This document shows, in pieces, positions 1-64,000 of a stretch of DNA of 64,000 nucleotides. Both the position numbers and the translations under genes were made by a program. The notes beneath the pieces are model-generated. The model had not been told where the DNA came from and ran no database searches. It was given only the letters and a program-made list of their open reading frames with translations. The DNA is taken from positions 1 to 64,000 of the forward strand of contig JAHHIK010000020.1 of NCBI GenBank assembly GCA_019358935.1, in the 5' to 3' direction. Origin of the DNA: Tolypothrix carrinoi HA7290-LM1 (GTDB taxonomy: Bacteria > Cyanobacteriota > Cyanobacteriia > Cyanobacteriales > Nostocaceae). Position 1 is the first letter of the stretch, and each line of letters begins with the position of its first letter.

Positions 1-125
1 GACTAGTGACCTCTACTCTACTTGGGGAAACCCTAGTAGAGCAAGTAACTAGGAAGAATGTAGAATCCCCTGATTTTCTGTACAAATGAGCGATAGCGAA
101 ATTTGTACAATCAGGGGAGTGTCAA
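1..125 (+). mobile_element. Right end of an IS200/IS605-family (TnpB-type) element, probably including the omega-RNA scaffold; element continues upstream of the window
   Basis: Subterminal hairpin CCCCTGATT..TGTACAAAT/ATTTGTACA..AATCAGGGG (67-117), then GAGTGTCAA ending at 125; kinase similarity on the minus strand stops exactly at this point. Confidence 0.7.
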
Positions 126-222
126 TTCTTACCAAATAGGTAATGCCAAAGCGTCCCCGTCCTAACTCTCTTTCAATGGTGTATTTTCCACCTTGCAATT
201 GATCGCCTGCTACCCAAGCCAC
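126..222 (-). pseudogene. 5' part of a Ser/Thr protein kinase gene interrupted by the IS end
   Basis: GTG at 222; MAWVAGDQLQGGKYTIERELGRGRFGITYLVR contains the kinase Gly-rich loop (LGRGRFG) and then runs into IS sequence. Confidence 0.75.
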
Positions 223-307
223 ATTTGCAACTCCCAAAATATCTGCATAAATTATCGCATAATAAAGTTTTGGCAGCTTGAGCAAGCGATCGCACAAACA
301 GAGCGAT

Positions 308-336
308 GTCTCACGACAAGCCGAGGAAAGCGTCTA
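308..336 (-). repeat. HIP1-associated mini-element (TAGACGC...CTTGTCGTnAGAC family)
   Basis: Minus strand reads GAG|TAGACGCTTTCCTCGGCTTGTCGTGAGAC|ATCGC; same ends as the copies at 3116 and 42409. Confidence 0.7.
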
Positions 337-393
337 CTCTTGCTAAACTACTCCCTTCCCGCTACAAAATTACCTATCTTCTTTTTCTTCCTC

Positions 394-462
394 CTTCTCC
401 TTCGGAGACGCTACGCGAACGTGTCCTTCGCGTCTTCTCCTTCGGAGACGCCAAGGGCGAAC
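394..462 (+). repeat. Two copies of a short hairpin repeat (CTTCTCCTTCGGAGACGC..GCGAAC)
   Basis: Copies at 394-420 and 434-462; related sequence at ~24491. Confidence 0.7.
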
Positions 463-622
463 GCGGTTCGTTAAATAGGTATTCTTCAAGCGGGAAGGGA
501 GTAATTTTAAAACTTGAAGAGATTTTTGAATGCGTGAATGCGTGACTTTTCCAACGGGTGGTTATCTGATAACAAAAGCCTAATTGTAAGTTACATCGAA
601 GGCAAGACATAAAAAGATTTTA

Positions 623-875
623 GAAGCCGTCACCTGTGAAAATTGAAGCTGTCGTTACCACAGTTGATACTTTGATAAGTAAAATTAAAGCTGTTTTTCC
701 CACTACTATTGCTGTCGTTATGGATGAAGAATCTGTCGTTACCACCGTTGATTGTGTTATAAGAAAAGTTAAAGCTGTCTGGAACACAACTAAAGCTGTC
801 GTTATGAATACTGAAGCTGTCGTTACCACTACTATTGCTGTCGTTATCACAGCTTTAATTGTAATTATGATGGTT
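623..875. repeat. Degenerate 21-bp tandem array with an 84-bp super-period
   Basis: Units such as GAAGCTGTCGTTACCACAGTT (645), ATTGCTGTCGTTATGGATGAA (708), GAATCTGTCGTTACCACCGTT (729), GAAGCTGTCGTTACCACTACT (813). Confidence 0.85.
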
Positions 876-970
876 TCCGCTTAGATGCACAACATGCGGT
901 GAGCGCACGGCAATACCATGTCCCTACATCCTGTATTCCATACAATTGCAAACGGCTAAATCTATAAATT

Positions 971-1225
971 ATGGCTCAAATTTTAGTAGAAAATTTAGAT
1001 CCTATTATTCTAGAAAAGCTAGAAACTCTCGCCAAACAGCACGGTCGCTCTTTGCAAGAAGAATTAAAGTATATCCTACAGCAAGCGGCTGAAAAAGCGA
1101 TATACTACCACAGTGGCGGCGATATGGAAAAAGTTAGAGAAGCTGCTTTCCGAATCAGACAACAATTAGTTGGCGGTATCCATACCGATAGCACTGAACT
1201 GATACGAGAGGACAGAGAACGTTGA
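971..1225 (+). CDS. FitA-like ribbon-helix-helix antitoxin
   Basis: MAQILVENLDP..LAKQHGRSLQEELK..DSTELIREDRER; overlaps the start of a PIN toxin gene. Confidence 0.8.
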   Translation: MAQILVENLDPIILEKLETLAKQHGRSLQEELKYILQQAAEKAIYYHSGGDMEKVREAAFRIRQQLVGGIHTDSTELIREDRER

Positions 1226-1645
1226 CTGTGTACGTTGTGGATGCAAGTGTTGCCATAAAGTGGTATGTTCCGGAAGTGCATAGCGAAATAGCTGCTTGTC
1301 TTTTGGATGAAAGTCACCAATTAATAGCTCCAGACTTATTACTACCTGAATTTGGTAACATCCTTTGGAAAAAGGTTCAGCGTGGGCAATCTTTGTGTGG
1401 AAACCAGTAGCAGAATTCTACAAGAATTTAAAGCTGTGACGTTGCAGACTTACCCATCAGAACCTTTATTAGAAACTGCTGTTGATATGGCGATCGCTCT
1501 GGGACAAACTGTGTATGATTGTTTTTATCTTGCTTTGGCTGTTAAGCAACGATGCCAGATGGTGACAGCAGACGAAAAATTTTACAACGCGCTTTTAAGC
1601 AGTATCTATGTAAGTAATCTTCTATGGGTGGAGAATATAAGATAA
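1222..1645 (+). pseudogene. vapC: VapC/PIN-domain toxin with a frameshift near 1390
   Basis: N-half VVDASVAIKW (1222-1410) and C-half YDCFYLALA..VTADEKF (to 1645) lie in different frames. Confidence 0.8.
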
Positions 1646-1754
1646 GCGATCGCCTTCCCCACACCCGAAAATTCACAAAGTAAACTCTCAAATAGGCTTT
1701 AGGTTTTCACACTTTTTTGTTACCCTATTCTTAAGAAGCATACAGGCAATTAAA

Positions 1755-2213
1755 ATGCCTAACCTCTACGAAACAGACTTCTATGGCTGGACGCAAGAAC
1801 AAGCTGAGTTACTTCGTCATAAAGAGTGGAGCAAAATTGACTTGCCAAATTTGCTTGAGGAAATAGAATCATTGGGGAAACAACAACGCCAGGAATTGAG
1901 AAATCGTCTGAGCGTGTTATTAGGACATTTACTTAAATGGCAGTATCAACCAGAACGGCGTAGTCATAGCTGGTTAGCAACTATTCGCTTGCAGCGACGT
2001 GAAACTATCAAATTATTAGTAGATAATCCAAGTCTAAAATCTTACCTGCCAGATGCTTTACAGTCAGCTTATGAAAACGGTAAAGATTTGGCAATGGGAG
2101 AAACTAATTTACCTTTGAAAACCTTTCCGTCAGAATGTGCTTATAGCTTTGAGCAAATTGTGAATAATGAGTTTTATCCAGGTGAACCAAGTTTCGATAT
2201 TGAAGAATTCTAA
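1755..2213 (+). CDS. DUF29 family protein
   Basis: LYETDFYGWTQEQAELLR..DLPNLLEEIESLGK..HLLKWQYQP. Confidence 0.85.
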   Translation: MPNLYETDFYGWTQEQAELLRHKEWSKIDLPNLLEEIESLGKQQRQELRNRLSVLLGHLLKWQYQPERRSHSWLATIRLQRRETIKLLVDNPSLKSYLPDALQSAYENGKDLAMGETNLPLKTFPSECAYSFEQIVNNEFYPGEPSFDIEEF

Positions 2214-2336
2214 CTCGATTTTGACTCTTTCTGATAGAAGTGCGATGCCTGCTTAGGGCAAAGCGATCGCTCTTTTCCTCCCTCTATTGCTAAACTAAAA
2301 AACAAACCTCACGAAGAACGCGAGGGTAGTAGCCCT

Positions 2337-3164
2337 ATGACTGCAATTAATCTACCCACTGACCTCACTCCTTTCCCCGACCATACGCAGCTACCAGAGT
2401 CTAATGGCACGTTTGTAAGCCAGCCGCTTGCGGAGGTTCCCTCCGTTGTGCGGACTGGCGTGAAAAATTGGCAAGAGCATCCCCAAAGCATCTTACTGAC
2501 TGACTCGATTACACCTGTCCTCAAGCAATTAAATCCAGATGGTCAATATTGTATTGGTCAGGACTTAGGCATTTACTGGCGTTTGACCGATCCCCCTGAG
2601 AAAGGGGCAGAAGCACCGGATTGGTTCTACGTGCCGAATGTACCACCTACTTTGAATGGGCAAACGCGACGCTCTTATGTATTGTGGCGAGAGTATATTG
2701 CCCCTTTGATTGCCTTAGAATTTGTCTCTGGGGATGGTAGTGAAGAGCGAGACAAAACTCCTTGGACGGGTAAATTTTGGATTTATGAGCAGGTGATTCG
2801 TCCGGCTTTTTATGGCATTTATGAAGTCAATAAAGCTAGTGTAGAAGTCTATCACCTGATTGAAGGACAATATCAGCTATTAGCCGCAAATGAGCGGGGA
2901 CATTATCCTATAGCCCCTTTGCAAGTTGAATTAGGCATTTGGCAAGGACAATATCAAAATGTAGAATTACCTTGGCTGCGCTGGTGGGATTTGCAAGGTA
3001 ATTTGTTGTTAAGTGGTGACGAAAGAGCCGAACAAGAACGCCAAAGAGCTGAAGAAGAACGCCAAAGAGCCGAGCAAGAACGCCAAAGAGCCGATCGCTT
3101 GGCTGCCCAGTTGCGTAGACGCGTTCGCCCTTGGCGTTGCCGCAGGCTAGCGGCTTGTCGTTAG
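2337..3164 (+). CDS. Uma2 family (DUF820) putative endonuclease carrying two mini-element insertions; ancestral stop at 3194
   Basis: LPESNGTF..APDWFYVP..ALEFVSGDG, coiled-coil tail of RAEQERQ repeats; inserts at 2417-2461 and 3116-3166. Confidence 0.85.
   Translation: MTAINLPTDLTPFPDHTQLPESNGTFVSQPLAEVPSVVRTGVKNWQEHPQSILLTDSITPVLKQLNPDGQYCIGQDLGIYWRLTDPPEKGAEAPDWFYVPNVPPTLNGQTRRSYVLWREYIAPLIALEFVSGDGSEERDKTPWTGKFWIYEQVIRPAFYGIYEVNKASVEVYHLIEGQYQLLAANERGHYPIAPLQVELGIWQGQYQNVELPWLRWWDLQGNLLLSGDERAEQERQRAEEERQRAEQERQRADRLAAQLRRRVRPWRCRRLAACR
2417..2461 (-). mobile_element. 45-nt structured mini-element, in frame within the Uma2 gene
   Basis: AAGCCAGCCGCTTGCGGAGGTTCCCTCCGTTGTGCGGACTGGCGT; removal restores TTT GTG AAA AAT (FVKN). 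Confidence 0.8.
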
Positions 3165-3166
3165 AC
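3116..3166 (+). mobile_element. HIP1-inserted mini-element with a nested ~24-nt element
   Basis: TTGCG|51 nt|ATCGCTG; removal restores GCGATCGC and the C-terminus LRSLGIEPKA*. Confidence 0.8.
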
Positions 3167-3216
3167 ATCGCTGGGCATTGAACCAAAAGCGTAATCTATT
3201 TTATCTATCCTAAAAA

Positions 3217-4347
3217 CTACTCATTAACATCCAATAAGCGCGAATTTTGTAGCCTATCCATCCACTTTCCTAAATACACTTGATTAGCATTTTGCTCATC
3301 TGGATTTTGGCTATCCAAAGGATGAGGCATTAATCCTAAAATCGTTGCTGTGGTAACACAAAACATCGATTTTTGGAAACTCATACAAATTTGTACCCGC
3401 AAATCATCTTCACCTCTGCGACTGCGACGATAAACTTCGTGCAAATACTCTGGCAGAAAGTGGCGCATATCCTGCATTAACAAGGTAGGAGGAATACCTG
3501 CACCACCAATGGGCAAAGGATCGGCATACAAAGCACCATATTGAAATCTTGCTTGATCTGCCGGAATTTGATAAGCTTGGGCATTATATGAAACTGTCCC
3601 GTGAAAAGGCGTTCCTCGAAAGAAAACTGCCTCGACATAAGGAATTGCCGTATCTGCAAGAAAGGTTAAACCAACGCTTTCGGGAATAATTTCATAAACT
3701 TTATCCCGCAGTTTCACAGCGTAGGTAATTGGCTTATTTGCATTTGCTACCAACTCCCCTTTAATATGATCTACAACTTGAGGAATCGATTTGATTTTGC
3801 CTTGGTCGTAAAGGTCTGATAAACTGAGAAACATATCAGCCATGACTCGCCAAAACTGACCCAAACCAGTATAGTAAGAAGTTACGCGCAACTGTTCAAT
3901 TAAGAAGTCAGGAAATAGTTGGTTAACTCCCATCATCAAGGGATTATTTTTAAATTTGGCATCAATAACAGCTTTGGCTCTTTCTTCAAATTCTGCTGAA
4001 TCTAAATATTCATCTAACCCTCCGCCTCCATGCCAAAGCATAGCTTTCATGCAATATTCAGCATATTCAAAGTTGATTCTGTCATGCGACCAATGACGTA
4101 GTAATTTATTTAGAGTAATTTCACCATTAAAGTATTTAAAAAAGGGAAAAAATACTAAGTATTGATTTTCGGCAATGTAGATGAGATTTTTGGAGTAAGC
4201 ATCTAAAACTACGCCATAACTTTTGAGAATGCCAACTACTTCTAATACGTTTTCGGGATTGTCAGGAAGTAATGGTTCTCCTTTTTGGAGAAGTTGAATA
4301 TAGTTAGAAAGAGGATGGTTGGCAAGCTTCTTTGTAATAGTTACCAT
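3217..4347 (-). CDS. cupB: CO2 hydration protein CupB (ChpX) of NDH-1(4)
   Basis: 376 aa, DRINFEYAEYCMKAMLWHGGGG and PIGGAGIPPTLLMQDM; follows ndhF4-ndhD4. Confidence 0.93.
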   Translation of the reverse strand: MVTITKKLANHPLSNYIQLLQKGEPLLPDNPENVLEVVGILKSYGVVLDAYSKNLIYIAENQYLVFFPFFKYFNGEITLNKLLRHWSHDRINFEYAEYCMKAMLWHGGGGLDEYLDSAEFEERAKAVIDAKFKNNPLMMGVNQLFPDFLIEQLRVTSYYTGLGQFWRVMADMFLSLSDLYDQGKIKSIPQVVDHIKGELVANANKPITYAVKLRDKVYEIIPESVGLTFLADTAIPYVEAVFFRGTPFHGTVSYNAQAYQIPADQARFQYGALYADPLPIGGAGIPPTLLMQDMRHFLPEYLHEVYRRSRRGEDDLRVQICMSFQKSMFCVTTATILGLMPHPLDSQNPDEQNANQVYLGKWMDRLQNSRLLDVNE

Positions 4348-4380
4348 TGCTGTTTCTCCTGGGTATTTAAAATACAGATT

Positions 4381-4575
4381 GTTTGTTGATAGTTGATAGT
4401 TGATAGTTGTTGGTTGTTGGTTGTTGGTTGTTGGTTGTTGGTTGTTGGTTGTTGGTTGTTAGTTGTTAGTTGTTAGTTGTTAGTTGTCAAAAATTACTCT
4501 TATCTACTATCGACTATCCACTATCGACTATCCACTATCAACGCTCCCACTAACCACTAACCACGCTCCAACTAT
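4381..4575. repeat. STRR heptamer arrays (TTGATAG/TTGTTGG/TTGTTAG) facing complementary CTATCGA/CTAACCA units
   Basis: Direct reading of tandem 7-mers between cupB and ndhD4. Confidence 0.9.
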
Positions 4576-4582
4576 CCATTTC

Positions 4583-6085
4583 TCAATTACCTTTGATTTT
4601 GTCTGGAGATATTGCGACTACGTTTTGGGCATTAACCATTGCGGTGATGGTTGGTTCAGTCCAGTGTATTAACCAAGCAGGTTGAATACCCAAAATCACA
4701 ATTAAGATTGCTAATACCACAGATGGAAGGCGATCGCTCCAATATACGCGAGGCAAATTCATCACTTGCACAGATAAGCGTCCAAAAAAGGCACGGTTTA
4801 CCAAAAGCAAGAAGTATACTGCGGTTAAGCCTGTACCAATCATTGATAGCAAGGTTTGCACCGGAAAAACCGGGAAACTGCCACGAAAGATAATAAACTC
4901 GGAAATAAACCCGACCATTCCCGGTATACCTGCGCTAGCCATTACGCCTAAAACCATTAAGCTACCAATTACAGGCATTCCTCGTTCTGGGTTGAGGAGT
5001 CCTTTAATTACGTCTAAATCGCGGCTTCCGGTTTTTTTATACACAATGCCTACTAGCAAAAACAGCAGTGCAGAAATCAAGCCGTGGCTGACCATTTGCA
5101 TAACTGTTCCCAACACGCTTAAAGGTGTAGCGGCAGCAGCAGCTAATAAAATGTAGCCCATGTGACCAATAGAACTGTATGCTACCATTTTTTTCATATC
5201 TTTTTGGGCGATCGCGCAGGATGCACCATAAAGCACGCTCACTACTGCCCAAATCGCCAACCAAGGAGCCAAATAACTCCAAGCTTCTGGTAACAAGTTC
5301 ATGCCAAACCGCAGTAAGCCGTAAGTTCCCAACTTCAACAACACACCAGCTAACAATACAGATATCGGTGTGGAAGCTTCGACGTGAGCATCTGGCAACC
5401 AAGTATGAAAAGGAACTAAAGGAATTTTAATTCCAAAACCTACCAAAATCCCGGCTAGCAATAAAATTTGTGTTGCCAACGGTAGCGCTTTCGCATTCAA
5501 GCTAACATAAGCAAAACTTGGCGCATGACTCAACCAAACCAAACCGAGGAAACTTGCTAAAATCAAAATTCCCGATAAAGCGGTATAAATTAAAAATTTT
5601 GTCGCTGCATAACCGCGCTGTTGTCCACCCCAAATCGCAATTAGCAAATACAGGGGAATCAATTCCAACTCGTAAAACAGGAAAAATAGCAGTAAATCCT
5701 GTGCTAAAAAGGCTCCAGCCACCCCAGCATTTAACAGCAGTAGCAAACAGTAATAAAACCGAGGACGATGCAAAGATTCATCGCTGCTGTAAATGGCAAT
5801 ACAAGTCAAAAGTCCATTTAACAGCAGCAAGGGCATAGACAAACCGTCTATTCCTAGGTTATAGTTTAAGCCTAAAACATCTACCCAAGGGATGAACTCT
5901 GCAAACTGTTGCGTCACTTGTCCGGGATTAAACTGACTTGCGAGGACAATTGTCCACAAAAAAGCGATCGCACTAAAAACCAAAGTTATCCCACGGGAAA
6001 TTTTCCCATTCATGGCTACGGGCAAAAACCCAATTAAAGCCGCACCGAACAACGGCAGCAAAATTAAAGCACTGAGCATAGACAC
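4583..6085 (-). CDS. ndhD4: NDH-1 subunit NdhD4 (alternative ATG start at 6079)
   Basis: NuoM-like membrane protein, PFHTWLPDAHVEAST and LLKLGTYG; between ndhF and cupB. Confidence 0.92.
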   Translation of the reverse strand: MSMLSALILLPLFGAALIGFLPVAMNGKISRGITLVFSAIAFLWTIVLASQFNPGQVTQQFAEFIPWVDVLGLNYNLGIDGLSMPLLLLNGLLTCIAIYSSDESLHRPRFYYCLLLLLNAGVAGAFLAQDLLLFFLFYELELIPLYLLIAIWGGQQRGYAATKFLIYTALSGILILASFLGLVWLSHAPSFAYVSLNAKALPLATQILLLAGILVGFGIKIPLVPFHTWLPDAHVEASTPISVLLAGVLLKLGTYGLLRFGMNLLPEAWSYLAPWLAIWAVVSVLYGASCAIAQKDMKKMVAYSSIGHMGYILLAAAAATPLSVLGTVMQMVSHGLISALLFLLVGIVYKKTGSRDLDVIKGLLNPERGMPVIGSLMVLGVMASAGIPGMVGFISEFIIFRGSFPVFPVQTLLSMIGTGLTAVYFLLLVNRAFFGRLSVQVMNLPRVYWSDRLPSVVLAILIVILGIQPAWLIHWTEPTITAMVNAQNVVAISPDKIKGN

Positions 6086-6097
6086 AAACTAGTTAAG

Positions 6098-6220
6098 GGG
6101 AATGGGTAATGGGTAATGGGGCATGGGGCATGGGGCATGGGGCATGGGGCATGAAAAAGAGATTAATAATTGATTCTCAATTTCCATTGCCCATTGCCCA
6201 TTGCCCATTGCCCCATGCCC
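6098..6220. repeat. Inverted STRR arrays (GGGCATG/GGGTAAT)n ... (TTGCCCA)n
   Basis: Tandem 7-mers at 6098-6152 and complementary units at 6181-6220. Confidence 0.9.
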
Positions 6221-6236
6221 TTCGGACTGTTAACTT

Positions 6237-8093
6237 TTAAAACGGCAACTTGTCCAATAGACCTAATGACCAGCTAATGAAAAACCCTAGCACGCTGACG
6301 ACCGCAACGATAGTTAACATATATCCTTGCGATTGACCGGAAATGCTGTATTTTAAGCTTTGTCCGCTAAAAATTGTGGCAATGCCAACTAGGTTAACTA
6401 AACCATCAACTATGTAGCGATCGCTCCAATTGGATATCCGAGAAAGTAGCGCTACTGCACCTACTACTGTCAATCGGTACACTCGGTCAATATAAAAGTC
6501 ATAACCTAATAAATCTTGCACAAATCTCCAAGCGAGTACTGTTGATCTTGACCAACCTTTGTGCAGGTAAATCGTACATCCTGTAGCTACCCCAGCCAAG
6601 GTAGATGAAACTAATAGCAACACTACATACCAGTTGACACTTTCCCAAGTTGGTAGCAGATACCATTGCTGTAGCATCACGGGGACTAACAGCGTCACTA
6701 TTATTAAGGATACCATTGGAAATGCCATTGTCCAACCGACTTCTGGGGTGCGACGGGTCTTTTGTTGCGCTTCACCCCAAAACACCAATCGAAAGACTCG
6801 TGTCAAATTTAATGCTGTTAAGCCGTTAACTAATAACAACACACCAATCACCCAAGGGTTAATTGCTACAAAGCCATCAGCCCATGACAGCATCGCCCAA
6901 AAACTACCTAATGGCAGTAGCGATACCAATCCGGCTGAACCGACGATGTAAGCTGTAGTGGTTGCCGGCATCCGCGACCACAAACCGCCCATTTCTGTTA
7001 AGTCTTGGCTGTGGGTGGTGAATATGACCGAACCCGAACTCATGAATAATAGTGCTTTAGCGATCGCATGAGTCAACAGCAACATTAAGGCGACACCTCC
7101 TTGCTGCAAACCTACCGCCAAAAATACTAATCCCATGTAGGCACTGGTAGAATGGGATAATGCCCGCTTAATATCTGTTTGGGCAAGGGACACTAAGGTT
7201 GCACCTATTGCCGTCACTGTACCCATAATTATCAAAGCGTTTAAAGCAACTGGCGAAAGCGCTAAAATCGGCTGAAGTTTAAATAGTAGATACGCACCAC
7301 CAGCCACTACCAATGAGTTCCGCATTACCGAAGCTGGGTTGGGACCTTCCATTGCTTCGTCTAACCACAAATGCAAGGGAAATTGAGCGCATTTACCAGC
7401 TGGTCCTGCTATCAATGCTAAACCGAGTAAAGTTGATGTTAACGGATTTAAGTTTGCTGTTTGCGCCCATTCATATAAATTGGAAAAGTTCAAACTACCA
7501 GCTAAGGTGGAAAGCGTTACTACTCCCATCAGCAGCAATAAATCTCCTACTCGTTTGGTGAGAAACGCATCTCGCGCTGCTGTCACTACCAAAGGTTGAG
7601 CATACCAAAATCCTACCAGCAAGTAAGTGGAAAGGGTTAAGACTTCTAACAAAGCATAGCTGAGAAACAACGAGTCACTGATGGCTAAACCACTCAACGC
7701 TGCTTCAAACAATCCCATCATCGCAAAGAAACGAGCGATCGCCCAGTCCTTTTCCATGTAACCTAAGGCATAAATCTGTGCTAACAGACTTAATCCCGTG
7801 ATTAAAACTGATGTCCCAATACTTATTGGTGAAATATCTAAGGCAAACGATAAGTCAAAATCTGCTGCCGAAAACCAGGCGATCGTAAAAGTTTCCGGTT
7901 CTCTATTCCAGATATCTATAAATACAAATAGACTGTGAATAAAAGCCAATACAGTCGTCAATATGTTTAAATATGCTGCTGGTCTTGGTCCTGTACGCCT
8001 AATTATTCCCATTGCCCACGGCAAACTTAAAATCGCGCCTACTAAGCTATAAATAGGCAAGCACCAACTTGTTGAGAAGAGAATCTGATTCAT
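6237..8093 (-). CDS. ndhF4: NDH-1 subunit NdhF4
   Basis: 618 aa, GKCAQFPLHLWLDEAMEGPNPAS; operon with ndhD4 and cupB, divergent from ccmK. Confidence 0.92.
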   Translation of the reverse strand: MNQILFSTSWCLPIYSLVGAILSLPWAMGIIRRTGPRPAAYLNILTTVLAFIHSLFVFIDIWNREPETFTIAWFSAADFDLSFALDISPISIGTSVLITGLSLLAQIYALGYMEKDWAIARFFAMMGLFEAALSGLAISDSLFLSYALLEVLTLSTYLLVGFWYAQPLVVTAARDAFLTKRVGDLLLLMGVVTLSTLAGSLNFSNLYEWAQTANLNPLTSTLLGLALIAGPAGKCAQFPLHLWLDEAMEGPNPASVMRNSLVVAGGAYLLFKLQPILALSPVALNALIIMGTVTAIGATLVSLAQTDIKRALSHSTSAYMGLVFLAVGLQQGGVALMLLLTHAIAKALLFMSSGSVIFTTHSQDLTEMGGLWSRMPATTTAYIVGSAGLVSLLPLGSFWAMLSWADGFVAINPWVIGVLLLVNGLTALNLTRVFRLVFWGEAQQKTRRTPEVGWTMAFPMVSLIIVTLLVPVMLQQWYLLPTWESVNWYVVLLLVSSTLAGVATGCTIYLHKGWSRSTVLAWRFVQDLLGYDFYIDRVYRLTVVGAVALLSRISNWSDRYIVDGLVNLVGIATIFSGQSLKYSISGQSQGYMLTIVAVVSVLGFFISWSLGLLDKLPF

Positions 8094-8691
8094 TTAAATT
8101 TCCTTTGACGAATTATTATTCATTATTTTTTACATTCAAAATATTTCATGTAAATCTAATATTTTTCTTCTCTTTTACTTTACATTTACCTAAATAAAAA
8201 TCTATTATTTAATAATCAAAATCTGTAACTACATCATTTTTATTTATTTCTATATTCCTATATTTTAATTTTATATCCCCTCTTTATATTATATATTAAA
8301 TAATTTTATCTGTTTTTATCGCCGCACTTAAATATACAACAAAATTGGACAAAACACAGCCGTAGCAAAAGCTCAAACAATGCAAGTCATTCTTAAGCAC
8401 AAGGTATAGCAGTCTTTATGAACTGATATTGAACAAATGTAATTAAAAAATTATAAAACATAAGTGGTTGCTCTAGCAATCTGTGTAATTTGATTGCTGA
8501 GATCGCCACATAAATTTATATTAAGAATTTTAAAACTATCTTATCATAAACTATTATAGTAATTTATATTGCCAGAAACGCAAAGCTTTTCTATGCTTAA
8601 TAACGGAAATGCTTTTACAGCTCAAACTGAGCATTCCCGTAAATATTTTCCACAAGACAAGTAATTGCATTAATTTTTGAGGAGTTCTGCG

Positions 8692-9000
8692 ATGCCAATT
8701 GCAGTTGGGATGATTGAAACAAAAGGCTTTCCGGCAGTAGTAGAAGCTGCGGACGCGATGGTTAAAGCCGCTCGTGTCACCTTGGTAGGCTATGAGAAAA
8801 TCGGTAGCGCTCGCGTCACCGTAATTGTGAGAGGAGATGTGTCTGAAGTACAAGCTTCGGTTGCAGCTGGGGTTGAAGCAGCCAGAAGAGTAAATGGCGG
8901 TGAAGTGCTGTCTACACACATCATTGCTCGTCCCCACGAAAACCTAGAATACGTATTGCCGATTCGATACACCGAGGCTGTAGAACAGTTTCGCACTTAA
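8692..9000 (+). CDS. ccmK2: Carboxysome shell hexamer CcmK2 (102 aa)
   Basis: [33 protein letters not shown] ribosome site before ATG 8692. Confidence 0.93.
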
Positions 9001-9210
9001 AAGCTAGAAGGCAGCGCTTGCTCAAGGCAGAAGTCGGAAGGCAGAAGGCAGAAATGCTTATAAAAACTACTTTTTTGTCTGTTTATGACTGTCTAATTAT
9101 TTTTGTAGTGCTGTACTAGTTAAACAGGCATCACGCATCTATTAACGGATTGTCAGCCTAGTAGCTGTTTGTGTTCATCGAAGTGAAACTTAATTAAGGA
9201 TTAAAAAAGC

Positions 9211-9555
9211 ATGTCAATCGCAGTAGGAATGGTAGAAACGCTAGGTTTTCCAGCAGTAGTGGAAGCTGCTGACGCAATGGTGAAAGCCGCCCGCGTCACC
9301 CTAGTAGGTTATGAGAAAATCGGTAGTGGTCGCGTTACCGTGATTGTCCGGGGAGATGTATCAGAAGTGCAAGCTTCGGTAGGAGCGGGAGTTGAATCAG
9401 TCAAGCGAGTTAATGGGGGACAAGTTCTGTCTACTCACATCATTGCTCGTCCGCACGAGAACCTGGAATATGTCCTACCAATTCGTTATACAGAAGACGT
9501 AGAGCAATTCCGGGAGAATGTTAACGCCATTCGTCCCTTCGGCAGAAGACCGTAA
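9211..9555 (+). CDS. ccmK1: Carboxysome shell hexamer CcmK1 (C-terminal extension)
   Basis: BMC domain plus [13 protein letters not shown] tail. Confidence 0.93.
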
Positions 9556-9563
9556 CGAGTACA

Positions 9564-9866
9564 ATGCAACTTGCCAAAGTTCGCGGCACAGTAGTTAGTA
9601 CACAAAAAGACCCAAGTCTTAGAGGTGTCAAACTACTGTTGTTGCAGTTAATAAATGAAGAAGGACAAATTTTGCCAGAATATGAGGTGGCAGCTGATAG
9701 TGTCGGTGCTGGATTCGATGAGTGGGTGCTTATCAGTCGTGGCAGTGCGGCACGTCAAGTTCTGGGGAACGAACAGCGTCCGGTAGATGCAGCGGTAGTG
9801 GCGATAATTGATACAGTTTACGTTGAAGATCGCCTTGTTTACGGCAAAAAAGACCAATATCGATAG
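9564..9866 (+). CDS. ccmL: Carboxysome vertex pentamer CcmL
   Basis: MQLAKVRGTVVSTQK..VAADSVGAG..RGSAAR. Confidence 0.95.
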   Translation: MQLAKVRGTVVSTQKDPSLRGVKLLLLQLINEEGQILPEYEVAADSVGAGFDEWVLISRGSAARQVLGNEQRPVDAAVVAIIDTVYVEDRLVYGKKDQYR

Positions 9867-9986
9867 TCAAGAGTCAGTGGGAGCGTGGTTAGTAGATAGT
9901 GGTTAGTAGATAGTGGTTAGTAGATAGTGGTTAGTGGTAGGAATTTTTTGTCAACCAACAACGCTCCAACTAACTACCCTTCGGGT

Positions 9987-10076
9987 TCGCCACTTGCTAC
10001 AACGGGGGGAACCCCACGCCAGTCGCCTCAACGGAGGGAACCTCCGCACAGCGCTGGCTCCGCAACGCAGTGGCTC
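9987..10076 (+). mobile_element. 45-nt mini-element nested in another 45-nt mini-element
   Basis: Outer copy 9987-10015 (29 nt) + 10061-10076 (16 nt); inner copy 10016-10060 (45 nt). Confidence 0.8.
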
Positions 10077-10145
10077 ACCAACAACTAACTACGAACAACT
10101 AACTACCAACAAATGACAAAAAGCTTAAGTTAGGAGGAATCCAGA

Positions 10146-12134
10146 ATGGCAGTCCGCAGCACAGCGGCTCCCCCAACCCCGTGGTCAAGAAATTTGGCAG
10201 AGCCAAATATAGATCCAACAGCGTATATCCATCCATTTTCTAACGTTATTGGGGACGTGCGGATTGGTGCGAATGTAATTGTCGCTCCGGGAACTTCAAT
10301 TAGAGCTGATGAAGGTACGCCTTTCAATATCAGTGAGAACACCAATCTTCAAGATGGTGTTGTGATTCACGGGTTAGAGCAAGGCAGAGTAATTGGTGAT
10401 GATGACAATCAATACTCGGTATGGATTGGCAAAAATGCTTCCATTACCCACATGGCTTTAATTCATGGACCTGCATACGTAGGGGACGAGTGCTTTATTG
10501 GTTTTCGCTCCACGGTGTTTAACGCCAGGGTAGGAAATGGTTGCATCGTTATGATGCACGCTTTGATTCAAGATGTAGAAATTCCAGCGGGAAAATATGT
10601 GCCTTCGGGAGCGATAATTACTAACCAGCAGCAAGCCGATCGCTTACCAGATGTGCAAGTTCAGGACAGGGAATTTTCTCATCATGTGGTAGGTATAAAT
10701 CAAGCACTGAGATCGGGTTATCTCTGTGCTGCGGATAACAAATGTATTAAAAACATTCGGAATGAAATGACTAGTTCATATAAAACCAACGGCAGTAATG
10801 GCTACAGCGGCAACGGATCTGTATCTTCTAACTTGAGTTCTGAGACGGTGCAACAAGTGCGGCATCTTTTAGAACAAGGGTATCAAATTGGTACGGAACA
10901 CGTAGATCAAAGGCGGTTCCGTACTGGTTCGTGGGCTAGCTGTAGTCCGATCGCGACTAATTCTACGAGTGAAGCGATCGCTGCCTTAGAAAGCTGTCTA
11001 GCCGAACACAGTGGTGAGTTTGTTCGCCTATTTGGTATTGACCCCAAAGGCAAACGCCGCGTATTAGAAACTATTATCCAAAGACCAGATGGTGTTGTTC
11101 AAAATGGTACAACACCTAAATTAGGTGTAAAAAGTGCTAGTTCTTCCGGTGGTAATAGCTATGGCAGTTCTACATTAAGTGGTGAAGCGATCGAGCAAGT
11201 ACGCCAACTTTTAGCTGGTGGTTACAAAATTGGCATGGAACACGTAGATAAAAGACGGTTCCGTACCGGTTCTTGGCAAAGTTGCACTCCGATTGCTTCG
11301 AGTAATGAAAAAGAAGTAATTTCCGCTTTGGAAGCTTGTGTAGCTTCACACAGCGGCGAGTACGTCCGGTTAGTCGGAATTGAACCAAAAGCCAGAAAGC
11401 GGGTTTTGGAAAGCATTATCCAAAGACCGGATGGTAATGTAGCTGAAGGTAGCGGTAATAAGTTTGTCGCCAATAGCTCTACCTCAAGCTCAAGCAGCAC
11501 TTCGACTAAGGCAAGCACCCGGTTAAGCCCAGAAGTAATAGACCAACTGCGGCAACTAATCAATCAAGGTAGCAAAATCAGCGCCGAACATGTAGACAAG
11601 CGCCGATTCCGTACAGGTTCTTGGTCTAGCTGCGGTCAAATTCAGGGTAATTCAGAAAGAGAAGCGATCGCCGCTTTGGAAGGATACCTTAGAGAATACC
11701 AAGGGGAATATGTGCGCTTAATTGGCATCGAACCAAAAGCGAAAAAACGAGTTTTAGAAAGCATTATCCAAAGACCGGATGACAGTGTAGCACAGCCTAG
11801 CCGTAGCGATAACCAGGTCGTAGCAAGTAGCTCAAGTAGCACTTCTAAAACGTCAAATACAGCGACCAGCACCCGGTTAAGCTCAGAAGTGGTAGACCAA
11901 CTGCGGCAGTTGAGAAATCAAGGTAGCAAAATCAGCGTCGAACACGTAGACCAGCGCCGATTCCGCACCGGTTCTTGGACAAGCGGTGGTCAAATTCAGG
12001 GTAATTCTGAAAGAGAAGCGATCGCCGCTTTAGAAGGATACCTTAGAGAATACCAAGGGGAATATGTACGCTTAATTGGCATTAACCCCAAAGACAAGCG
12101 TCGGGTATTAGAAACAATAATTCAACGCCCGTAA
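10146..12134 (+). CDS. ccmM: CcmM: gamma-CA-like domain plus four RbcS-like domains
   Basis: [21 protein letters not shown] hexapeptide region, four EHVD(Q/K)RRFRTGSW repeats. Confidence 0.96.
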
Positions 12135-12139
12135 TAAAA

Positions 12140-12335
12140 CAGACAAGGAGACAAGGGGACAAGGAGGACAAGGAGGACAAGGGGACAAGGAGGACAAGGA
12201 GGACAAGGGGACAAGGGGACAGGGGGACAAGGGGACAAGGGGACAATTCTTTCTCTCCTTGTCTCCCCATCTCCTTGTCTCCCCATCCCAAGAACTCTCC
12301 CCTCTCCCCACTCCCCCACTCCCCCACTCCACTCA
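12140..12335. repeat. STRR-type arrays (GGACAAGG)n and (CTCCCCA)n
   Basis: Tandem short units between ccmM and ccmN. Confidence 0.9.
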
Positions 12336-12365
12336 CTTTCTCCGGCTTCAAAGGTTACAACTGTT

Positions 12366-13070
12366 ATGTCTGTGCCGCCACTGCGCCTTGGTACCAACTT
12401 AGATTCTCATATTAGTGGCGAGGTGATTGTTCATCCGAGTGCGGTAATCGCACCAGGGGTCATACTCCAAGCGGCTACAAACAGCAAAATCGTCATCGGT
12501 CCTGGTGTCTGTATTGGCATGGGGTCAATTCTTCAAGTCAGTACAGGAATAATAGAAATAGAAGCAGGAGTAAGCCTCGGAGCCGGTTTTTTAATGGTTG
12601 GTGCAGGTAGAATAGGAGTAAATGCTTGCATTGGTTCAGCAACAACAGTTTTTAACTGTTCGGTGGAGCCAGGACAAGTAGTTGCACCCGGTTCAGTTTT
12701 GGGAGACACCACTGTGCGTGCTGCCTTACCTTCGCCAACTGAGATTGACACAAAAGAATTAGAACCATCCACAACTGAACCTGCTTCTGCTAATGTAGAG
12801 TCTCAAAATGGGACTGGAAAAGATAAAAATAATTCCCAAAGTCAGATTCCTTCGCCGACAAATTCGGGGAAAATAGAGTCAAATTCTCAAGAGCATCTTA
12901 TCACTGAGGAATCAGCACTTACCAATCAGGACTCAGAAACCTCTTCCACTGACCCGAACATTTTCGGTACACAAATTTATGGGCAAGGGAGTATACAAAG
13001 GCTGTTGATCACATTGTTTCCACATAGGCAATCATTAAGTGAACCGAAGTCTGACGATCGCTCTGAGTAA
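12366..13070 (+). CDS. ccmN: Carboxysome assembly protein CcmN
   Basis: Hexapeptide N-domain and C-terminal encapsulation peptide IYGQGSIQRLLITLFPHR. Confidence 0.93.
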   Translation: MSVPPLRLGTNLDSHISGEVIVHPSAVIAPGVILQAATNSKIVIGPGVCIGMGSILQVSTGIIEIEAGVSLGAGFLMVGAGRIGVNACIGSATTVFNCSVEPGQVVAPGSVLGDTTVRAALPSPTEIDTKELEPSTTEPASANVESQNGTGKDKNNSQSQIPSPTNSGKIESNSQEHLITEESALTNQDSETSSTDPNIFGTQIYGQGSIQRLLITLFPHRQSLSEPKSDDRSE

Positions 13071-13115
13071 GTGTTAATTGTAAGTTGTCAGAATACGCGA
13101 TTATCTAGGAATCAC

Positions 13116-13886
13116 ATGGAAACATATAATCAACGTGCTAGCACCAGCCAATCCCGTCGTCGAGATAATTTTCAAGACACCGCGTTGGGTTTAGTCTCAA
13201 CCCTCAGCTTTCCAGCGATAGTGGGAACGGCAGATATGATGCTGAAATCGGCTGGAGTCTACTTAGTTGGGTATGAAAAAATCGGTGGCGGTCACTGTAC
13301 TGCGATCGTTCGAGGTAACATCGCTGATGTACGTCTTGCCGTAGAAGCAGGTGTGCAAACCGCTGAACAATTTGGTCAGCTAGTTTCTAGCTTAGTAATT
13401 GCTCGACCTTTCCCCAACTTAGATATAGTGCTTCCCATCGCTAGCCGTCTGAGTCAATTTACTGGAGACGGCTACAGCCGCTTGAGTAATACAGCAATTG
13501 GTTTGGTGGAAACGCGGGGATTTCCGGCATTGGTGGGAGCTGCTGATGCCATGTTGAAAGCCGCTGATGTTCAGTTGGCAGCATATGAAAAAATCGGTGG
13601 GGGTTTGTGTACAGCGATTATTCGCGGCACTGTGGCAAACGTTGCCGTGGCAGTGGAAGCTGGGATGTTTGAGGCAGAACGGATTGGTGAGTTAAACGCT
13701 GTGATGGTGATTCCTCGACCGCTGGATGAATTAGAGCAAACCTTGCCAGTAGCAAGTTGCTGGATAGAAGAACGTCAACCTTTAAGATTGCCAGTGAATA
13801 TCAAGGAAAAGGAACAAGTTGCCGAAGTAGAAATGGTAGGCTTGCCAGATTTAGCTAAACTCCCTGTAAAAATTGTGGAAGAGTAG
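13116..13886 (+). CDS. ccmO: Tandem-BMC shell protein CcmO
   Basis: Two BMC domains (ALGLVSTLSFPAIVGTADMMLK; AIGLVETRGFPALVGAAD); ATG at 13116. Confidence 0.93.
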   Translation: METYNQRASTSQSRRRDNFQDTALGLVSTLSFPAIVGTADMMLKSAGVYLVGYEKIGGGHCTAIVRGNIADVRLAVEAGVQTAEQFGQLVSSLVIARPFPNLDIVLPIASRLSQFTGDGYSRLSNTAIGLVETRGFPALVGAADAMLKAADVQLAAYEKIGGGLCTAIIRGTVANVAVAVEAGMFEAERIGELNAVMVIPRPLDELEQTLPVASCWIEERQPLRLPVNIKEKEQVAEVEMVGLPDLAKLPVKIVEE

Positions 13887-14022
13887 TTATTAGTTAGGAG
13901 TGAGGAGTTAGGAGTTAGGGAATAGTTAGTGGTTAGTGGTTAGTGGTTATTAGTAAATATTAGGAACTAACAAATAACAACTAACAAACAACAACTAACA
14001 AACAACAACTAACAACCAACAA
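13887..14022. repeat. Inverted STRR arrays downstream of ccmO
   Basis: (TTAGTGG/TTAGGAG)n followed by (CTAACAA)n. Confidence 0.85.
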
Positions 14023-14213
14023 TAAATGCCTCAAGTTGAAAAAAACGTTGTACACACCTATGGTGATGATGTTAATAGAACATAAGTTACTACCCCTCGA
14101 AACATACCTTTAAGGTGTGCAACGTTGGCTGAAAGGCATCTTACGCTTTGCTTGTTATTCTGATAATAACTTCTAACTTACATAAAGAAAATACAAATAT
14201 TCTAATAGCAATA

Positions 14214-14229
14214 ATAGAGAATAATCTAT
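14214..14229. promoter_or_regulatory. ATAG-N8-CTAT LysR (NdhR/CcmR-type) box upstream of the regulator gene
   Basis: ATAG AGAATAAT CTAT, ~100 bp upstream of the TTG start. Confidence 0.55.
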
Positions 14230-14332
14230 ATACTATCGTTGATAACTTTTAGGTGGGCGACACTCTATCATTTCGCAGTGTTACGTGATACTAAATTTAT
14301 ATCGACAAATTGCTATTACAGGAGAATTACCC

Positions 14333-15271
14333 TTGAACCAAGCGACGCTGCACCAGTTAAAGGTGTTCGAGGCGGCGGCACGGCATGGTAGCTTTACTCG
14401 CGCCGCAGAAGAACTTTTTCTCACCCAACCGACTGTCTCAATGCAAATCAAACAACTGACAAAATCGGTGGGTTTGCCATTATTTGAGCAAGTAGGTAAG
14501 CGCTTATTTCTAACAGAAGCGGGAAGAGAATTATTTGCAACTTGCCGCCAAATTTTCGAGACAATAGCCCAATTTGAAATGAAAGTTGCAAATTTAAAAG
14601 GGCTAAAACAAGGACAATTACGTTTAGCAGCAATTACAACAGCAAAATATTTTGTACCGCGTTTGTTGGGTCCATTTTGCCAACTTTATCCTGGCATAGA
14701 GATATCTTTGCAAGTAACTAATCACGAACGTATTTTAGAAAGGATGATTAACAATTTGGACGACTTGTATATTATAAGTCAAGTGCCAGATCATCTTGAT
14801 GTGAATTTCCAGCCCTTTTTAGATAATCCTTTAGTAGTTTTTGCACCAGCAAATCATCCGCTAGCTAAGGAAAAAAATATTCCTATAGAACGTCTTGCGA
14901 ATGAACCTTTTATTATGCGAGAACCAGGTTCGGGAACGCGACGTGCTGTGCAAAGTCTTTTTGATGAACATGATATAAAGGTGAAAGTCAAGCTGGAATT
15001 GGGAAGTAATGAGGCAATTAAGCAAGCGATCGCCGGTGGTTTAGGTATTTCTGTTTTATCTCGCCATACCTTAATGCCAAACACACCAGAATTAACTATT
15101 TTGGATGTAGAACACTTCCCCATTAAGCGAACTTGGTACATGGTCTATCCGAATGGCAAACAGCTATCTATCGTTGCTCGTACTTACTTTGAGTATCTAT
15201 TAGAGGCAGCGAATAAGATGGTAGAAAGCAGCATTTCTCCGGTTTATAGCAGTGTTGAGGGAGGTAATTAA
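14333..15271 (+). CDS. cmpR: CbbR-subfamily LysR regulator (CmpR/NdhR-like)
   Basis: QATLHQLKVFEAAARHGSFTRAAEEL, MREPGSGTR, LGSNEAIKQA; TTG at 14333 after AGGAG; downstream of ccmO. Confidence 0.8.
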   Translation: MNQATLHQLKVFEAAARHGSFTRAAEELFLTQPTVSMQIKQLTKSVGLPLFEQVGKRLFLTEAGRELFATCRQIFETIAQFEMKVANLKGLKQGQLRLAAITTAKYFVPRLLGPFCQLYPGIEISLQVTNHERILERMINNLDDLYIISQVPDHLDVNFQPFLDNPLVVFAPANHPLAKEKNIPIERLANEPFIMREPGSGTRRAVQSLFDEHDIKVKVKLELGSNEAIKQAIAGGLGISVLSRHTLMPNTPELTILDVEHFPIKRTWYMVYPNGKQLSIVARTYFEYLLEAANKMVESSISPVYSSVEGGN

Positions 15272-15321
15272 CTTAAAGGAATTGTTATGGGGGTATTGTA
15301 GTTTGGGGTGTAGGAGGACTG

Positions 15322-15429
15322 ATACCGTTTCACTTTAAGGTTGATACAAATAGACCGCACTCTAGCAGGGGGCACATCTTGCAGGGGAAAAGAGAATGAT
15401 GTGTATCACACATGAGCGTGAAATGGTAT
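15322..15429. mobile_element. MITE-like element with imperfect terminal inverted repeats
   Basis: ATACCGTTTCAC..TGATACA versus TGTATCA..GTGAAATGGTAT. Confidence 0.6.
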
Positions 15430-15560
15430 GAAAACCCTTACACCTAACTTCATTTTCTAGAGTTGTCAATTTCATGACCAAATTGCCAAATAACTTGACG
15501 GTTAGACTGTTAATCATTAAAAATTAACCTGCACAAACATTAACTTGGGGAAAACTGACT

Positions 15561-17192
15561 GTGGTTAACCCGGAAACTGACTATGAAACGAAAATAGTAG
15601 ACACCCAGATTAAAGCCGTGACGGTGTACGCTGACAAGGCTTTAGTGTCACGACGCGGTATAGTGTCTTTGACAGGACAAGAACGCTCATTAGTAATTAC
15701 CGCATTACCGATGATAGAAACTGAGTCTGTCAGGGTTAGCGGTGCCGGCTCAGTAGCGGTGCGCTTGTTGGGAGTGAGTAGCGATCGCATTTTCACCACC
15801 GAACCCGTAGCGGAACGTGTAGCACAACTTCATCGGCAAATTCAGCAAATAGAAGCCGAAAAACGTCACCTCCAAGCGCAGGTGGATGCTTTGGCATTAC
15901 AATCTAGTTTTATCGCCGGTTTGCGCGAAAAGACAGAAGATCCATTCGCACAAAGTTTGGCGCGGAAAAATCTCAGTTTGAGTGAAACATTGGATTTCCT
16001 CAACTTTTTGGGTAGCCAATATAGCGAATATGCGATCGCTTCCGGGGAATGCAAAAGCCAACAACAAGAATTAGACAAGCAACTACAAGTACTTTACGCT
16101 TCTTTACAAAAAATCCAAACACCATTACCTAAAGAAAGTGTTAGTTTAATTGTGGCTGTAGAGCCTGCGGGTGCAGGAGAATTTGAGCTAGAGGTTTCTT
16201 ACCTAGTTAATAGCGCTAGTTGGAATCCGCTTTATGACTTGCGGGTTAGCAGTACCAGCGATACTGTACATTTAGGATACCTTGCAGAAATAATCCAAAA
16301 CACTGGCGAAGATTGGATCAACGTTGATATCACTCTTTCTACCGCCAAACCCGGACTAGGTACACTACCGCCTAAACTGCAACCGTGGTATATAGACGTA
16401 CCACGTCCAGCAGCGCAATTAATGACGACACGACGAATACGACAAAGACCTATGTCCATACCTGCGGCTCCGATGGCGATCGCAGGGACGGCTGAGGATA
16501 GCGACAATGAACTAGACAACGCAGAGGAAGATTTAATTGCTGCTGAAACTGTTGTTGCTGAAGTATCCAAAGAAGGAAGCGTAGTTACCTTTAAATTAAG
16601 TGGTGGCGGTAACATTCCCAGTGATGGTTCACCTCATAAAACAACAATTTTCAATGACGATTATCCTTGTAATTTTGATTATATAGCAATGCCGCGCTTA
16701 GTAAGCTTTGCTTATTTGCAAGCTAATGTGAAAAATAGTGCTAACGGTGCAACTTTGTTACCAGGTAAAGCGAATATTTTCCGCGACAATATTTTTGTGG
16801 GAACAACACAATTAGATAATATTGTAGCAGGGCAAGAATTCAAACTTAACTTAGGAATTGACGAAGGTTGGAAAATTGAGCGTGAGTTAGTTGAGCGTCA
16901 AGTAGACAAAAAATTAATTGGCAATCAGCGTCGAATTACTTATAGTTATCGCTTGATAATTACTAACTTACTTAACTCAGAAGCTAATTTAAAATTAACC
17001 GAACAATTGCCAGTTAGTCGCAACGAGCAAATTAAAGTCCGTCTGATTCGCAGTAACCCACAAATTCAACTTGGGGAAATGGGCATTTTAGAATGGATGT
17101 TAACTCTTGCACCCGAAGAGCGAAGAGAGATATATTATCAGTTTACCGTTGAACATCCACCAGAGTTAACAGTTGTGGGGTTGGATATTTAG
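15561..17192 (+). CDS. DUF4140/DUF4139 (MuiA-like) family protein
   Basis: IKAVTVYADKALVSR, ASWNPLYDLR, QNTGEDW..LSTAKP, FKLNLGIDEG. Confidence 0.8.
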   Translation: MVNPETDYETKIVDTQIKAVTVYADKALVSRRGIVSLTGQERSLVITALPMIETESVRVSGAGSVAVRLLGVSSDRIFTTEPVAERVAQLHRQIQQIEAEKRHLQAQVDALALQSSFIAGLREKTEDPFAQSLARKNLSLSETLDFLNFLGSQYSEYAIASGECKSQQQELDKQLQVLYASLQKIQTPLPKESVSLIVAVEPAGAGEFELEVSYLVNSASWNPLYDLRVSSTSDTVHLGYLAEIIQNTGEDWINVDITLSTAKPGLGTLPPKLQPWYIDVPRPAAQLMTTRRIRQRPMSIPAAPMAIAGTAEDSDNELDNAEEDLIAAETVVAEVSKEGSVVTFKLSGGGNIPSDGSPHKTTIFNDDYPCNFDYIAMPRLVSFAYLQANVKNSANGATLLPGKANIFRDNIFVGTTQLDNIVAGQEFKLNLGIDEGWKIERELVERQVDKKLIGNQRRITYSYRLIITNLLNSEANLKLTEQLPVSRNEQIKVRLIRSNPQIQLGEMGILEWMLTLAPEERREIYYQFTVEHPPELTVVGLDI

Positions 17193-17223
17193 TGATATGA
17201 ATGGTGAGTGCGATTCTCAGTTT

Positions 17224-17256
17224 AGAAACCCGACTTCTTAAAGAAGTCGGGTTTCT
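17224..17256. repeat. Palindromic dispersed repeat, possible terminator
   Basis: AGAAACCCGACTTCTT-A-AAGAAGTCGGGTTTCT; relative at ~28256 and a half copy at ~30544. Confidence 0.75.
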
Positions 17257-17412
17257 GGGCATCGGAAATTTTCACAAATAATATACGATTGTTATATATT
17301 AGTAAGCAATTACACTTGTGCAACGCTTCTGCATGAATAGCGATCGCACTCCACCAACAGCAATCCCGCCTCACAACTACGCTAAACTTATACCAGTTAG
17401 ACACTAGCTACT

Positions 17413-18102
17413 ATGTCTGTCGCCAAAGATTTAGAAACGCCAGAAAATGTTATATTTCCTCCAGGGGATTTATATAGTCACGAACCGCCTTTGGAATCTG
17501 ACTTACATCGCCAGCAAATGACGCTGCTAATACAGTGTATTGAGTGGTTGTGGCAAAACCGCAACGATTTCTATGCATCGGGTAATCTCACCGTCTACTA
17601 TAGTTCACGCCAGCCCAAATCAGAAGACCTCAAGGGACCAGATTTTTTTGTCGTGCTGGGAAGCTACCGCGCTGCACGCAAAAGTTGGGTTGTCTGGCAA
17701 GAAGATGGCAAATATCCCAATGTGATTGTAGAACTTCTTTCCGATTTAACAGCGGCGACTGATAAAAATTTAAAAAAACAAATTTATCAAGATATTTTTC
17801 GCACCCCAGATTACTTTTGGTTCGATCCAAATAATTTAGAATTTGCGGGATTTATTTTGGTAGGTGGTGAATATCAACCATTGCAACCCAACCCCCTAGG
17901 CTGGTTGTGGAGTAAACAGCTAGGGTTATATTTGGGAGTGCATGAAGAAAAGTTACGCTTTTTCACTTCTGAAGGACAACTGGTTACAACACCACAAGAA
18001 GAAGCGCAGTCAGAACGTCAGCAGAAAGAATTGGCTCAACAAAAAGTTGAACGCTTGGCGGCAAAACTGCGAGAATTAAATATCGATCCAGACTCTATTT
18101 AA
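17413..18102 (+). CDS. Uma2 family putative endonuclease
   Basis: EPPLESDLH, GPDFFVVLG, KSWVVWQEDGKYPNVIVELLS. Confidence 0.88.
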   Translation: MSVAKDLETPENVIFPPGDLYSHEPPLESDLHRQQMTLLIQCIEWLWQNRNDFYASGNLTVYYSSRQPKSEDLKGPDFFVVLGSYRAARKSWVVWQEDGKYPNVIVELLSDLTAATDKNLKKQIYQDIFRTPDYFWFDPNNLEFAGFILVGGEYQPLQPNPLGWLWSKQLGLYLGVHEEKLRFFTSEGQLVTTPQEEAQSERQQKELAQQKVERLAAKLRELNIDPDSI

Positions 18103-18156
18103 CAAACGCAATATCCTGGCTATTCGTACAGACGTTCCGTTGGAACGTCTCTACTT

Positions 18157-18348
18157 TTAAATATCTTCAGGTAAAATCCATTTTGGCGGTTCCATGAGTT
18201 TTTTCATTCTCGCTGCTTCCGCGATTTCATGCATTTTGTCTAACGAAGTTTCTTGGATGAACTTTGACGTTGATTCTACATGAGATTTTTCATCGTCAAC
18301 TTGATTATTGTCGCTGGTTTGGGAATTATTTACTTTACCCTCTTCCAC
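18157..18348 (-). CDS. Small hypothetical protein (63 aa)
   Basis: GTG at 18348 preceded by GAGGAGGT; no family recognised. Confidence 0.45.
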   Translation of the reverse strand: MEEGKVNNSQTSDNNQVDDEKSHVESTSKFIQETSLDKMHEIAEAARMKKLMEPPKWILPEDI

Positions 18349-18584
18349 GCTGACCTCCTCTAGTATAGATTTTGAGAACGCTAATCTATAGTAATTCCTG
18401 CTTCTAAGCAGAAATACTGGTGTTTCTCTGTATTCTTCAAAATAAATATTAACGTTATGACTGTGCTGTGAGACATTCAATGTAACATTTCTAAAATTTC
18501 AAATCTAAAATTCTCACTGCTACGAAGCACAGCAACGTTTCTAAAATCGAAAATAGATAAAGTATCTGGGTTGAAAAAGCGCTC

Positions 18585-19973
18585 ATGTCGGAATTTGCTA
18601 CAATTGGCACGATCGCGGCGATCGCTACTGCTGTTGTTCCGCAACAGGGTAGTGTGGGAATTGTGCGCTTATCTGGTAATAAAGCTTTGCAAATCGCCCA
18701 AACTCTTTTTCATGCACCTGGGAATCAAGTTTGGGAATCTCACCGCATTCTCTACGGTTACATTCGCCATCCGCTTTCCGCAGCACTGGTGGATGAAGCA
18801 CTCTTGCTGATTATGAAAGCACCCCGGTCTTACACCCGTGAAGATGTGGTAGAATTTCATTGCCACGGGGGAATTATCGCCGTGCAGCAAGTTTTGCAAC
18901 TGTGTTTGGAAAGTGGCGCAAGACTGGCTCAACCGGGAGAATTTACCCTCCGCGCTTTTTTGAATGGGCGACTAGATTTAACTCAAGCTGAGAGTATTGC
19001 TGATTTAGTGGGTGCAAAATCGCCCCAAGCAGCACAAGCAGCATTAGCTGGTTTGCAGGGGAAATTAGCTCATCCGATCCGTCAGTTACGCGCCAACTGC
19101 TTGGATATTTTAGCAGAAATCGAAGCTCGCATCGACTTTGAGGAAGACTTACCTCCGCTGGATGATAAAGCAATCATATCAGAAATTGAGAAAATTACCG
19201 CAGAAATAATTAAGTTATTGGCAACATCAGAAAAAGGCGAACTGCTACGCACAGGTTTAAAAGTGGCGATTGTCGGGCGTCCGAACGTGGGAAAATCGAG
19301 CTTGTTGAATGCATGGAGCCAAAGCGATCGCGCTATTGTTACCGACTTGCCCGGAACCACCCGCGATGTAGTTGAATCGCAGCTAGTTGTCGGTGGAATA
19401 CCCGTGCAAGTGCTGGATACGGCTGGTATTCGCGATACCATTGACCAAGTAGAAAAGATTGGCGTCGAGCGATCGCGTCGTGCTGCAAGTGCGGCTGATT
19501 TAGTATTGCTTACCATCGACGCTTCCGCCGGTTGGACTCAAAGCGATGCGGAAATTTACTTGCAAGTGCAACACCGTCCGTTAATTTTGGTTCTCAATAA
19601 AATCGACCTTGTAGAAACGCATTATATTGCATCTATTGAATATCCGAAAAATATTAGCTTAGTTGTTCAAACCGCAGCAGCTAATAATCAAGGAATTGAT
19701 GCTTTAGAAAAAGCTATTTTAGAGATAGTTAAAACTGGAAAAGTCCAAGCTGCTGATATGGATTTAGCAATTAATCAAAGACAAGCAGCCGCGTTAACAC
19801 AAGCTAAAATATCATTAGAACAAGTGCAAGCGACAATTGCCCAACAATTACCCTTTGATTTTTGGACAATTGACTTGAGAAGTGCAATTTATGCATTAGG
19901 AGAAATCACAGGTGAGGAAGTTACAGAATCAGTTCTCGACCGGATTTTTCATAAGTTTTGCATTGGTAAGTAG
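18585..19973 (+). CDS. mnmE: tRNA modification GTPase MnmE (TrmE)
   Basis: [23 protein letters not shown]-terminal FCIGK. Confidence 0.97.
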
Positions 19974-20044
19974 TGACGACTTTAGTCGTCCTCCGAGTAT
20001 AATAAGAGGACTTTAGTCCTCACTACGAATACTATTTTCACTCA

Positions 20045-20815
20045 ATGGCTTTTCTTAATAAAATTACCAATGCCAACGTATTAATTGTAGGAGCCAGCCA
20101 AGGTATTGGTTTAGGTTTTGTACAAAACTTATTACAAGATGACAGAATAACCAAAATTTATGCAACCTATCGTCAAAGAGAATCTGCCTCAGAATTAATC
20201 ACTATTGAAAGCGAAAACTCTGAAAAACTAACTTGTTTACAGATAGATATTACCGACGAATCGCAGATTATCGAAGCTGTTCAAAAAATACGCTCAGAAG
20301 TCAATAAACTCCACTTTGTTATCAATTGTGTCGGATTACTGCATGATGAAAGTTTGCAACCAGAAAAAAGCTTAAGACAAATAAATTCAGATAATTTACT
20401 CCGCTACTTTCAAGTTAATAGTATTGGAACTGTGCTACTTGCTAAACATTTATTACCGCTATTTCGTCATCAAGAACGCAGCATTTTTGCGAGTATTTCT
20501 GCTAAAATTGGTAGTATTGGTGATAATCAACTTGGTGGATGGTATGGCTACCGAGCATCCAAAGCCGCACTCAATATGTTTATGCGAACAGTGGCGATTG
20601 AGTATGGTAGAAACAGCCCGAAAACTATAGTTGTGACATTACACCCAGGTACAACCGATACACAGCTTTCTCGTCCATTTCAAGGTAATGTACCAGCAGA
20701 AAAATTATTCTCAGTCGAGCGAACTGTTAGCCAGTTGTTGACAGTTATCGAACAGCTTCAACAAGAAGATAGCGGGCAGTTTTTTTCCTGGGATGGTAGC
20801 CGATTGCCTTGGTAA
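20045..20815 (+). CDS. SDR oxidoreductase (CsgA/C-factor-like)
   Basis: GASQGIG, YGYRASKAALNM, LHPGTTDT, FFSWDG. Confidence 0.85.
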   Translation: MAFLNKITNANVLIVGASQGIGLGFVQNLLQDDRITKIYATYRQRESASELITIESENSEKLTCLQIDITDESQIIEAVQKIRSEVNKLHFVINCVGLLHDESLQPEKSLRQINSDNLLRYFQVNSIGTVLLAKHLLPLFRHQERSIFASISAKIGSIGDNQLGGWYGYRASKAALNMFMRTVAIEYGRNSPKTIVVTLHPGTTDTQLSRPFQGNVPAEKLFSVERTVSQLLTVIEQLQQEDSGQFFSWDGSRLPW

Positions 20816-20869
20816 AAATAGGGAATAAAGTAGTTAATGTTTAATAATTAAGATTTAAATAAATTTAAT

Positions 20870-20912
20870 TAAGGTTAAATTTAGAGAAAAATAAGGTTAA
20901 AAAAAGGTTAGT
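20870..20912 (-). promoter_or_regulatory. Probable Pho (SphR) boxes upstream of phoD
   Basis: AGGTTAA at 20872 and 20894, AGGTTAG at 20905 (TTAACCT-like on minus), spaced 22 and 11 bp. Confidence 0.55.
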
Positions 20913-21189
20913 TATTTATTAAATTTAAACTATTACCATGAGCAGGAAGCGATTCTATTGATGTCAATATGAATTGCTCATATTCTTGACAAATTAACGC
21001 ACCCTTAGTATTGTTCTAGGTGTTACTAAAGATAATCATTTTTTTGATTGGATTGCTATTTAAATCAGCAAGGAACGAAAATTAACTTTGGTATCTACCC
21101 TTTGGAATTTCCATAGGGCAGTTTCGTGGTTCGTTGTGGTTCGGTTTATGAAAGTCCGTGTAGCATTTTAACTACGGTTCTGAAATTTT

Positions 21190-22776
21190 ATGAAATCCAA
21201 TCCACTCAAGCTAAACCGGCGCCAGTTTTTGCTAAATTCAGCTATGACCAGCGGTGGAATAATTGCCACAAATTTTTTAGCAAAATCAGGTTTCGCTCAA
21301 GCACCTGGTATCATCACATCAGACAAAGAGCGTCCTAGCATACCTTATGGAGTAGCTAGTGGGGACATTGACGGTAATAGAGCTGTCATTTGGAGTCGTA
21401 GCGATCGCCCAGCGCAAATGATTGTAGAATATTCTCTAGATGAATCTTTCCGTAACGTGGAGCGTGTCAAAGGTGCAAACGCCTTAGAAATCAGCGACTA
21501 CACAGCACGGGTTTATCTGAGAAATCTGCCATCACAGCAGCAGATATTCTACCGAGTTATTTTTCAAGATTTAGCTAATAAAAGGAAGTATAGCGTCCCC
21601 GTTGCTGGTACTTTCCGAACTGCCCCTGCGTATCGTCGAGATATATTCTTTGCTTGGTCGGGGGATACTGCCGGTCAAGGATGGGGTATTAATCCAGAGT
21701 TTGGGGGAATGAAAATTTACGAAAGTATCCGCAAACTAAATCCAGACTTTTTCATTCATTCCGGCGACAATATTTATGCTGATGGTCCGATTCAATCAGA
21801 AGTAAAGCTTGATGACGGCACTATCTGGAAAAATATTACCACAGAGGAAAAATCAAAAGTTGCGGAAACTTTAACAGAATATCGTGGTAACTACATTTAC
21901 AACTTATTAGATGAAAACGTGCGTCGTTTCAATGCCCAAATACCCCAACTTGTACAATGGGACGACCACGAGGTAACAAACAACTGGTATCGTGGCGAGA
22001 TACTAGACGATAATCGCTACACAGTCAAGGACGTTTCCTTACTAGCAGAGCGGGGAAATCAAGCGTTTTTGGAATACGTACCGATTAGATTGGATAACAA
22101 CGACCCAACCCGAATTTACCGCTCTTTTAAGTATGGTCAATTACTAGAAATTTTCATGCTTGATGAACGCAGCTATCGCGGACCAAACACAACTAATCGT
22201 CAAACAGAACAAAGTGAAGAAACGGCATTTTTAGGTAATACACAGGTGCGTTGGTTGAAAAACCAATTGCGTAAATCAACAGCAAAGTGGAAAATCATTG
22301 CCAGTGATATGCCTATTGGATTGGTAGTTCCAGATGGTAATACTAACTTTGAAAACCTCGCTAACGGAGATGGTCCCGCATTGGGACGAGAACTAGAACT
22401 TGCCGATTTACTACAGTTCATCAACCGCAACAATATTAAGAATGTTGTCTGGTTAACTGCTGATGTACATTACGCAGCAGCTCATTATTACGACCCTAAC
22501 AAAGCACAATTTCAAGACTTTAAACCGTTCTGGGAGTTCGTTGCAGGTCCTCTCAACTCTGGCACATATGGACCCAACAAACTCGATAATACTTTTGGTC
22601 CAGAAGTGAAGTTTCTCGCTATACCTCCAGATTTGAAAGCGAATCGACCTCCAAGTGAGGGTTTCCAATTTTTCGGCACAGTCAAAATTGACAGCAATAC
22701 AGAAGTGATGACAGTAGCATTGCTTAACTTAGAAGGTGAAACTCTCTACAATGTAGATTTGCCACCAGAAAAATAA
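21190..22776 (+). CDS. phoD: Alkaline phosphatase D with Tat signal
   Basis: LNRRQFL Tat motif, GVASGD, HSGDNIYAD, WDDHE, LTADVHY. Confidence 0.93.
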   Translation: MKSNPLKLNRRQFLLNSAMTSGGIIATNFLAKSGFAQAPGIITSDKERPSIPYGVASGDIDGNRAVIWSRSDRPAQMIVEYSLDESFRNVERVKGANALEISDYTARVYLRNLPSQQQIFYRVIFQDLANKRKYSVPVAGTFRTAPAYRRDIFFAWSGDTAGQGWGINPEFGGMKIYESIRKLNPDFFIHSGDNIYADGPIQSEVKLDDGTIWKNITTEEKSKVAETLTEYRGNYIYNLLDENVRRFNAQIPQLVQWDDHEVTNNWYRGEILDDNRYTVKDVSLLAERGNQAFLEYVPIRLDNNDPTRIYRSFKYGQLLEIFMLDERSYRGPNTTNRQTEQSEETAFLGNTQVRWLKNQLRKSTAKWKIIASDMPIGLVVPDGNTNFENLANGDGPALGRELELADLLQFINRNNIKNVVWLTADVHYAAAHYYDPNKAQFQDFKPFWEFVAGPLNSGTYGPNKLDNTFGPEVKFLAIPPDLKANRPPSEGFQFFGTVKIDSNTEVMTVALLNLEGETLYNVDLPPEK

Positions 22777-22806
22777 AAAGCGCGGCTTTCGGTAGGGTAA
22801 ACGCAA

Positions 22807-22848
22807 AGAAGGTGCGAAGAAACTTGATGTTCTTCGCGCTTTCTTTTT
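22807..22848 (+). terminator. Possible hairpin terminator after phoD
   Basis: AAAGAAGGTGCGAAGAA/TTCTTCGCGCTTTCTTT followed by T residues. Confidence 0.45.
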
Positions 22849-23027
22849 GGCTAATTGTTGTCAGTTCTCGAACAACTTCAATCATGCGATCGCGGGTATT
22901 TTTTTCACCTGAGTATGTTAAATCAATTAAATTTATACAAATCAGATAAAATAAAATCTATCTTATGACAGATTTACTCAAACTTTTGCCAACAAAACTC
23001 GCCATAGAGTATATTTATAATTAAACT

Positions 23028-23445
23028 ATGTCAGCTAGAGACATTTTTCACAATGCTGTTCGCGTTGCTTTAGAGAAGGATGGGTGGATAATTACCCACG
23101 ATCCTCTATCAGTTAAAGTTGATGAAATTGACTTTTATATAGACTTAGGAGCAGAAAGGATTTTAGCTGCTCAAAAAGCTGGTCAAAAAATTGCAGTTGA
23201 GATTAAATCTTTCTTAGGTGCATCGGAAGTTAGTGATTTTTATGTAGCTCTTGGTCAGACGCTCACGTACCGTTCAGCATTACGGAAAAAGTACCCCAAC
23301 CGAGTATTATACTTGGCAATTTCTGAGGATATTTATCAAGATTTTTTTGTTAGACCTTTTATTCTGTGAAGTAATAGTTGAATACCAACTTAAGCTTCTT
23401 ATTTTTTCTCAAATTAAAGAAGAGGTTTTGCTATGGAAGGAATAA
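23028..23445 (+). pseudogene. xisH: XisH family protein with a frameshift near 23367
   Basis: ARDIFHNAVRVALEKDGWIITHDP..IDLGAE..AVEIKSF; the C-terminus EVIVEYQLKLLIF..LWKE is in another frame. Confidence 0.8.
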
Positions 23446-23762
23446 ACTACCGTGAATTAGTGCAGTCAATACTCAAAAGTCATTCAATCCACCACTCAAA
23501 TGACGATACAGAAATACAGCTAATTTTTGATACAATGCACGACCATTATCAAATGCTTCATTTGGGATGGGAAGAACTGAGACGCGTTTACGGTTGCATT
23601 ATTCATGTTGATATTAAAGATGGCAAGATTTGGATTCAGCGTGATGGAACTGAGGTAGGTGTGGCTAATGAGTTAGTGGCTGCTGGAGTTCCGAAACAAG
23701 ATATTGTTTTGGGTTTTCAGGCTCCATATAAGCGGAAGTTTACTGAGTTTGCTGTTGGATAA
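23433..23762 (+). CDS. xisI: XisI family protein
   Basis: DHYQ..GW..RVYGCIIHVDIKDGKIWIQRDGTE..GVPKQDIVLGF. Confidence 0.92.
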   Translation: MEGINYRELVQSILKSHSIHHSNDDTEIQLIFDTMHDHYQMLHLGWEELRRVYGCIIHVDIKDGKIWIQRDGTEVGVANELVAAGVPKQDIVLGFQAPYKRKFTEFAVG

Positions 23763-23769
23763 AAAAGTC

Positions 23770-23793
23770 TATATTAGTATCAACCGCGACCAT
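23770..23793 (-). pseudogene. Remnant start of a PIN/VapC toxin gene
   Basis: ATG overlapping the antitoxin end encodes MVAVDTNI (PIN DTN motif), then runs into xisI antisense sequence. Confidence 0.55.
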
Positions 23794-24043
23794 GCCATGA
23801 TTTTTCTATACCTTGGCGTATCGCATTATCCATATCCTCAATACTTTGCGATTTACCTTGATATTTTAAGCAACCAGCTACATCATCCAATGTGGTTTCT
23901 GGAAAAGGTTTTTTAGGTTTGAGAAGAATACCATCACCCATATCAATAGCGATGAGTTCTTGACCAACTTCCCAATGATGCGCTTCCCGCAAAGACTTGG
24001 GAATAATAACTTGTCCTTCACTAGATAATTTTGTGATTTCCAT
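23780..24043 (-). CDS. AbrB/MazE-type antitoxin
   Basis: TKLSSEGQVIIPKSLREAHHWEVGQEL..GILLKP. Confidence 0.85.
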   Translation of the reverse strand: MEITKLSSEGQVIIPKSLREAHHWEVGQELIAIDMGDGILLKPKKPFPETTLDDVAGCLKYQGKSQSIEDMDNAIRQGIEKSWHGRG

Positions 24044-24152
24044 GAGTTCATAAAGCTAAAAAAGTAAGAATGATGCCAGAATTGTATCATTGACATCGAT
24101 AACTCAGTGTTTCATGCTGAGATTTATGAAATAAATTTTTAATTCATAAATT

Positions 24153-24389
24153 ATGACTCGTTTTCTCATTGGTACAATTGCTGCTGCTGGACACGTCAAT
24201 CCGGCTTTACCGATCGCCCGCAAACTTGTAGAATGCAGACACGAAGTATGGTGGTATACCGGGAAAGGATTTAAAGATAAGATAGAAGCAACTGGCGCAC
24301 ATTATATCCCGATTCGCACAGGCATAGATTTAACTGACATTAATACTATTCCCGAATCTTGGTTGAAGCAAAAAGATGCTAATAAGTAG
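24153..24389 (+). pseudogene. N-terminal fragment of a GT1/MGT-family glycosyltransferase
   Basis: AAAGHVNPALPIARKLV..HEVWWYTG..IEATGA; stops after 78 aa. Confidence 0.7.
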
Positions 24390-24433
24390 CATTTTGTATT
24401 GCAATAAGTAGGAGAACTAAATTAAACGTAAGC

Positions 24434-24669
24434 TCGTAGTAAGGAATGCGCGTCCTTAAAATGCTTTCCCAGAGCGATAAATCGCTCACCCTTCTCTTCG
24501 AGACGCTGCGCGAACGGGTTCTGAAGTCGCTCATGGGGGAAACCACGGCAGATGCGTGACTGTCGGCGTTCGCCCTTGGCGTTGCCGAAGGCTAGCCGCC
24601 CAACGCACTGCCTCCCCTTGGCGGAGCGCCTCTCCCTTTGGGAGAAGACCGCGCTGGCTCACTACGAAC
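24434..24669. repeat. Multiply nested cluster of mini-elements inside a TCGTAGT..ACTACGAA repeat
   Basis: Contains 45-nt-family pieces (CTCATGGGGGAAACC..AAGACCGCGCTGGCTC; ACGGCAGATGC..CCAACGCACTGCCTC) and GTTCGCCCTTGGCGTTGCCG. Confidence 0.7.
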
Positions 24670-24752
24670 TCATATTTTATTTTATATTTAATTATGTCCA
24701 CCAACTTATCTCCAAACAACAATAATTTTTTCCTCTCTATCTCCTAGTGATT

Positions 24753-26138
24753 TCACGAAATCATCTTCTCTAAGGCTGTTTGCAAATCTCGCTTCAAATC
24801 ATCAACCGCTTGTCTGGCACTAACGCGATTTTTCTGATAATTTGAAAAACGTTCTGTAACTGAAATTGGCTCACCGATTGTTACCCGCGTTTTTCGCCAA
24901 CCTAAGCGAGGTCTTGCTGGGTTTTTATCTCCTTTAATGCGGGAAATTAAATCAAACAGAATTAACGATGTTTCCGCAAATCTTTCAAAAGTAGGCTTTT
25001 CTTTGATATAATTTTCTGTAACCGCCACAAAACTCTCGGCTAAACGCATGTGTAGCATCCGCAGAGATGCTTCTTCGGCAATCCAATCTGCCAAGCCGCG
25101 ATCTAAAGGCGATAAATTATTTAAATCTGGTAAATCTCCTCGGTAAATATCTTCCCAGCCGGCGGACTCGATGCGGCGACAGCGTTCAATTACTGTTCCT
25201 TCACTTTCCAAATTAAAATACTGTTCGGCTGCTTGCAAGCCTTTATTTAATATCGCTTGAAGTCGAGTATCAATGTCTTGGTTAGGGTTAGCAGATGGTG
25301 GTTGATGATAAAAGCGATCGCTAAATTTTTCCATCTGCGAAAGCACATGTTCACCAAGCCGCAAAATTCGCTCCGGAAAAAGTTTTTCTCTGTCAGTTGA
25401 TTCAGTAATTGGCTGTACCGACAAACCGCTATCAGATTCTAATTTACTCAAAAGCCAATTCAGTTTTTTCCAACTTGGATTAATGTAAGAATATTGAATA
25501 GCGATCGGCACAATTAAAACTGACTCAGACCGATTAGCTTTCGCCAAATCTTCTGCACACCAAAAGCCTAACTGAGGAACTCCAGGTTCTAAAGCACTGA
25601 CAATTTCACTATGTCCGTTAGTGCCTCCTTCTGGCGCTACACTAATAGGCAACTTGCCATTAGCAAACAAATCCCGCGCTGTTCGCAGACCAACTCTATC
25701 GAGTCGCTTACCTCGATAAATCGATAACCCTCCCAAGCCAGACAACATCCAACCCAGCCATTCTCCAGCCCAAAGAGTCATCCCCCGGTCATAAAGAAAA
25801 TAAGAATGAGCCGGGTATTGTAATGAAATATTCTCTTGACGCGCTACCCTCGGTACAGCCTTGGAAAGTAAATACATCATCGAGAGGGGATCGTCAACTT
25901 CAGCATGGCGAAACGCCATTAAAAAGCGAATTTTCCCGTTTTGAAATTGTTGGTAGAGATTGACTAACGTCTCTACATTCACAGTTTCAATTTGCGCGAT
26001 ACCCGCAGGTAGCCACGGTCGAAGCCGAAAGCGCTGCAACACTGGCAAAAGCGCTTTGACAATATAGTATACAAACAAATTAAAGCGCTGTGGGATAAAC
26101 TCTAGACGTGGTTGAGCGCGGTCAATCGGATGCGGCAA
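24753..26138 (-). CDS. Phospholipid/glycerol acyltransferase family protein
   Basis: FRHAEVDDP (HX4D), APEGGTNG. Confidence 0.8.
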   Translation of the reverse strand: MPHPIDRAQPRLEFIPQRFNLFVYYIVKALLPVLQRFRLRPWLPAGIAQIETVNVETLVNLYQQFQNGKIRFLMAFRHAEVDDPLSMMYLLSKAVPRVARQENISLQYPAHSYFLYDRGMTLWAGEWLGWMLSGLGGLSIYRGKRLDRVGLRTARDLFANGKLPISVAPEGGTNGHSEIVSALEPGVPQLGFWCAEDLAKANRSESVLIVPIAIQYSYINPSWKKLNWLLSKLESDSGLSVQPITESTDREKLFPERILRLGEHVLSQMEKFSDRFYHQPPSANPNQDIDTRLQAILNKGLQAAEQYFNLESEGTVIERCRRIESAGWEDIYRGDLPDLNNLSPLDRGLADWIAEEASLRMLHMRLAESFVAVTENYIKEKPTFERFAETSLILFDLISRIKGDKNPARPRLGWRKTRVTIGEPISVTERFSNYQKNRVSARQAVDDLKRDLQTALEKMIS

Positions 26139-26200
26139 AGTAACTCTCCAGGTTGTATTCCTTGAATATGGGGAATCTCTAACTTAGCGAAAAATCAGCG

Positions 26201-26290
26201 TTTGACGCTAAATCTCAATTGATGACCCTTGCCTTATATAATCTAGAAGGGAAGATTCTGTACAGCGTAGATTTGCCGCCAGAAGTTTAG
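26201..26290 (+). pseudogene. 3' remnant of a second phoD-like gene
   Basis: FDAKSQLMTLALYNLEGKILYSVDLPPEV* aligns with the PhoD end IDSNTEVMTVALLNLEGETLYNVDLPPEK*. Confidence 0.65.
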
Positions 26291-26343
26291 TAGGACAAGG
26301 AGGACAACCGAGTAAATGTTTTCTCTCGTGTTTCCCCTTTTTC

Positions 26344-28167
26344 TTATGGATAAAAAATTTTAAGTGCAATCTCTATAAGTAAATTCTTATGATTAATTAT
26401 TTCTTGCTGAGTCCAACTAGTTTGCGCTGCAATGTCTCTAGTCAATAATACAGATGAAGCTTGATAAAGGGGCTTTTTTGCAATGAAGGTATCATTACCA
26501 CCAGAAGTATTCTGTGCTGGGTCTAAAATGGTAAGATTTCCCAAAGAATTTTTCATAGGTTCCAGATTAGAGTCCAGAACACTTTTATCTATATTTTGTG
26601 GATATATGTGTTCAATCGATGTACCTGCAAAGTCATATACTCTACTTTTATCTATACATTCGGCATTTCCAATAGCACCATTTTTATACCACTGATAGTA
26701 ATATTCTACTGTCATTAAAAAGTACTTTAGTGGCTTATTACTACGACCTGAATCTTTATATTCAATAGCTTCAATATTATTTATAAATGTACGATTTGGC
26801 GCTTTTTCATCTATCAGTTTCTGTAATTTTTTTATCAAATTTGATACATTGTAAGAATCTGGATTTTGTCTAATTGCAAGTGACTCCTGAGAGTAAATGG
26901 TTTTTAGCGGAGTGACATGCTCATTACATATTATTTTGTAGCGGAAGAAGACCTTCTCTAAAATCTGTACTATTTCTGAAAAACGTTTATGGTCGAGCTT
27001 ATAAGCGGCTAGAAATAATGGAATAGATAATTCATGCTCAAGTTCTTTTAGAAGAAGATTTAAACGAGTCCTATCCCAACTAGTAATGGGTTGTTTTGGT
27101 TCATATAGCCACTGTCCTTTAACCAGTAGTCTACAGCTTTTAATATCCACATGTATATCACTTACTGTTTTATATACTTTTTCAACCTCATTTTCTGTAA
27201 AATTACCCGTTTTATGATTCTTATGCTGAGGAAAAAATTTATCGATAAACATATCAAATAAAGAATCTTGCCTAGCTCTGTTACCCTGATAAGACTCGTA
27301 AATCCAATTCAAATATTTTTCTGTATCTGATGGAGTATCTGCGAGTATATCATCCCATAAATTTTCAACACTGTCTTGATATTGACTAAATCCTTCTACA
27401 ATTTCTAAAGTTTTCGCCTTTAAGAAATCTCCTACTGTTAGATTTGTACCTCTATCATTAATAACCTGAAATAAGCGGAATGCATCTTCTTTACTATCAG
27501 TTACCATATATAGTATTGTAAAATCATTATCTATAATATTTTGGATAATTTCAATATTATCCATTTTTTCTTCTAATGTGGAACTATTAATGATATCTGT
27601 TACTGCTTTAAGTAAAGCTTTATATGCATGAAAAATTTTGTTATGAGAGTCTCGTGAAACTAATGGATTCATACCTCGAATAAGTTCTTTATAGAAAGGA
27701 TGATCTCTCCTTGAGAGTCTCAAAACTTCTACAGAATTTATTTTTCTTTGAACCTCTTGGCTAAACTCTATGAACCTTTCAGAAAGAATTTTAATTCGAC
27801 CTTCAAGTATAAGTTGATTTCCAGAGTCTTCTGACTTCTTAGCTTGTTGTTTTAACTCTTGATATATCTTGATGAGACAAGATACTAATATACTGAAGGT
27901 TGCTATTCTTTGCTGACCATCAATAATTTCATATTCATGTTGATTTACAGTTCCTGCAACAGGATATCTTACACAAAGAACCCCTCCGAAAAAGTGATTA
28001 ACAGGAGAGTTTGTTTTTCTTCTGTCAAAGCAGTTCTTTAAATCTTTTATAAAGTCTTCTACGGATTCAGAACTCCATGCATAAGCTCTTTGATATTTAG
28101 GGATAAAAAACATGGGTCTGTATTCAAAGAGGCTTCCTACAGAGGTATATGTTGGTTCAATCTTCAT
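26344..28167 (-). CDS. GmrSD-family (DUF262 + DUF1524/HNH) modification-dependent restriction nuclease
   Basis: IPKYQRAYAW, IIDGQQR, FQVINDRG; C-terminal SIEHIYPQ..LGNLTIL..N. Confidence 0.85.
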   Translation of the reverse strand: MKIEPTYTSVGSLFEYRPMFFIPKYQRAYAWSSESVEDFIKDLKNCFDRRKTNSPVNHFFGGVLCVRYPVAGTVNQHEYEIIDGQQRIATFSILVSCLIKIYQELKQQAKKSEDSGNQLILEGRIKILSERFIEFSQEVQRKINSVEVLRLSRRDHPFYKELIRGMNPLVSRDSHNKIFHAYKALLKAVTDIINSSTLEEKMDNIEIIQNIIDNDFTILYMVTDSKEDAFRLFQVINDRGTNLTVGDFLKAKTLEIVEGFSQYQDSVENLWDDILADTPSDTEKYLNWIYESYQGNRARQDSLFDMFIDKFFPQHKNHKTGNFTENEVEKVYKTVSDIHVDIKSCRLLVKGQWLYEPKQPITSWDRTRLNLLLKELEHELSIPLFLAAYKLDHKRFSEIVQILEKVFFRYKIICNEHVTPLKTIYSQESLAIRQNPDSYNVSNLIKKLQKLIDEKAPNRTFINNIEAIEYKDSGRSNKPLKYFLMTVEYYYQWYKNGAIGNAECIDKSRVYDFAGTSIEHIYPQNIDKSVLDSNLEPMKNSLGNLTILDPAQNTSGGNDTFIAKKPLYQASSVLLTRDIAAQTSWTQQEIINHKNLLIEIALKIFYP

Positions 28168-28215
28168 GCAAATTTTACCGTGTAAACTGTGTCTGATAGT
28201 TTACACTAAGTGAGT

Positions 28216-28320
28216 ATAGCAATTCTATTTTAGTTGTGAAAATTGACTTTTCTTCAGATCCCCGACTTCTCCAAGAAGTCGGGGATCTTGTTTTTTCACG
28301 AATCATTTAGGACTGCTATA
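28216..28320. mobile_element. MITE-like element with an internal palindrome
   Basis: TATAGCAATTCTA..GTGAAAA versus TTTTCAC..TAGGACTGCTATA; internal AGATCCCCGACTTCT/AGAAGTCGGGGATCT. Confidence 0.65.
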
Positions 28321-28659
28321 TCATTAGCTTGATTAGACCTCACGCATTATTTAGCATTCAAAACCTCATCAACCTGAAAAGCAAATTCGGAAATGGGATG
28401 TAGCCAGCTAAACTAATCAATGCAGGAACTCTCGTCTTGATTTCGTTTGTCTTTCTGCTGTTGCCTCTTCCTATCGCTGGTTTTGTATAACAATAAGCTA
28501 AGGAGAAGCGTCAACTGCCTAGCTTTTATGTAAAGTATAGACACGCAAAGAATACTAAGAGTGTTCTTTGCGTCCTTGACTTCTTGGTGAGTCCAGCCCC
28601 CGACGGGCGCGGTTTAGAGCGATCGATGGGGGACTGGCTCTCCCGTTGGGCGGTTCGTT

Positions 28660-30192
28660 TTACCTCGGTCTTCCTAGAGTTGTGATGTAAACAACTGCTT
28701 CCTCAGCAGGAATACCTAAAACATCATTTACATGGTCGTCGAAGAAGCCACCGATACCGCTGACACCCAAATTGAGGCGAATAGCCGCTAAATTCAGCCT
28801 TTGCCCCAAATGACCGGCATCCATATGTAAATAACGGTAAACGCGATCGCCATATTGACCCACGGCGTTTTTCAAATCTGCCGTATGGAAAAGCACCGCA
28901 GCCGCATCTCGCCCTAATTCTTGTCCCAAGCAGAGATAGTGTAATTCTCGCTGGAAGTTTTTAAAGCGAATTTGTCTTAATTCTTGCGCTAGTGGTGCGT
29001 AATAATAACAGCCTGCGTCAAGTCCTTTCACTCCAGAAACAGCAATAAATGTTTCGATGAGATTCAAATCAAAGTAGTCTGGTTGTGGATCTAAACCTTG
29101 GTCGATGTAACTTTTCGGCTGGTAAGTAAAATTGAGTAAAGCTTTCAGTTCATCAAAAGTTAAATTGCTACCGCTGTAAGCACGGGTAGAACGTCGCTTC
29201 AGGATGTTGACTTCCAGTTCGTCTAGCTTGTTTCCCCAGTCGATGGGTGTGGTAGCGGTAGAAATTTTTTGACAAAAAGGAAAGTTGTATTTATCTTCTA
29301 GGGATTTTTCTTGTTTCACCTCTGGTAAGTTGAGCTTGCCAGTGGTGCCTGGTAAGATTTTTGTGGAGGTATGGAAATATCTCAACAGTTCGCCATCGGG
29401 TATTTGCGGATAATCAATTTGCGTGGCGGATGGTAAAGCGGTTCGTGCTAAAGGCAGATTTTGTTTGACATCCAATAAGTCAGCCAAAGGCAGAACAGCT
29501 ACTGCCCCTTCTTGTTGTGAATCGATATAAAGTAGTTCGTTCACCGCATCATCGACAAAACCGCCGATTAAATGAGGGCGATAATCTGTAATTGCACCAG
29601 CTAACTCAATATTGCCTAAAAGATGTCCGGAATCGAGAAAAATCCGGCGATAAGCGCGATCTTCATAGCGCCATTGCGAACGATAGAAAACCGCAGTGAT
29701 GACAATCGCCAATTGGGTATTTTCTAATGTCGGATGCCACAAACAAGCTGATTGCAAAGCTTGCCAAACATCACTTTCCCAATAATGCATCAGCGAATGA
29801 TTGCGACACTGATAATTGTATAATCCAGGTGGTAACAACGGCGTACCGCGAGAAACTACATATACCTCAGCCGGATACAATCCACCCGCACTCGGCGCGG
29901 ATCGCAGATAAACTGTGCTTCCCATCGAAGGCATTTTCGCCGTCAGCCCATAACTACAAAATAGCAGCCGCGAAAGTCTTTGCCACCATTGAGCATCTGG
30001 GTTATCGGCAAATTCCTCATGTGTTTCTTGGATGTAGGGTTTGAGATCGAAGTCAGAGCCAATTTTGTACTCTTTAAAAGGCACAGGCTGCTTTGCCCAG
30101 TCAATACTGTGACTTTTCGAGGCAAGTGTTTGCGGATCGTATTTAGTGCGATCGTGGTAGTGCTGGGCAATTGATTGGCGTAGTTCTGGCAT
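28660..30192 (-). CDS. SagB/ThcOx-like nitroreductase-family dehydrogenase (two domains)
   Basis: RSAPSAGGLYPAEVY, ILKRRSTRAY, RYLHMDAGHLGQRL, GIGGFFD. Confidence 0.85.
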   Translation of the reverse strand: MPELRQSIAQHYHDRTKYDPQTLASKSHSIDWAKQPVPFKEYKIGSDFDLKPYIQETHEEFADNPDAQWWQRLSRLLFCSYGLTAKMPSMGSTVYLRSAPSAGGLYPAEVYVVSRGTPLLPPGLYNYQCRNHSLMHYWESDVWQALQSACLWHPTLENTQLAIVITAVFYRSQWRYEDRAYRRIFLDSGHLLGNIELAGAITDYRPHLIGGFVDDAVNELLYIDSQQEGAVAVLPLADLLDVKQNLPLARTALPSATQIDYPQIPDGELLRYFHTSTKILPGTTGKLNLPEVKQEKSLEDKYNFPFCQKISTATTPIDWGNKLDELEVNILKRRSTRAYSGSNLTFDELKALLNFTYQPKSYIDQGLDPQPDYFDLNLIETFIAVSGVKGLDAGCYYYAPLAQELRQIRFKNFQRELHYLCLGQELGRDAAAVLFHTADLKNAVGQYGDRVYRYLHMDAGHLGQRLNLAAIRLNLGVSGIGGFFDDHVNDVLGIPAEEAVVYITTLGRPR

Positions 30193-30305
30193 ACGAGCTT
30201 TAATATCCTTCTACTACCTATCTTGGCACTTGGGAGCTTATAAGTTTCGTCTTCATTGGTACAAATGCTGAGTGGGAAAGTTAATGCTTAAGGCACGTTT
30301 TCAAA

Positions 30306-30538
30306 CCCCAGTGGTTACAAAAACATCTTCCTCTGTGTTTAATAAAGCTTAAGCTGTGGTTATGAAAACATCACATGGTATAAGTAACGCTTAAACTGTA
30401 ATTAAATAAACATAAACTGTGCTTATATATGCATCAGCTGTGGTTATGAAAACATCACATGGTATAAGTAACGCTTAAGCTGTGAGAAATAACGCTGAAG
30501 ATGTGGTTATGAATGCATCAGCTGTGGTTATTTATAAG
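30306..30538. repeat. Degenerate 21-bp tandem array with an 84-bp super-period
   Basis: AGCTGTGGTTATGAAAACATCACATGGTATAAGTAACGCTTAA at 30352 and 30436; intervening units keep 21-bp spacing. Confidence 0.85.
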
Positions 30539-30731
30539 CTTCAGATCCCCGACTTCAAGTGAAGATACACAAGCGCGATTTAGGGTGTCGGGCAAAAGCG
30601 TGCAACACGCTATACCACAGAACGAGTGCGATCGCTCTTCTTGAAATTGGAGCGTGTGTTTAGCCCAAAATGCCGGTATAATGCTTTTCACAAGCCAAAC
30701 AAGGATTTTTAGCTTACGGAAGTTATTACTC

Positions 30732-31439
30732 ATGGTTATGAATTCTTTTCCAGCCACTGACAACATCATGAGTGATGTCGCCATTGGTAACTTTCAACGT
30801 GTTATTCAAGAACAGGGCTATCTATATCTTGAAGAATTACCCGATAATTTCGACCATCTAGCATTCGCAGAAAAATTTGGCACTCTTATCCCACACAGAT
30901 ACAACGGCGAATATATATTCTCAATCAAAGTCGAGCCGAAGCTGGGAGAGCGATACCCTGCATTCACTACAAATGAGGTTGAACCTCACACCGAGAACTA
31001 TGAATATGAGTATGTTCCTCTACATTATCAATCTTTGTGGTGCGTCACTCCGGCAAAATGTGGCGGTGGACATACACTATTAGCCGATGGTTACGCTTTT
31101 GTCAACTCGCTTAGTGATGAAGAGCGCGAATACATTACAAAAAACAAGTTTGATTTTATTACTCCTTCGGGCAGCATCGTCAAACATCCGCTTTACGATG
31201 TTGAATCGCACTCTCAACCGATAGTCAGGTTCAACTTCAGCAACCTCAAACGTGAGGACAATGCATATTTGGACGACATCGCAAAGCGTTTTTTACAGTT
31301 CTTCGACGATGAAAAAATCTCGATTAAGTGGTCGAAAAACGGCTTTTTAATTTGGGATAACTTTCGGATGCTGCACTCACGAACTCAATATCAGGATCGC
31401 GATCGCGAACTGAAGCGAGTTTACATGAATGATAAGTAG
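30732..31439 (+). CDS. TauD/clavaminate-synthase-like Fe(II)/2-oxoglutarate oxygenase (start uncertain: 30654, 30732 or 30738)
   Basis: PHTE (HxE), GGGHTLLADG, WDNFRMLHSR, distal R..KRVY; TATAAT at 30677 favours a later start. Confidence 0.8.
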   Translation: MVMNSFPATDNIMSDVAIGNFQRVIQEQGYLYLEELPDNFDHLAFAEKFGTLIPHRYNGEYIFSIKVEPKLGERYPAFTTNEVEPHTENYEYEYVPLHYQSLWCVTPAKCGGGHTLLADGYAFVNSLSDEEREYITKNKFDFITPSGSIVKHPLYDVESHSQPIVRFNFSNLKREDNAYLDDIAKRFLQFFDDEKISIKWSKNGFLIWDNFRMLHSRTQYQDRDRELKRVYMNDK

Positions 31440-31470
31440 CACTCTCTCAAACTGCCTTTTCCCTGTTTTC

Positions 31471-31569
31471 CTTTAGGACTTACGCTTTTAAGACCAAAAA
31501 ACGAACCGCTCCAGAACGCAGAGAACACAGAGGAATAGGAGGAGCGAGAGAGTTTTTGCACTCATTCCT
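31471..31569 (+). mobile_element. AGGACTTACGC-family MITE-like copy, inner end degenerate
   Basis: CTTTAGGACTTACGC..AAAACGAACCGCTCCAGAACGCAGAG; complete relative at 39260-39350. Confidence 0.65.
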
Positions 31570-31616
31570 GCCCTTTTTCAAGTAAGGTCAAACTGACAGA
31601 ACATAAATCTAAATAA

Positions 31617-32675
31617 ATGACAACCACACCAGTTAGCACGTCTTCAATCGAAGCTAAGAAAAAACTTTTTGATATGGTTTTGGCTTTTGTAAAAAGCCAG
31701 TGTATTTATACTGCTGCTCGTTTAGGGATATTTAACCTGCTTCAAGACGAGGGAGAGCAAAGTCTGGAAACTATAGCCGAAAAGACAAATACTAAACCTG
31801 AAAGGCTTTATTTTGTGCTTCGTGCTTTAGCTCATTTAGACGTGTTAAAGCAAAAGCCAGGACGAGTTTTTGCTTCTACTGAACTCTCAGACTTGCTTGT
31901 AACTAACAAAGGTCCTTCGATGGGTCATTTTGCCATGCACATCATCGAACCCGCTCAGTGGGACGCTTGGAAAGTGCTGGAAGATGCTTTGCATACTGGT
32001 GAAGTGCCATTTGAAAGAGCAAACGGTAAGGGTGTTTATCAGTTTTGTCAAGACAACGAATGGAGTGGTGATGTTTTCATCAATGCTATGAGTTTCTTGA
32101 CAAATCACGCCGTTGATGCATTGATGGATGTGTATGATTTTAGCCGCTTTGAGACAGTAATGGACGTTGGCGGCGGACAGGGTGGACTAATTGCGCGAAT
32201 TGTCAAGCGCTTTGGCTGTAAAGGAATATTATTTGAAGTGCCTTATGTAGCCGAAACAGCCGCAGCTTATTTGCAACAGCAAGGAGTTGACAAAGATGCG
32301 GTGCAAATCATCACAGGGGATGTATTTGTAGAAATTCCTTCATGTGCGGATGCGATCGTCATGAAATATTTTATCTCAGCGTGGAATGACGAAGACGCGA
32401 TGAAAATTTTGCACAACTGCAAGCAAGCACTACCACCGCACGGAAAAATAATTCTATTGCAAGCTTTCGTCCCCGATTTAGATGAGCCGAAAGTTGCTCC
32501 CGATGGTGTAATGCCGGGAGTATTTGCCGTACAAGTTAATGTAGCAGTTCCGGGGGGCGGATGGCGCACGCGGCAACATTTTCAAGAGTTGTTTGAGAAG
32601 TCTGGTTTTGTGTTAGAAAAAGTGGTTGACACGCAAACCAACCTTTCAGCAATGGAATTTGGTTTGGTGTCTTAA
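31617..32675 (+). CDS. SAM-dependent O-methyltransferase (family 2, dimerisation + catalytic domains)
   Basis: SQCIYTAARLGIF, VMDVGGGQG, ITGDVF, WNDEDAMKIL. Confidence 0.88.
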   Translation: MTTTPVSTSSIEAKKKLFDMVLAFVKSQCIYTAARLGIFNLLQDEGEQSLETIAEKTNTKPERLYFVLRALAHLDVLKQKPGRVFASTELSDLLVTNKGPSMGHFAMHIIEPAQWDAWKVLEDALHTGEVPFERANGKGVYQFCQDNEWSGDVFINAMSFLTNHAVDALMDVYDFSRFETVMDVGGGQGGLIARIVKRFGCKGILFEVPYVAETAAAYLQQQGVDKDAVQIITGDVFVEIPSCADAIVMKYFISAWNDEDAMKILHNCKQALPPHGKIILLQAFVPDLDEPKVAPDGVMPGVFAVQVNVAVPGGGWRTRQHFQELFEKSGFVLEKVVDTQTNLSAMEFGLVS

Positions 32676-32796
32676 TTACTGCCTTTTTGCTCTGCAAAAG
32701 TGAAAATAAGGTAGGGTGTGTTAGACGAGAGTACGGCACCTTGGATTATTGATGGTGCGTACGCTCACGCTAACGCACCCTACAATTTAAATTTCT

Positions 32797-32882
32797 CAAA
32801 AACTCTCCCAAACTCTTATTTCTCTGTGTCCTCCGCGTTCTGGAGCGGTTCGTTTTCTCATCATTCTGCGTAAGTCCTAAAG
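32797..32882 (-). mobile_element. Inverted MITE-like copy matching the one at 31471
   Basis: GCGTTCTGGAGCGGTTCGTTTT..GCGTAAGTCCTAAAG. Confidence 0.65.
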
Positions 32883-32961
32883 ATAAAGGATAAAATAGGT
32901 ATTCTTTGAGTATAAAGAAAGTAAGACGCGCTTTTACAACAATATTAAGGGATAGAAGGTA

Positions 32962-34152
32962 ATGCGGCGAGTTATCTGCATCATGGTTCTGTTTTATTTA
33001 ATTCAAACTTACGGAAGTCTTCCAGGACTTTTTGGACTTCCGCTTACCATTTATCTCAAAGAAAACCTGCAACTTTCACCGGCACAGTTGGCAAGTTTTA
33101 GCAGTTTAGTTTTTACTCCTTGGATGATTAGACCACTTTACGGAATTATTGGTGATGCGATTCCGATATTTGGCTATCAGTTCAAAAGCTATTTCTTTAT
33201 TTGTTATACGCTAGCGCTGGGAATCTTTTTAGGATTAGCTGGCTTGAAATCTTACACGATTAATTTGCTGGCGATCGCTATAATTTTAGTCAATCTATCT
33301 ATAGCCTTTAGCGACGTCCTTACAGATAAAATTATGGTCGTTCAAGGCAGGATTTTTAACAACACTGCTGCTTTACAAGCGGCTCAATGGACTGCTCTTG
33401 GTTTTGGGAAAGCGCTGCTGTATTATATTAGCGGCTGGCTGGCTCAAAATTCTACTTTAGCGATCGCGTTTGGCATTAATGCAATTGTGCCCTTGATTGG
33501 TTTAGTCGGAACCTTTGTGTTACTTGGGGATGAAAAAAAGCAGAAAGAAAAAGTTTTAGTCAAAACTAGTCTAAAATCCCTTTGGTCAGCAATCAAATCA
33601 CCGCAGTTTCTAGCTGTTGTTGGCTTTATTGCTTGCCTTGAATTTACTCTCGTCCCGCCTCTTGTCAATTACATCATATATTACTATCAAGATGCTTTAA
33701 ACTTAGATAAACAATCTTTAGGTATTTTGGGTACATATGAAGCGATCGCTAATGCTTTAGGTGCAATTGTTTTTGGCATCTTTTCTTGGAAGATTTCCCG
33801 ACAGTTACTGTTAAATATGGCGATTGGATTAACTGCTATTTCCACACTCGGTTTGTTATTTATATCTAATATGCAAACCGCTAGCTTGGTGAGTATCTTT
33901 TTTGGATTTTTTGCCATGATAGCCATGCTGGGTGTATTAGAAATCGCTGCTAGAGCTTGTCCTGTTGGTGCAGAAGGTTCAGCTTATGCATTGCTAATGT
34001 CTGTATATATCTTTGCTAAACAACCAGGTCCAATCTTAGGCGGTTACTTATATAATTGGGGAGTTGCACCTTCAATTCTTGTTATTATCAGTGCAGGATT
34101 TACAGCGCTGTGCTGGTTTCTAATTCCTCTACTTAAATTAAAGCAAGAATAA
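32962..34152 (+). CDS. MFS transporter, folate-biopterin (BT1)-like
   Basis: About 12 hydrophobic segments; PWMIRPLYGIIGDAIPIFGY, AFSDVLTD, ARACPVGAEGSAYALLMS. Confidence 0.8.
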   Translation: MRRVICIMVLFYLIQTYGSLPGLFGLPLTIYLKENLQLSPAQLASFSSLVFTPWMIRPLYGIIGDAIPIFGYQFKSYFFICYTLALGIFLGLAGLKSYTINLLAIAIILVNLSIAFSDVLTDKIMVVQGRIFNNTAALQAAQWTALGFGKALLYYISGWLAQNSTLAIAFGINAIVPLIGLVGTFVLLGDEKKQKEKVLVKTSLKSLWSAIKSPQFLAVVGFIACLEFTLVPPLVNYIIYYYQDALNLDKQSLGILGTYEAIANALGAIVFGIFSWKISRQLLLNMAIGLTAISTLGLLFISNMQTASLVSIFFGFFAMIAMLGVLEIAARACPVGAEGSAYALLMSVYIFAKQPGPILGGYLYNWGVAPSILVIISAGFTALCWFLIPLLKLKQE

Positions 34153-34184
34153 TTGAAAGTGGAACTCTACTTAACTATCAAGAA

Positions 34185-34400
34185 TTATGATTCTGATTCC
34201 AACTTTCTTATTTGCTCCTGAATTAACTCTGGTAGCTTTGCAAAATCTTCTGGAGTTTTCGGAAATGGATGCCATCCTGGGTCTTTTGGGTCAGCTTTAA
34301 AACGGTCAACAAACTTGTAAAAAGCTTCTTGGTCATGCGTATGAGTAACTATATAAGCTCTCAGTTCAGCTTTGCTCATCTTGTCAAAATCTGGTTTCAT
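34185..34400 (-). CDS. DUF6887-like small protein
   Basis: MKPDFDKMSKAELRAYIVTHTHDQEAFYKFVDR; ATGA overlap with the upstream gene. Confidence 0.7.
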   Translation of the reverse strand: MKPDFDKMSKAELRAYIVTHTHDQEAFYKFVDRFKADPKDPGWHPFPKTPEDFAKLPELIQEQIRKLESES

Positions 34401-34576
34401 ATTATAAATATCCATGTACCATCACGACTAACTTCGATTTCAAGTTCATCCCCAGCTAGGATGTATATGTTGCCTGTACGTTCATCTAGACGTAACAGCA
34501 GTATCGGTTTATAGAAAGTCGTCAAGGACTGACAGAGAATGATGCAAAATAGTCCTTGGTCTGCTGTTGGAAGAAT
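34397..34576 (-). CDS. DUF6888-like small protein with probable ATT start (missed by the ORF track)
   Basis: ILPTADQGLFCIILCQSLTTFYKPILLLRLDERTGNIYILAGDELEIEVSRDGTWIFII*; GAGGAG 5 nt upstream. Confidence 0.65.
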   Translation of the reverse strand: MLPTADQGLFCIILCQSLTTFYKPILLLRLDERTGNIYILAGDELEIEVSRDGTWIFII

Positions 34577-34675
34577 ACCTGCTCCTCTAAAACTTCATTG
34601 TAATTTCCATAAAGTTCATTATAGAGGCAGGATTATGGCAAGTGCAATTGTTCTAACTATTACAATAAAAAACTT

Positions 34676-35704
34676 ATGCCTTGGTATCCTCGAAACAAAT
34701 ATTGCTGGGATTTCTGGTTTGCTTGGCAAGGGCAAACACTACACGTTTTCTACCTGCAAGCCTCACAATTACTTTGTGCCTATAATGCCGAAAGAAGGCA
34801 CGGTTTAGCATCAGTTGGTCATGCTGTCCTCACTGATTTTGGTTGGAAAGAAATTGATCCAGACAAGCCAATATTAGAAAAAAGAGAGGGTAATTTCTGG
34901 GATAATATGGCGATTTGGACGGGAAGCATCATTCAAGAAGATAATCTTTACTATCTGTTCTATACAGCGCGACGTAGAGAAGATTTGTTGGTAGAAACAC
35001 CTCACGAACGCCGTTTACCCCAAAACATTGGTGTTGCCACTTCAAAAGATTTAAGAAATTGGACAAGAACACCTGCCACTTTAAAAAAACCTGTTATTCC
35101 CAATCCGGGAATCAAGAGTGAATTTGATGGCAGTAACTGGCGCGATCCTTATGTGATTAAAGATGATACTGACGGAAAATATTATGCTTTTATCTGTGCG
35201 CGTCCTAGAGAGTCGGCAGCGGATGTGGGGGGTGTTATAGCAATTGCGACTTCATCCAATTTGTCGGATTGGCAAGATGAACCCTATAAAATTTTGTATC
35301 AGAGCGATCAATTCTATTTGATGGAAGTGCCGCAAGTTTTTTGGCGGAAGACGAATGATGGTAAATACTGGCGCTTTTACCTTTTGTTCGGTCCTCATTG
35401 GAGTCCTTTTTTTATTAGTAAAGTGCCAATAGGAGTAACTTACTACGTTTGTTCCCAGCCGATAGAAGATAGAAGCAAAGTTAGTTACGATCGCATTCCT
35501 TGGGAAAATGAACCTGCGAATATACTATGCAAAAATTACTATGTTGGTAAGTTTGTCAACCCGGAAACCGAAACTTACCCAGCGTTCTTTGGTTTCCGAA
35601 AACAAGATGAAGGCGGACACTTTGTCGGCGGAATATCCGATCCGCAGTGGGCGACTTTCGCTGATGATGGCACTATTAGTTTATCCGACTTTAAGCCCAA
35701 TTAA
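34676..35704 (+). CDS. Five-bladed beta-propeller glycoside hydrolase, clan GH-J (GH32/GH68-like)
   Basis: CWDFW, IWTGS, WRDPY, MEVPQ; no signal peptide seen. Confidence 0.75.
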   Translation: MPWYPRNKYCWDFWFAWQGQTLHVFYLQASQLLCAYNAERRHGLASVGHAVLTDFGWKEIDPDKPILEKREGNFWDNMAIWTGSIIQEDNLYYLFYTARRREDLLVETPHERRLPQNIGVATSKDLRNWTRTPATLKKPVIPNPGIKSEFDGSNWRDPYVIKDDTDGKYYAFICARPRESAADVGGVIAIATSSNLSDWQDEPYKILYQSDQFYLMEVPQVFWRKTNDGKYWRFYLLFGPHWSPFFISKVPIGVTYYVCSQPIEDRSKVSYDRIPWENEPANILCKNYYVGKFVNPETETYPAFFGFRKQDEGGHFVGGISDPQWATFADDGTISLSDFKPN

Positions 35705-35719
35705 TAAATTCGCATTCAA

Positions 35720-36889
35720 ATGAAATTAAATAAGTTACAACAAAGAATTGTCAGTATTCTTGAGCCTTTACCTATGGAAAACAAGCATTTGGCTCCAACA
35801 GGCACTCTGGAGGCGCTGCAAATTAGGATAGGCGAAACTGTCACAGGTTGGTTGCGATCGCTTCGTCGAGGTCAACCGATGCTCTGGGACCCTTGGATAC
35901 TCAAAGATGGTGATATTTATCGTATGTATTACTTACAAGCGCTAGAAAGAGAAGACCCTTGGTGGAAAAATAGTAACATCGGCGCTGCGGTTTCTACTGA
36001 TATGAACCACTGGGAAGATTTAGGAATTATTCTAGAGCCAGAGCCAGCTAATTATTGGGAATCGGGAAGAGTCTGTGCCGGTTGTACCTATAAAGAAGAT
36101 GGTATCTACTACCTGTTTTATTCAGCAGGTGGCAAAGAACCACCACACTTGAGGAATGAAGCGATTGGTTTAGCAACATCAACCGATGGCGTACACTTTT
36201 CACGTTCTAGCGATCGCCCTTTATTAACTCCAGAAAATGATGACCCTTGGTATGGACGCAGTAACTGGACAGAGCATTTACACTGGCGCGATCCTTATAT
36301 TTTTAAAGATGAGCAAACTAATAGTTACTACATGTTCATTTGTGCCGGCTCTAGAGTAACTGGTAATTTTCAAGGATGTGTTGGTTTAGCAGTAGCAGAC
36401 AAAATTACTGGTCCTTACAAATTACTACCACCTGCTGTAGAAGCACCTGTAGATGCTGTAGATTGGCCCTATTACCATTTAGAACGTCCTCAAGTCATTT
36501 ATAAAAACGGTAAATATAATTTATTCTTTTCTTGCTTTAAGCAGTTTTTTAATCCAGATTGGCTGCAAAAATTAAAGCATAAAAGAGTAACGAATTCTTC
36601 ACTCTATTGGTATATTTCTGATAATATTGCCGGACCTTATCACCCAGTAGACGATGATGATTTTATCGTTAAAGGAAGCGAAAAAACTGGAATGTATGGA
36701 ACTAATTTTCTGAAAATATCAGATGAACCAGAAGAATTTATAGCCTATGGCTGGTATCACAGACTTCACGCCTTACAAGTTTCCCAAGCATTTCGAGTGA
36801 ACTGGAAAAACACCAGCTTAGACGAAAGCAGTTATCAACACCATGACATTCTGGAAATTTTGCTGACTTCAGGTAAAACTGCTAGGTGA
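35720..36889 (+). CDS. Second clan GH-J (GH32/GH68-like) propeller protein
   Basis: LWDPW, WRDPY, HLERPQ; starts 15 bp after the first gene. Confidence 0.75.
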   Translation: MKLNKLQQRIVSILEPLPMENKHLAPTGTLEALQIRIGETVTGWLRSLRRGQPMLWDPWILKDGDIYRMYYLQALEREDPWWKNSNIGAAVSTDMNHWEDLGIILEPEPANYWESGRVCAGCTYKEDGIYYLFYSAGGKEPPHLRNEAIGLATSTDGVHFSRSSDRPLLTPENDDPWYGRSNWTEHLHWRDPYIFKDEQTNSYYMFICAGSRVTGNFQGCVGLAVADKITGPYKLLPPAVEAPVDAVDWPYYHLERPQVIYKNGKYNLFFSCFKQFFNPDWLQKLKHKRVTNSSLYWYISDNIAGPYHPVDDDDFIVKGSEKTGMYGTNFLKISDEPEEFIAYGWYHRLHALQVSQAFRVNWKNTSLDESSYQHHDILEILLTSGKTAR

Positions 36890-37010
36890 AATTGTATAGA
36901 CGTTCACATATTGTAGAGACGTTCGGTGTGGAACGTCTCTACGATGGTTATGGTGTTTTTATTACTATTAATTCAACCGCTATAATATCGGAGAAAAGCG
37001 AAAATTTATC

Positions 37011-37931
37011 CTAATCAGAATTAGTATCTGGTGTTCGCGTCAAACGTGGAGAATGTCCTCTCCGCCAACGATTAAACCCATAACCAACCGCTGCCAAAGC
37101 CAAGAAATAAGGACTGTAAACCATTAACCAAATACCCAACTTCAGCAAACCAACAGTAAAATCACCAAAAGAATTAGTAGATTTATTCCAGCTTTCTTGA
37201 AGTTGTGAACTTAAAGCGCGTTGTGTTCCGTTGCTAGAAACTGCGGCTTCTAATTTCAAAGTAATAGTTGAATAAGCAACTTGATTAGTTAAGTTTTTTA
37301 ATTGAGCAGCAATTTGTTCTATAGATTGTCGCACCTGACTAAGTTCTTGGGCAACACTTAACACATCCCTAACAGAACCAGCGCGATCCATAATTTTCTG
37401 TAAATTCGCTTCTGTTTTTCGCAAATTAGTTAATCTCGCTTGAATGTCCACTAAGCGATCGCCTACATCTTCAGCGCTAATATTGCGACTTTGTACCGTT
37501 CCCAATTTAGCTAATTCATCTAAAGTAGGTTGCAGCAAGTTTTGCGGTACTCGCAACTGTATTGATGCGGTGTGACGAGCGTTTGTTTTTGTCGGTTGTT
37601 GTTCTTGTAAACTAATTAAATCTCCTTGCTGTTTATTGATAATTTCCGAGACAGCATTAACACTTTTATCTACAGAATCAACAATCAAACTCATTGCCGC
37701 TTTTTTGATTAATTGCGGACGAGAACGAGGTACTTGTGCAGTTGTATCAGCCGTTTCAAATGTTGCAGCATCACCTGCGAGTGATGCTGCGGATTGACTT
37801 GCTGTTGTCTCATTCTTCAGTGCAGCCTCACCTAGATTAGGTGCAGAAGCACAACTTGTAAAAATTACCCCTCCCATCAGCAAAGTCAAAAATAAAGTCG
37901 GTTTTCGCGTCGCATCAGTCAAGCTGTTCAT
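37011..37931 (-). CDS. DUF4349 domain lipoprotein
   Basis: Lipobox-like FTSC, LIKKA.MSL.V, LRVP, EDVGDRLVD..ARL, C-terminal transmembrane helix. Confidence 0.8.
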   Translation of the reverse strand: MNSLTDATRKPTLFLTLLMGGVIFTSCASAPNLGEAALKNETTASQSAASLAGDAATFETADTTAQVPRSRPQLIKKAAMSLIVDSVDKSVNAVSEIINKQQGDLISLQEQQPTKTNARHTASIQLRVPQNLLQPTLDELAKLGTVQSRNISAEDVGDRLVDIQARLTNLRKTEANLQKIMDRAGSVRDVLSVAQELSQVRQSIEQIAAQLKNLTNQVAYSTITLKLEAAVSSNGTQRALSSQLQESWNKSTNSFGDFTVGLLKLGIWLMVYSPYFLALAAVGYGFNRWRRGHSPRLTRTPDTNSD

Positions 37932-38286
37932 AACCTACCCTCGGATAGTTGAAGTTAAGGCTAGTATGGCTCAATCGAAAACAGGTTTCTGGCTTTGTTG
38001 CAGTTTATGTAACACAGATAAAAATGAGCGCAAAAACCACCGAAGCTTTGATCGGAGGTTTCCTCCGCTCAAACTTCTCTCTCTCAACTCTCAACTTCTG
38101 TGTTCTCTGTGTCTCTGCGGTTCGTTTTTCCATAATTTTCTCTAATTTTGCGCTCATTCCTGAGAGGATAAATTTGTAGTTGGGGTTAAAGCGCTAAAGC
38201 GCTTACTACGAACAGATAAGCCTAACGACGGATGAATTAGGAAAAACGCTATGACTAGCTGGTACATAAGTAAATGAACCAGAAAC

Positions 38287-39153
38287 ATGGAAACGAAACA
38301 GCTAGGAAAATCGGGTGTATATGTAAGCGCGATCGCTTTGGGTGGTATGCCAATGTCGTTAAGCTCACGACCTCCCGAATCCGAATCTCTCCAAGTCATT
38401 CATCGCGCTTTAGATTTAGGCGTTACTTTCATTGACACCGCCGACTCTTACTGCAAAGATGAATCAGATAAGCACCACAACGAGAAACTAATTCACAAAG
38501 CTTTGCAGACTTACAGTGGTGATGCCAGCAATGTAGTTGTTGCCACCAAAGGTGGTTTGATGCGTCCTAATGGAAGCTGGACGCGCAACGGCAATCCAGA
38601 ACATTTACGCAAAACGATCAAAGAAAGCTTTGAAGCTTTAGGCGGTGAGAAACCGATTGATGTTTGGCAATACCACTCGCCAGACCCGGATTATACCATA
38701 GAATCAGCCCTAAAACCTGCTTCTGAAGCAGTAAAAGAAGGTTTGATTCGCTTTGTGGGAGTTTCTAACTTTTCTGTCGAACAAATCAAGCAAGCGCAAG
38801 ATGTCGTGGAAATTGTCTCAGTGCAAAATCAATATAGCCCTTGGTATCGACAGCCAGAGAAAGACGGGGTGTTGAAATATTGCGAACAGCAACAATTAAC
38901 CTTTTTACCTTGGAGTCCCTTCGGTGGTAGTCGGCGCCATAGTGACTTGCAAGATATTAAAGCGATCGCCCAACTAGCCAAAGAAAAAGGCGTATCCGTG
39001 TATTGTATAGTCTTAGCGTGGCTGCGTTCCAAATCGCCCTGCATCCTTCCCATACCCGGTGCTAGTAAGGTTTCTAGCATCGAAGATTCGGTGCGTGCTG
39101 TTGATGTAAAACTCTCAGATGAAGAAGTGCAAAGAATTGATCGGGAAACTTAA
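38287..39153 (+). CDS. Aldo/keto reductase
   Basis: IDTADSY, VATKGG, VGVSNF, SVQNQYS, PIPGASK. Confidence 0.9.
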   Translation: METKQLGKSGVYVSAIALGGMPMSLSSRPPESESLQVIHRALDLGVTFIDTADSYCKDESDKHHNEKLIHKALQTYSGDASNVVVATKGGLMRPNGSWTRNGNPEHLRKTIKESFEALGGEKPIDVWQYHSPDPDYTIESALKPASEAVKEGLIRFVGVSNFSVEQIKQAQDVVEIVSVQNQYSPWYRQPEKDGVLKYCEQQQLTFLPWSPFGGSRRHSDLQDIKAIAQLAKEKGVSVYCIVLAWLRSKSPCILPIPGASKVSSIEDSVRAVDVKLSDEEVQRIDRET

Positions 39154-39259
39154 TTGTCTGGTAGTTAGTTGATGGGCATTTTTTGCAAACGCATCTAAAT
39201 CAGCACTTACGCATTATTCGCTGTGCGAAGTATAAGCCCTTCGGGCACGCTTCTCTACT

Positions 39260-39350
39260 AGGACTTACGCAAAGTCGTGGAAAAACGAACCGCAGAGGAC
39301 GCAGAGTTTACAGAGGAATGAGGAAGAGAGAGAATTTTTGCGTAAGTCCT
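39260..39350. mobile_element. Complete MITE-like element with 14-bp TIRs, nested in a related element (39202-39418)
   Basis: AGGACTTACGCAAA...TTTGCGTAAGTCCT; outer AGCACTTACGCA...TGCGTAAGTTCT. Confidence 0.7.
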
Positions 39351-39498
39351 GTCTACTATCCGGCTCCTTCATGTGCGAACGCACTCGTGTTATTTTTCGT
39401 CACGAGTGCGTAAGTTCTATAAATGTTAGTAGACCCAAAAATGAATGCGATCGCCCTGCTTGTCCTAACAAAATGACTTGGAAAACTGTTAGCATATC

Positions 39499-40854
39499 CT
39501 AATTTTTCAACTTGAGAATTGCTGCGGACGAATTACTTGCAAACGTCTTTGGTAACTGAATTCCAAGTACCAGCATTCTTGTTGCCATAAACGCTGAAAC
39601 AGCCAACCATAAAAGATGGTTACTGTGAGCCGACCACGCCCAAACAGCCACAGGTGTAAATCCTAACAAAATTGCTGTGAAAGCGGCGTAACGCAAAAAT
39701 TGCCCTTTTGCTAATCCCGCAAAATACCCCTCCAGAATCCAAGCAATTGAAAAACAAATCAAAATGGGAACTAACCAAGGAACATAGTTTTTAATTGGCT
39801 CTATGACTTCGGCATGATTGGTTAACAACCCAAATACAGTTTCCGGTAACAGAATGCACAATCCTGAAGCGGCAACTCCCACTAGCAAGCTAATGAAAAG
39901 CGCAATCTGCAATAAAGGCAATAACTGATTTTTGGCGGATTGACCTTGAAAATTTCCGGTTAAAGTCTCCGTAGTAAATCCTATTCCCTCAATGAAGAAC
40001 GCTATCAGAAATATTACCTGTTGGAGCAAGGTATTTTCAGCTAAGACATCTGTCCCCAAAGTAGCACTCAGATTAATAAAAATTGTCCAAATTGACATAT
40101 AGACTAAAGAATTAATCAATAAGTCTTTATTGAGGATAAAAGTATTTTTAAAAGCTGACCAGTCCCAAAACTGCCGAACTGCTGTTCGCAACTCTTGCCA
40201 CTGGATGGAGCGGCTCGCCAACACCACACCTACTAATAACATCAAATACTCGCTAAAGGCTTGAGATATTCCAGCTCCCGTACTTCCCAAATTCCACTGC
40301 ACAATCGAGAAGTAGTTCAGCACAACATTAACGACGTTGCCCACAAAGGTCAACAACAACACTTTGCCACTTTGTTCCTGTCCTAGAAACCAGCCTATGA
40401 AAACGAAATTGAGCAAAACTGCGGGTGTTCCCCAAATCCGCGCATTAAAATAAGCTAGTCCGATAGACTCAACCTCAAAAGAGCCATTCAATAGGCTAAA
40501 CCCCAGCGCTCCTAGAGGATACTGCAATATCAAGATGAGAACGCCGAGTACTAAAGCGATGAACCCATTCCGCAGTCCTGCTAGTAACATTGCCTCTCGG
40601 TCGTTCCGTCCGACAGCTTGAGATGTTACTGCGTTAGTTGAAATCCTTAAAAAGAGCAAGTTCTCGTAGATGTAGCTGAATATAACTGTAGCCAAACTAA
40701 CTCCTGCTAAATAACGGATTTCGGTGAGATGACCTAAGAATGCAATACCGATCAAACCCGCTAAAGGCTCTGTGAGATTGGAAAGAACATTGATAACCGC
40801 CAATCTGGAAAAACGACGTAAGAGGTCATAATTGGGTTTTTCATAGTCAAACAT
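39499..40854 (-). CDS. MATE (DinF-like) efflux transporter
   Basis: NLTEPLAGLIGIAFLGHL, ARIWGTPAVL, 12-TM pattern. Confidence 0.88.
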   Translation of the reverse strand: MFDYEKPNYDLLRRFSRLAVINVLSNLTEPLAGLIGIAFLGHLTEIRYLAGVSLATVIFSYIYENLLFLRISTNAVTSQAVGRNDREAMLLAGLRNGFIALVLGVLILILQYPLGALGFSLLNGSFEVESIGLAYFNARIWGTPAVLLNFVFIGWFLGQEQSGKVLLLTFVGNVVNVVLNYFSIVQWNLGSTGAGISQAFSEYLMLLVGVVLASRSIQWQELRTAVRQFWDWSAFKNTFILNKDLLINSLVYMSIWTIFINLSATLGTDVLAENTLLQQVIFLIAFFIEGIGFTTETLTGNFQGQSAKNQLLPLLQIALFISLLVGVAASGLCILLPETVFGLLTNHAEVIEPIKNYVPWLVPILICFSIAWILEGYFAGLAKGQFLRYAAFTAILLGFTPVAVWAWSAHSNHLLWLAVSAFMATRMLVLGIQLPKTFASNSSAAILKLKN

Positions 40855-40859
40855 ATAGC

Positions 40860-40945
40860 AGCAGTCCGCCTAAAGCTGTGTGTCGATACGCTTATTATCT
40901 CTACATATAAACACGCCATACGGAAAATTCTGGCGGCTGAATCGT
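40860..40945 (-). pseudogene. Fragment of a tyrosine recombinase/integrase
   Basis: SAARIFRMACLYVEIISVSTHSFRRTA contains the catalytic H-x-x-R box. Confidence 0.55.
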
Positions 40946-40954
40946 CGCTATTGA

Positions 40955-42064
<1,110 letters not shown>

Positions 42065-42205
42065 TTCAATTTTGGATTTTGGAGTAGACTCGTTCCCAGG
42101 TTATACCTGGGAATTTGTTTGCACAATTTCATACCGTCAATCAGCAACGCCTTGAATTTAATTTTTGGTAAATTTTCCCTAAATAATTAAGACTGTTTTA
42201 TAATA

Positions 42206-42227
42206 TATGTACATAATTATGTACATA
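42206..42227. promoter_or_regulatory. YefM/Phd-type operator: two TATGTACATA palindromes 12 bp apart
   Basis: TATGTACATA-AT-TATGTACATA immediately upstream of the antitoxin ATG. Confidence 0.7.
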
Positions 42228-42232
42228 AACTG

Positions 42233-42565
42233 ATGTTTTCCTACAAAATCACATCTCCAACCGATGCCAGAAATGACTTTTTTAAGTTGTTAGACCTGGT
42301 AGTAGAAAATCATCAGGTGTATATTATCAACCGTCGCGATGCGGAAAATGTAGCTTTGATTGCTGAGTCAGATTTGATAAGTTTGGTTGAGACAGTTTAT
42401 TTATTGCGTAGACGCTATGCGTCTTGTCGTCAGACATCGCCTGAAAATGCGCGTCGCTTATTTGATGCAATAGAAGAGTCGAAAACAGGAAAGATCCAAT
42501 CTCAAACTATCGCAGAACTTCAGCAGGAGTTGGGGATTGAGCAAGAAGAAGAAAAAGAAAGCTGA
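42233..42565 (+). CDS. Phd/YefM antitoxin with an in-frame 27-nt HIP1 insertion
   Basis: TDARNDFFKLLDLV..IINRRD..ETVYLLR[RRYASCRQT]SPENARRL. Confidence 0.85.
   Translation: MFSYKITSPTDARNDFFKLLDLVVENHQVYIINRRDAENVALIAESDLISLVETVYLLRRRYASCRQTSPENARRLFDAIEESKTGKIQSQTIAELQQELGIEQEEEKES
42409..42435 (+). mobile_element. 27-nt HIP1-inserted mini-element
   Basis: GCG|TAGACGCTATGCGTCTTGTCGTCAGAC|ATCGC. Confidence 0.8.
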
Positions 42566-42794
42566 ATCTGAGGAAATTAAGCCAGTTATAATTAATCGAA
42601 GTCCTGGTTTTAGTTCTAAATTCAAAGAAGATAAGAAGTGGTGGTTCAAACAAGATTTTGCGAAAGCATCGAAAATTTTGGATTTGATTACGGCAGTCAT
42701 GCAAGACCCATTTGAAGGGATTGGTAAACCGGAAGCATTAAAGTATATGGACGCAAATATTTGGTCACGGCGAATTGATTTAGAGCATCGTTAA
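42537..42794 (+). pseudogene. Txe/YoeB toxin, C-terminally truncated
   Basis: DPFEGIGKPEALKY..WSRRIDLEHR* lacks the family's LVY..RYHY-type C-terminus. Confidence 0.8.
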
Positions 42795-42971
42795 TCCTAA
42801 CCGATTTAAAAATCTTTTATCTGCAAATCCACAAGTATTAGATAAAATTCAGCAAGTCAGTGGGGGAGAACTTCGCGCAGGAAGGCGTAGAAGGTCAGAT
42901 TTTCTGCAAGATTTAACTAATATTTGGTTTAAAAATAAAGGCTTTGAACATATTTTTTGTGGCGAAATATA
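42790..42971 (+). pseudogene. EndoU-like nuclease gene, 5' fragment (N-terminus lost)
   Basis: VNPNRFKNLL..DFLQDLTNIWFKNKGFEHIFCGEI. Confidence 0.7.
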
Positions 42972-43375
42972 AAGTTGTTCATGTTGTGTTGCCAGTACTG
43001 ACAACTCCTTAAGCTTTGCAACGCTTCTGCCAGCACTTTTAATAAGCGTCTCTGTGGGATACACTTAAAAATTATTTTGATTGGTCAATATTGACATTAA
43101 ATTTATCAGGATTAACCAAACTTGGTTTATTGTCTTGTGTCCTTATATAGTGTTGGGTGGTTAGTGTGTTCGGCTCGATTGCTTTGGTCATCCGGTTTGC
43201 GTCCGGTGTTCATTCCTTTCACTCTTTCAATATAAAAAACTGCATAACAATTTGAAATGCAAAATGCATAACAGCTATCTATGCTCTAAGCCAATAATGC
43301 ATATCAAACGTTATGCATTGTGCATCACACCTGTGATAGCATGATGAAAAATCGCTCAAACAAGGTTGTGTAAGT

Positions 43376-43618
43376 ATGAACAGTAAGACCGAACGAAGGT
43401 TAAATATAGGTCTAAGGCTACCTGAAACCATTATTAATAAAGCAGATGAACGCGCAAAAGAATTAAATATAAATCGTACAGATATTGTAGAAAAAGCTTT
43501 GCGTTGTTATTTAGGTATTACTTTTGACTCAGATTGTGCGAATCAAACCGAATTAACACAATTAACAGAATTAGTACAAACTTTAATCACTGCAAATAAT
43601 TTAAAAACAGAGGTATAA
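43376..43618 (+). CDS. CopG-like ribbon-helix-helix protein
   Basis: LNIGLRLPETIINKADERAKELNINRTDIVEKALRCYL. Confidence 0.75.
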   Translation: MNSKTERRLNIGLRLPETIINKADERAKELNINRTDIVEKALRCYLGITFDSDCANQTELTQLTELVQTLITANNLKTEV

Positions 43619-43659
43619 GCAATGACTAACGCTAACAATAAGGAGGAAACTTAAAAGTA

Positions 43660-43833
43660 GTGCCTACTACAGAACAGCTAAAAACCTTTTTCCGTATATG
43701 TGTACGGGCAAGTAATCTATTAAGGAATATTGAATTAACAAGATACGATACACGCTCACAGCGAATCGTTGTTTTAATAGGTCAATAAATTCAAGTAGAA
43801 ATTTTGAGTAATGGAGAGGAAATAATTCAATGA
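43660..43833 (+). pseudogene. DUF6888-like gene with an internal stop at 43786
   Basis: MPTTEQLKTFFRICVRASNLLRNIELTRYDTRSQRIVVLIGQ*IQVEILSNGEEIIQ*; ATGA overlap with the next gene. Confidence 0.65.
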
Positions 43834-44030
43834 GTAACACTAACTATCAACAATTAACAGAAATTGAACTGAGAAATTATATTAAACAACATCCGGAAGA
43901 TGAGGACGCTTTTCAACACTACCTTGCTATTATGCGAGCAAAACCGGGTAGAGTTGTAGTTAGCACGGAAGAGCAAGCTGTAATTGAATTTCAAAAGAGA
44001 ATACAGGCAGAGTCAAAACACCAACCATAA
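43830..44030 (+). CDS. DUF6887-like small protein
   Basis: NYQQLTEIELRNYIKQHPEDEDAFQHYL resembles the 34185-34400 product. Confidence 0.7.
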   Translation: MSNTNYQQLTEIELRNYIKQHPEDEDAFQHYLAIMRAKPGRVVVSTEEQAVIEFQKRIQAESKHQP

Positions 44031-44264
44031 ATTATAATGACCATAAAAATTAAGCGTGATGAACGTCAAGTGTTTACTGGTGATAGTTTTGTAATGACTT
44101 CTACAGTACTTATAAAAGTGGAAGATAACCGCTGAACTTATGTAAAACCTATTACTAGTAAATCACAAACTTTTCTCACTAAAGCGATCGCTGAAAAATT
44201 TTGTAGTCTACGATACTTTTCCCTCTTTCCGTTGAAGCAATTTAACTTTAAAAAGGATACTTTC

Positions 44265-44444
44265 ATGAATGATGAAGAGTTAAAAAAGATAAATCGAAAG
44301 CTAACAGGTATTGCTCTATTATTGTTTTCAATCACATTTGCAACAGTAAACATAAATATTAATGAATTTTCATTAGCTATATTTGCTATCATCTTTGGTT
44401 TGATGGGAATCTTTACGGCATTACGAGGGACTTCCAAAGATTAA
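44265..44444 (+). CDS. Small two-TM membrane protein
   Basis: AAGGA then ATG; LTGIALLLFSITFATV and FSLAIFAIIFGLMGIFTAL. Confidence 0.55.
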   Translation: MNDEELKKINRKLTGIALLLFSITFATVNININEFSLAIFAIIFGLMGIFTALRGTSKD

Positions 44445-44536
44445 ATTCTTCATCTTTTGAAAGAAGTATTTTTGCCCATCCTAAATAAAAATTACCCACC
44501 ATTACCCACCTTTCTTACACGTCTGCGAGAATTGAT

Positions 44537-44929
44537 TATAACGAAAATGATATTGGTGGGTTGCATTTTTCCGGTAGATATTTACAATTACAAAATCAAG
44601 GAATTGCCGGAAGGTTGCCAAATAATTCTCAAAGAGAAGAAGTTGTTCCCGGTGTAATTTATACAATGGGTGTGGAAATTAAACAGGGAAACCGCATTAT
44701 TAGAGATGTTATTAAAGGTTACGGCTATTTGAGCAACGCTGAAGAAATACTTGTAGATGCCACAAAAGCATTTAAACTACAAGGAAATCTCGAAGGAGCG
44801 TGTATTTATAATGTCAGGGATGCAGAAACTGGAAAAACTTTTCCGACTATTTTTGTGAGAAAAGAAAACGCAATTATCACCTACTATCCTGATGCTACAC
44901 CTAGCGGTAAACAGTGTAAAACTTCTTGA
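44537..44929 (+). pseudogene. EndoU-like nuclease gene, 3' fragment
   Basis: YNENDIGGLHFSGRYLQLQ..IITYYPDATP. Confidence 0.7.
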
Positions 44930-44976
44930 AACCATAGTAGGGTGCGTTACGGCTTTGCCGTAACGCACCCTACAGT

Positions 44977-45594
44977 CTAATTCTTTTCTAGATAGTTTAC
45001 TTTTGTTCGCTTTAATATGAACCCCATTGCGATCGCGCAAATGCCAATTACGCTACTTGGTTCGGGAACAGAGATAGGATTTCCAGTTTCTGAGTTGAAG
45101 AATACAACTTTACCCTCACCACCACCACCAACAACTCCTAAATCGGGACGTTCATCAAATAAATAAGAAAAGTCTACAAATTTGAAGTTGATACCATCTT
45201 CCGAACTGTAGGAAGAAAAAGCAAAAGTATAAGGAATTTCCGGGTAAGTGTCATAATTACCTCGAAAAAAAATTGATTTCGGTTTCCCATTAAAAAATGA
45301 CACCTGAGTTCGATTGCCGGGGTCGTTAGTTTCATCGTATGGTCCGCCATAAAAATCAAAGAAGAATGATAAACCCTGATCGGAACTAGTAATATATTCG
45401 TTTCCTTGTCCGGTAAGGAAACTATCATCAAATTTCACGTATCCATCAAAAGTTTGACCCGCTAATATTCCCGTTAAATTCCTGACTTCAAAATCATAGG
45501 TGACTGTCTTTGCTAGTACCCGACCACCGCTAATCAAACCTAAACTCAACACCAAAGAAGCAGCGGCAGTTTTCAGTAGATTTTGCCAAATCAT
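44977..45594 (-). CDS. PEP-CTERM sorting domain protein
   Basis: Signal peptide; C-terminal VPEPSS + hydrophobic helix + KRTK. Confidence 0.88.
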   Translation of the reverse strand: MIWQNLLKTAAASLVLSLGLISGGRVLAKTVTYDFEVRNLTGILAGQTFDGYVKFDDSFLTGQGNEYITSSDQGLSFFFDFYGGPYDETNDPGNRTQVSFFNGKPKSIFFRGNYDTYPEIPYTFAFSSYSSEDGINFKFVDFSYLFDERPDLGVVGGGGEGKVVFFNSETGNPISVPEPSSVIGICAIAMGFILKRTKVNYLEKN

Positions 45595-46029
45595 AATAAA
45601 AATGTTTTTTTCTATCCGAATAATTATCTATAGTAATTACACGGCAATACAGATGTCACTATTATTTGATGAAGTAAACATGAATAAATAACATTTTTTC
45701 TGCTAAATGATAATGAAATAATTAAAAACTAATTAAAAAGCTTTTGTAAAACAAAGTTATTTAATATATCAGTAGGTGGGTTGAATTAAATATAAAACCA
45801 CCTACGCTATCTTCTTGCAAAATTTCGCCTAGCTGCATGAAAATCAAATTAATGCCTTCTATGAGCTAGCTCATAGACGTTATTATAAATTCCTGGGAAA
45901 TTGGGGTTAGTTGTTTTTGGAACTATAAATTATGCAATCCACACTCCCAACTTTCACCCAACACTTAGATTTACCCTCAACTCAGTTAGAAGCATTACTC
46001 TCAAAAAGTTTATCTGAGTGCCTGAATTC

Positions 46030-46325
46030 ACCTGAACTGTTGCTGGAGAAATGCCATTTCCTAACAGTGCAGGAGCCGCAAATATTTCTCCGGCAGAAAG
46101 CGTGCGAAGAATCGTTTCTTTGCCGGTGTTTGCTGTTTTGGTGATTTGAATTGAACCGCTGATAATAGCATATAGTTTGGCTGGTAGGCGATCGCCTTCA
46201 TGCAGCACAATCTCTCCTTTGCTGTAACGCTGCACTTTGGTGTGAGGTTGCAGATTTATTCGATCTTGCGTTTCTAAACCAGCCAAAATCCTAACTTGCG
46301 AGAGTTGTTCTATTGTTGCCTGCAT
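46030..46325 (-). pseudogene. Crp/Fnr family regulator, truncated within the cNMP-binding domain
   Basis: KGEIVLHEGD..LYAIISGSIQI..GKETILRTLSAGEIF; similarity ends at ISPATV, no HTH. Confidence 0.7.
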
Positions 46326-46335
46326 AGCGATCGCA

Positions 46336-47739
46336 TTATGTCGCAAATGCTGGAGGATGCGAAATCCCAGGTTGCGCTGCTTCCAGTTGTGCCGCAAGGC
46401 TGATGAGAGTAGCTTCAGCCGCAGGTTTGCCGATTAACTGAACGCTCATAGGTAAACCGTTATCGTCAAAACCAACCGGAATGGCGATCGCTGGTTGTCC
46501 AGTAGCATTCGCGGGTGGACAAGGTGCAATCCAGTGTATAATTCTTTGGAATGTCTCTTCTGCACTCAAATTTGCCCATTCCCCAACGCGGATGGGTGAA
46601 TGCAGATAAACTGGCAATACCAACACATCCACAGTGTCAAAAAACGCCACGATTTGCCGCGACACCATCTGCATTTGAAAAACTGCTCGCAGATATTCAC
46701 CAGCCGAACCGGTTCGCGCTAATAAAAAGCGATTCACGGGTTGCAAAACTTCACCCGGAATTCCGGACGCAGCCACGCTAGATTGCCAGACAACTTGAAA
46801 TGGTTCAACTAAACCGCTAAAATCCGGGCATTGTTCTTCAACTGTATGACCGAGTTCTTCTAATAACTTAACTGTTTGCATCACAGCTTGCTGACACACT
46901 GCGTCAGCTTTTCCTAAGGGAGGAATGCTAGTCCCAAAGGCAATTCGCAAAGCACCGATTTTTTCCTTACTTGCAGTGAGAAATGATGGTTTGGGATCGG
47001 GCAACCAGTAAGGATCGCCGGTGACATAGCCAGACATCACATCCAAAAGAGCGGCTGCATCAGCTACATTACGGGCTATCGGACCATTGGTGGCAATTCC
47101 ACTGAGGCGATCGCCTGCTGGTGCATGAGACACTCTACCACGGGAAGGCTTGATGCCCACTAAACCACAACAAGCCGCAGGACCGCGAATCGATCCACCA
47201 CCATCGGAACCTTGAGCGATCGCAGACAATCCCGCTGCTAATGCTGCCGCTGCCCCCCCACTTGAACCACCGGGAGTATATTCCAAATTCCACGGATTTA
47301 TCGTCGCGGGAAAACCCGTAGGCTCTGTGTAAGGAAATGAACCAAGTTCGGAAGTTGCAGTTTTGCCCAAAAGAACAAACCCAGCCGAGCGTATCCGCGT
47401 CACTGTGCCATCATCGTACTCAGCTATCTGATTCAACAACGCCGGATTCCCGTAGGTACAAGCGACACCAGCCACCGGGTTAAGGTCTTTAATCGAAATC
47501 GGCACCCCAAAAAATGGCGGTAGGGATGAATCCCCACCCCCAGACAACATTTCTGTTTTGGCTTTAGCATCGGCTAAAGCACTCTCTGCCATTACCGTAA
47601 AATAACTTCCTAATTGGGGATCTAAGCGCTGAATTCGTTCTAGATATAATTCCACCAACTCCAACGGTGACACTTGACGCTGACGAATTAATTCTGCCTG
47701 CTGCAATGCTGGGCTAAAAGCTAAATCAATTTGATTCAT
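46336..47739 (-). CDS. Amidase-signature family amidase
   Basis: GVPISIKDL, PGGSSGG, GSDGGGSIRGPA. Confidence 0.92.
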   Translation of the reverse strand: MNQIDLAFSPALQQAELIRQRQVSPLELVELYLERIQRLDPQLGSYFTVMAESALADAKAKTEMLSGGGDSSLPPFFGVPISIKDLNPVAGVACTYGNPALLNQIAEYDDGTVTRIRSAGFVLLGKTATSELGSFPYTEPTGFPATINPWNLEYTPGGSSGGAAAALAAGLSAIAQGSDGGGSIRGPAACCGLVGIKPSRGRVSHAPAGDRLSGIATNGPIARNVADAAALLDVMSGYVTGDPYWLPDPKPSFLTASKEKIGALRIAFGTSIPPLGKADAVCQQAVMQTVKLLEELGHTVEEQCPDFSGLVEPFQVVWQSSVAASGIPGEVLQPVNRFLLARTGSAGEYLRAVFQMQMVSRQIVAFFDTVDVLVLPVYLHSPIRVGEWANLSAEETFQRIIHWIAPCPPANATGQPAIAIPVGFDDNGLPMSVQLIGKPAAEATLISLAAQLEAAQPGISHPPAFAT

Positions 47740-47974
47740 GCGTTAGTTAAAAGGTAGTTTTATCTATTCGTACCATTTTATCTGCAATTTTCACGCTTGA
47801 ATTGTTATTTTCGCCTAATTCTTGGGAACTTTAAATCTATAGCTAAGATTTGCAACTTAAACATTCTTTAAGAGTTAGGCAGCAAACTTTGACTATTAAT
47901 GTAGCTACAACCTCGCTTAGTAGCTGACAATTTTGTTTTTCTTCATATTTAGGTCATCTACTTTCAGAAAATTT

Positions 47975-49498
47975 ATGGCTGATTTCAAAGAACTTATTAA
48001 TGAACTTCCCAACCTTGCTGATAGCCTGAAATTGAATGTTGGCGATGCTAATGAAATCAGCCAGCAAATCGTACACATAGGTAATGTTCAAGATAAATTA
48101 CGGAAAATTCAAGAGGATATTGAAGCCGAATTAGGTAGGGAAACATTTAAGAAGAAAGCAATGGGTGTGCTACCTTTTTTAGGCACAGTAGTAGCAAGCG
48201 TTTTTATTCCTGGCGGTTTTTTAGTAGATGCTGCAATTACAGCAGGTGCAGGATTTATTGCCGAAAAATTTGGCAATTCCGAAACAGAATTAATCTTAAA
48301 TGATTTACAAGTAAAAATTGAAGACTTGATTGACTGGGGTGAGTGGCTCAAGGATACAGCAGAAGATATTTTAAGCGATTCTGAAGTGATTAATCAAATA
48401 ATTTATCAACATAAAAAATTCAGCTTACCTACTCAATTCCAAAGAGTTGATGAAAGCTTAATGATTAACTTAGCTTTTGGTGAACCTAAAGTTTTACAGC
48501 AGCAAATTCGGCAAATCATCGAAGCTCAGGAGGATTTATTGCAAGTAAAGCAGAGATTGAATGAAGTTATCAACTATATTGAAAATGGTGAAGATATATT
48601 AAAAATCTTACTAGGTTTTTCAGCTTTTTTTGGTAAATCTGGTTTCGTTTTAGAATGGCTTGATGATGAACATGGATTAATTATATCTAGCAATAGTCAA
48701 CTTCAAGCCGTAGCAGATGTTATCGATGAGTGTGTCTCTTTAAAAGAAAAAACTAGTGCTTTAATTTTACATGGTAATACTTTTAGAGGACAAGCAGAAC
48801 AAGCGCTGAAAAATCTGGAAAGCCAAAATAAGAAAGTAGAAGCAAAAAAAACTCAAACGATAATAGCACCGCAGACGTTAGAACAAAGACCAAAAAAATC
48901 AGCTAATATAAAACAGTCTATTTTGGTCATCGGTTCAAGTTTAGCAATCTTCGGTTTTGGTGGTTGGATGTGCCGGGACAATTTTCCGCAAGTTCAGCTT
49001 CAAAGCCTCAGTTTCAACCAGGAAGGAAATGTTGTAACAAATCTTCAATCTGCTCAAAAACTTGGCATGGAAGCTGCTGTTATGGTTCAAAATCCACCTC
49101 ATCCAATAGAAGTTTGGCAGCAAGCACAATATAAATGGCAGCAAGCGATAAACTTGTTAGAAAGTATTCCTGAAGGGACATCAGTTTCTGCTCAAGCTCA
49201 TAAGCAACTGCTTAACTATCGTGTTAACCATCATGCTATCAGTCAAAGACTTATGACTGAAAGTAAAGCAGCAGCAAACTTGGAATCTGCCCAAAAATTG
49301 GCAATGGAAGCTGCTGTTATGGTTCAAAATCCACCACATCAAGAAGAAGTTTGGCAGCAAGCATTCTTCAAATGGCAGCAGGCAATCAATATATTAGAAG
49401 CTATTCCATCAGGTACATTTGCCTCTCAAAAAGCTAAAGAAAAGCTTTCTATTTATAAAATTAATTATGCTGCGATCGCTACAAGACTCAAATATTAA
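47975..49498 (+). CDS. Hypothetical membrane protein with two C-terminal helical repeats
   Basis: Long ORF; NL(Q/E)SAQKL(G/A)MEAAVMVQNPPH..WQQA occurs twice after a TM helix. Confidence 0.7.
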   Translation: MADFKELINELPNLADSLKLNVGDANEISQQIVHIGNVQDKLRKIQEDIEAELGRETFKKKAMGVLPFLGTVVASVFIPGGFLVDAAITAGAGFIAEKFGNSETELILNDLQVKIEDLIDWGEWLKDTAEDILSDSEVINQIIYQHKKFSLPTQFQRVDESLMINLAFGEPKVLQQQIRQIIEAQEDLLQVKQRLNEVINYIENGEDILKILLGFSAFFGKSGFVLEWLDDEHGLIISSNSQLQAVADVIDECVSLKEKTSALILHGNTFRGQAEQALKNLESQNKKVEAKKTQTIIAPQTLEQRPKKSANIKQSILVIGSSLAIFGFGGWMCRDNFPQVQLQSLSFNQEGNVVTNLQSAQKLGMEAAVMVQNPPHPIEVWQQAQYKWQQAINLLESIPEGTSVSAQAHKQLLNYRVNHHAISQRLMTESKAAANLESAQKLAMEAAVMVQNPPHQEEVWQQAFFKWQQAINILEAIPSGTFASQKAKEKLSIYKINYAAIATRLKY

Positions 49499-49613
49499 AA
49501 GGCAGATTATCAGCTATTTCAACTCTCCCCAAACGAATTTCTGTTTTTTCCATTGTTTGAATACCGCAGGCATTTTAAACAATTATAAAATACAAAAAAA
49601 AGGGATAATGATT

Positions 49614-49717
49614 ATGACCGCTACTAAAAACCGTTTGTGGACAGTAGAGGAATATCATCAGCACCTTTAGCTTTTCCGGAAATTGAAATGCCTTTTTCGG
49701 AATTATTTCTTTCTTAA
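49614..49717 (+). pseudogene. Uma2-like gene with nearly all of its interior deleted
   Basis: N-terminus MTATKNRLWTVEEYH joined to C-terminus APLAFPEIEMPFSELFLS*. Confidence 0.6.
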
Positions 49718-49933
49718 GTACAGCATGAGCGTAAAAACGAGCGCGTTTTTAAACGCAGAGGGACGCAGAGTAAGCGCAAAGTAACGCAGAGTTTTTTTGA
49801 ATTTAATTCGTTACGAATTTGTGCAATGTTGTATTAAATTTATTGAATAAAAAAAGCGATGTTTGAGATAAATCGTAGTCAGGACTTTAGTCCTCATAGA
49901 AATGAAATAAGGACTAAAGTTTTTACTACAAAG

Positions 49934-50761
49934 TTAAACTAGAGAACGGTCTGTCAAAATCTCATAGCCAGTATCCGTCACTAACACGGTATGCTCAAAC
50001 TGAGCCGACAAAGAATTATCCACCGTTACAGCAGTCCAGCGGTCAGATAAAGTCCGCGTCACCTTAGAACCCGCATTCAAAATTGGCTCAATAGCCAGCG
50101 TCATTCCTGCACGCAGCTTGACATTTGGCATTTCCCGCGTGCGGAAGTTGAAAACTGAAGGTTCTTCGTGCAAGTTGCGACCAACACCGTGTCCGGTGAA
50201 ATCTTCTACTACACTAAAGCCATTAGCTTTCACATGGTCTTCAATTGCTCCAGCAATATCTATAAGGTAATTCCCGGCTTTAACTTGTTCAATGCCTTTG
50301 AAAAGCGATTCTTCAGCTATGCGAATCAGTTTCGCAGCTTGTGGGGTGACATCTCCCACGGCAATAGTAATGCAGGAGTCACCATGAAAACCTTGATAAA
50401 AAGCACCTGTATCTACTTTTAAAACATCCCCCAAACGGATGACTTTTTTCGGACTGGGGATACCGTGTACAACTTCATTATTAATGCTGGAGCAGATAGA
50501 ACCAGGAAAACCGTGATATCCTTTAAAGCTTGGTGTTGCACCCATTTCTCGGATGCGTTTTTCCGCATGAGCATCTAAGTCAGCAGTAGTCATTCCTGGC
50601 TGTACCAACTGAGAAATTTCTTTCAAAACGGTAGCGACAATTTTTGCAGATTGCCGCATAATTTCAATTTCACGCGACGATTTAATTTCAATTCCTCGGC
50701 GTTGTCGTTTGGAAACATTAGGCTGAGTTGATTGAGAAAGCAGGTTACTGAAAATGTTCAT
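49934..50761 (-). CDS. map: Type I methionine aminopeptidase
   Basis: [45 protein letters not shown]. Confidence 0.96.
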
Positions 50762-50865
50762 GGGATATTAATAATTATTTGCGCCTTGCCGCTTAAGAGT
50801 CAATGATTTTTTTAGATTAGTTGAGAAACAATATCTATATTTAAGTTAGCTTATTTGGTTGTTAG

Positions 50866-51045
50866 TGGGCATTGGGTAATGGGTAATCGGTAATGGGTAA
50901 TGGGTAAGAAAGAAGAAATATCTCTCAAGAAAAGCGATAAGATTGCTCAAGAAAGCTTAAGAAAGCTTCCCCCTTGTCCTCCTTGTCCCCCCTGTCCTCC
51001 TTGTCCCCCTTGTCCCCTTGTCCCCCTGTCCCCCTTGTCCCCTCT
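50866..51045. repeat. STRR-type arrays (GGGTAAT)n and (CCTTGTC)n
   Basis: Tandem short units between map and the M16 peptidase gene. Confidence 0.85.
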
Positions 51046-53874
51046 TCAAATGCCTTGTGCTAAGACAGCCGGACCTGCTGTGACTACTACAATTTTATCT
51101 GGATGAAGTAACTCACGAGCAGCAAGATTTACTTGGGCAAGATTGACTGTCTGGATTTTTTGGGTAAAAGAACGTAATTCCATTTCATCCAGTCCATACA
51201 CTTCGTTCATGAGAATTTTTTTAGTTAATTCCTGTGGGTTTGCAAGAGTTACGGTGTAGTTGCTGATTAAGGTGCGTTTGGCTGTCTCTACTTCTTGGGT
51301 GCTGACACCATGAGTATGCAGTTGTTGTAGCAGATTGCGGGTGCTAGCGATCGCTTTACTTGCATCTTCTGGGCTAGTTTGCATTTCTATCAAAAATGTG
51401 CCTATATTTTTCCCAGCTTGGAAGTAGCTATAAATTCCATAAGTCAGACCTAGGCGATCGCGTACTTCTGCACCCAGTCTACTCGAAAGTGTATCACCAC
51501 CCAAAATCTGATTTAATATTAAAGCCGCATAAAATCGCGGATCTTGACGGTTTATACTTATGTAACCCATATAAGTAATCGCTTGCGCTTTACCAGGCAG
51601 CACTGAATTGACACGGACTACTTTTTCTGGTATAGATACAGCCGGATATTTTAATTTTGGTGGTTTACCGCTAACTTGCCAATCACTAAACTCGGTTTGA
51701 AGAAGCGATCGCACTATCAATGGTTCAAAATCTCCCACCAACACTAACACTGTTGTATCTGGACGATAATGTTTTGCTTTGAAATTAAGCACATCTTCAC
51801 GGCTAATTTTTCGCAAACTCTTTTCGGTGGGAAAGGTGTGTGAAGGATGATTTTTCGGATAAATAGATTGTACAAATGTTCTTTCTGCTACTTCCGATGC
51901 ATCATCTAATTCCAGTTCCAAAGCATTCAAAGCTTGTTGGCGAGTCAATTCCAACTCTTTTTGCGGAAAAGTCGCATTTTTTACTTTATCAGCTAAAGTC
52001 TCAATCAAAACAGGCAAATCTGCGGCTAAACTATTACCTTGAATTCGCACACCTTCGCGATACGTTTCCAAATCCAGATTTGCTCCGCGTTCTTCCAAAG
52101 CTTGGGCAAGAGTTAAAACATCCTTGCTTTTTGTACCATTCATCAAGTTGTCTGCTACAAGAGATGCCAATCCTGCTTTATCCTCTGGATCAAATTCTGC
52201 CCCAGCTTTGAGATAACCACTCAACGTTACCGTGGGAGTACTTTTATCCGGCAGCAGCAATACCCGCAAACCGTTGCAAAATGTAAATTTTTGTGGTAAT
52301 GCCAGCGTTGCCTTTTCTAAGGAGGTTTTCTCCACAGATGGTAAATATTTCATCACCTCAACCGAGGCTACAGGTGCTAAGGAAGTAAAATTTTCTGTAG
52401 TTTGTACAGAATTTGCTTTGCTGCCATTTCCTTTAACCTGCTTCTGAGTCGGTTCAAAAAAGCCCACCGTGCGTGCTTCTTGTTGGAGATATTTATTTAC
52501 CACACGCCTAATATCCGCCTCAGTGACTTTGCGAACCGCTTCTAAATAGCGTTCTGTGTAGAGATAATCACCAGTAGTTAGCTCATCGTTAGCCAGTTGC
52601 ATCGCTTGATTGGTGATATCACGGTTACTCAAAATTACAGAAGCTTCTAACTGCGTCTTGGCTCGTTTCACTTCTTTTGAAGTCACCCCAAAAGCCAGCT
52701 TACTGATTTCACTATTTAGTACTGAGTCAATTTTCCGCAAATCTTGATGAGGTGCTGCTGTCACCGATATCTTATACCAGCCAGACCAAAGCAAGCTAGT
52801 AACAGAAGCAGTAACATCATTAGCCAAACCTGATTCTACTAATGCCTGATAAAACCGAGAATTCCGTTTTTCTGTCAAGATGTAATCCATCACTGACAAC
52901 GCTGGCACATCCGGATGATTCACCTGTGGCAGTGGGTAGACTGCTTGTAACAACCCTGCCGATCCCGGTTCTCGCAAGACGATAGAAGAGTTAGGTAGAG
53001 ACGTTCCACTGGAACGTCTGTACGAAAGTGAAGAGTTAGGTAGAGACGTTCCACTGGAACGTCTGTACGGTATTTTCCCAAATATTTCTTGTACTGCTTT
53101 GAGGGTTTTTGCGGTGTCAAAATCGCCGACAATCACCAAAACAGCGTTGTTGGGAGTGTAGAAGTTACGGTAATACTTACGTACTTGCTCAACTTGAAAT
53201 TTCTCGACATCGGCTTTGGTACCACCCACAGGCAATCCGTAAGGACTCTGGGGAAATGCTGCTTGCATTACGGCGCGGTTTAGGCGGTAATCAGGACTAT
53301 TTTCGTAACCTTGCAACTCGGAAATTACTACTTGTTTTTCACTCGATAATTGTTCGGCATCAATCAGAGAGTTTTGCATTCTATCTGCTTCCAGCACTAA
53401 AAGAGCTTTGAGCTTTTCTCGTTCTAAAGTTCCATAATATGCTGTTTGATCGTAGCTAGTGAAGGCGTTCGAGTCGCTACCCAAAGCACTAAACAATCGT
53501 CCAAATTGAATTGGACGGTTGCGAGTGCCTTTAAACATCATGTGTTCTAACTGATGGGCAATGCCATTCACTCCTGGTTCTTCATTGCGCGAGCCGACTT
53601 TATACCACACTTGCACAGTTACAACTGGCGCAGTATGCACTTCTTTTGTGAGGACAGTCAGACCATTTTCCAGCACCGTTTTGTTAACGTTTTCTGTCAC
53701 TGTTCGGGATGTTGGCTTTTTTGCTATAAGTATTTTCTGGGTACTTACCTGGTTGTAAGCAACCATAAGCTTGCTATCAGCAGGTTTATGACTGAGAAAC
53801 AACACCGCAATCAGCCAGACGCTCAACATTAATAACAAATAACGATACTTACGTAGCGTGGAAAATACTGGCAT
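51046..53874 (-). CDS. M16 (pitrilysin-family) zinc peptidase
   Basis: GIAHQLEHMMFKGT (HxxEH), NAFTSYDQT, four-domain M16 layout, N-terminal signal/TM. Confidence 0.92.
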   Translation of the reverse strand: MPVFSTLRKYRYLLLMLSVWLIAVLFLSHKPADSKLMVAYNQVSTQKILIAKKPTSRTVTENVNKTVLENGLTVLTKEVHTAPVVTVQVWYKVGSRNEEPGVNGIAHQLEHMMFKGTRNRPIQFGRLFSALGSDSNAFTSYDQTAYYGTLEREKLKALLVLEADRMQNSLIDAEQLSSEKQVVISELQGYENSPDYRLNRAVMQAAFPQSPYGLPVGGTKADVEKFQVEQVRKYYRNFYTPNNAVLVIVGDFDTAKTLKAVQEIFGKIPYRRSSGTSLPNSSLSYRRSSGTSLPNSSIVLREPGSAGLLQAVYPLPQVNHPDVPALSVMDYILTEKRNSRFYQALVESGLANDVTASVTSLLWSGWYKISVTAAPHQDLRKIDSVLNSEISKLAFGVTSKEVKRAKTQLEASVILSNRDITNQAMQLANDELTTGDYLYTERYLEAVRKVTEADIRRVVNKYLQQEARTVGFFEPTQKQVKGNGSKANSVQTTENFTSLAPVASVEVMKYLPSVEKTSLEKATLALPQKFTFCNGLRVLLLPDKSTPTVTLSGYLKAGAEFDPEDKAGLASLVADNLMNGTKSKDVLTLAQALEERGANLDLETYREGVRIQGNSLAADLPVLIETLADKVKNATFPQKELELTRQQALNALELELDDASEVAERTFVQSIYPKNHPSHTFPTEKSLRKISREDVLNFKAKHYRPDTTVLVLVGDFEPLIVRSLLQTEFSDWQVSGKPPKLKYPAVSIPEKVVRVNSVLPGKAQAITYMGYISINRQDPRFYAALILNQILGGDTLSSRLGAEVRDRLGLTYGIYSYFQAGKNIGTFLIEMQTSPEDASKAIASTRNLLQQLHTHGVSTQEVETAKRTLISNYTVTLANPQELTKKILMNEVYGLDEMELRSFTQKIQTVNLAQVNLAARELLHPDKIVVVTAGPAVLAQGI
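52985..53069. repeat. Tandem 40-bp duplicate (45-bp period) of a GTAGAGACGTTCC..GGAACGTCT hairpin inside the M16 gene
   Basis: Encodes YRRSSGTSLPNSS twice; relatives at ~18125 and ~36913. Confidence 0.85.
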
Positions 53875-54011
53875 TAATTTTGTAAACTTTCTCTGTAAAT
53901 ACTATTACAAATTTTTTTGTAATCATAATAGTTTAATCTTTTTCTATAAGTTATTGCGTAGGCAACACTACAGAGAAAGATTATTTTAGAGTTAATGGAA
54001 AGTAGAGGCTA

Positions 54012-54458
54012 CTATTCGCCGATTTCTGATAAAATCCGTATAAATTCGAGGGGTAATCCGTCAGCATCGGCAATAAAAGCAACTTCGTAAATACGCGATC
54101 CTATTTGCTGCTGTGTTGGTTCTAAAAGCACTACCAACGGTTGCGATTGTTCGCTTTGAGATTGTGAGGCGATCGCCATACGTTCTTTGAGATTTGTTAA
54201 CCAACTAGGTAAATCTGTGGTTATTTGTGTTAAATCAAATGACAGATGATAATACCCCACATAATGTTCATCTGCGAATGCATCCGGGGCTTTTTTTGGT
54301 TCGGGAATTTGGATGAGCTCTATTCTGCCGCCTAATCCTTCCATCCAGCAAGCCAGAGTATAGCCTGTAGTGAAGCGTTCTGTGACTGTAAACCCCAAGT
54401 GTTCGTAAAAGGCGATCGCTCGATGAATATTCGCGGTACGAATAGAAGCGTGGTGCAT
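54012..54458 (-). CDS. VOC/glyoxalase family protein
   Basis: MHHASIRTA..RIELI..YYHLSF..FIADADGLPLEF. Confidence 0.85.
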   Translation of the reverse strand: MHHASIRTANIHRAIAFYEHLGFTVTERFTTGYTLACWMEGLGGRIELIQIPEPKKAPDAFADEHYVGYYHLSFDLTQITTDLPSWLTNLKERMAIASQSQSEQSQPLVVLLEPTQQQIGSRIYEVAFIADADGLPLEFIRILSEIGE

Positions 54459-54600
54459 AGGATTTTGGATTTTGGATTTTGGATTTTGGATTTTGCGAAA
54501 AGTTTGAGCGCCGATGTCCGGCGATCAAAGCTTTTCAAGACGGATGCGTGGATTTGCCTTCAATCCAAAATCGCAAATCTAAAATCTAAAATCGCCAAAC

Positions 54601-55113
54601 TTACTCAAACAACCGAAAATAAGGATAGCGTACAGGCACACCCGGCTCTTTTTCTAAATCAAAATTTATCACTTCCCAGCAGCCTTCTTCTGCGGAATCC
54701 GGGCTAAACTCTACTGGTAAGCCGTAAAGCCGCGCAGATGTTGTCTCTGCTTGACCAGAACGCCAAGGTGTGCTGCGTTCCAAATAGCCACTCATCAATT
54801 CTTGATACCGTTTGGCAATAATCACTTTTGTTGCTCGGTATCCTTGAGTATACAGCTTGTCTAGCGCTTCGTGAATTTCAAAGCGAATGCCATCGGGATG
54901 CGTATGTTGCCGATACCATTCATTATTCCATCTTCGCCAATGACGCCCGGACTGAAGATGAATCAATTCACCATCTTTCGGATTCGCTTCAAAAGCGCCA
55001 TGCCGAGGACATAGATATGTGTCAGTTAGTGTCAGTGCCGGAATTGTTTGACGGCAGTGGGGACACTGGATTTCTGGACCAAATATTGGGTACTGCAAGC
55101 CTGGATTCATCAT
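54601..55113 (-). CDS. TIGR02652-type conserved cyanobacterial protein
   Basis: YPIFGPEIQCPHCRQ..CPRHGAFEA..RYPYFRLFE. Confidence 0.8.
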   Translation of the reverse strand: MMNPGLQYPIFGPEIQCPHCRQTIPALTLTDTYLCPRHGAFEANPKDGELIHLQSGRHWRRWNNEWYRQHTHPDGIRFEIHEALDKLYTQGYRATKVIIAKRYQELMSGYLERSTPWRSGQAETTSARLYGLPVEFSPDSAEEGCWEVINFDLEKEPGVPVRYPYFRLFE

Positions 55114-55351
55114 GAAGTGCGTACAAACATACTTTTGTTTTCACCCGCAAAATTGGTTTTAGTTTACACTTCTACTCCGCCTCCTTGGGCTAATTAGTTA
55201 TTGTTGCACAGAGATTTCGTTGCGCTGTCGGTTTCCACAAAGCGTATCCTCTGAACATCAAGGCTTAACACCGTGATATCCTGTTGAATGCAACCAACTT
55301 CCAAGGTTGGAGTTTTTCCAGTGTTCCTGGGTACCATATTCATATTCTATC

Positions 55352-55885
55352 GTGTCTACCGCTTCTTACTGGTCTTCTCCTGATATTTCTCAAGCTGCCT
55401 TCGTTGCAGCTAATGCTGTGGTTATGGGTTCGGTAAACATAGCCGCTGGAGCGAGCATTTGGTATCAAGCTGTAGTTAGGGGAGATGTGGAAAGCATTGA
55501 AATTGGCGAATGCACCAATATTCAGGATGGAGCAATTCTACACGGCGATCCGGGCTTTCCGACAATTTTAGAAGATTATGTCACCGTAGGGCATCGTGCT
55601 GTGATACATTCTGCTTACATTGAACGTGGCTGCTTAATTGGAATTGGCGCAATTATTTTAAACAATGTGCGGGTAGGCGCTGGTAGCATTATTGGTGCTG
55701 GTGCAGTCGTAACGAAAAATGTACCTCCTTTATCTTTGATAACTGGCATTCCGGGGAAAGTGTTGCGCCAAGTCACCCACGACGAAGCCAGAGAACTTAT
55801 CGAACACGCTCAACGTTACCAAAAGTTAGCTTTGGTTCATGCTGGGAAAGGCACTGATATTGGTTTTACAAAGGGTGGGGAATAG
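55352..55885 (+). CDS. Gamma carbonic anhydrase-like (YrdA-type) hexapeptide protein
   Basis: SIWYQAVVRGD, TNIQDGAILH, TVGHRAVIH; GTG at 55352. Confidence 0.88.
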   Translation: MSTASYWSSPDISQAAFVAANAVVMGSVNIAAGASIWYQAVVRGDVESIEIGECTNIQDGAILHGDPGFPTILEDYVTVGHRAVIHSAYIERGCLIGIGAIILNNVRVGAGSIIGAGAVVTKNVPPLSLITGIPGKVLRQVTHDEARELIEHAQRYQKLALVHAGKGTDIGFTKGGE

Positions 55886-56136
55886 GGCATCGGGCATTGA
55901 GAGATGGGGAGAGGGGGGGATGGGGAGATGGGGAGAAAGAATTGTCCCCTTGTCTCCCTTGTCTCCCTTGTCTCCCTTGTCTCCCTTGTCCCCTTGTCCC
56001 CATTACCCCATGCCCTAATAATAAATTTGTAAACATTCTTTACAAATGGGTCTGGAAAAATTTCCCACTTCGGCTAACAATAAAAATGAGAAGAGTTGAC
56101 AAAACTTTAATTTCTACTTAACAGAGGGTTCTAAAT

Positions 56137-56262
56137 ATGGACATCGATATGCGTGTTGCGATCGTTTTAGCACCAATTGCCATTGCTGCTGGTTGGGCAG
56201 TATTCAACATCGGTGCTGCTGCTTTAAGACAAGTTCAAGGCTTTTTAGATAGAGAAGCTTAA
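56137..56262 (+). CDS. psbY: Photosystem II protein Y (missed by the ORF track)
   Basis: [41 protein letters not shown]. Confidence 0.92.
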
Positions 56263-56324
56263 ACTCGACGTGGTTGTTAGTGGTTAGTAGTTAGTAGTTA
56301 TTTGTTACAACTAACCCAACGGGA

Positions 56325-56459
56325 GAGCCAGTTGCTTCAAGTCGGCAGAGCCGACGGCAGATGCTTCAAGCCGGGAAACCCTTGCGGCAGTCGCTCATGG
56401 GGGGAACCCCCAAGACCGCGCTGCCTTACCAACGCACTGCCTCCCCAACGCACTGGCTC
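56325..56459 (+). mobile_element. Triple-nested 45-nt mini-elements
   Basis: Outer 56325-56353 + 56444-56459; middle 56354-56382 + 56428-56443; inner 56383-56427; each totals 45 nt. Confidence 0.8.
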
Positions 56460-56494
56460 ACCACTAACCACTAACCAATAACGACTAACTATTT

Positions 56495-57928
56495 GTGAAT
56501 ATCGACTTATTACTACAACCCTTCCAACGCTTCGGCGTTAATCTGGGATTAGACCGCATTGTCAAACTTTTGGCAAATCTTGGCAACCCCCATGAGCAAG
56601 TTCCGGTAATTCACGTTGCTGGCACGAATGGGAAAGGTTCTGTTTGCGCTTATCTTTCTTCGGTACTTACTGAGGCTGGTTATCGCACAGGACGCTACAC
56701 TTCACCACATTTGGTCGATTGGACGGAACGCATTTGTTTGAATGAACAAGCGATCGCCTCCGATACATTGTCTCAATTAGTACTCCAAGTTCAAGCGGCA
56801 ATCAGCCCAGATGAAGAATCACCAACTCAGTTTGAAGTAATTACCGCAGCCGCTTGGTTATATTTTGCACAAAGTAAAGTCGATGTGGCGGTAGTAGAAG
56901 TTGGATTGGGAGGACGTTTAGATGCGACAAACGTTTGCTCGCAGCCTTTGGTAACTATTATCACTTCCATCAGCCGCGAACATTGGCAACAATTAGGTTC
57001 TACAGTCGCTGAGATTGCCAGAGAAAAAGCTGGGATTCTGAAAGCTGGATGTCCGGCTGTTGTGGGAATATTGCCACCGGATGCAGAAAAAGTCGTGCGA
57101 TCGCGTACTCTAGAATTACAATGCCCGTATATTGCGCCTCAACCTGCCCGTCAAATATCTCCAGGATGGGCAGAGTATCAACAAGCAGGAGAGACAAGGG
57201 CGACGGGTGTGGGGGACAAGGGGGACAAGGGGAGCCAGCGCGTTGCGGAGGTCTCCTCCGTTGTAGCGACTGGCGTGGACAAGGGGGACAAGGGGGACAA
57301 GGGAGACAAGGGGGACAACTTTCTCGTTCCTAACTCTGAAAATCGAAAATCGATTAAATATCGATTGCCCTTAGAAGGACAGATACAGTTAGCTAATTCA
57401 AGTTTAGCGATCGCTGCTTTAGAAATCTTACAACAAAAAGGTTGGCAGATATCACAAGAAGCCATTATCAACGGCATCGCCAAAACTAAATGGCTAGGGA
57501 GAATGCAATCGACAACCTGGAGAAATCATAAACTATTAATTGATGGCGCTCATAACCCAGCTGCGGCTCAAGTTTTACGCGAGTATGTAGATAGTCTGGA
57601 TACTCCCAAAGTTAATTGGGTAATGGGAATGCTTTCCACCAAAGAACATGCGGAGATTTTCCAAGCTTTACTACGACCAAATGACAGTTTATACTTAACG
57701 CCAGTACCAGATCATAGTTCAGCCGATACAAGCGAATTAGCGAAACTAGCTCAGAAAATTTGCCCAGAAATAAGTTATTGTCAAACTTATCCAGATTTAT
57801 TATCAGCACTAGAAACAGCTTTTAGCGCAACCGATAATTTAGTCATTTTGTGCGGTTCATTATATCTCATCGGGCATTTTTTCGCAACCGTAAATACCCC
57901 TGACTTTAACCAGCCGCCGACACCCTAA
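56495..57928 (+). CDS. folC: Folylpolyglutamate synthase/dihydrofolate synthase with an in-frame repeat-derived insert
   Basis: HVAGTNGKGS, YTSPHL, EVGLGGRLDATN, DGAHNP, CGSLYLIG. Confidence 0.95.
   Translation: MNIDLLLQPFQRFGVNLGLDRIVKLLANLGNPHEQVPVIHVAGTNGKGSVCAYLSSVLTEAGYRTGRYTSPHLVDWTERICLNEQAIASDTLSQLVLQVQAAISPDEESPTQFEVITAAAWLYFAQSKVDVAVVEVGLGGRLDATNVCSQPLVTIITSISREHWQQLGSTVAEIAREKAGILKAGCPAVVGILPPDAEKVVRSRTLELQCPYIAPQPARQISPGWAEYQQAGETRATGVGDKGDKGSQRVAEVSSVVATGVDKGDKGDKGDKGDNFLVPNSENRKSIKYRLPLEGQIQLANSSLAIAALEILQQKGWQISQEAIINGIAKTKWLGRMQSTTWRNHKLLIDGAHNPAAAQVLREYVDSLDTPKVNWVMGMLSTKEHAEIFQALLRPNDSLYLTPVPDHSSADTSELAKLAQKICPEISYCQTYPDLLSALETAFSATDNLVILCGSLYLIGHFFATVNTPDFNQPPTP
57232..57276 (-). 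mobile_element. 45-nt mini-element inside a GGGGACAAG array within folC
   Basis: GAGCCAGCGCGTTGCGGAGGTCTCCTCCGTTGTAGCGACTGGCGT; removal restores CAAGGGGGACAAG. Confidence 0.8.
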
Positions 57929-58032
57929 CCCTCTCCTCCTCTCGTTCCCAGTCTGAGACTAGGAACGAGGTAAGGTAAACTTTCAACTCCTAACAACTAA
58001 CAACTAACACCCAACAACTAACTCCGCTCCTC

Positions 58033-59334
58033 CTAACTCCTACTGCTATTCCACTCCTGCGCTGCATCCTCAACAGCTTTATCTACCGTTTTCTCACCCA
58101 GCATCGCTGCTTGCAGATTCTCATAAATTGCCTTTTGCAGCTTATTAAAATCCTTCAAAGTCGGAGTTAAAATTTCTGCTTGTTGCAACTCTTTCGCACT
58201 CATCGCCCGCGCAACTTCCAACGTTGAAGCACTAGCCGGCACATCTTTAAAGTAGCTGTCAGACAGCGCTTTGGTAGTCGATGGTAGAACATTTGCGGCT
58301 TTCGCAAACGCTAACTGATTCTCATCATTAGTGACAAATAGCGCGAATTTAACAGCCGCATCTGGTTGCTTAGTGTCGCGGGGGATAACTATATTCATCA
58401 CAGCGACATTTTTCTTACCCGTTTCACCAGTGATTTGCGGTGCGGTTGCGGAAACTTCAGCTATTTTCGGCGCATTTATGGCGATTTGCTTTAAAAATTC
58501 GGGACCACTAGCTAGTATTGCCGTTTCTCCAGCTTGGTACAAATCGATCGCATGACGATGACCTTGAGTTAACACCTCTTGTGGTAAAAGTTTCTTCTTG
58601 TACAAGTCTACCCAATATTGAAACGCCGCTTTCCCTTGGGGAGTGTTAAAAGCCGCTTTGCCTTCAGCATCTACCAAAGTTACCCCCATCTGCACCAAAG
58701 ACTCAATTACTTCACCCGAATCTTGTGGTACGAAAGTCACAAAAAAAGCATATTTCCCAGTTTTTTCCTTAATTTGTTGAGCAAAAACTGCTAATTCCGT
58801 GTAAGTACTGGGTACTTTATTAATGCTTAACTGTTTTAATAAAGCGGTGTTATATATAGTTAGCCGCGTGGTGAGATACCAGGGAATCCCAAAACTCTTG
58901 CCATTAAGTGTGCTTGCTTTCCATATATTCGGCAGATATGAAGAGCGTGTTTCGTTTGGGACTTTTGCATCTAAATTCAACCAGGCATTTCGTCCTGCAA
59001 GTTGAGATGCAAAATCCGGATTTAAGTTCACAACATCAGGTGGCGTTTTTCCGGAGACAGCTGTTAAGATTTTGTTCTCCATCGCTGCCCAAGGTACATC
59101 AACCCAGTTTACCTTTATACCGGGATTTTGTGTTTGAAAAGTGGCAATTAAGCTTTGAAAGTAGTTAGTAAATTGAGGTTGGAGTTGCATTGTCCAAAAC
59201 TCAATACTTGCCCCTGAAGAAGCTTGTTTTGTACTTGTGCCGACATTACCTGTTGTGCAGCTGACAATCCAACTGGTTAATAAGCCAAGCAGCACATAAA
59301 CAGTCAATCGTTTTAACTTTTGAATTTGAATCAT
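58033..59334 (-). CDS. Sugar ABC transporter substrate-binding lipoprotein
   Basis: ATG at 59334, lipobox-like IVSC, IEFWTMQL, PPDVVNLN, GIPWY; the longer ORF is repeat-derived. Confidence 0.85.
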   Translation of the reverse strand: MIQIQKLKRLTVYVLLGLLTSWIVSCTTGNVGTSTKQASSGASIEFWTMQLQPQFTNYFQSLIATFQTQNPGIKVNWVDVPWAAMENKILTAVSGKTPPDVVNLNPDFASQLAGRNAWLNLDAKVPNETRSSYLPNIWKASTLNGKSFGIPWYLTTRLTIYNTALLKQLSINKVPSTYTELAVFAQQIKEKTGKYAFFVTFVPQDSGEVIESLVQMGVTLVDAEGKAAFNTPQGKAAFQYWVDLYKKKLLPQEVLTQGHRHAIDLYQAGETAILASGPEFLKQIAINAPKIAEVSATAPQITGETGKKNVAVMNIVIPRDTKQPDAAVKFALFVTNDENQLAFAKAANVLPSTTKALSDSYFKDVPASASTLEVARAMSAKELQQAEILTPTLKDFNKLQKAIYENLQAAMLGEKTVDKAVEDAAQEWNSSRS

Positions 59335-59339
59335 CGTAC

Positions 59340-59482
59340 TAATTGGTAATTGGTAATTGGTAATTGGTAATTGGTAATTGGTAATTGGTAATTGGTAATT
59401 CCTCCTTGTCCTCCTTGTCCCCCTTGTCCCCCTTGTCCCCCATTCCCCATTCCCCATTACCAATTCCCCATTCCCCATTCCC
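59340..59482. repeat. STRR arrays (TAATTGG)n, (CCTTGTC)n, (TTCCCCA)n in a divergent intergenic region
   Basis: Direct reading. Confidence 0.9.
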
Positions 59483-59522
59483 CAAATTAAATTTTCTACT
59501 AAACAGTGCGGCACGAAAAACT

Positions 59523-60632
59523 GTGGTTAAAAATTTCCAGAAATTCTTTAGCAAATCAAATAAAGGAGTTGGGATAGAACTTGCTCCTGAGCGGGTGAAT
59601 ATAGCTCAACTACGCAAGCAGCGTCAAGGCTTAAAATTAGACTCCTTAACATCGGTTCCGGTTCCAGAAGGCATTTTTGTTGATGGTCAAATTACCGACC
59701 CCGCAGCAATGGCGGAATTAATTCAGCAAGCGCTAGCTGAAAGTAAAATTAAAGCTTCTCGCGTTGCGACTGCTGTACCGGGACGAGAATCAATTGTACG
59801 TTTGATTCCGGTGCCAGCAGAGTTAGATGACAAAGAACTGCGGGAAATGGTGCTTAACCACGAAGCCGGTTTGTATTTGCCTTATCCCCGCGAAGAAGCT
59901 GATGTTGATTATCAAAAACTTGGATACAAAGTAGATGAAGATGGCATTGAAAAAGTGGAGGTGCTTTTAGTTGCCACCCGTAAAGATATTACTGATTCTT
60001 ACGTAAGTACGTTTGAGCAAGCGGGATTGCAAATTGATGTTTTAGAAATTAGCAGTTTTGCTTTAATTCGGACAATTCGCGAAAAATTGCGGCAATTTGG
60101 ACCGCAAGAAGCGGCAGTGTTAGTTGATATCGAATTCGACAGTACAGAGATAGCGATCGTTGTTAACGGTGTGCCGCAATTTTCGCGCACAGTGCCAATA
60201 GGCACTTATCAAATGCAAAATGCTTTGTCAAAAGCGATGAATTTACCGACGTCACGAGACACGGAACTGTTGCAGGGAATGATTATTCCGACGACACCGA
60301 TGGAGGATCAAGGAAAAACCGGTGTTACTGGCGTTAATCCTGGTATGGCAGCGATGATGCGAGTATTGGGAGAATTAACAGATGAACTGCGCCGTTCAAT
60401 CGATTTTTACCTCAATCAAGCTGAAAATTTAGAAATAGCAGAGATTATGTTGGCAGGTTCGGGAGGGGGACTGGGGCAGTTAAATGACTTTTTCACCCAA
60501 AGATTAAGTTTACCAACTACTCAAATCGATCCGGTGGGTGCGCTGTCGTTGGAAATTGACGAGGAAAAATATCCCTTGGTGCAACGTCCTGGATTGGGAA
60601 TAGTACTTGGTCTAGGAATGCGGGAGGCGTAA
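59523..60632 (+). CDS. pilM: Type IV pilus assembly protein PilM
   Basis: GVGIELAPERVNI, VDIEFDSTEI, ELRRSIDFY, LAGSGGGL, LGLGMR; GTG at 59523. Confidence 0.92.
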   Translation: MVKNFQKFFSKSNKGVGIELAPERVNIAQLRKQRQGLKLDSLTSVPVPEGIFVDGQITDPAAMAELIQQALAESKIKASRVATAVPGRESIVRLIPVPAELDDKELREMVLNHEAGLYLPYPREEADVDYQKLGYKVDEDGIEKVEVLLVATRKDITDSYVSTFEQAGLQIDVLEISSFALIRTIREKLRQFGPQEAAVLVDIEFDSTEIAIVVNGVPQFSRTVPIGTYQMQNALSKAMNLPTSRDTELLQGMIIPTTPMEDQGKTGVTGVNPGMAAMMRVLGELTDELRRSIDFYLNQAENLEIAEIMLAGSGGGLGQLNDFFTQRLSLPTTQIDPVGALSLEIDEEKYPLVQRPGLGIVLGLGMREA

Positions 60633-60636
60633 CAAA

Positions 60637-61404
60637 ATGTACAGTTTAGAGGTTAATTTTCTTAAAGACCGCAAACCTGAACCGAAAAATACGAGCAAGA
60701 AGCCAAGACAGGCAATTTCTCTTGGTGATTTAACACCGATATATATAGGAGTTACTGTTGGTGTGATTTTCCCGGCTTTGGTGGGGGGTGGATGGTGGCT
60801 TTTGCAAGCGAAAAATACTGAGTTAGGAGAGAATATAGCCAAACTGGAGCAGCAGAATCAAGAATTAGAGTCGAAAGTTGGGAATATTAACAAAATCAAG
60901 GAAGAAACGAACAAAGTTAAACAAGAAACTCAAGCTTTAGTGACTGTATTTGACCAAATTCGACCTTGGTCAGCGATGTTGCAAGATATGCGCGATCGCA
61001 TTCCCGCAACTGTGCAAATTGAAAATATCAAGCAAATCGCACCCACTACCGCTGAAGGGCAGCAACCAGCCAATCCCGCTGGAGGAGTGGAAATTACTGG
61101 CTATGCTCGCTCTTTTAACGATGTCAACGATTTCTTACTCAGTCTGCAACAGTCGCGTTTCCTCAAATCCACCGAGGGCAAAATTACCACAGCAGAGTTA
61201 GTAGATGCCCCCATACCTCCCGGTACTGTTCAACCGCCAAATAGTGTATTAATTAAACCACCACAACTAGTTAAATATACGATTCAATCCAGCATGAGTG
61301 ATGTTCCGGCTTCTGAGTTAACCCGCGAGTTGGAGCAAAAAGGCACAGTCGGATTAGTCAGTAGAATTCGCAGTCTGCAACAAACAGGAGTCATTTCTAG
61401 ATGA
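60637..61404 (+). CDS. pilN: PilN
   Basis: MYSLEVNFL N-terminal motif, TM, coiled coil, ITGYARSFNDVNDF. Confidence 0.9.
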   Translation: MYSLEVNFLKDRKPEPKNTSKKPRQAISLGDLTPIYIGVTVGVIFPALVGGGWWLLQAKNTELGENIAKLEQQNQELESKVGNINKIKEETNKVKQETQALVTVFDQIRPWSAMLQDMRDRIPATVQIENIKQIAPTTAEGQQPANPAGGVEITGYARSFNDVNDFLLSLQQSRFLKSTEGKITTAELVDAPIPPGTVQPPNSVLIKPPQLVKYTIQSSMSDVPASELTRELEQKGTVGLVSRIRSLQQTGVISR

Positions 61405-62156
61405 CCTACAGTGATGATTTAAATTTTGGCGAGCAAGACGGTGCATTTGAGGCGGCTGGTTCTGCTTATCCTACCGCATTTGGCATTACCTTCACACCAA
61501 AAATCATTGGCATTTTGGCGGGGGTTTTGGGTTTGGGGGTAGCAGCTTTTATGCTTTTTAACTTAGTGATGCCGGCTTGGGACACCTTTCAACAACAGCA
61601 AGCAAAAAGCCAAGACTTAGATTCGCAAATTCAGCAAAAGAATGCCAGCATCCAACAAATTGGCAAAGTTAAAGAAGAACTAGCGCAATCAAAACAGCAA
61701 CAAATCCAAGTTTTATCTTTATTTGCGAATGAGAAAACCTTGGATACATTGCTACTTGATTTGAATCGCTTAGTTGAATCTGGTAATGCTCAAATTCCGG
61801 CAAATGCAGTTAAGGCAAAACTGAAGAAGTTTGCACCATCCGGACAGAAACCAGAACCGATTATCGATAGTAGTTTTGGACCACTAGTAAACGGCAAGTT
61901 GAAACGTAGCACTATTAATATTGAAATTCAAGGAACCTATGAACAAACACAATCGATTTTCCGCAATATAGAACGTTTACAGCCTTTGTTGCTAGTTAAA
62001 GATTATCAATCAACTTTGGCACCAGAACCTCCTGCTGAACCAGGTAAAAGCGTGCGTCGAATTGGTCCAGCACCGCTTACTACATCCTTCGTGTTACAAG
62101 CTTTGATGCCACTTAATGCCGAGGAAGTAGCAGCAGCAGCCAAAGCGAAGAAGTGA
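61401..62156 (+). CDS. pilO: PilO
   Basis: TM + coiled coil, LDTLLLDLNRL, GTYEQTQSIFRNIERLQPLL; operon position. Confidence 0.85.
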   Translation: MTYSDDLNFGEQDGAFEAAGSAYPTAFGITFTPKIIGILAGVLGLGVAAFMLFNLVMPAWDTFQQQQAKSQDLDSQIQQKNASIQQIGKVKEELAQSKQQQIQVLSLFANEKTLDTLLLDLNRLVESGNAQIPANAVKAKLKKFAPSGQKPEPIIDSSFGPLVNGKLKRSTINIEIQGTYEQTQSIFRNIERLQPLLLVKDYQSTLAPEPPAEPGKSVRRIGPAPLTTSFVLQALMPLNAEEVAAAAKAKK

Positions 62157-62172
62157 ATGAGACTCTCGCAAA

Positions 62173-62287
62173 GCCCTCAGGCTGGAAGCCTGGGGCTACA
62201 CGGACAAAGCCCACCTTCGTGGGCTGGATTTCTTAGCCCACGAAGGTGGGCTTCGTAAGATTAGCCCCAGGCTTATAGCCTGCGGGC
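62173..62287. repeat. 115-bp nested inverted-repeat (REP/MITE-like) element between pilO and pilQ
   Basis: GCCCTCAGGCTGGAAGCCTGGGGCTA / TAGCCCCAGGCTTATAGCCTGCGGGC arms enclosing AAGCCCACCTTCGTGGGCT / AGCCCACGAAGGTGGGCTT. Confidence 0.8.
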
Positions 62288-62325
62288 GGGGGAACTAAAT
62301 AATTTTATAAAGTGAGGAATGAACT

Positions 62326-64000
62326 GTGAAACTTCACGGTAATAGTTTTATATTGGCAGCCGCTGCTTTTGTCTTTGTAGCAGCTCAACCTGTGTCAGCA
62401 CAGACTACTGAAATTACTGATGTACAGTTAAATCCCGTTGATGGGGGAATTAATCTTGTATTAAAAACTTCTTCAGGTTCGCGCCCTCAAGTTTTTACCA
62501 CAAAACGCGGTAAAAGTCTAGTAGCAGATATTATTAATACGCAATTACGTTTACCTCAAGGTAATAGTTTCCGCCAAGATAACCCCGCACCGGGAATTAC
62601 CTCAGTAGCAATCAATCAGCTTGATGCTAATAGCATTCGGGTAACGGTGATTGGAGAGAAAGGAGTTCCCAATACTCAGCCTGTGAAGCGAGGAGGCAGC
62701 GGAATTACCCTCAGCTATAGCCCAGGAACGGAAGTAGCGGCAGGGGCACCAATTCCGACAGCGCCGGCTGCTTCTACCCCATCGCGATCGGCTCCTCTTG
62801 TCCCTAACCCGCAAGTGACGGTGGACGGGACACCGGCACAAGCAGCCGGTCCTGGTCAACCTGGGACAGCCGCACCGCCTTTTTTACCGAGAGCGGTTGC
62901 CCCACCAGTTGGAGATATTGCGATTTCTAATACTGATGCTTCTCCGAGCGTGATTGATTTGGGAACTCAAGAACGTGTCCCCCGCTTGGTGTTACGAGAT
63001 GCTCCAGTACGTGAAGTTTTATCACTGCTTGCTCGTGCTGCTAATTTGAACTTGGCTTACGCAGCAGGGGGACAAGGTGCTGATGGTAAGCCGGCTGCTG
63101 CTGCTGGGGGTGATGGACTGACAATTTCTTTAGATATTGAAAACGAGCCAGTGCAAGATGTTTTTAACTACGTTTTGCGTTTGAGTGGTTTAGAAGCTAA
63201 CCGCAGCGGACGCACGATTTTTGTGGGAAGTAACTTACCCAGTGCCACCCGTGATACGGTGATGCGTAATTTGCGACTCAATCAGGTGACGGTAGGAGTC
63301 GCCGTAAACTTTTTGGTCAGCTTAGGGGCAGAAAGTGCCATCAGCCGCGAACGACAAGTTACCAGCGTTAATGCTGTGCCTGTAGGTGCTGGAGTTGCGC
63401 CAATCACTCAATCTCAGACGACTACAGAAAGCAGAGTAGATACTCAACGTGTTGATTTTCAAGACTCAAAGCCATTACTAAGAGGTTTGCAAGCACTAGG
63501 AGACGAGCGCACCAATTCCCTAACTTTGATTGGTTCACCGAAGCTAGTTGAGATGGCGATGGCGCAACTAGGTCAGCTTGATATCCGGCGTCGTCAGGTA
63601 GCAGTTAACGTCAAAATTATCGACGTTAACCTCTTGAATACCCAAGACCAAAATACTAGCTTTTCCTTTGGCGTTGGCAATAACTTCTTTACGAGTGATG
63701 GTGGTGCAGCATCTCTGAATTTTGGCGGTTCCAGACCAGCTACTAGTGTTGAAGCTGCAAACAGTGTGACTAGTACGCCGGTCATCCAGAATCCAATTAC
63801 AGGAGCGCCCTTTTTTGACCCAAACAGCAGCGTAAATGTTCCAGGGACTACGCCTGGTACGATTGTGGTAGATTCTAACGGCAATACTTTTAGAACTCAA
63901 AATTCAGGAACTGGCAGTTTTTACACACCTGTTGCGCCTACTGGTAATCCCTTACGACCTGGTTTTTCTAGCATCACTCCAGCAACAGATAATATCGTGA
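62326..64000 (+). CDS. pilQ: Type IV pilus secretin PilQ with AMIN domain (runs off the window end)
   Basis: GTG after GAGGA; MKLHGNSFILAAAAFVFVAAQPVSAQ signal, LVLRDAPVREVLSLLARAA, DERTNSLTLIG, LDIRRRQVAVNVKI. Confidence 0.9.
   Translation, partial: MKLHGNSFILAAAAFVFVAAQPVSAQTTEITDVQLNPVDGGINLVLKTSSGSRPQVFTTKRGKSLVADIINTQLRLPQGNSFRQDNPAPGITSVAINQLDANSIRVTVIGEKGVPNTQPVKRGGSGITLSYSPGTEVAAGAPIPTAPAASTPSRSAPLVPNPQVTVDGTPAQAAGPGQPGTAAPPFLPRAVAPPVGDIAISNTDASPSVIDLGTQERVPRLVLRDAPVREVLSLLARAANLNLAYAAGGQGADGKPAAAAGGDGLTISLDIENEPVQDVFNYVLRLSGLEANRSGRTIFVGSNLPSATRDTVMRNLRLNQVTVGVAVNFLVSLGAESAISRERQVTSVNAVPVGAGVAPITQSQTTTESRVDTQRVDFQDSKPLLRGLQALGDERTNSLTLIGSPKLVEMAMAQLGQLDIRRRQVAVNVKIIDVNLLNTQDQNTSFSFGVGNNFFTSDGGAASLNFGGSRPATSVEAANSVTSTPVIQNPITGAPFFDPNSSVNVPGTTPGTIVVDSNGNTFRTQNSGTGSFYTPVAPTGNPLRPGFSSITPATDNIV

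What the first reader, a model, noticed from the sequence alone, without database searches (positions are those of the whole stretch)
56325..56459. Self-targeting 45-nt mobile element: three nested copies, each host split 29+16
Seen: GAGCCAGTTGCTTCAAGTCGGCAGAGCCG [ACGGCAGATGCTTCAAGCCGGGAAACCCT [TGCGGCAGTCGCTCATGGGGGGAACCCCCAAGACCGCGCTGCCTT] ACCAACGCACTGCCTC] CCCAACGCACTGGCTC. Seven copies in the window (2417, 9987, 10016, three here, 57232) are exactly 45 nt with no target duplication. Sequence varies but pairing is kept: outer stem GCCAG/CTGGC, GGCAG/CTGCC, GCCAC/GTGGC; inner hairpin CGGAGG-GAA-CCTCCG, CGGC-AGA-GCCG. Known: Nostoc small dispersed repeats as I recall them are shorter (roughly 21-27 nt) and their mechanism is unresolved. 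Inference: a fixed-length, structure-defined, non-coding element moved in trans through an RNA or ssDNA intermediate, which may be undescribed.
Basis: partly seen in the sequence, partly recalled or inferred. Interest (0 to 1): 0.78.

Follow-up and report, generated by a model that had tools for sequence, protein, structure and literature searches.

The report
Self-nesting 45-base mobile hairpin repeat
A roughly 45-base hairpin-shaped DNA unit, present in hundreds of copies in this filamentous cyanobacterium and common in its family, has pasted itself cleanly into repeats, genes and its own copies; it resembles known tiny cyanobacterial repeats but is twice their size, and the enzyme that moves it is unknown.

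Summary
The nest is real and belongs to a mobile family: about 380 units in this genome, found in 24 of 24 same-family genomes and rarely elsewhere. Four sites have empty homologues with no target duplication. Thirteen base pairs covary as strict Watson-Crick pairs, with no G-T, in two data sets.

The 16-nt-from-the-end site is the commonest nesting point (38 of 64), not the only one. The outer unit is a 56-nt form with a 5' mini-hairpin. The whole 146-nt nest recurs identically in other flanks, so nests move as blocks.

At the main nesting site one stem pair of the insert covaries with target base +2 (22/29 vs 1/74, hand count), a lead for pairing-based targeting.

Best guess: single-stranded DNA hairpin pasted in trans by an HUH-type enzyme (0.4); no linked enzyme was found. 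It works like Nostoc SDRs but fails their recalled size range. I could not read that paper, and the unit occurs in N. punctiforme, so prior description is not excluded. The scan has noted similar elements on other DNA.

The parts
56315..56460 (+). Whole three-level composite, 146 nt, absent from relatives and repeated as a block elsewhere in the genome
   Evidence: Empty in 10 of 10 same-genus genomes; identical at G000:C88 in different flanks
56315..56324 (+). 5' leader mini-hairpin (CCC-NNC-GGG type) of the outer, 56-nt 'leader form'
   Evidence: Missing from the empty site; same leader on other units in 3 of 5 genomes searched; sister leader 10-mer 107 times vs 14 control
56325..56353 (+). 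Outer unit, 5' part (29 nt)
56354..56383 (+). Middle unit (46-nt variant), 5' part (30 nt)
   Evidence: Uninterrupted 46-mers of this type
56384..56427 (+). Inner unit, 44-nt subfamily
   Evidence: 37 bits
56428..56443 (+). Middle unit, 3' part (16 nt)
56444..56460 (+). Outer unit, 3' part (16 nt) plus the terminal A of the leader form
56274..56490 (.). Heptamer tandem-repeat spacer between psbY (56137-56262) and a FolC-like Mur-ligase gene (56495-57928); the target of the nest
   Evidence: Pfam PsbY and Mur_ligase (the name FolC is from my own knowledge); repeats present in the empty relatives
57232..57276 (-). Single 45-nt unit, in frame inside the FolC-like gene, within a 9-nt tandem repeat
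   Evidence: 67.6 bits; absent in 7 of 7 relatives aligned
2417..2461 (-). Single 45-nt unit, in frame inside a Uma2-family gene
   Evidence: four empty homologues, and one homologue with a 21-nt insert 1 nt away
9977..10077 (+). Leader-form unit (9977-10015 + 10061-10077) holding a 45-nt unit (10016-10060) at position 29, between the ccmL-type and ccmM-type genes
24489..24661 (+). Second nest: leader-form unit holding a 46-mer (24545-24614) and three SDR-sized inserts of 21, 24 and 27 nt
   Evidence: 70-nt hit; parsed by eye

Best explanation
A family of gene-less mobile hairpins, chiefly of Nostocaceae. One strand folds into a fixed shape: 5-bp terminal stem with invariant bases, one bulged base, 3-4-bp stem, an internal loop with two invariant As, and a 4-6-bp stem capped by a purine-N-A triloop. 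SHOWN: the shape is conserved by compensatory change; units are gained precisely without duplication; they insert on one strand, mostly just before C-N-C in C-rich tandem repeats, in genes and at a few fixed points in their own copies; anything nested inside is carried along. INFERRED: the substrate is single-stranded DNA, and a trans-acting HUH (Y1-tyrosine, TnpA/RAYT-like) strand-transfer enzyme recognises the terminal stem, cuts at both ends and rejoins the piece into exposed single-stranded DNA ('peel and paste'), perhaps reading target bases +2/+3 through the unit's own stem bases 3-4. The same machinery probably serves the 21-27-nt SDR-sized inserts. The enzyme is not identified.
For: No duplication at four site classes with empty homologues. 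13 pairs are 42/42 Watson-Crick in hand-picked copies; in 76 copies from named genomes, picked by a pattern that does not force pairing, 12 pairs are 76/76 and one is 75/76, with no G-T cell at any pair. Loop position 23 is a purine in 287 of 293 and position 25 is A in 289 of 293, the stable DNA-triloop type (established knowledge, recalled). The target motif is on one side and one strand only: +3 C in 345 of 380, +1 C in 293 of 380, no left-flank motif. A 45-bp double-stranded circle is physically implausible (inference). Block movement of nests. Insert position 4/42 tracks target +2 at the main nesting site: G-type inserts at 22 of 29 sites with +2=C and 1 of 74 with +2=G (hand count). A 21-nt insert lies 1 nt from a 45-nt unit's site in Uma2 homologues.
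Against: No unit lies within 1.5 kb of any of the 7 Y1 genes of this genome; its two RAYT-like genes carry other short palindromes. In five low-copy genomes the nearest Y1 gene to a unit is 2.6 kb away, and that unit is inside a tnpB gene rather than at an element end. No replichore strand bias (14+/13- and 17+/19-). Y1 enzymes read a motif 5' of the cut (recalled); here the motif is 3' on the strand with the triloop, and the register does not match on the other strand. The C-N-C rule has exceptions, including both gene insertions checked. As RNA the opposite strand folds better in 5 of 5 copies.
Confidence: 0.4

Rival explanations
1. RNA route: the unit is cut out of transcripts as a structured RNA and copied into DNA by a borrowed reverse transcriptase (group II intron type), priming at a nick where the RNA's 3' end resembles the target.
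For: 18 RT-domain matches in the genome. The target's first three bases (C-N-C) resemble the unit's last three (CTC). Several inserts carry one extra base at the 5' junction, as non-templated additions would. Better RNA folding of one strand.
Against: No G-U at any of 13 pairs. No duplication and no 5' truncation. Both orientations relative to host transcripts occur in the window. Only one unit near 15 RT loci scanned.
Confidence: 0.2
2. Recombinase route: the 55-58-nt leader form is the true mobile unit and is integrated by crossover at a 2-bp CC/GG core (IS607 serine-recombinase-like or IS110-like); the bare 45-mer is a by-product.
For: Leader forms begin with CC and are followed by CC in 10 of 11 complete examples, which fits a shared core. 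The joined ends read CTCAC in both forms (sequence shows).
Against: The commoner bare form has no core on its left (-1 is C in only 181 of 380). Circles this small cannot form as double-stranded DNA. IS607/IS110 genes were not searched.
Confidence: 0.15
3. No dedicated enzyme: copies spread by host repair, gene conversion between tandem-repeat arrays and template switching; hairpin arms correct each other, which yields the covariation and the unit-flank correlations.
For: Most copies sit in a few repeat contexts and subtypes cluster with contexts. Many compensations are C-G/G-C swaps. Inner hairpins appear freely combined with outer stems. Units hitch-hike inside tnpB, iscB and Uma2 genes.
Against: Clean insertions into unique coding sequence with no homology. 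Fixed bulge, fixed mismatches and invariant unpaired As are never corrected. Ends are precise to the base.
Confidence: 0.15

Closest known systems
Small dispersed repeats SDR1-8 of Nostoc punctiforme and relatives (Elhai et al. 2008, Genome Res 18:1484; paper not readable here; abstract recalled; citing passages read in PMC4390886, PMC5861425, PMC2884548, PMC3116915)
   Same: Same host group; structure kept by compensatory change; precise insertion; sits in heptamer repeats and in its own copies (recalled for SDR1/SDR4); mobiliser unknown. SDR-sized 21/24/27-nt inserts sit inside these units and share a target site.
   Different: 44-47 nt and 55-58 nt rather than 21-27 nt (recalled range); two-tier stem with bulge and internal loop; not confined to HIP1 as SDR5 is (passages); moves nests of up to 146 nt as blocks. 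The inner 24 nt rarely stands alone (28 of 286 hits outside called units, nearly all in variant units), so it is not simply two SDRs nested.
REP/REPIN elements with RAYT (Bertels and Rainey 2011, PMC3116915; Di Nocera et al. 2013, PMC3733652; abstracts and passages read)
   Same: Short hairpin repeats, hundreds per genome, thought to be moved as ssDNA by an HUH enzyme.
   Different: No terminal GTAG/CGTC tag, not arranged as inverted doublets, not next to a RAYT gene, often in coding sequence.
IS200/IS605 non-autonomous derivatives (PATE-like; recalled)
   Same: No target duplication; hairpin recognition; one-sided target motif.
   Different: One hairpin only; no resemblance found to ends of local IS200/605 copies; motif lies 3' of the junction; no lagging-strand bias seen.
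Cyanobacterial MITEs such as Nezha (reviewed in PMC3184786; passages read)
   Same: Gene-less, structured, empty and filled sites, fusions with reading frames.
   Different: Those are 127-435 bp; Nezha has transposase-type terminal repeats and flanking duplications; this unit has no duplication.

Membership tests
Nostoc SDR (Elhai 2008) | Length 21-27 nt (recalled) | tested here: not met
   44-47 nt core; 55-58 nt leader form
Nostoc SDR (Elhai 2008) | Dispersed, many copies, mainly Nostocaceae | tested here: met
   380 units; 24/24 same-family and 4/16 other-family genomes; 27/37 and 6/263
Nostoc SDR (Elhai 2008) | Secondary structure kept by compensatory changes | tested here: met
Nostoc SDR (Elhai 2008) | Embedded in heptamer repeats and in own copies | tested here: met
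Nostoc SDR (Elhai 2008) | Precise gain or loss at homologous sites | tested here: met
Nostoc SDR (Elhai 2008) | Sequence identity with one of SDR1-8 or a composite described there | not testable with these tools
   Paper and supplements not held; unit present in N. punctiforme PCC 73102 and T. variabilis ATCC 29413 plasmids
REP/REPIN-RAYT | Terminal GTAG or CGTC tag | tested here: not met
   Column frequencies of 293 units
REP/REPIN-RAYT | Copies flank a RAYT gene | tested here: not met
   0 of 7 Y1 loci; other palindromes there
IS200/IS605 derivative | No target duplication | tested here: met
IS200/IS605 derivative | Conserved 4-5-nt target motif 5' of the element | tested here: inconclusive
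   None on the ACG strand; G-N-G on the other strand, with exceptions
IS200/IS605 derivative | Orientation bias with replication | tested here: inconclusive
   No bias in two near-closed genomes; origin positions not known
IS200/IS605 derivative | Cleavage by a cognate TnpA | not testable with these tools
   needs biochemistry
MITE (DDE-type) | Flanking target duplication | tested here: not met
Rfam RNA family | Match to a curated model | tested here: not met
   0 in the window at gathering score; 0 at E<=1 in 6 loci

The most novel reading that the evidence does not exclude
The unit is a minimal self-guiding mobile element: bases of its own terminal stem pair with the target, so that stem variants redirect insertion. 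One still unknown single-strand transferase moves this unit, its 56-nt leader form, the 21-27-nt SDRs and any cargo nested between the ends. That would be a compact, retargetable, scarless insertion system and the long-missing mobiliser of cyanobacterial micro-repeats.
Probability: 0.15. Interest if true: 0.85.

Novelty: new variant of a known kind. Interest (0 to 1): 0.52.

Why it matters
How DNA units under 60 bases move without target duplication is an open question. This family is abundant, sharply defined and polymorphic between close relatives. It has a model, hot spots, clean empty/filled pairs and a testable unit-target covariation, so it makes a good substrate for finding the enzyme. 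It also adds 15-residue in-frame peptides to genes (FolC-like, Uma2, TnpB, IscB) and so shapes protein sequence in heterocyst-forming cyanobacteria. It is not categorically new: SDRs behave the same way and the scan has met many similar elements.

Tried and rejected
Two SDRs nested (21+24): rejected as the general reading; the inner 24-mer is almost always inside a unit; I did not search for the outer 21-mer alone. Flanking heptamer similarity as target duplication: rejected, since the repeats pre-exist in empty relatives and unique coding sites show none. Ruler-defined length: rejected. Target -1 base as determinant of insert type: an association exists by hand count (first 150 of 247 rows, 22 rows of other end types set aside: G/G 36, G/C 13, C/G 12, C/C 51, A/C 15, T/C 1; 12/21 vs 9/55), but at the main nesting site -1=G with +2=G takes C-type inserts 21 to 1, so +2 fits better. 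The +2 rule itself is partial: in 76 mixed contexts C-type units are common before +2=C. Replichore bias: none. Linked Y1 or RT gene: none. Phages: no match. Public runs: only contigs, uninformative on excision or expression. Literature: 9 searches found no description of this unit, but the key 2008 paper and the 2002 tRNA-intron paper (recalled) are outside the library; PMC4476775 (passages and section 18 read) mentions intron insertions without sequences I could compare. The script machine was lost, so later counts are by hand and no tree-corrected statistics were run. The G010 row was mis-cut and is ignored.

Full report
OBSERVATION. The window is contig C20 of a 7.96-Mb, 184-contig genome. 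Rejoined halves fold into long hairpins. Genome-wide, paired end motifs lie 45 apart 288 times, with shoulders at 44 (30), 46 (54) and 47 (12), and echoes at 90/91 (48/30) and 135/136 (11/13); no other spacing from 25 to 139 exceeds 22. Iterative removal of inner units gives 380 units, 188 distinct, nested up to four deep; a few are chance calls. No Rfam family matches.

CORRECTIONS. Lengths are 45 (293), 46 (58), 44 (27) and 47 (2). At this locus the inner unit belongs to a 44-nt subfamily and its host to a 46-nt subfamily, giving 30+16. Of 64 breakpoints in 63 hosts, 38 lie 16 nt from the 3' end; the rest are at 10 (4), 11 (4), 18 (1), 19 (6), 20 (4), 21 (5) and 25 (2). Against the empty spacer the insertion is 146 nt, 56315-56460: the outer unit carries a 10-nt 5' mini-hairpin and a 3' A. 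This leader form is a sister family of 55-58 nt: its leader occurs 107 times against 14 for the control; of 12 sampled leaders, 11 continue into a hairpin ending in TCA and one was cut off, and 10 of the 11 are followed by CC. The whole 146-nt nest recurs letter for letter on contig C88 in different flanks, with near copies on C51 and in G009. Nests therefore move as blocks, and this one need not have been assembled in place. A second nest at 24489-24661 was missed; it also holds inserts of 21, 24 and 27 nt.

MOBILITY. The psbY spacer lacks the nest in 10 of 10 same-genus genomes; three carry unrelated inserts nearby. The in-frame unit in the FolC-like gene is absent in 7 of 7 aligned (of 10); four keep the tandem repeat. 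The unit in the Uma2 gene is absent in four homologues, present at the same place in a genome of another family, and replaced 1 nt away by a 21-nt insert in one more. A unit in tnpB of G028 is absent in four homologues. Each gap is exactly the unit, with no duplication.

STRUCTURE. Pairs 3-7/39-43, 9-11/36-38, 17/31 and 19-22/26-29 are 42 of 42 Watson-Crick in hand-picked distinct copies. Five of them (9-38, 10-37, 11-36, 17-31, 19-29) were not in the filter that found the copies. The covariation score is 0.50 against 0.14 shuffled and at most 0.13 slid. In 76 copies from named genomes (76 of 80 listed loci of 122 found), chosen by a pattern that does not force pairing, 12 pairs are 76/76 and 17/31 is 75/76. 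No G-T cell occurs, though the pattern bars G-T at several columns. Positions 12/35, 16/32 and 18/30 are often conserved mismatches; base 8 is bulged; A15 and A33 are invariant in 293 of 293 45-mers; the loop is purine-N-A. Hairpin self-correction can create compensation without selection, but it would not keep the mismatches.

TARGET. Right flank +1 is C in 293 and +3 is C in 345 of 380; the left flank has no motif. Most copies sit at a fixed phase of C-rich 7-9-nt tandem repeats. At the main nesting site across 201 family genomes (105 of 109 rows listed, 2 tandem rows dropped, hand count) inserts with G4/C42 occupy 22 of 29 sites with C at +2 and 1 of 74 with G at +2; the 22 come from nine genomes and several inner variants. 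The rule is partial: in mixed contexts C4 units are common before +2=C, kin are not independent, and both gene insertions checked break C-N-C.

DISTRIBUTION. The covariance model hits 24 of 24 same-family genomes (1 to 150 of 150 candidates scored) and 4 of 16 other families of the order. A strict pattern hits 27 of 37 family genomes and 6 of 263 other genomes of the phylum. Named holders include Nostoc, Tolypothrix, Scytonema, Brasilonema, Calothrix and Nodularia, and plasmids of N. punctiforme PCC 73102 and T. variabilis ATCC 29413. In low-copy outsiders several copies lie in frame inside tnpB (3 of 3 in G028), iscB-like or Uma2 genes (gene names from my reading of the translations), a plausible vehicle for horizontal spread.

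MECHANISM. Shown: shape-defined unit, precise ends, no duplication, one-sided one-strand target preference, cargo carried. Inferred: ssDNA substrate and an HUH-type enzyme in trans (0.4). The grounds are strict Watson-Crick pairing, DNA-type triloops and the implausibility of tiny duplex circles. Against it: no unit near the genome's 7 Y1 genes, no replichore bias and a motif on the unexpected side. Rivals are an RNA/RT route (0.2), core crossover at CC/GG for the leader form (0.15) and host repair with template switching (0.15). No mobiliser was identified.

RELATION TO KNOWN FAMILIES. It works like the Nostoc SDRs and shares sites with SDR-sized inserts, but fails their recalled 21-27-nt size, so I do not file it as SDR1-8. 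I could not read the 2008 paper and saw only citing passages. Because the unit is in genomes that I recall it surveying, it may be described there in whole or part. It lacks REP tags and a RAYT neighbour, and lacks MITE duplications. Nine library searches found no description. Earlier scan notes report comparable 21-52-nt elements in other genomes; one cyanobacterial family of about 50 nt may be the leader form, which I did not test.

VERDICT. Real, mobile and well defined: a larger variant of a known but mechanistically unsolved kind. Interest 0.52.

Noticed in passing
window 24489-24661: Second nest: leader-form unit holding a 46-mer, plus three SDR-sized inserts (21 nt at 24495-24515 in the leader loop, 24 nt at 24568-24591, 27 nt at 24618-24644), all multiples of three.
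   Followed up: partly
L242, L246, L250 (G028); L240 (G033): All three units of G028 sit in frame near the 3' end of tnpB genes, probably where the guide RNA overlaps; the one unit of G033 is in an iscB-like gene.
   Followed up: partly
window 2417; L241; L270: One spot in Uma2-family genes holds a 45-nt unit in two distant genomes and a 21-nt insert in a third: a shared hot spot or a transferred allele.
   Followed up: partly
G000 C3:104563, C22:19896, C48:43316, C57:36297: Several nested inserts have one extra A at the 5' junction (one case an extra G, C56:25378); unexplained.
   Followed up: no
L083 2649-2693: A unit lies upstream of a group II intron-type RT domain on the same strand, possibly inside the intron RNA.
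   Followed up: no
L076 1355-1430; L077 1330-1378, 1943-1964: Two RAYT-like Y1 genes flanked by short palindromes of a different family.
   Followed up: partly
psbY spacer in G009 (L002), G003 (L010) and G005 (L011): Each carries a different, unrelated palindromic insert in the same short spacer.
   Followed up: no
window 57180-57340: The FolC-like gene tolerates a lineage-specific low-complexity insert of tandem repeats, absent in three relatives and variable in four.
   Followed up: partly
end types genome-wide: First and last bases covary (A...C 282, G...T 40, A...T 11), and G...T units favour particular sites, some antiparallel in their hosts; unexplained.
   Followed up: no
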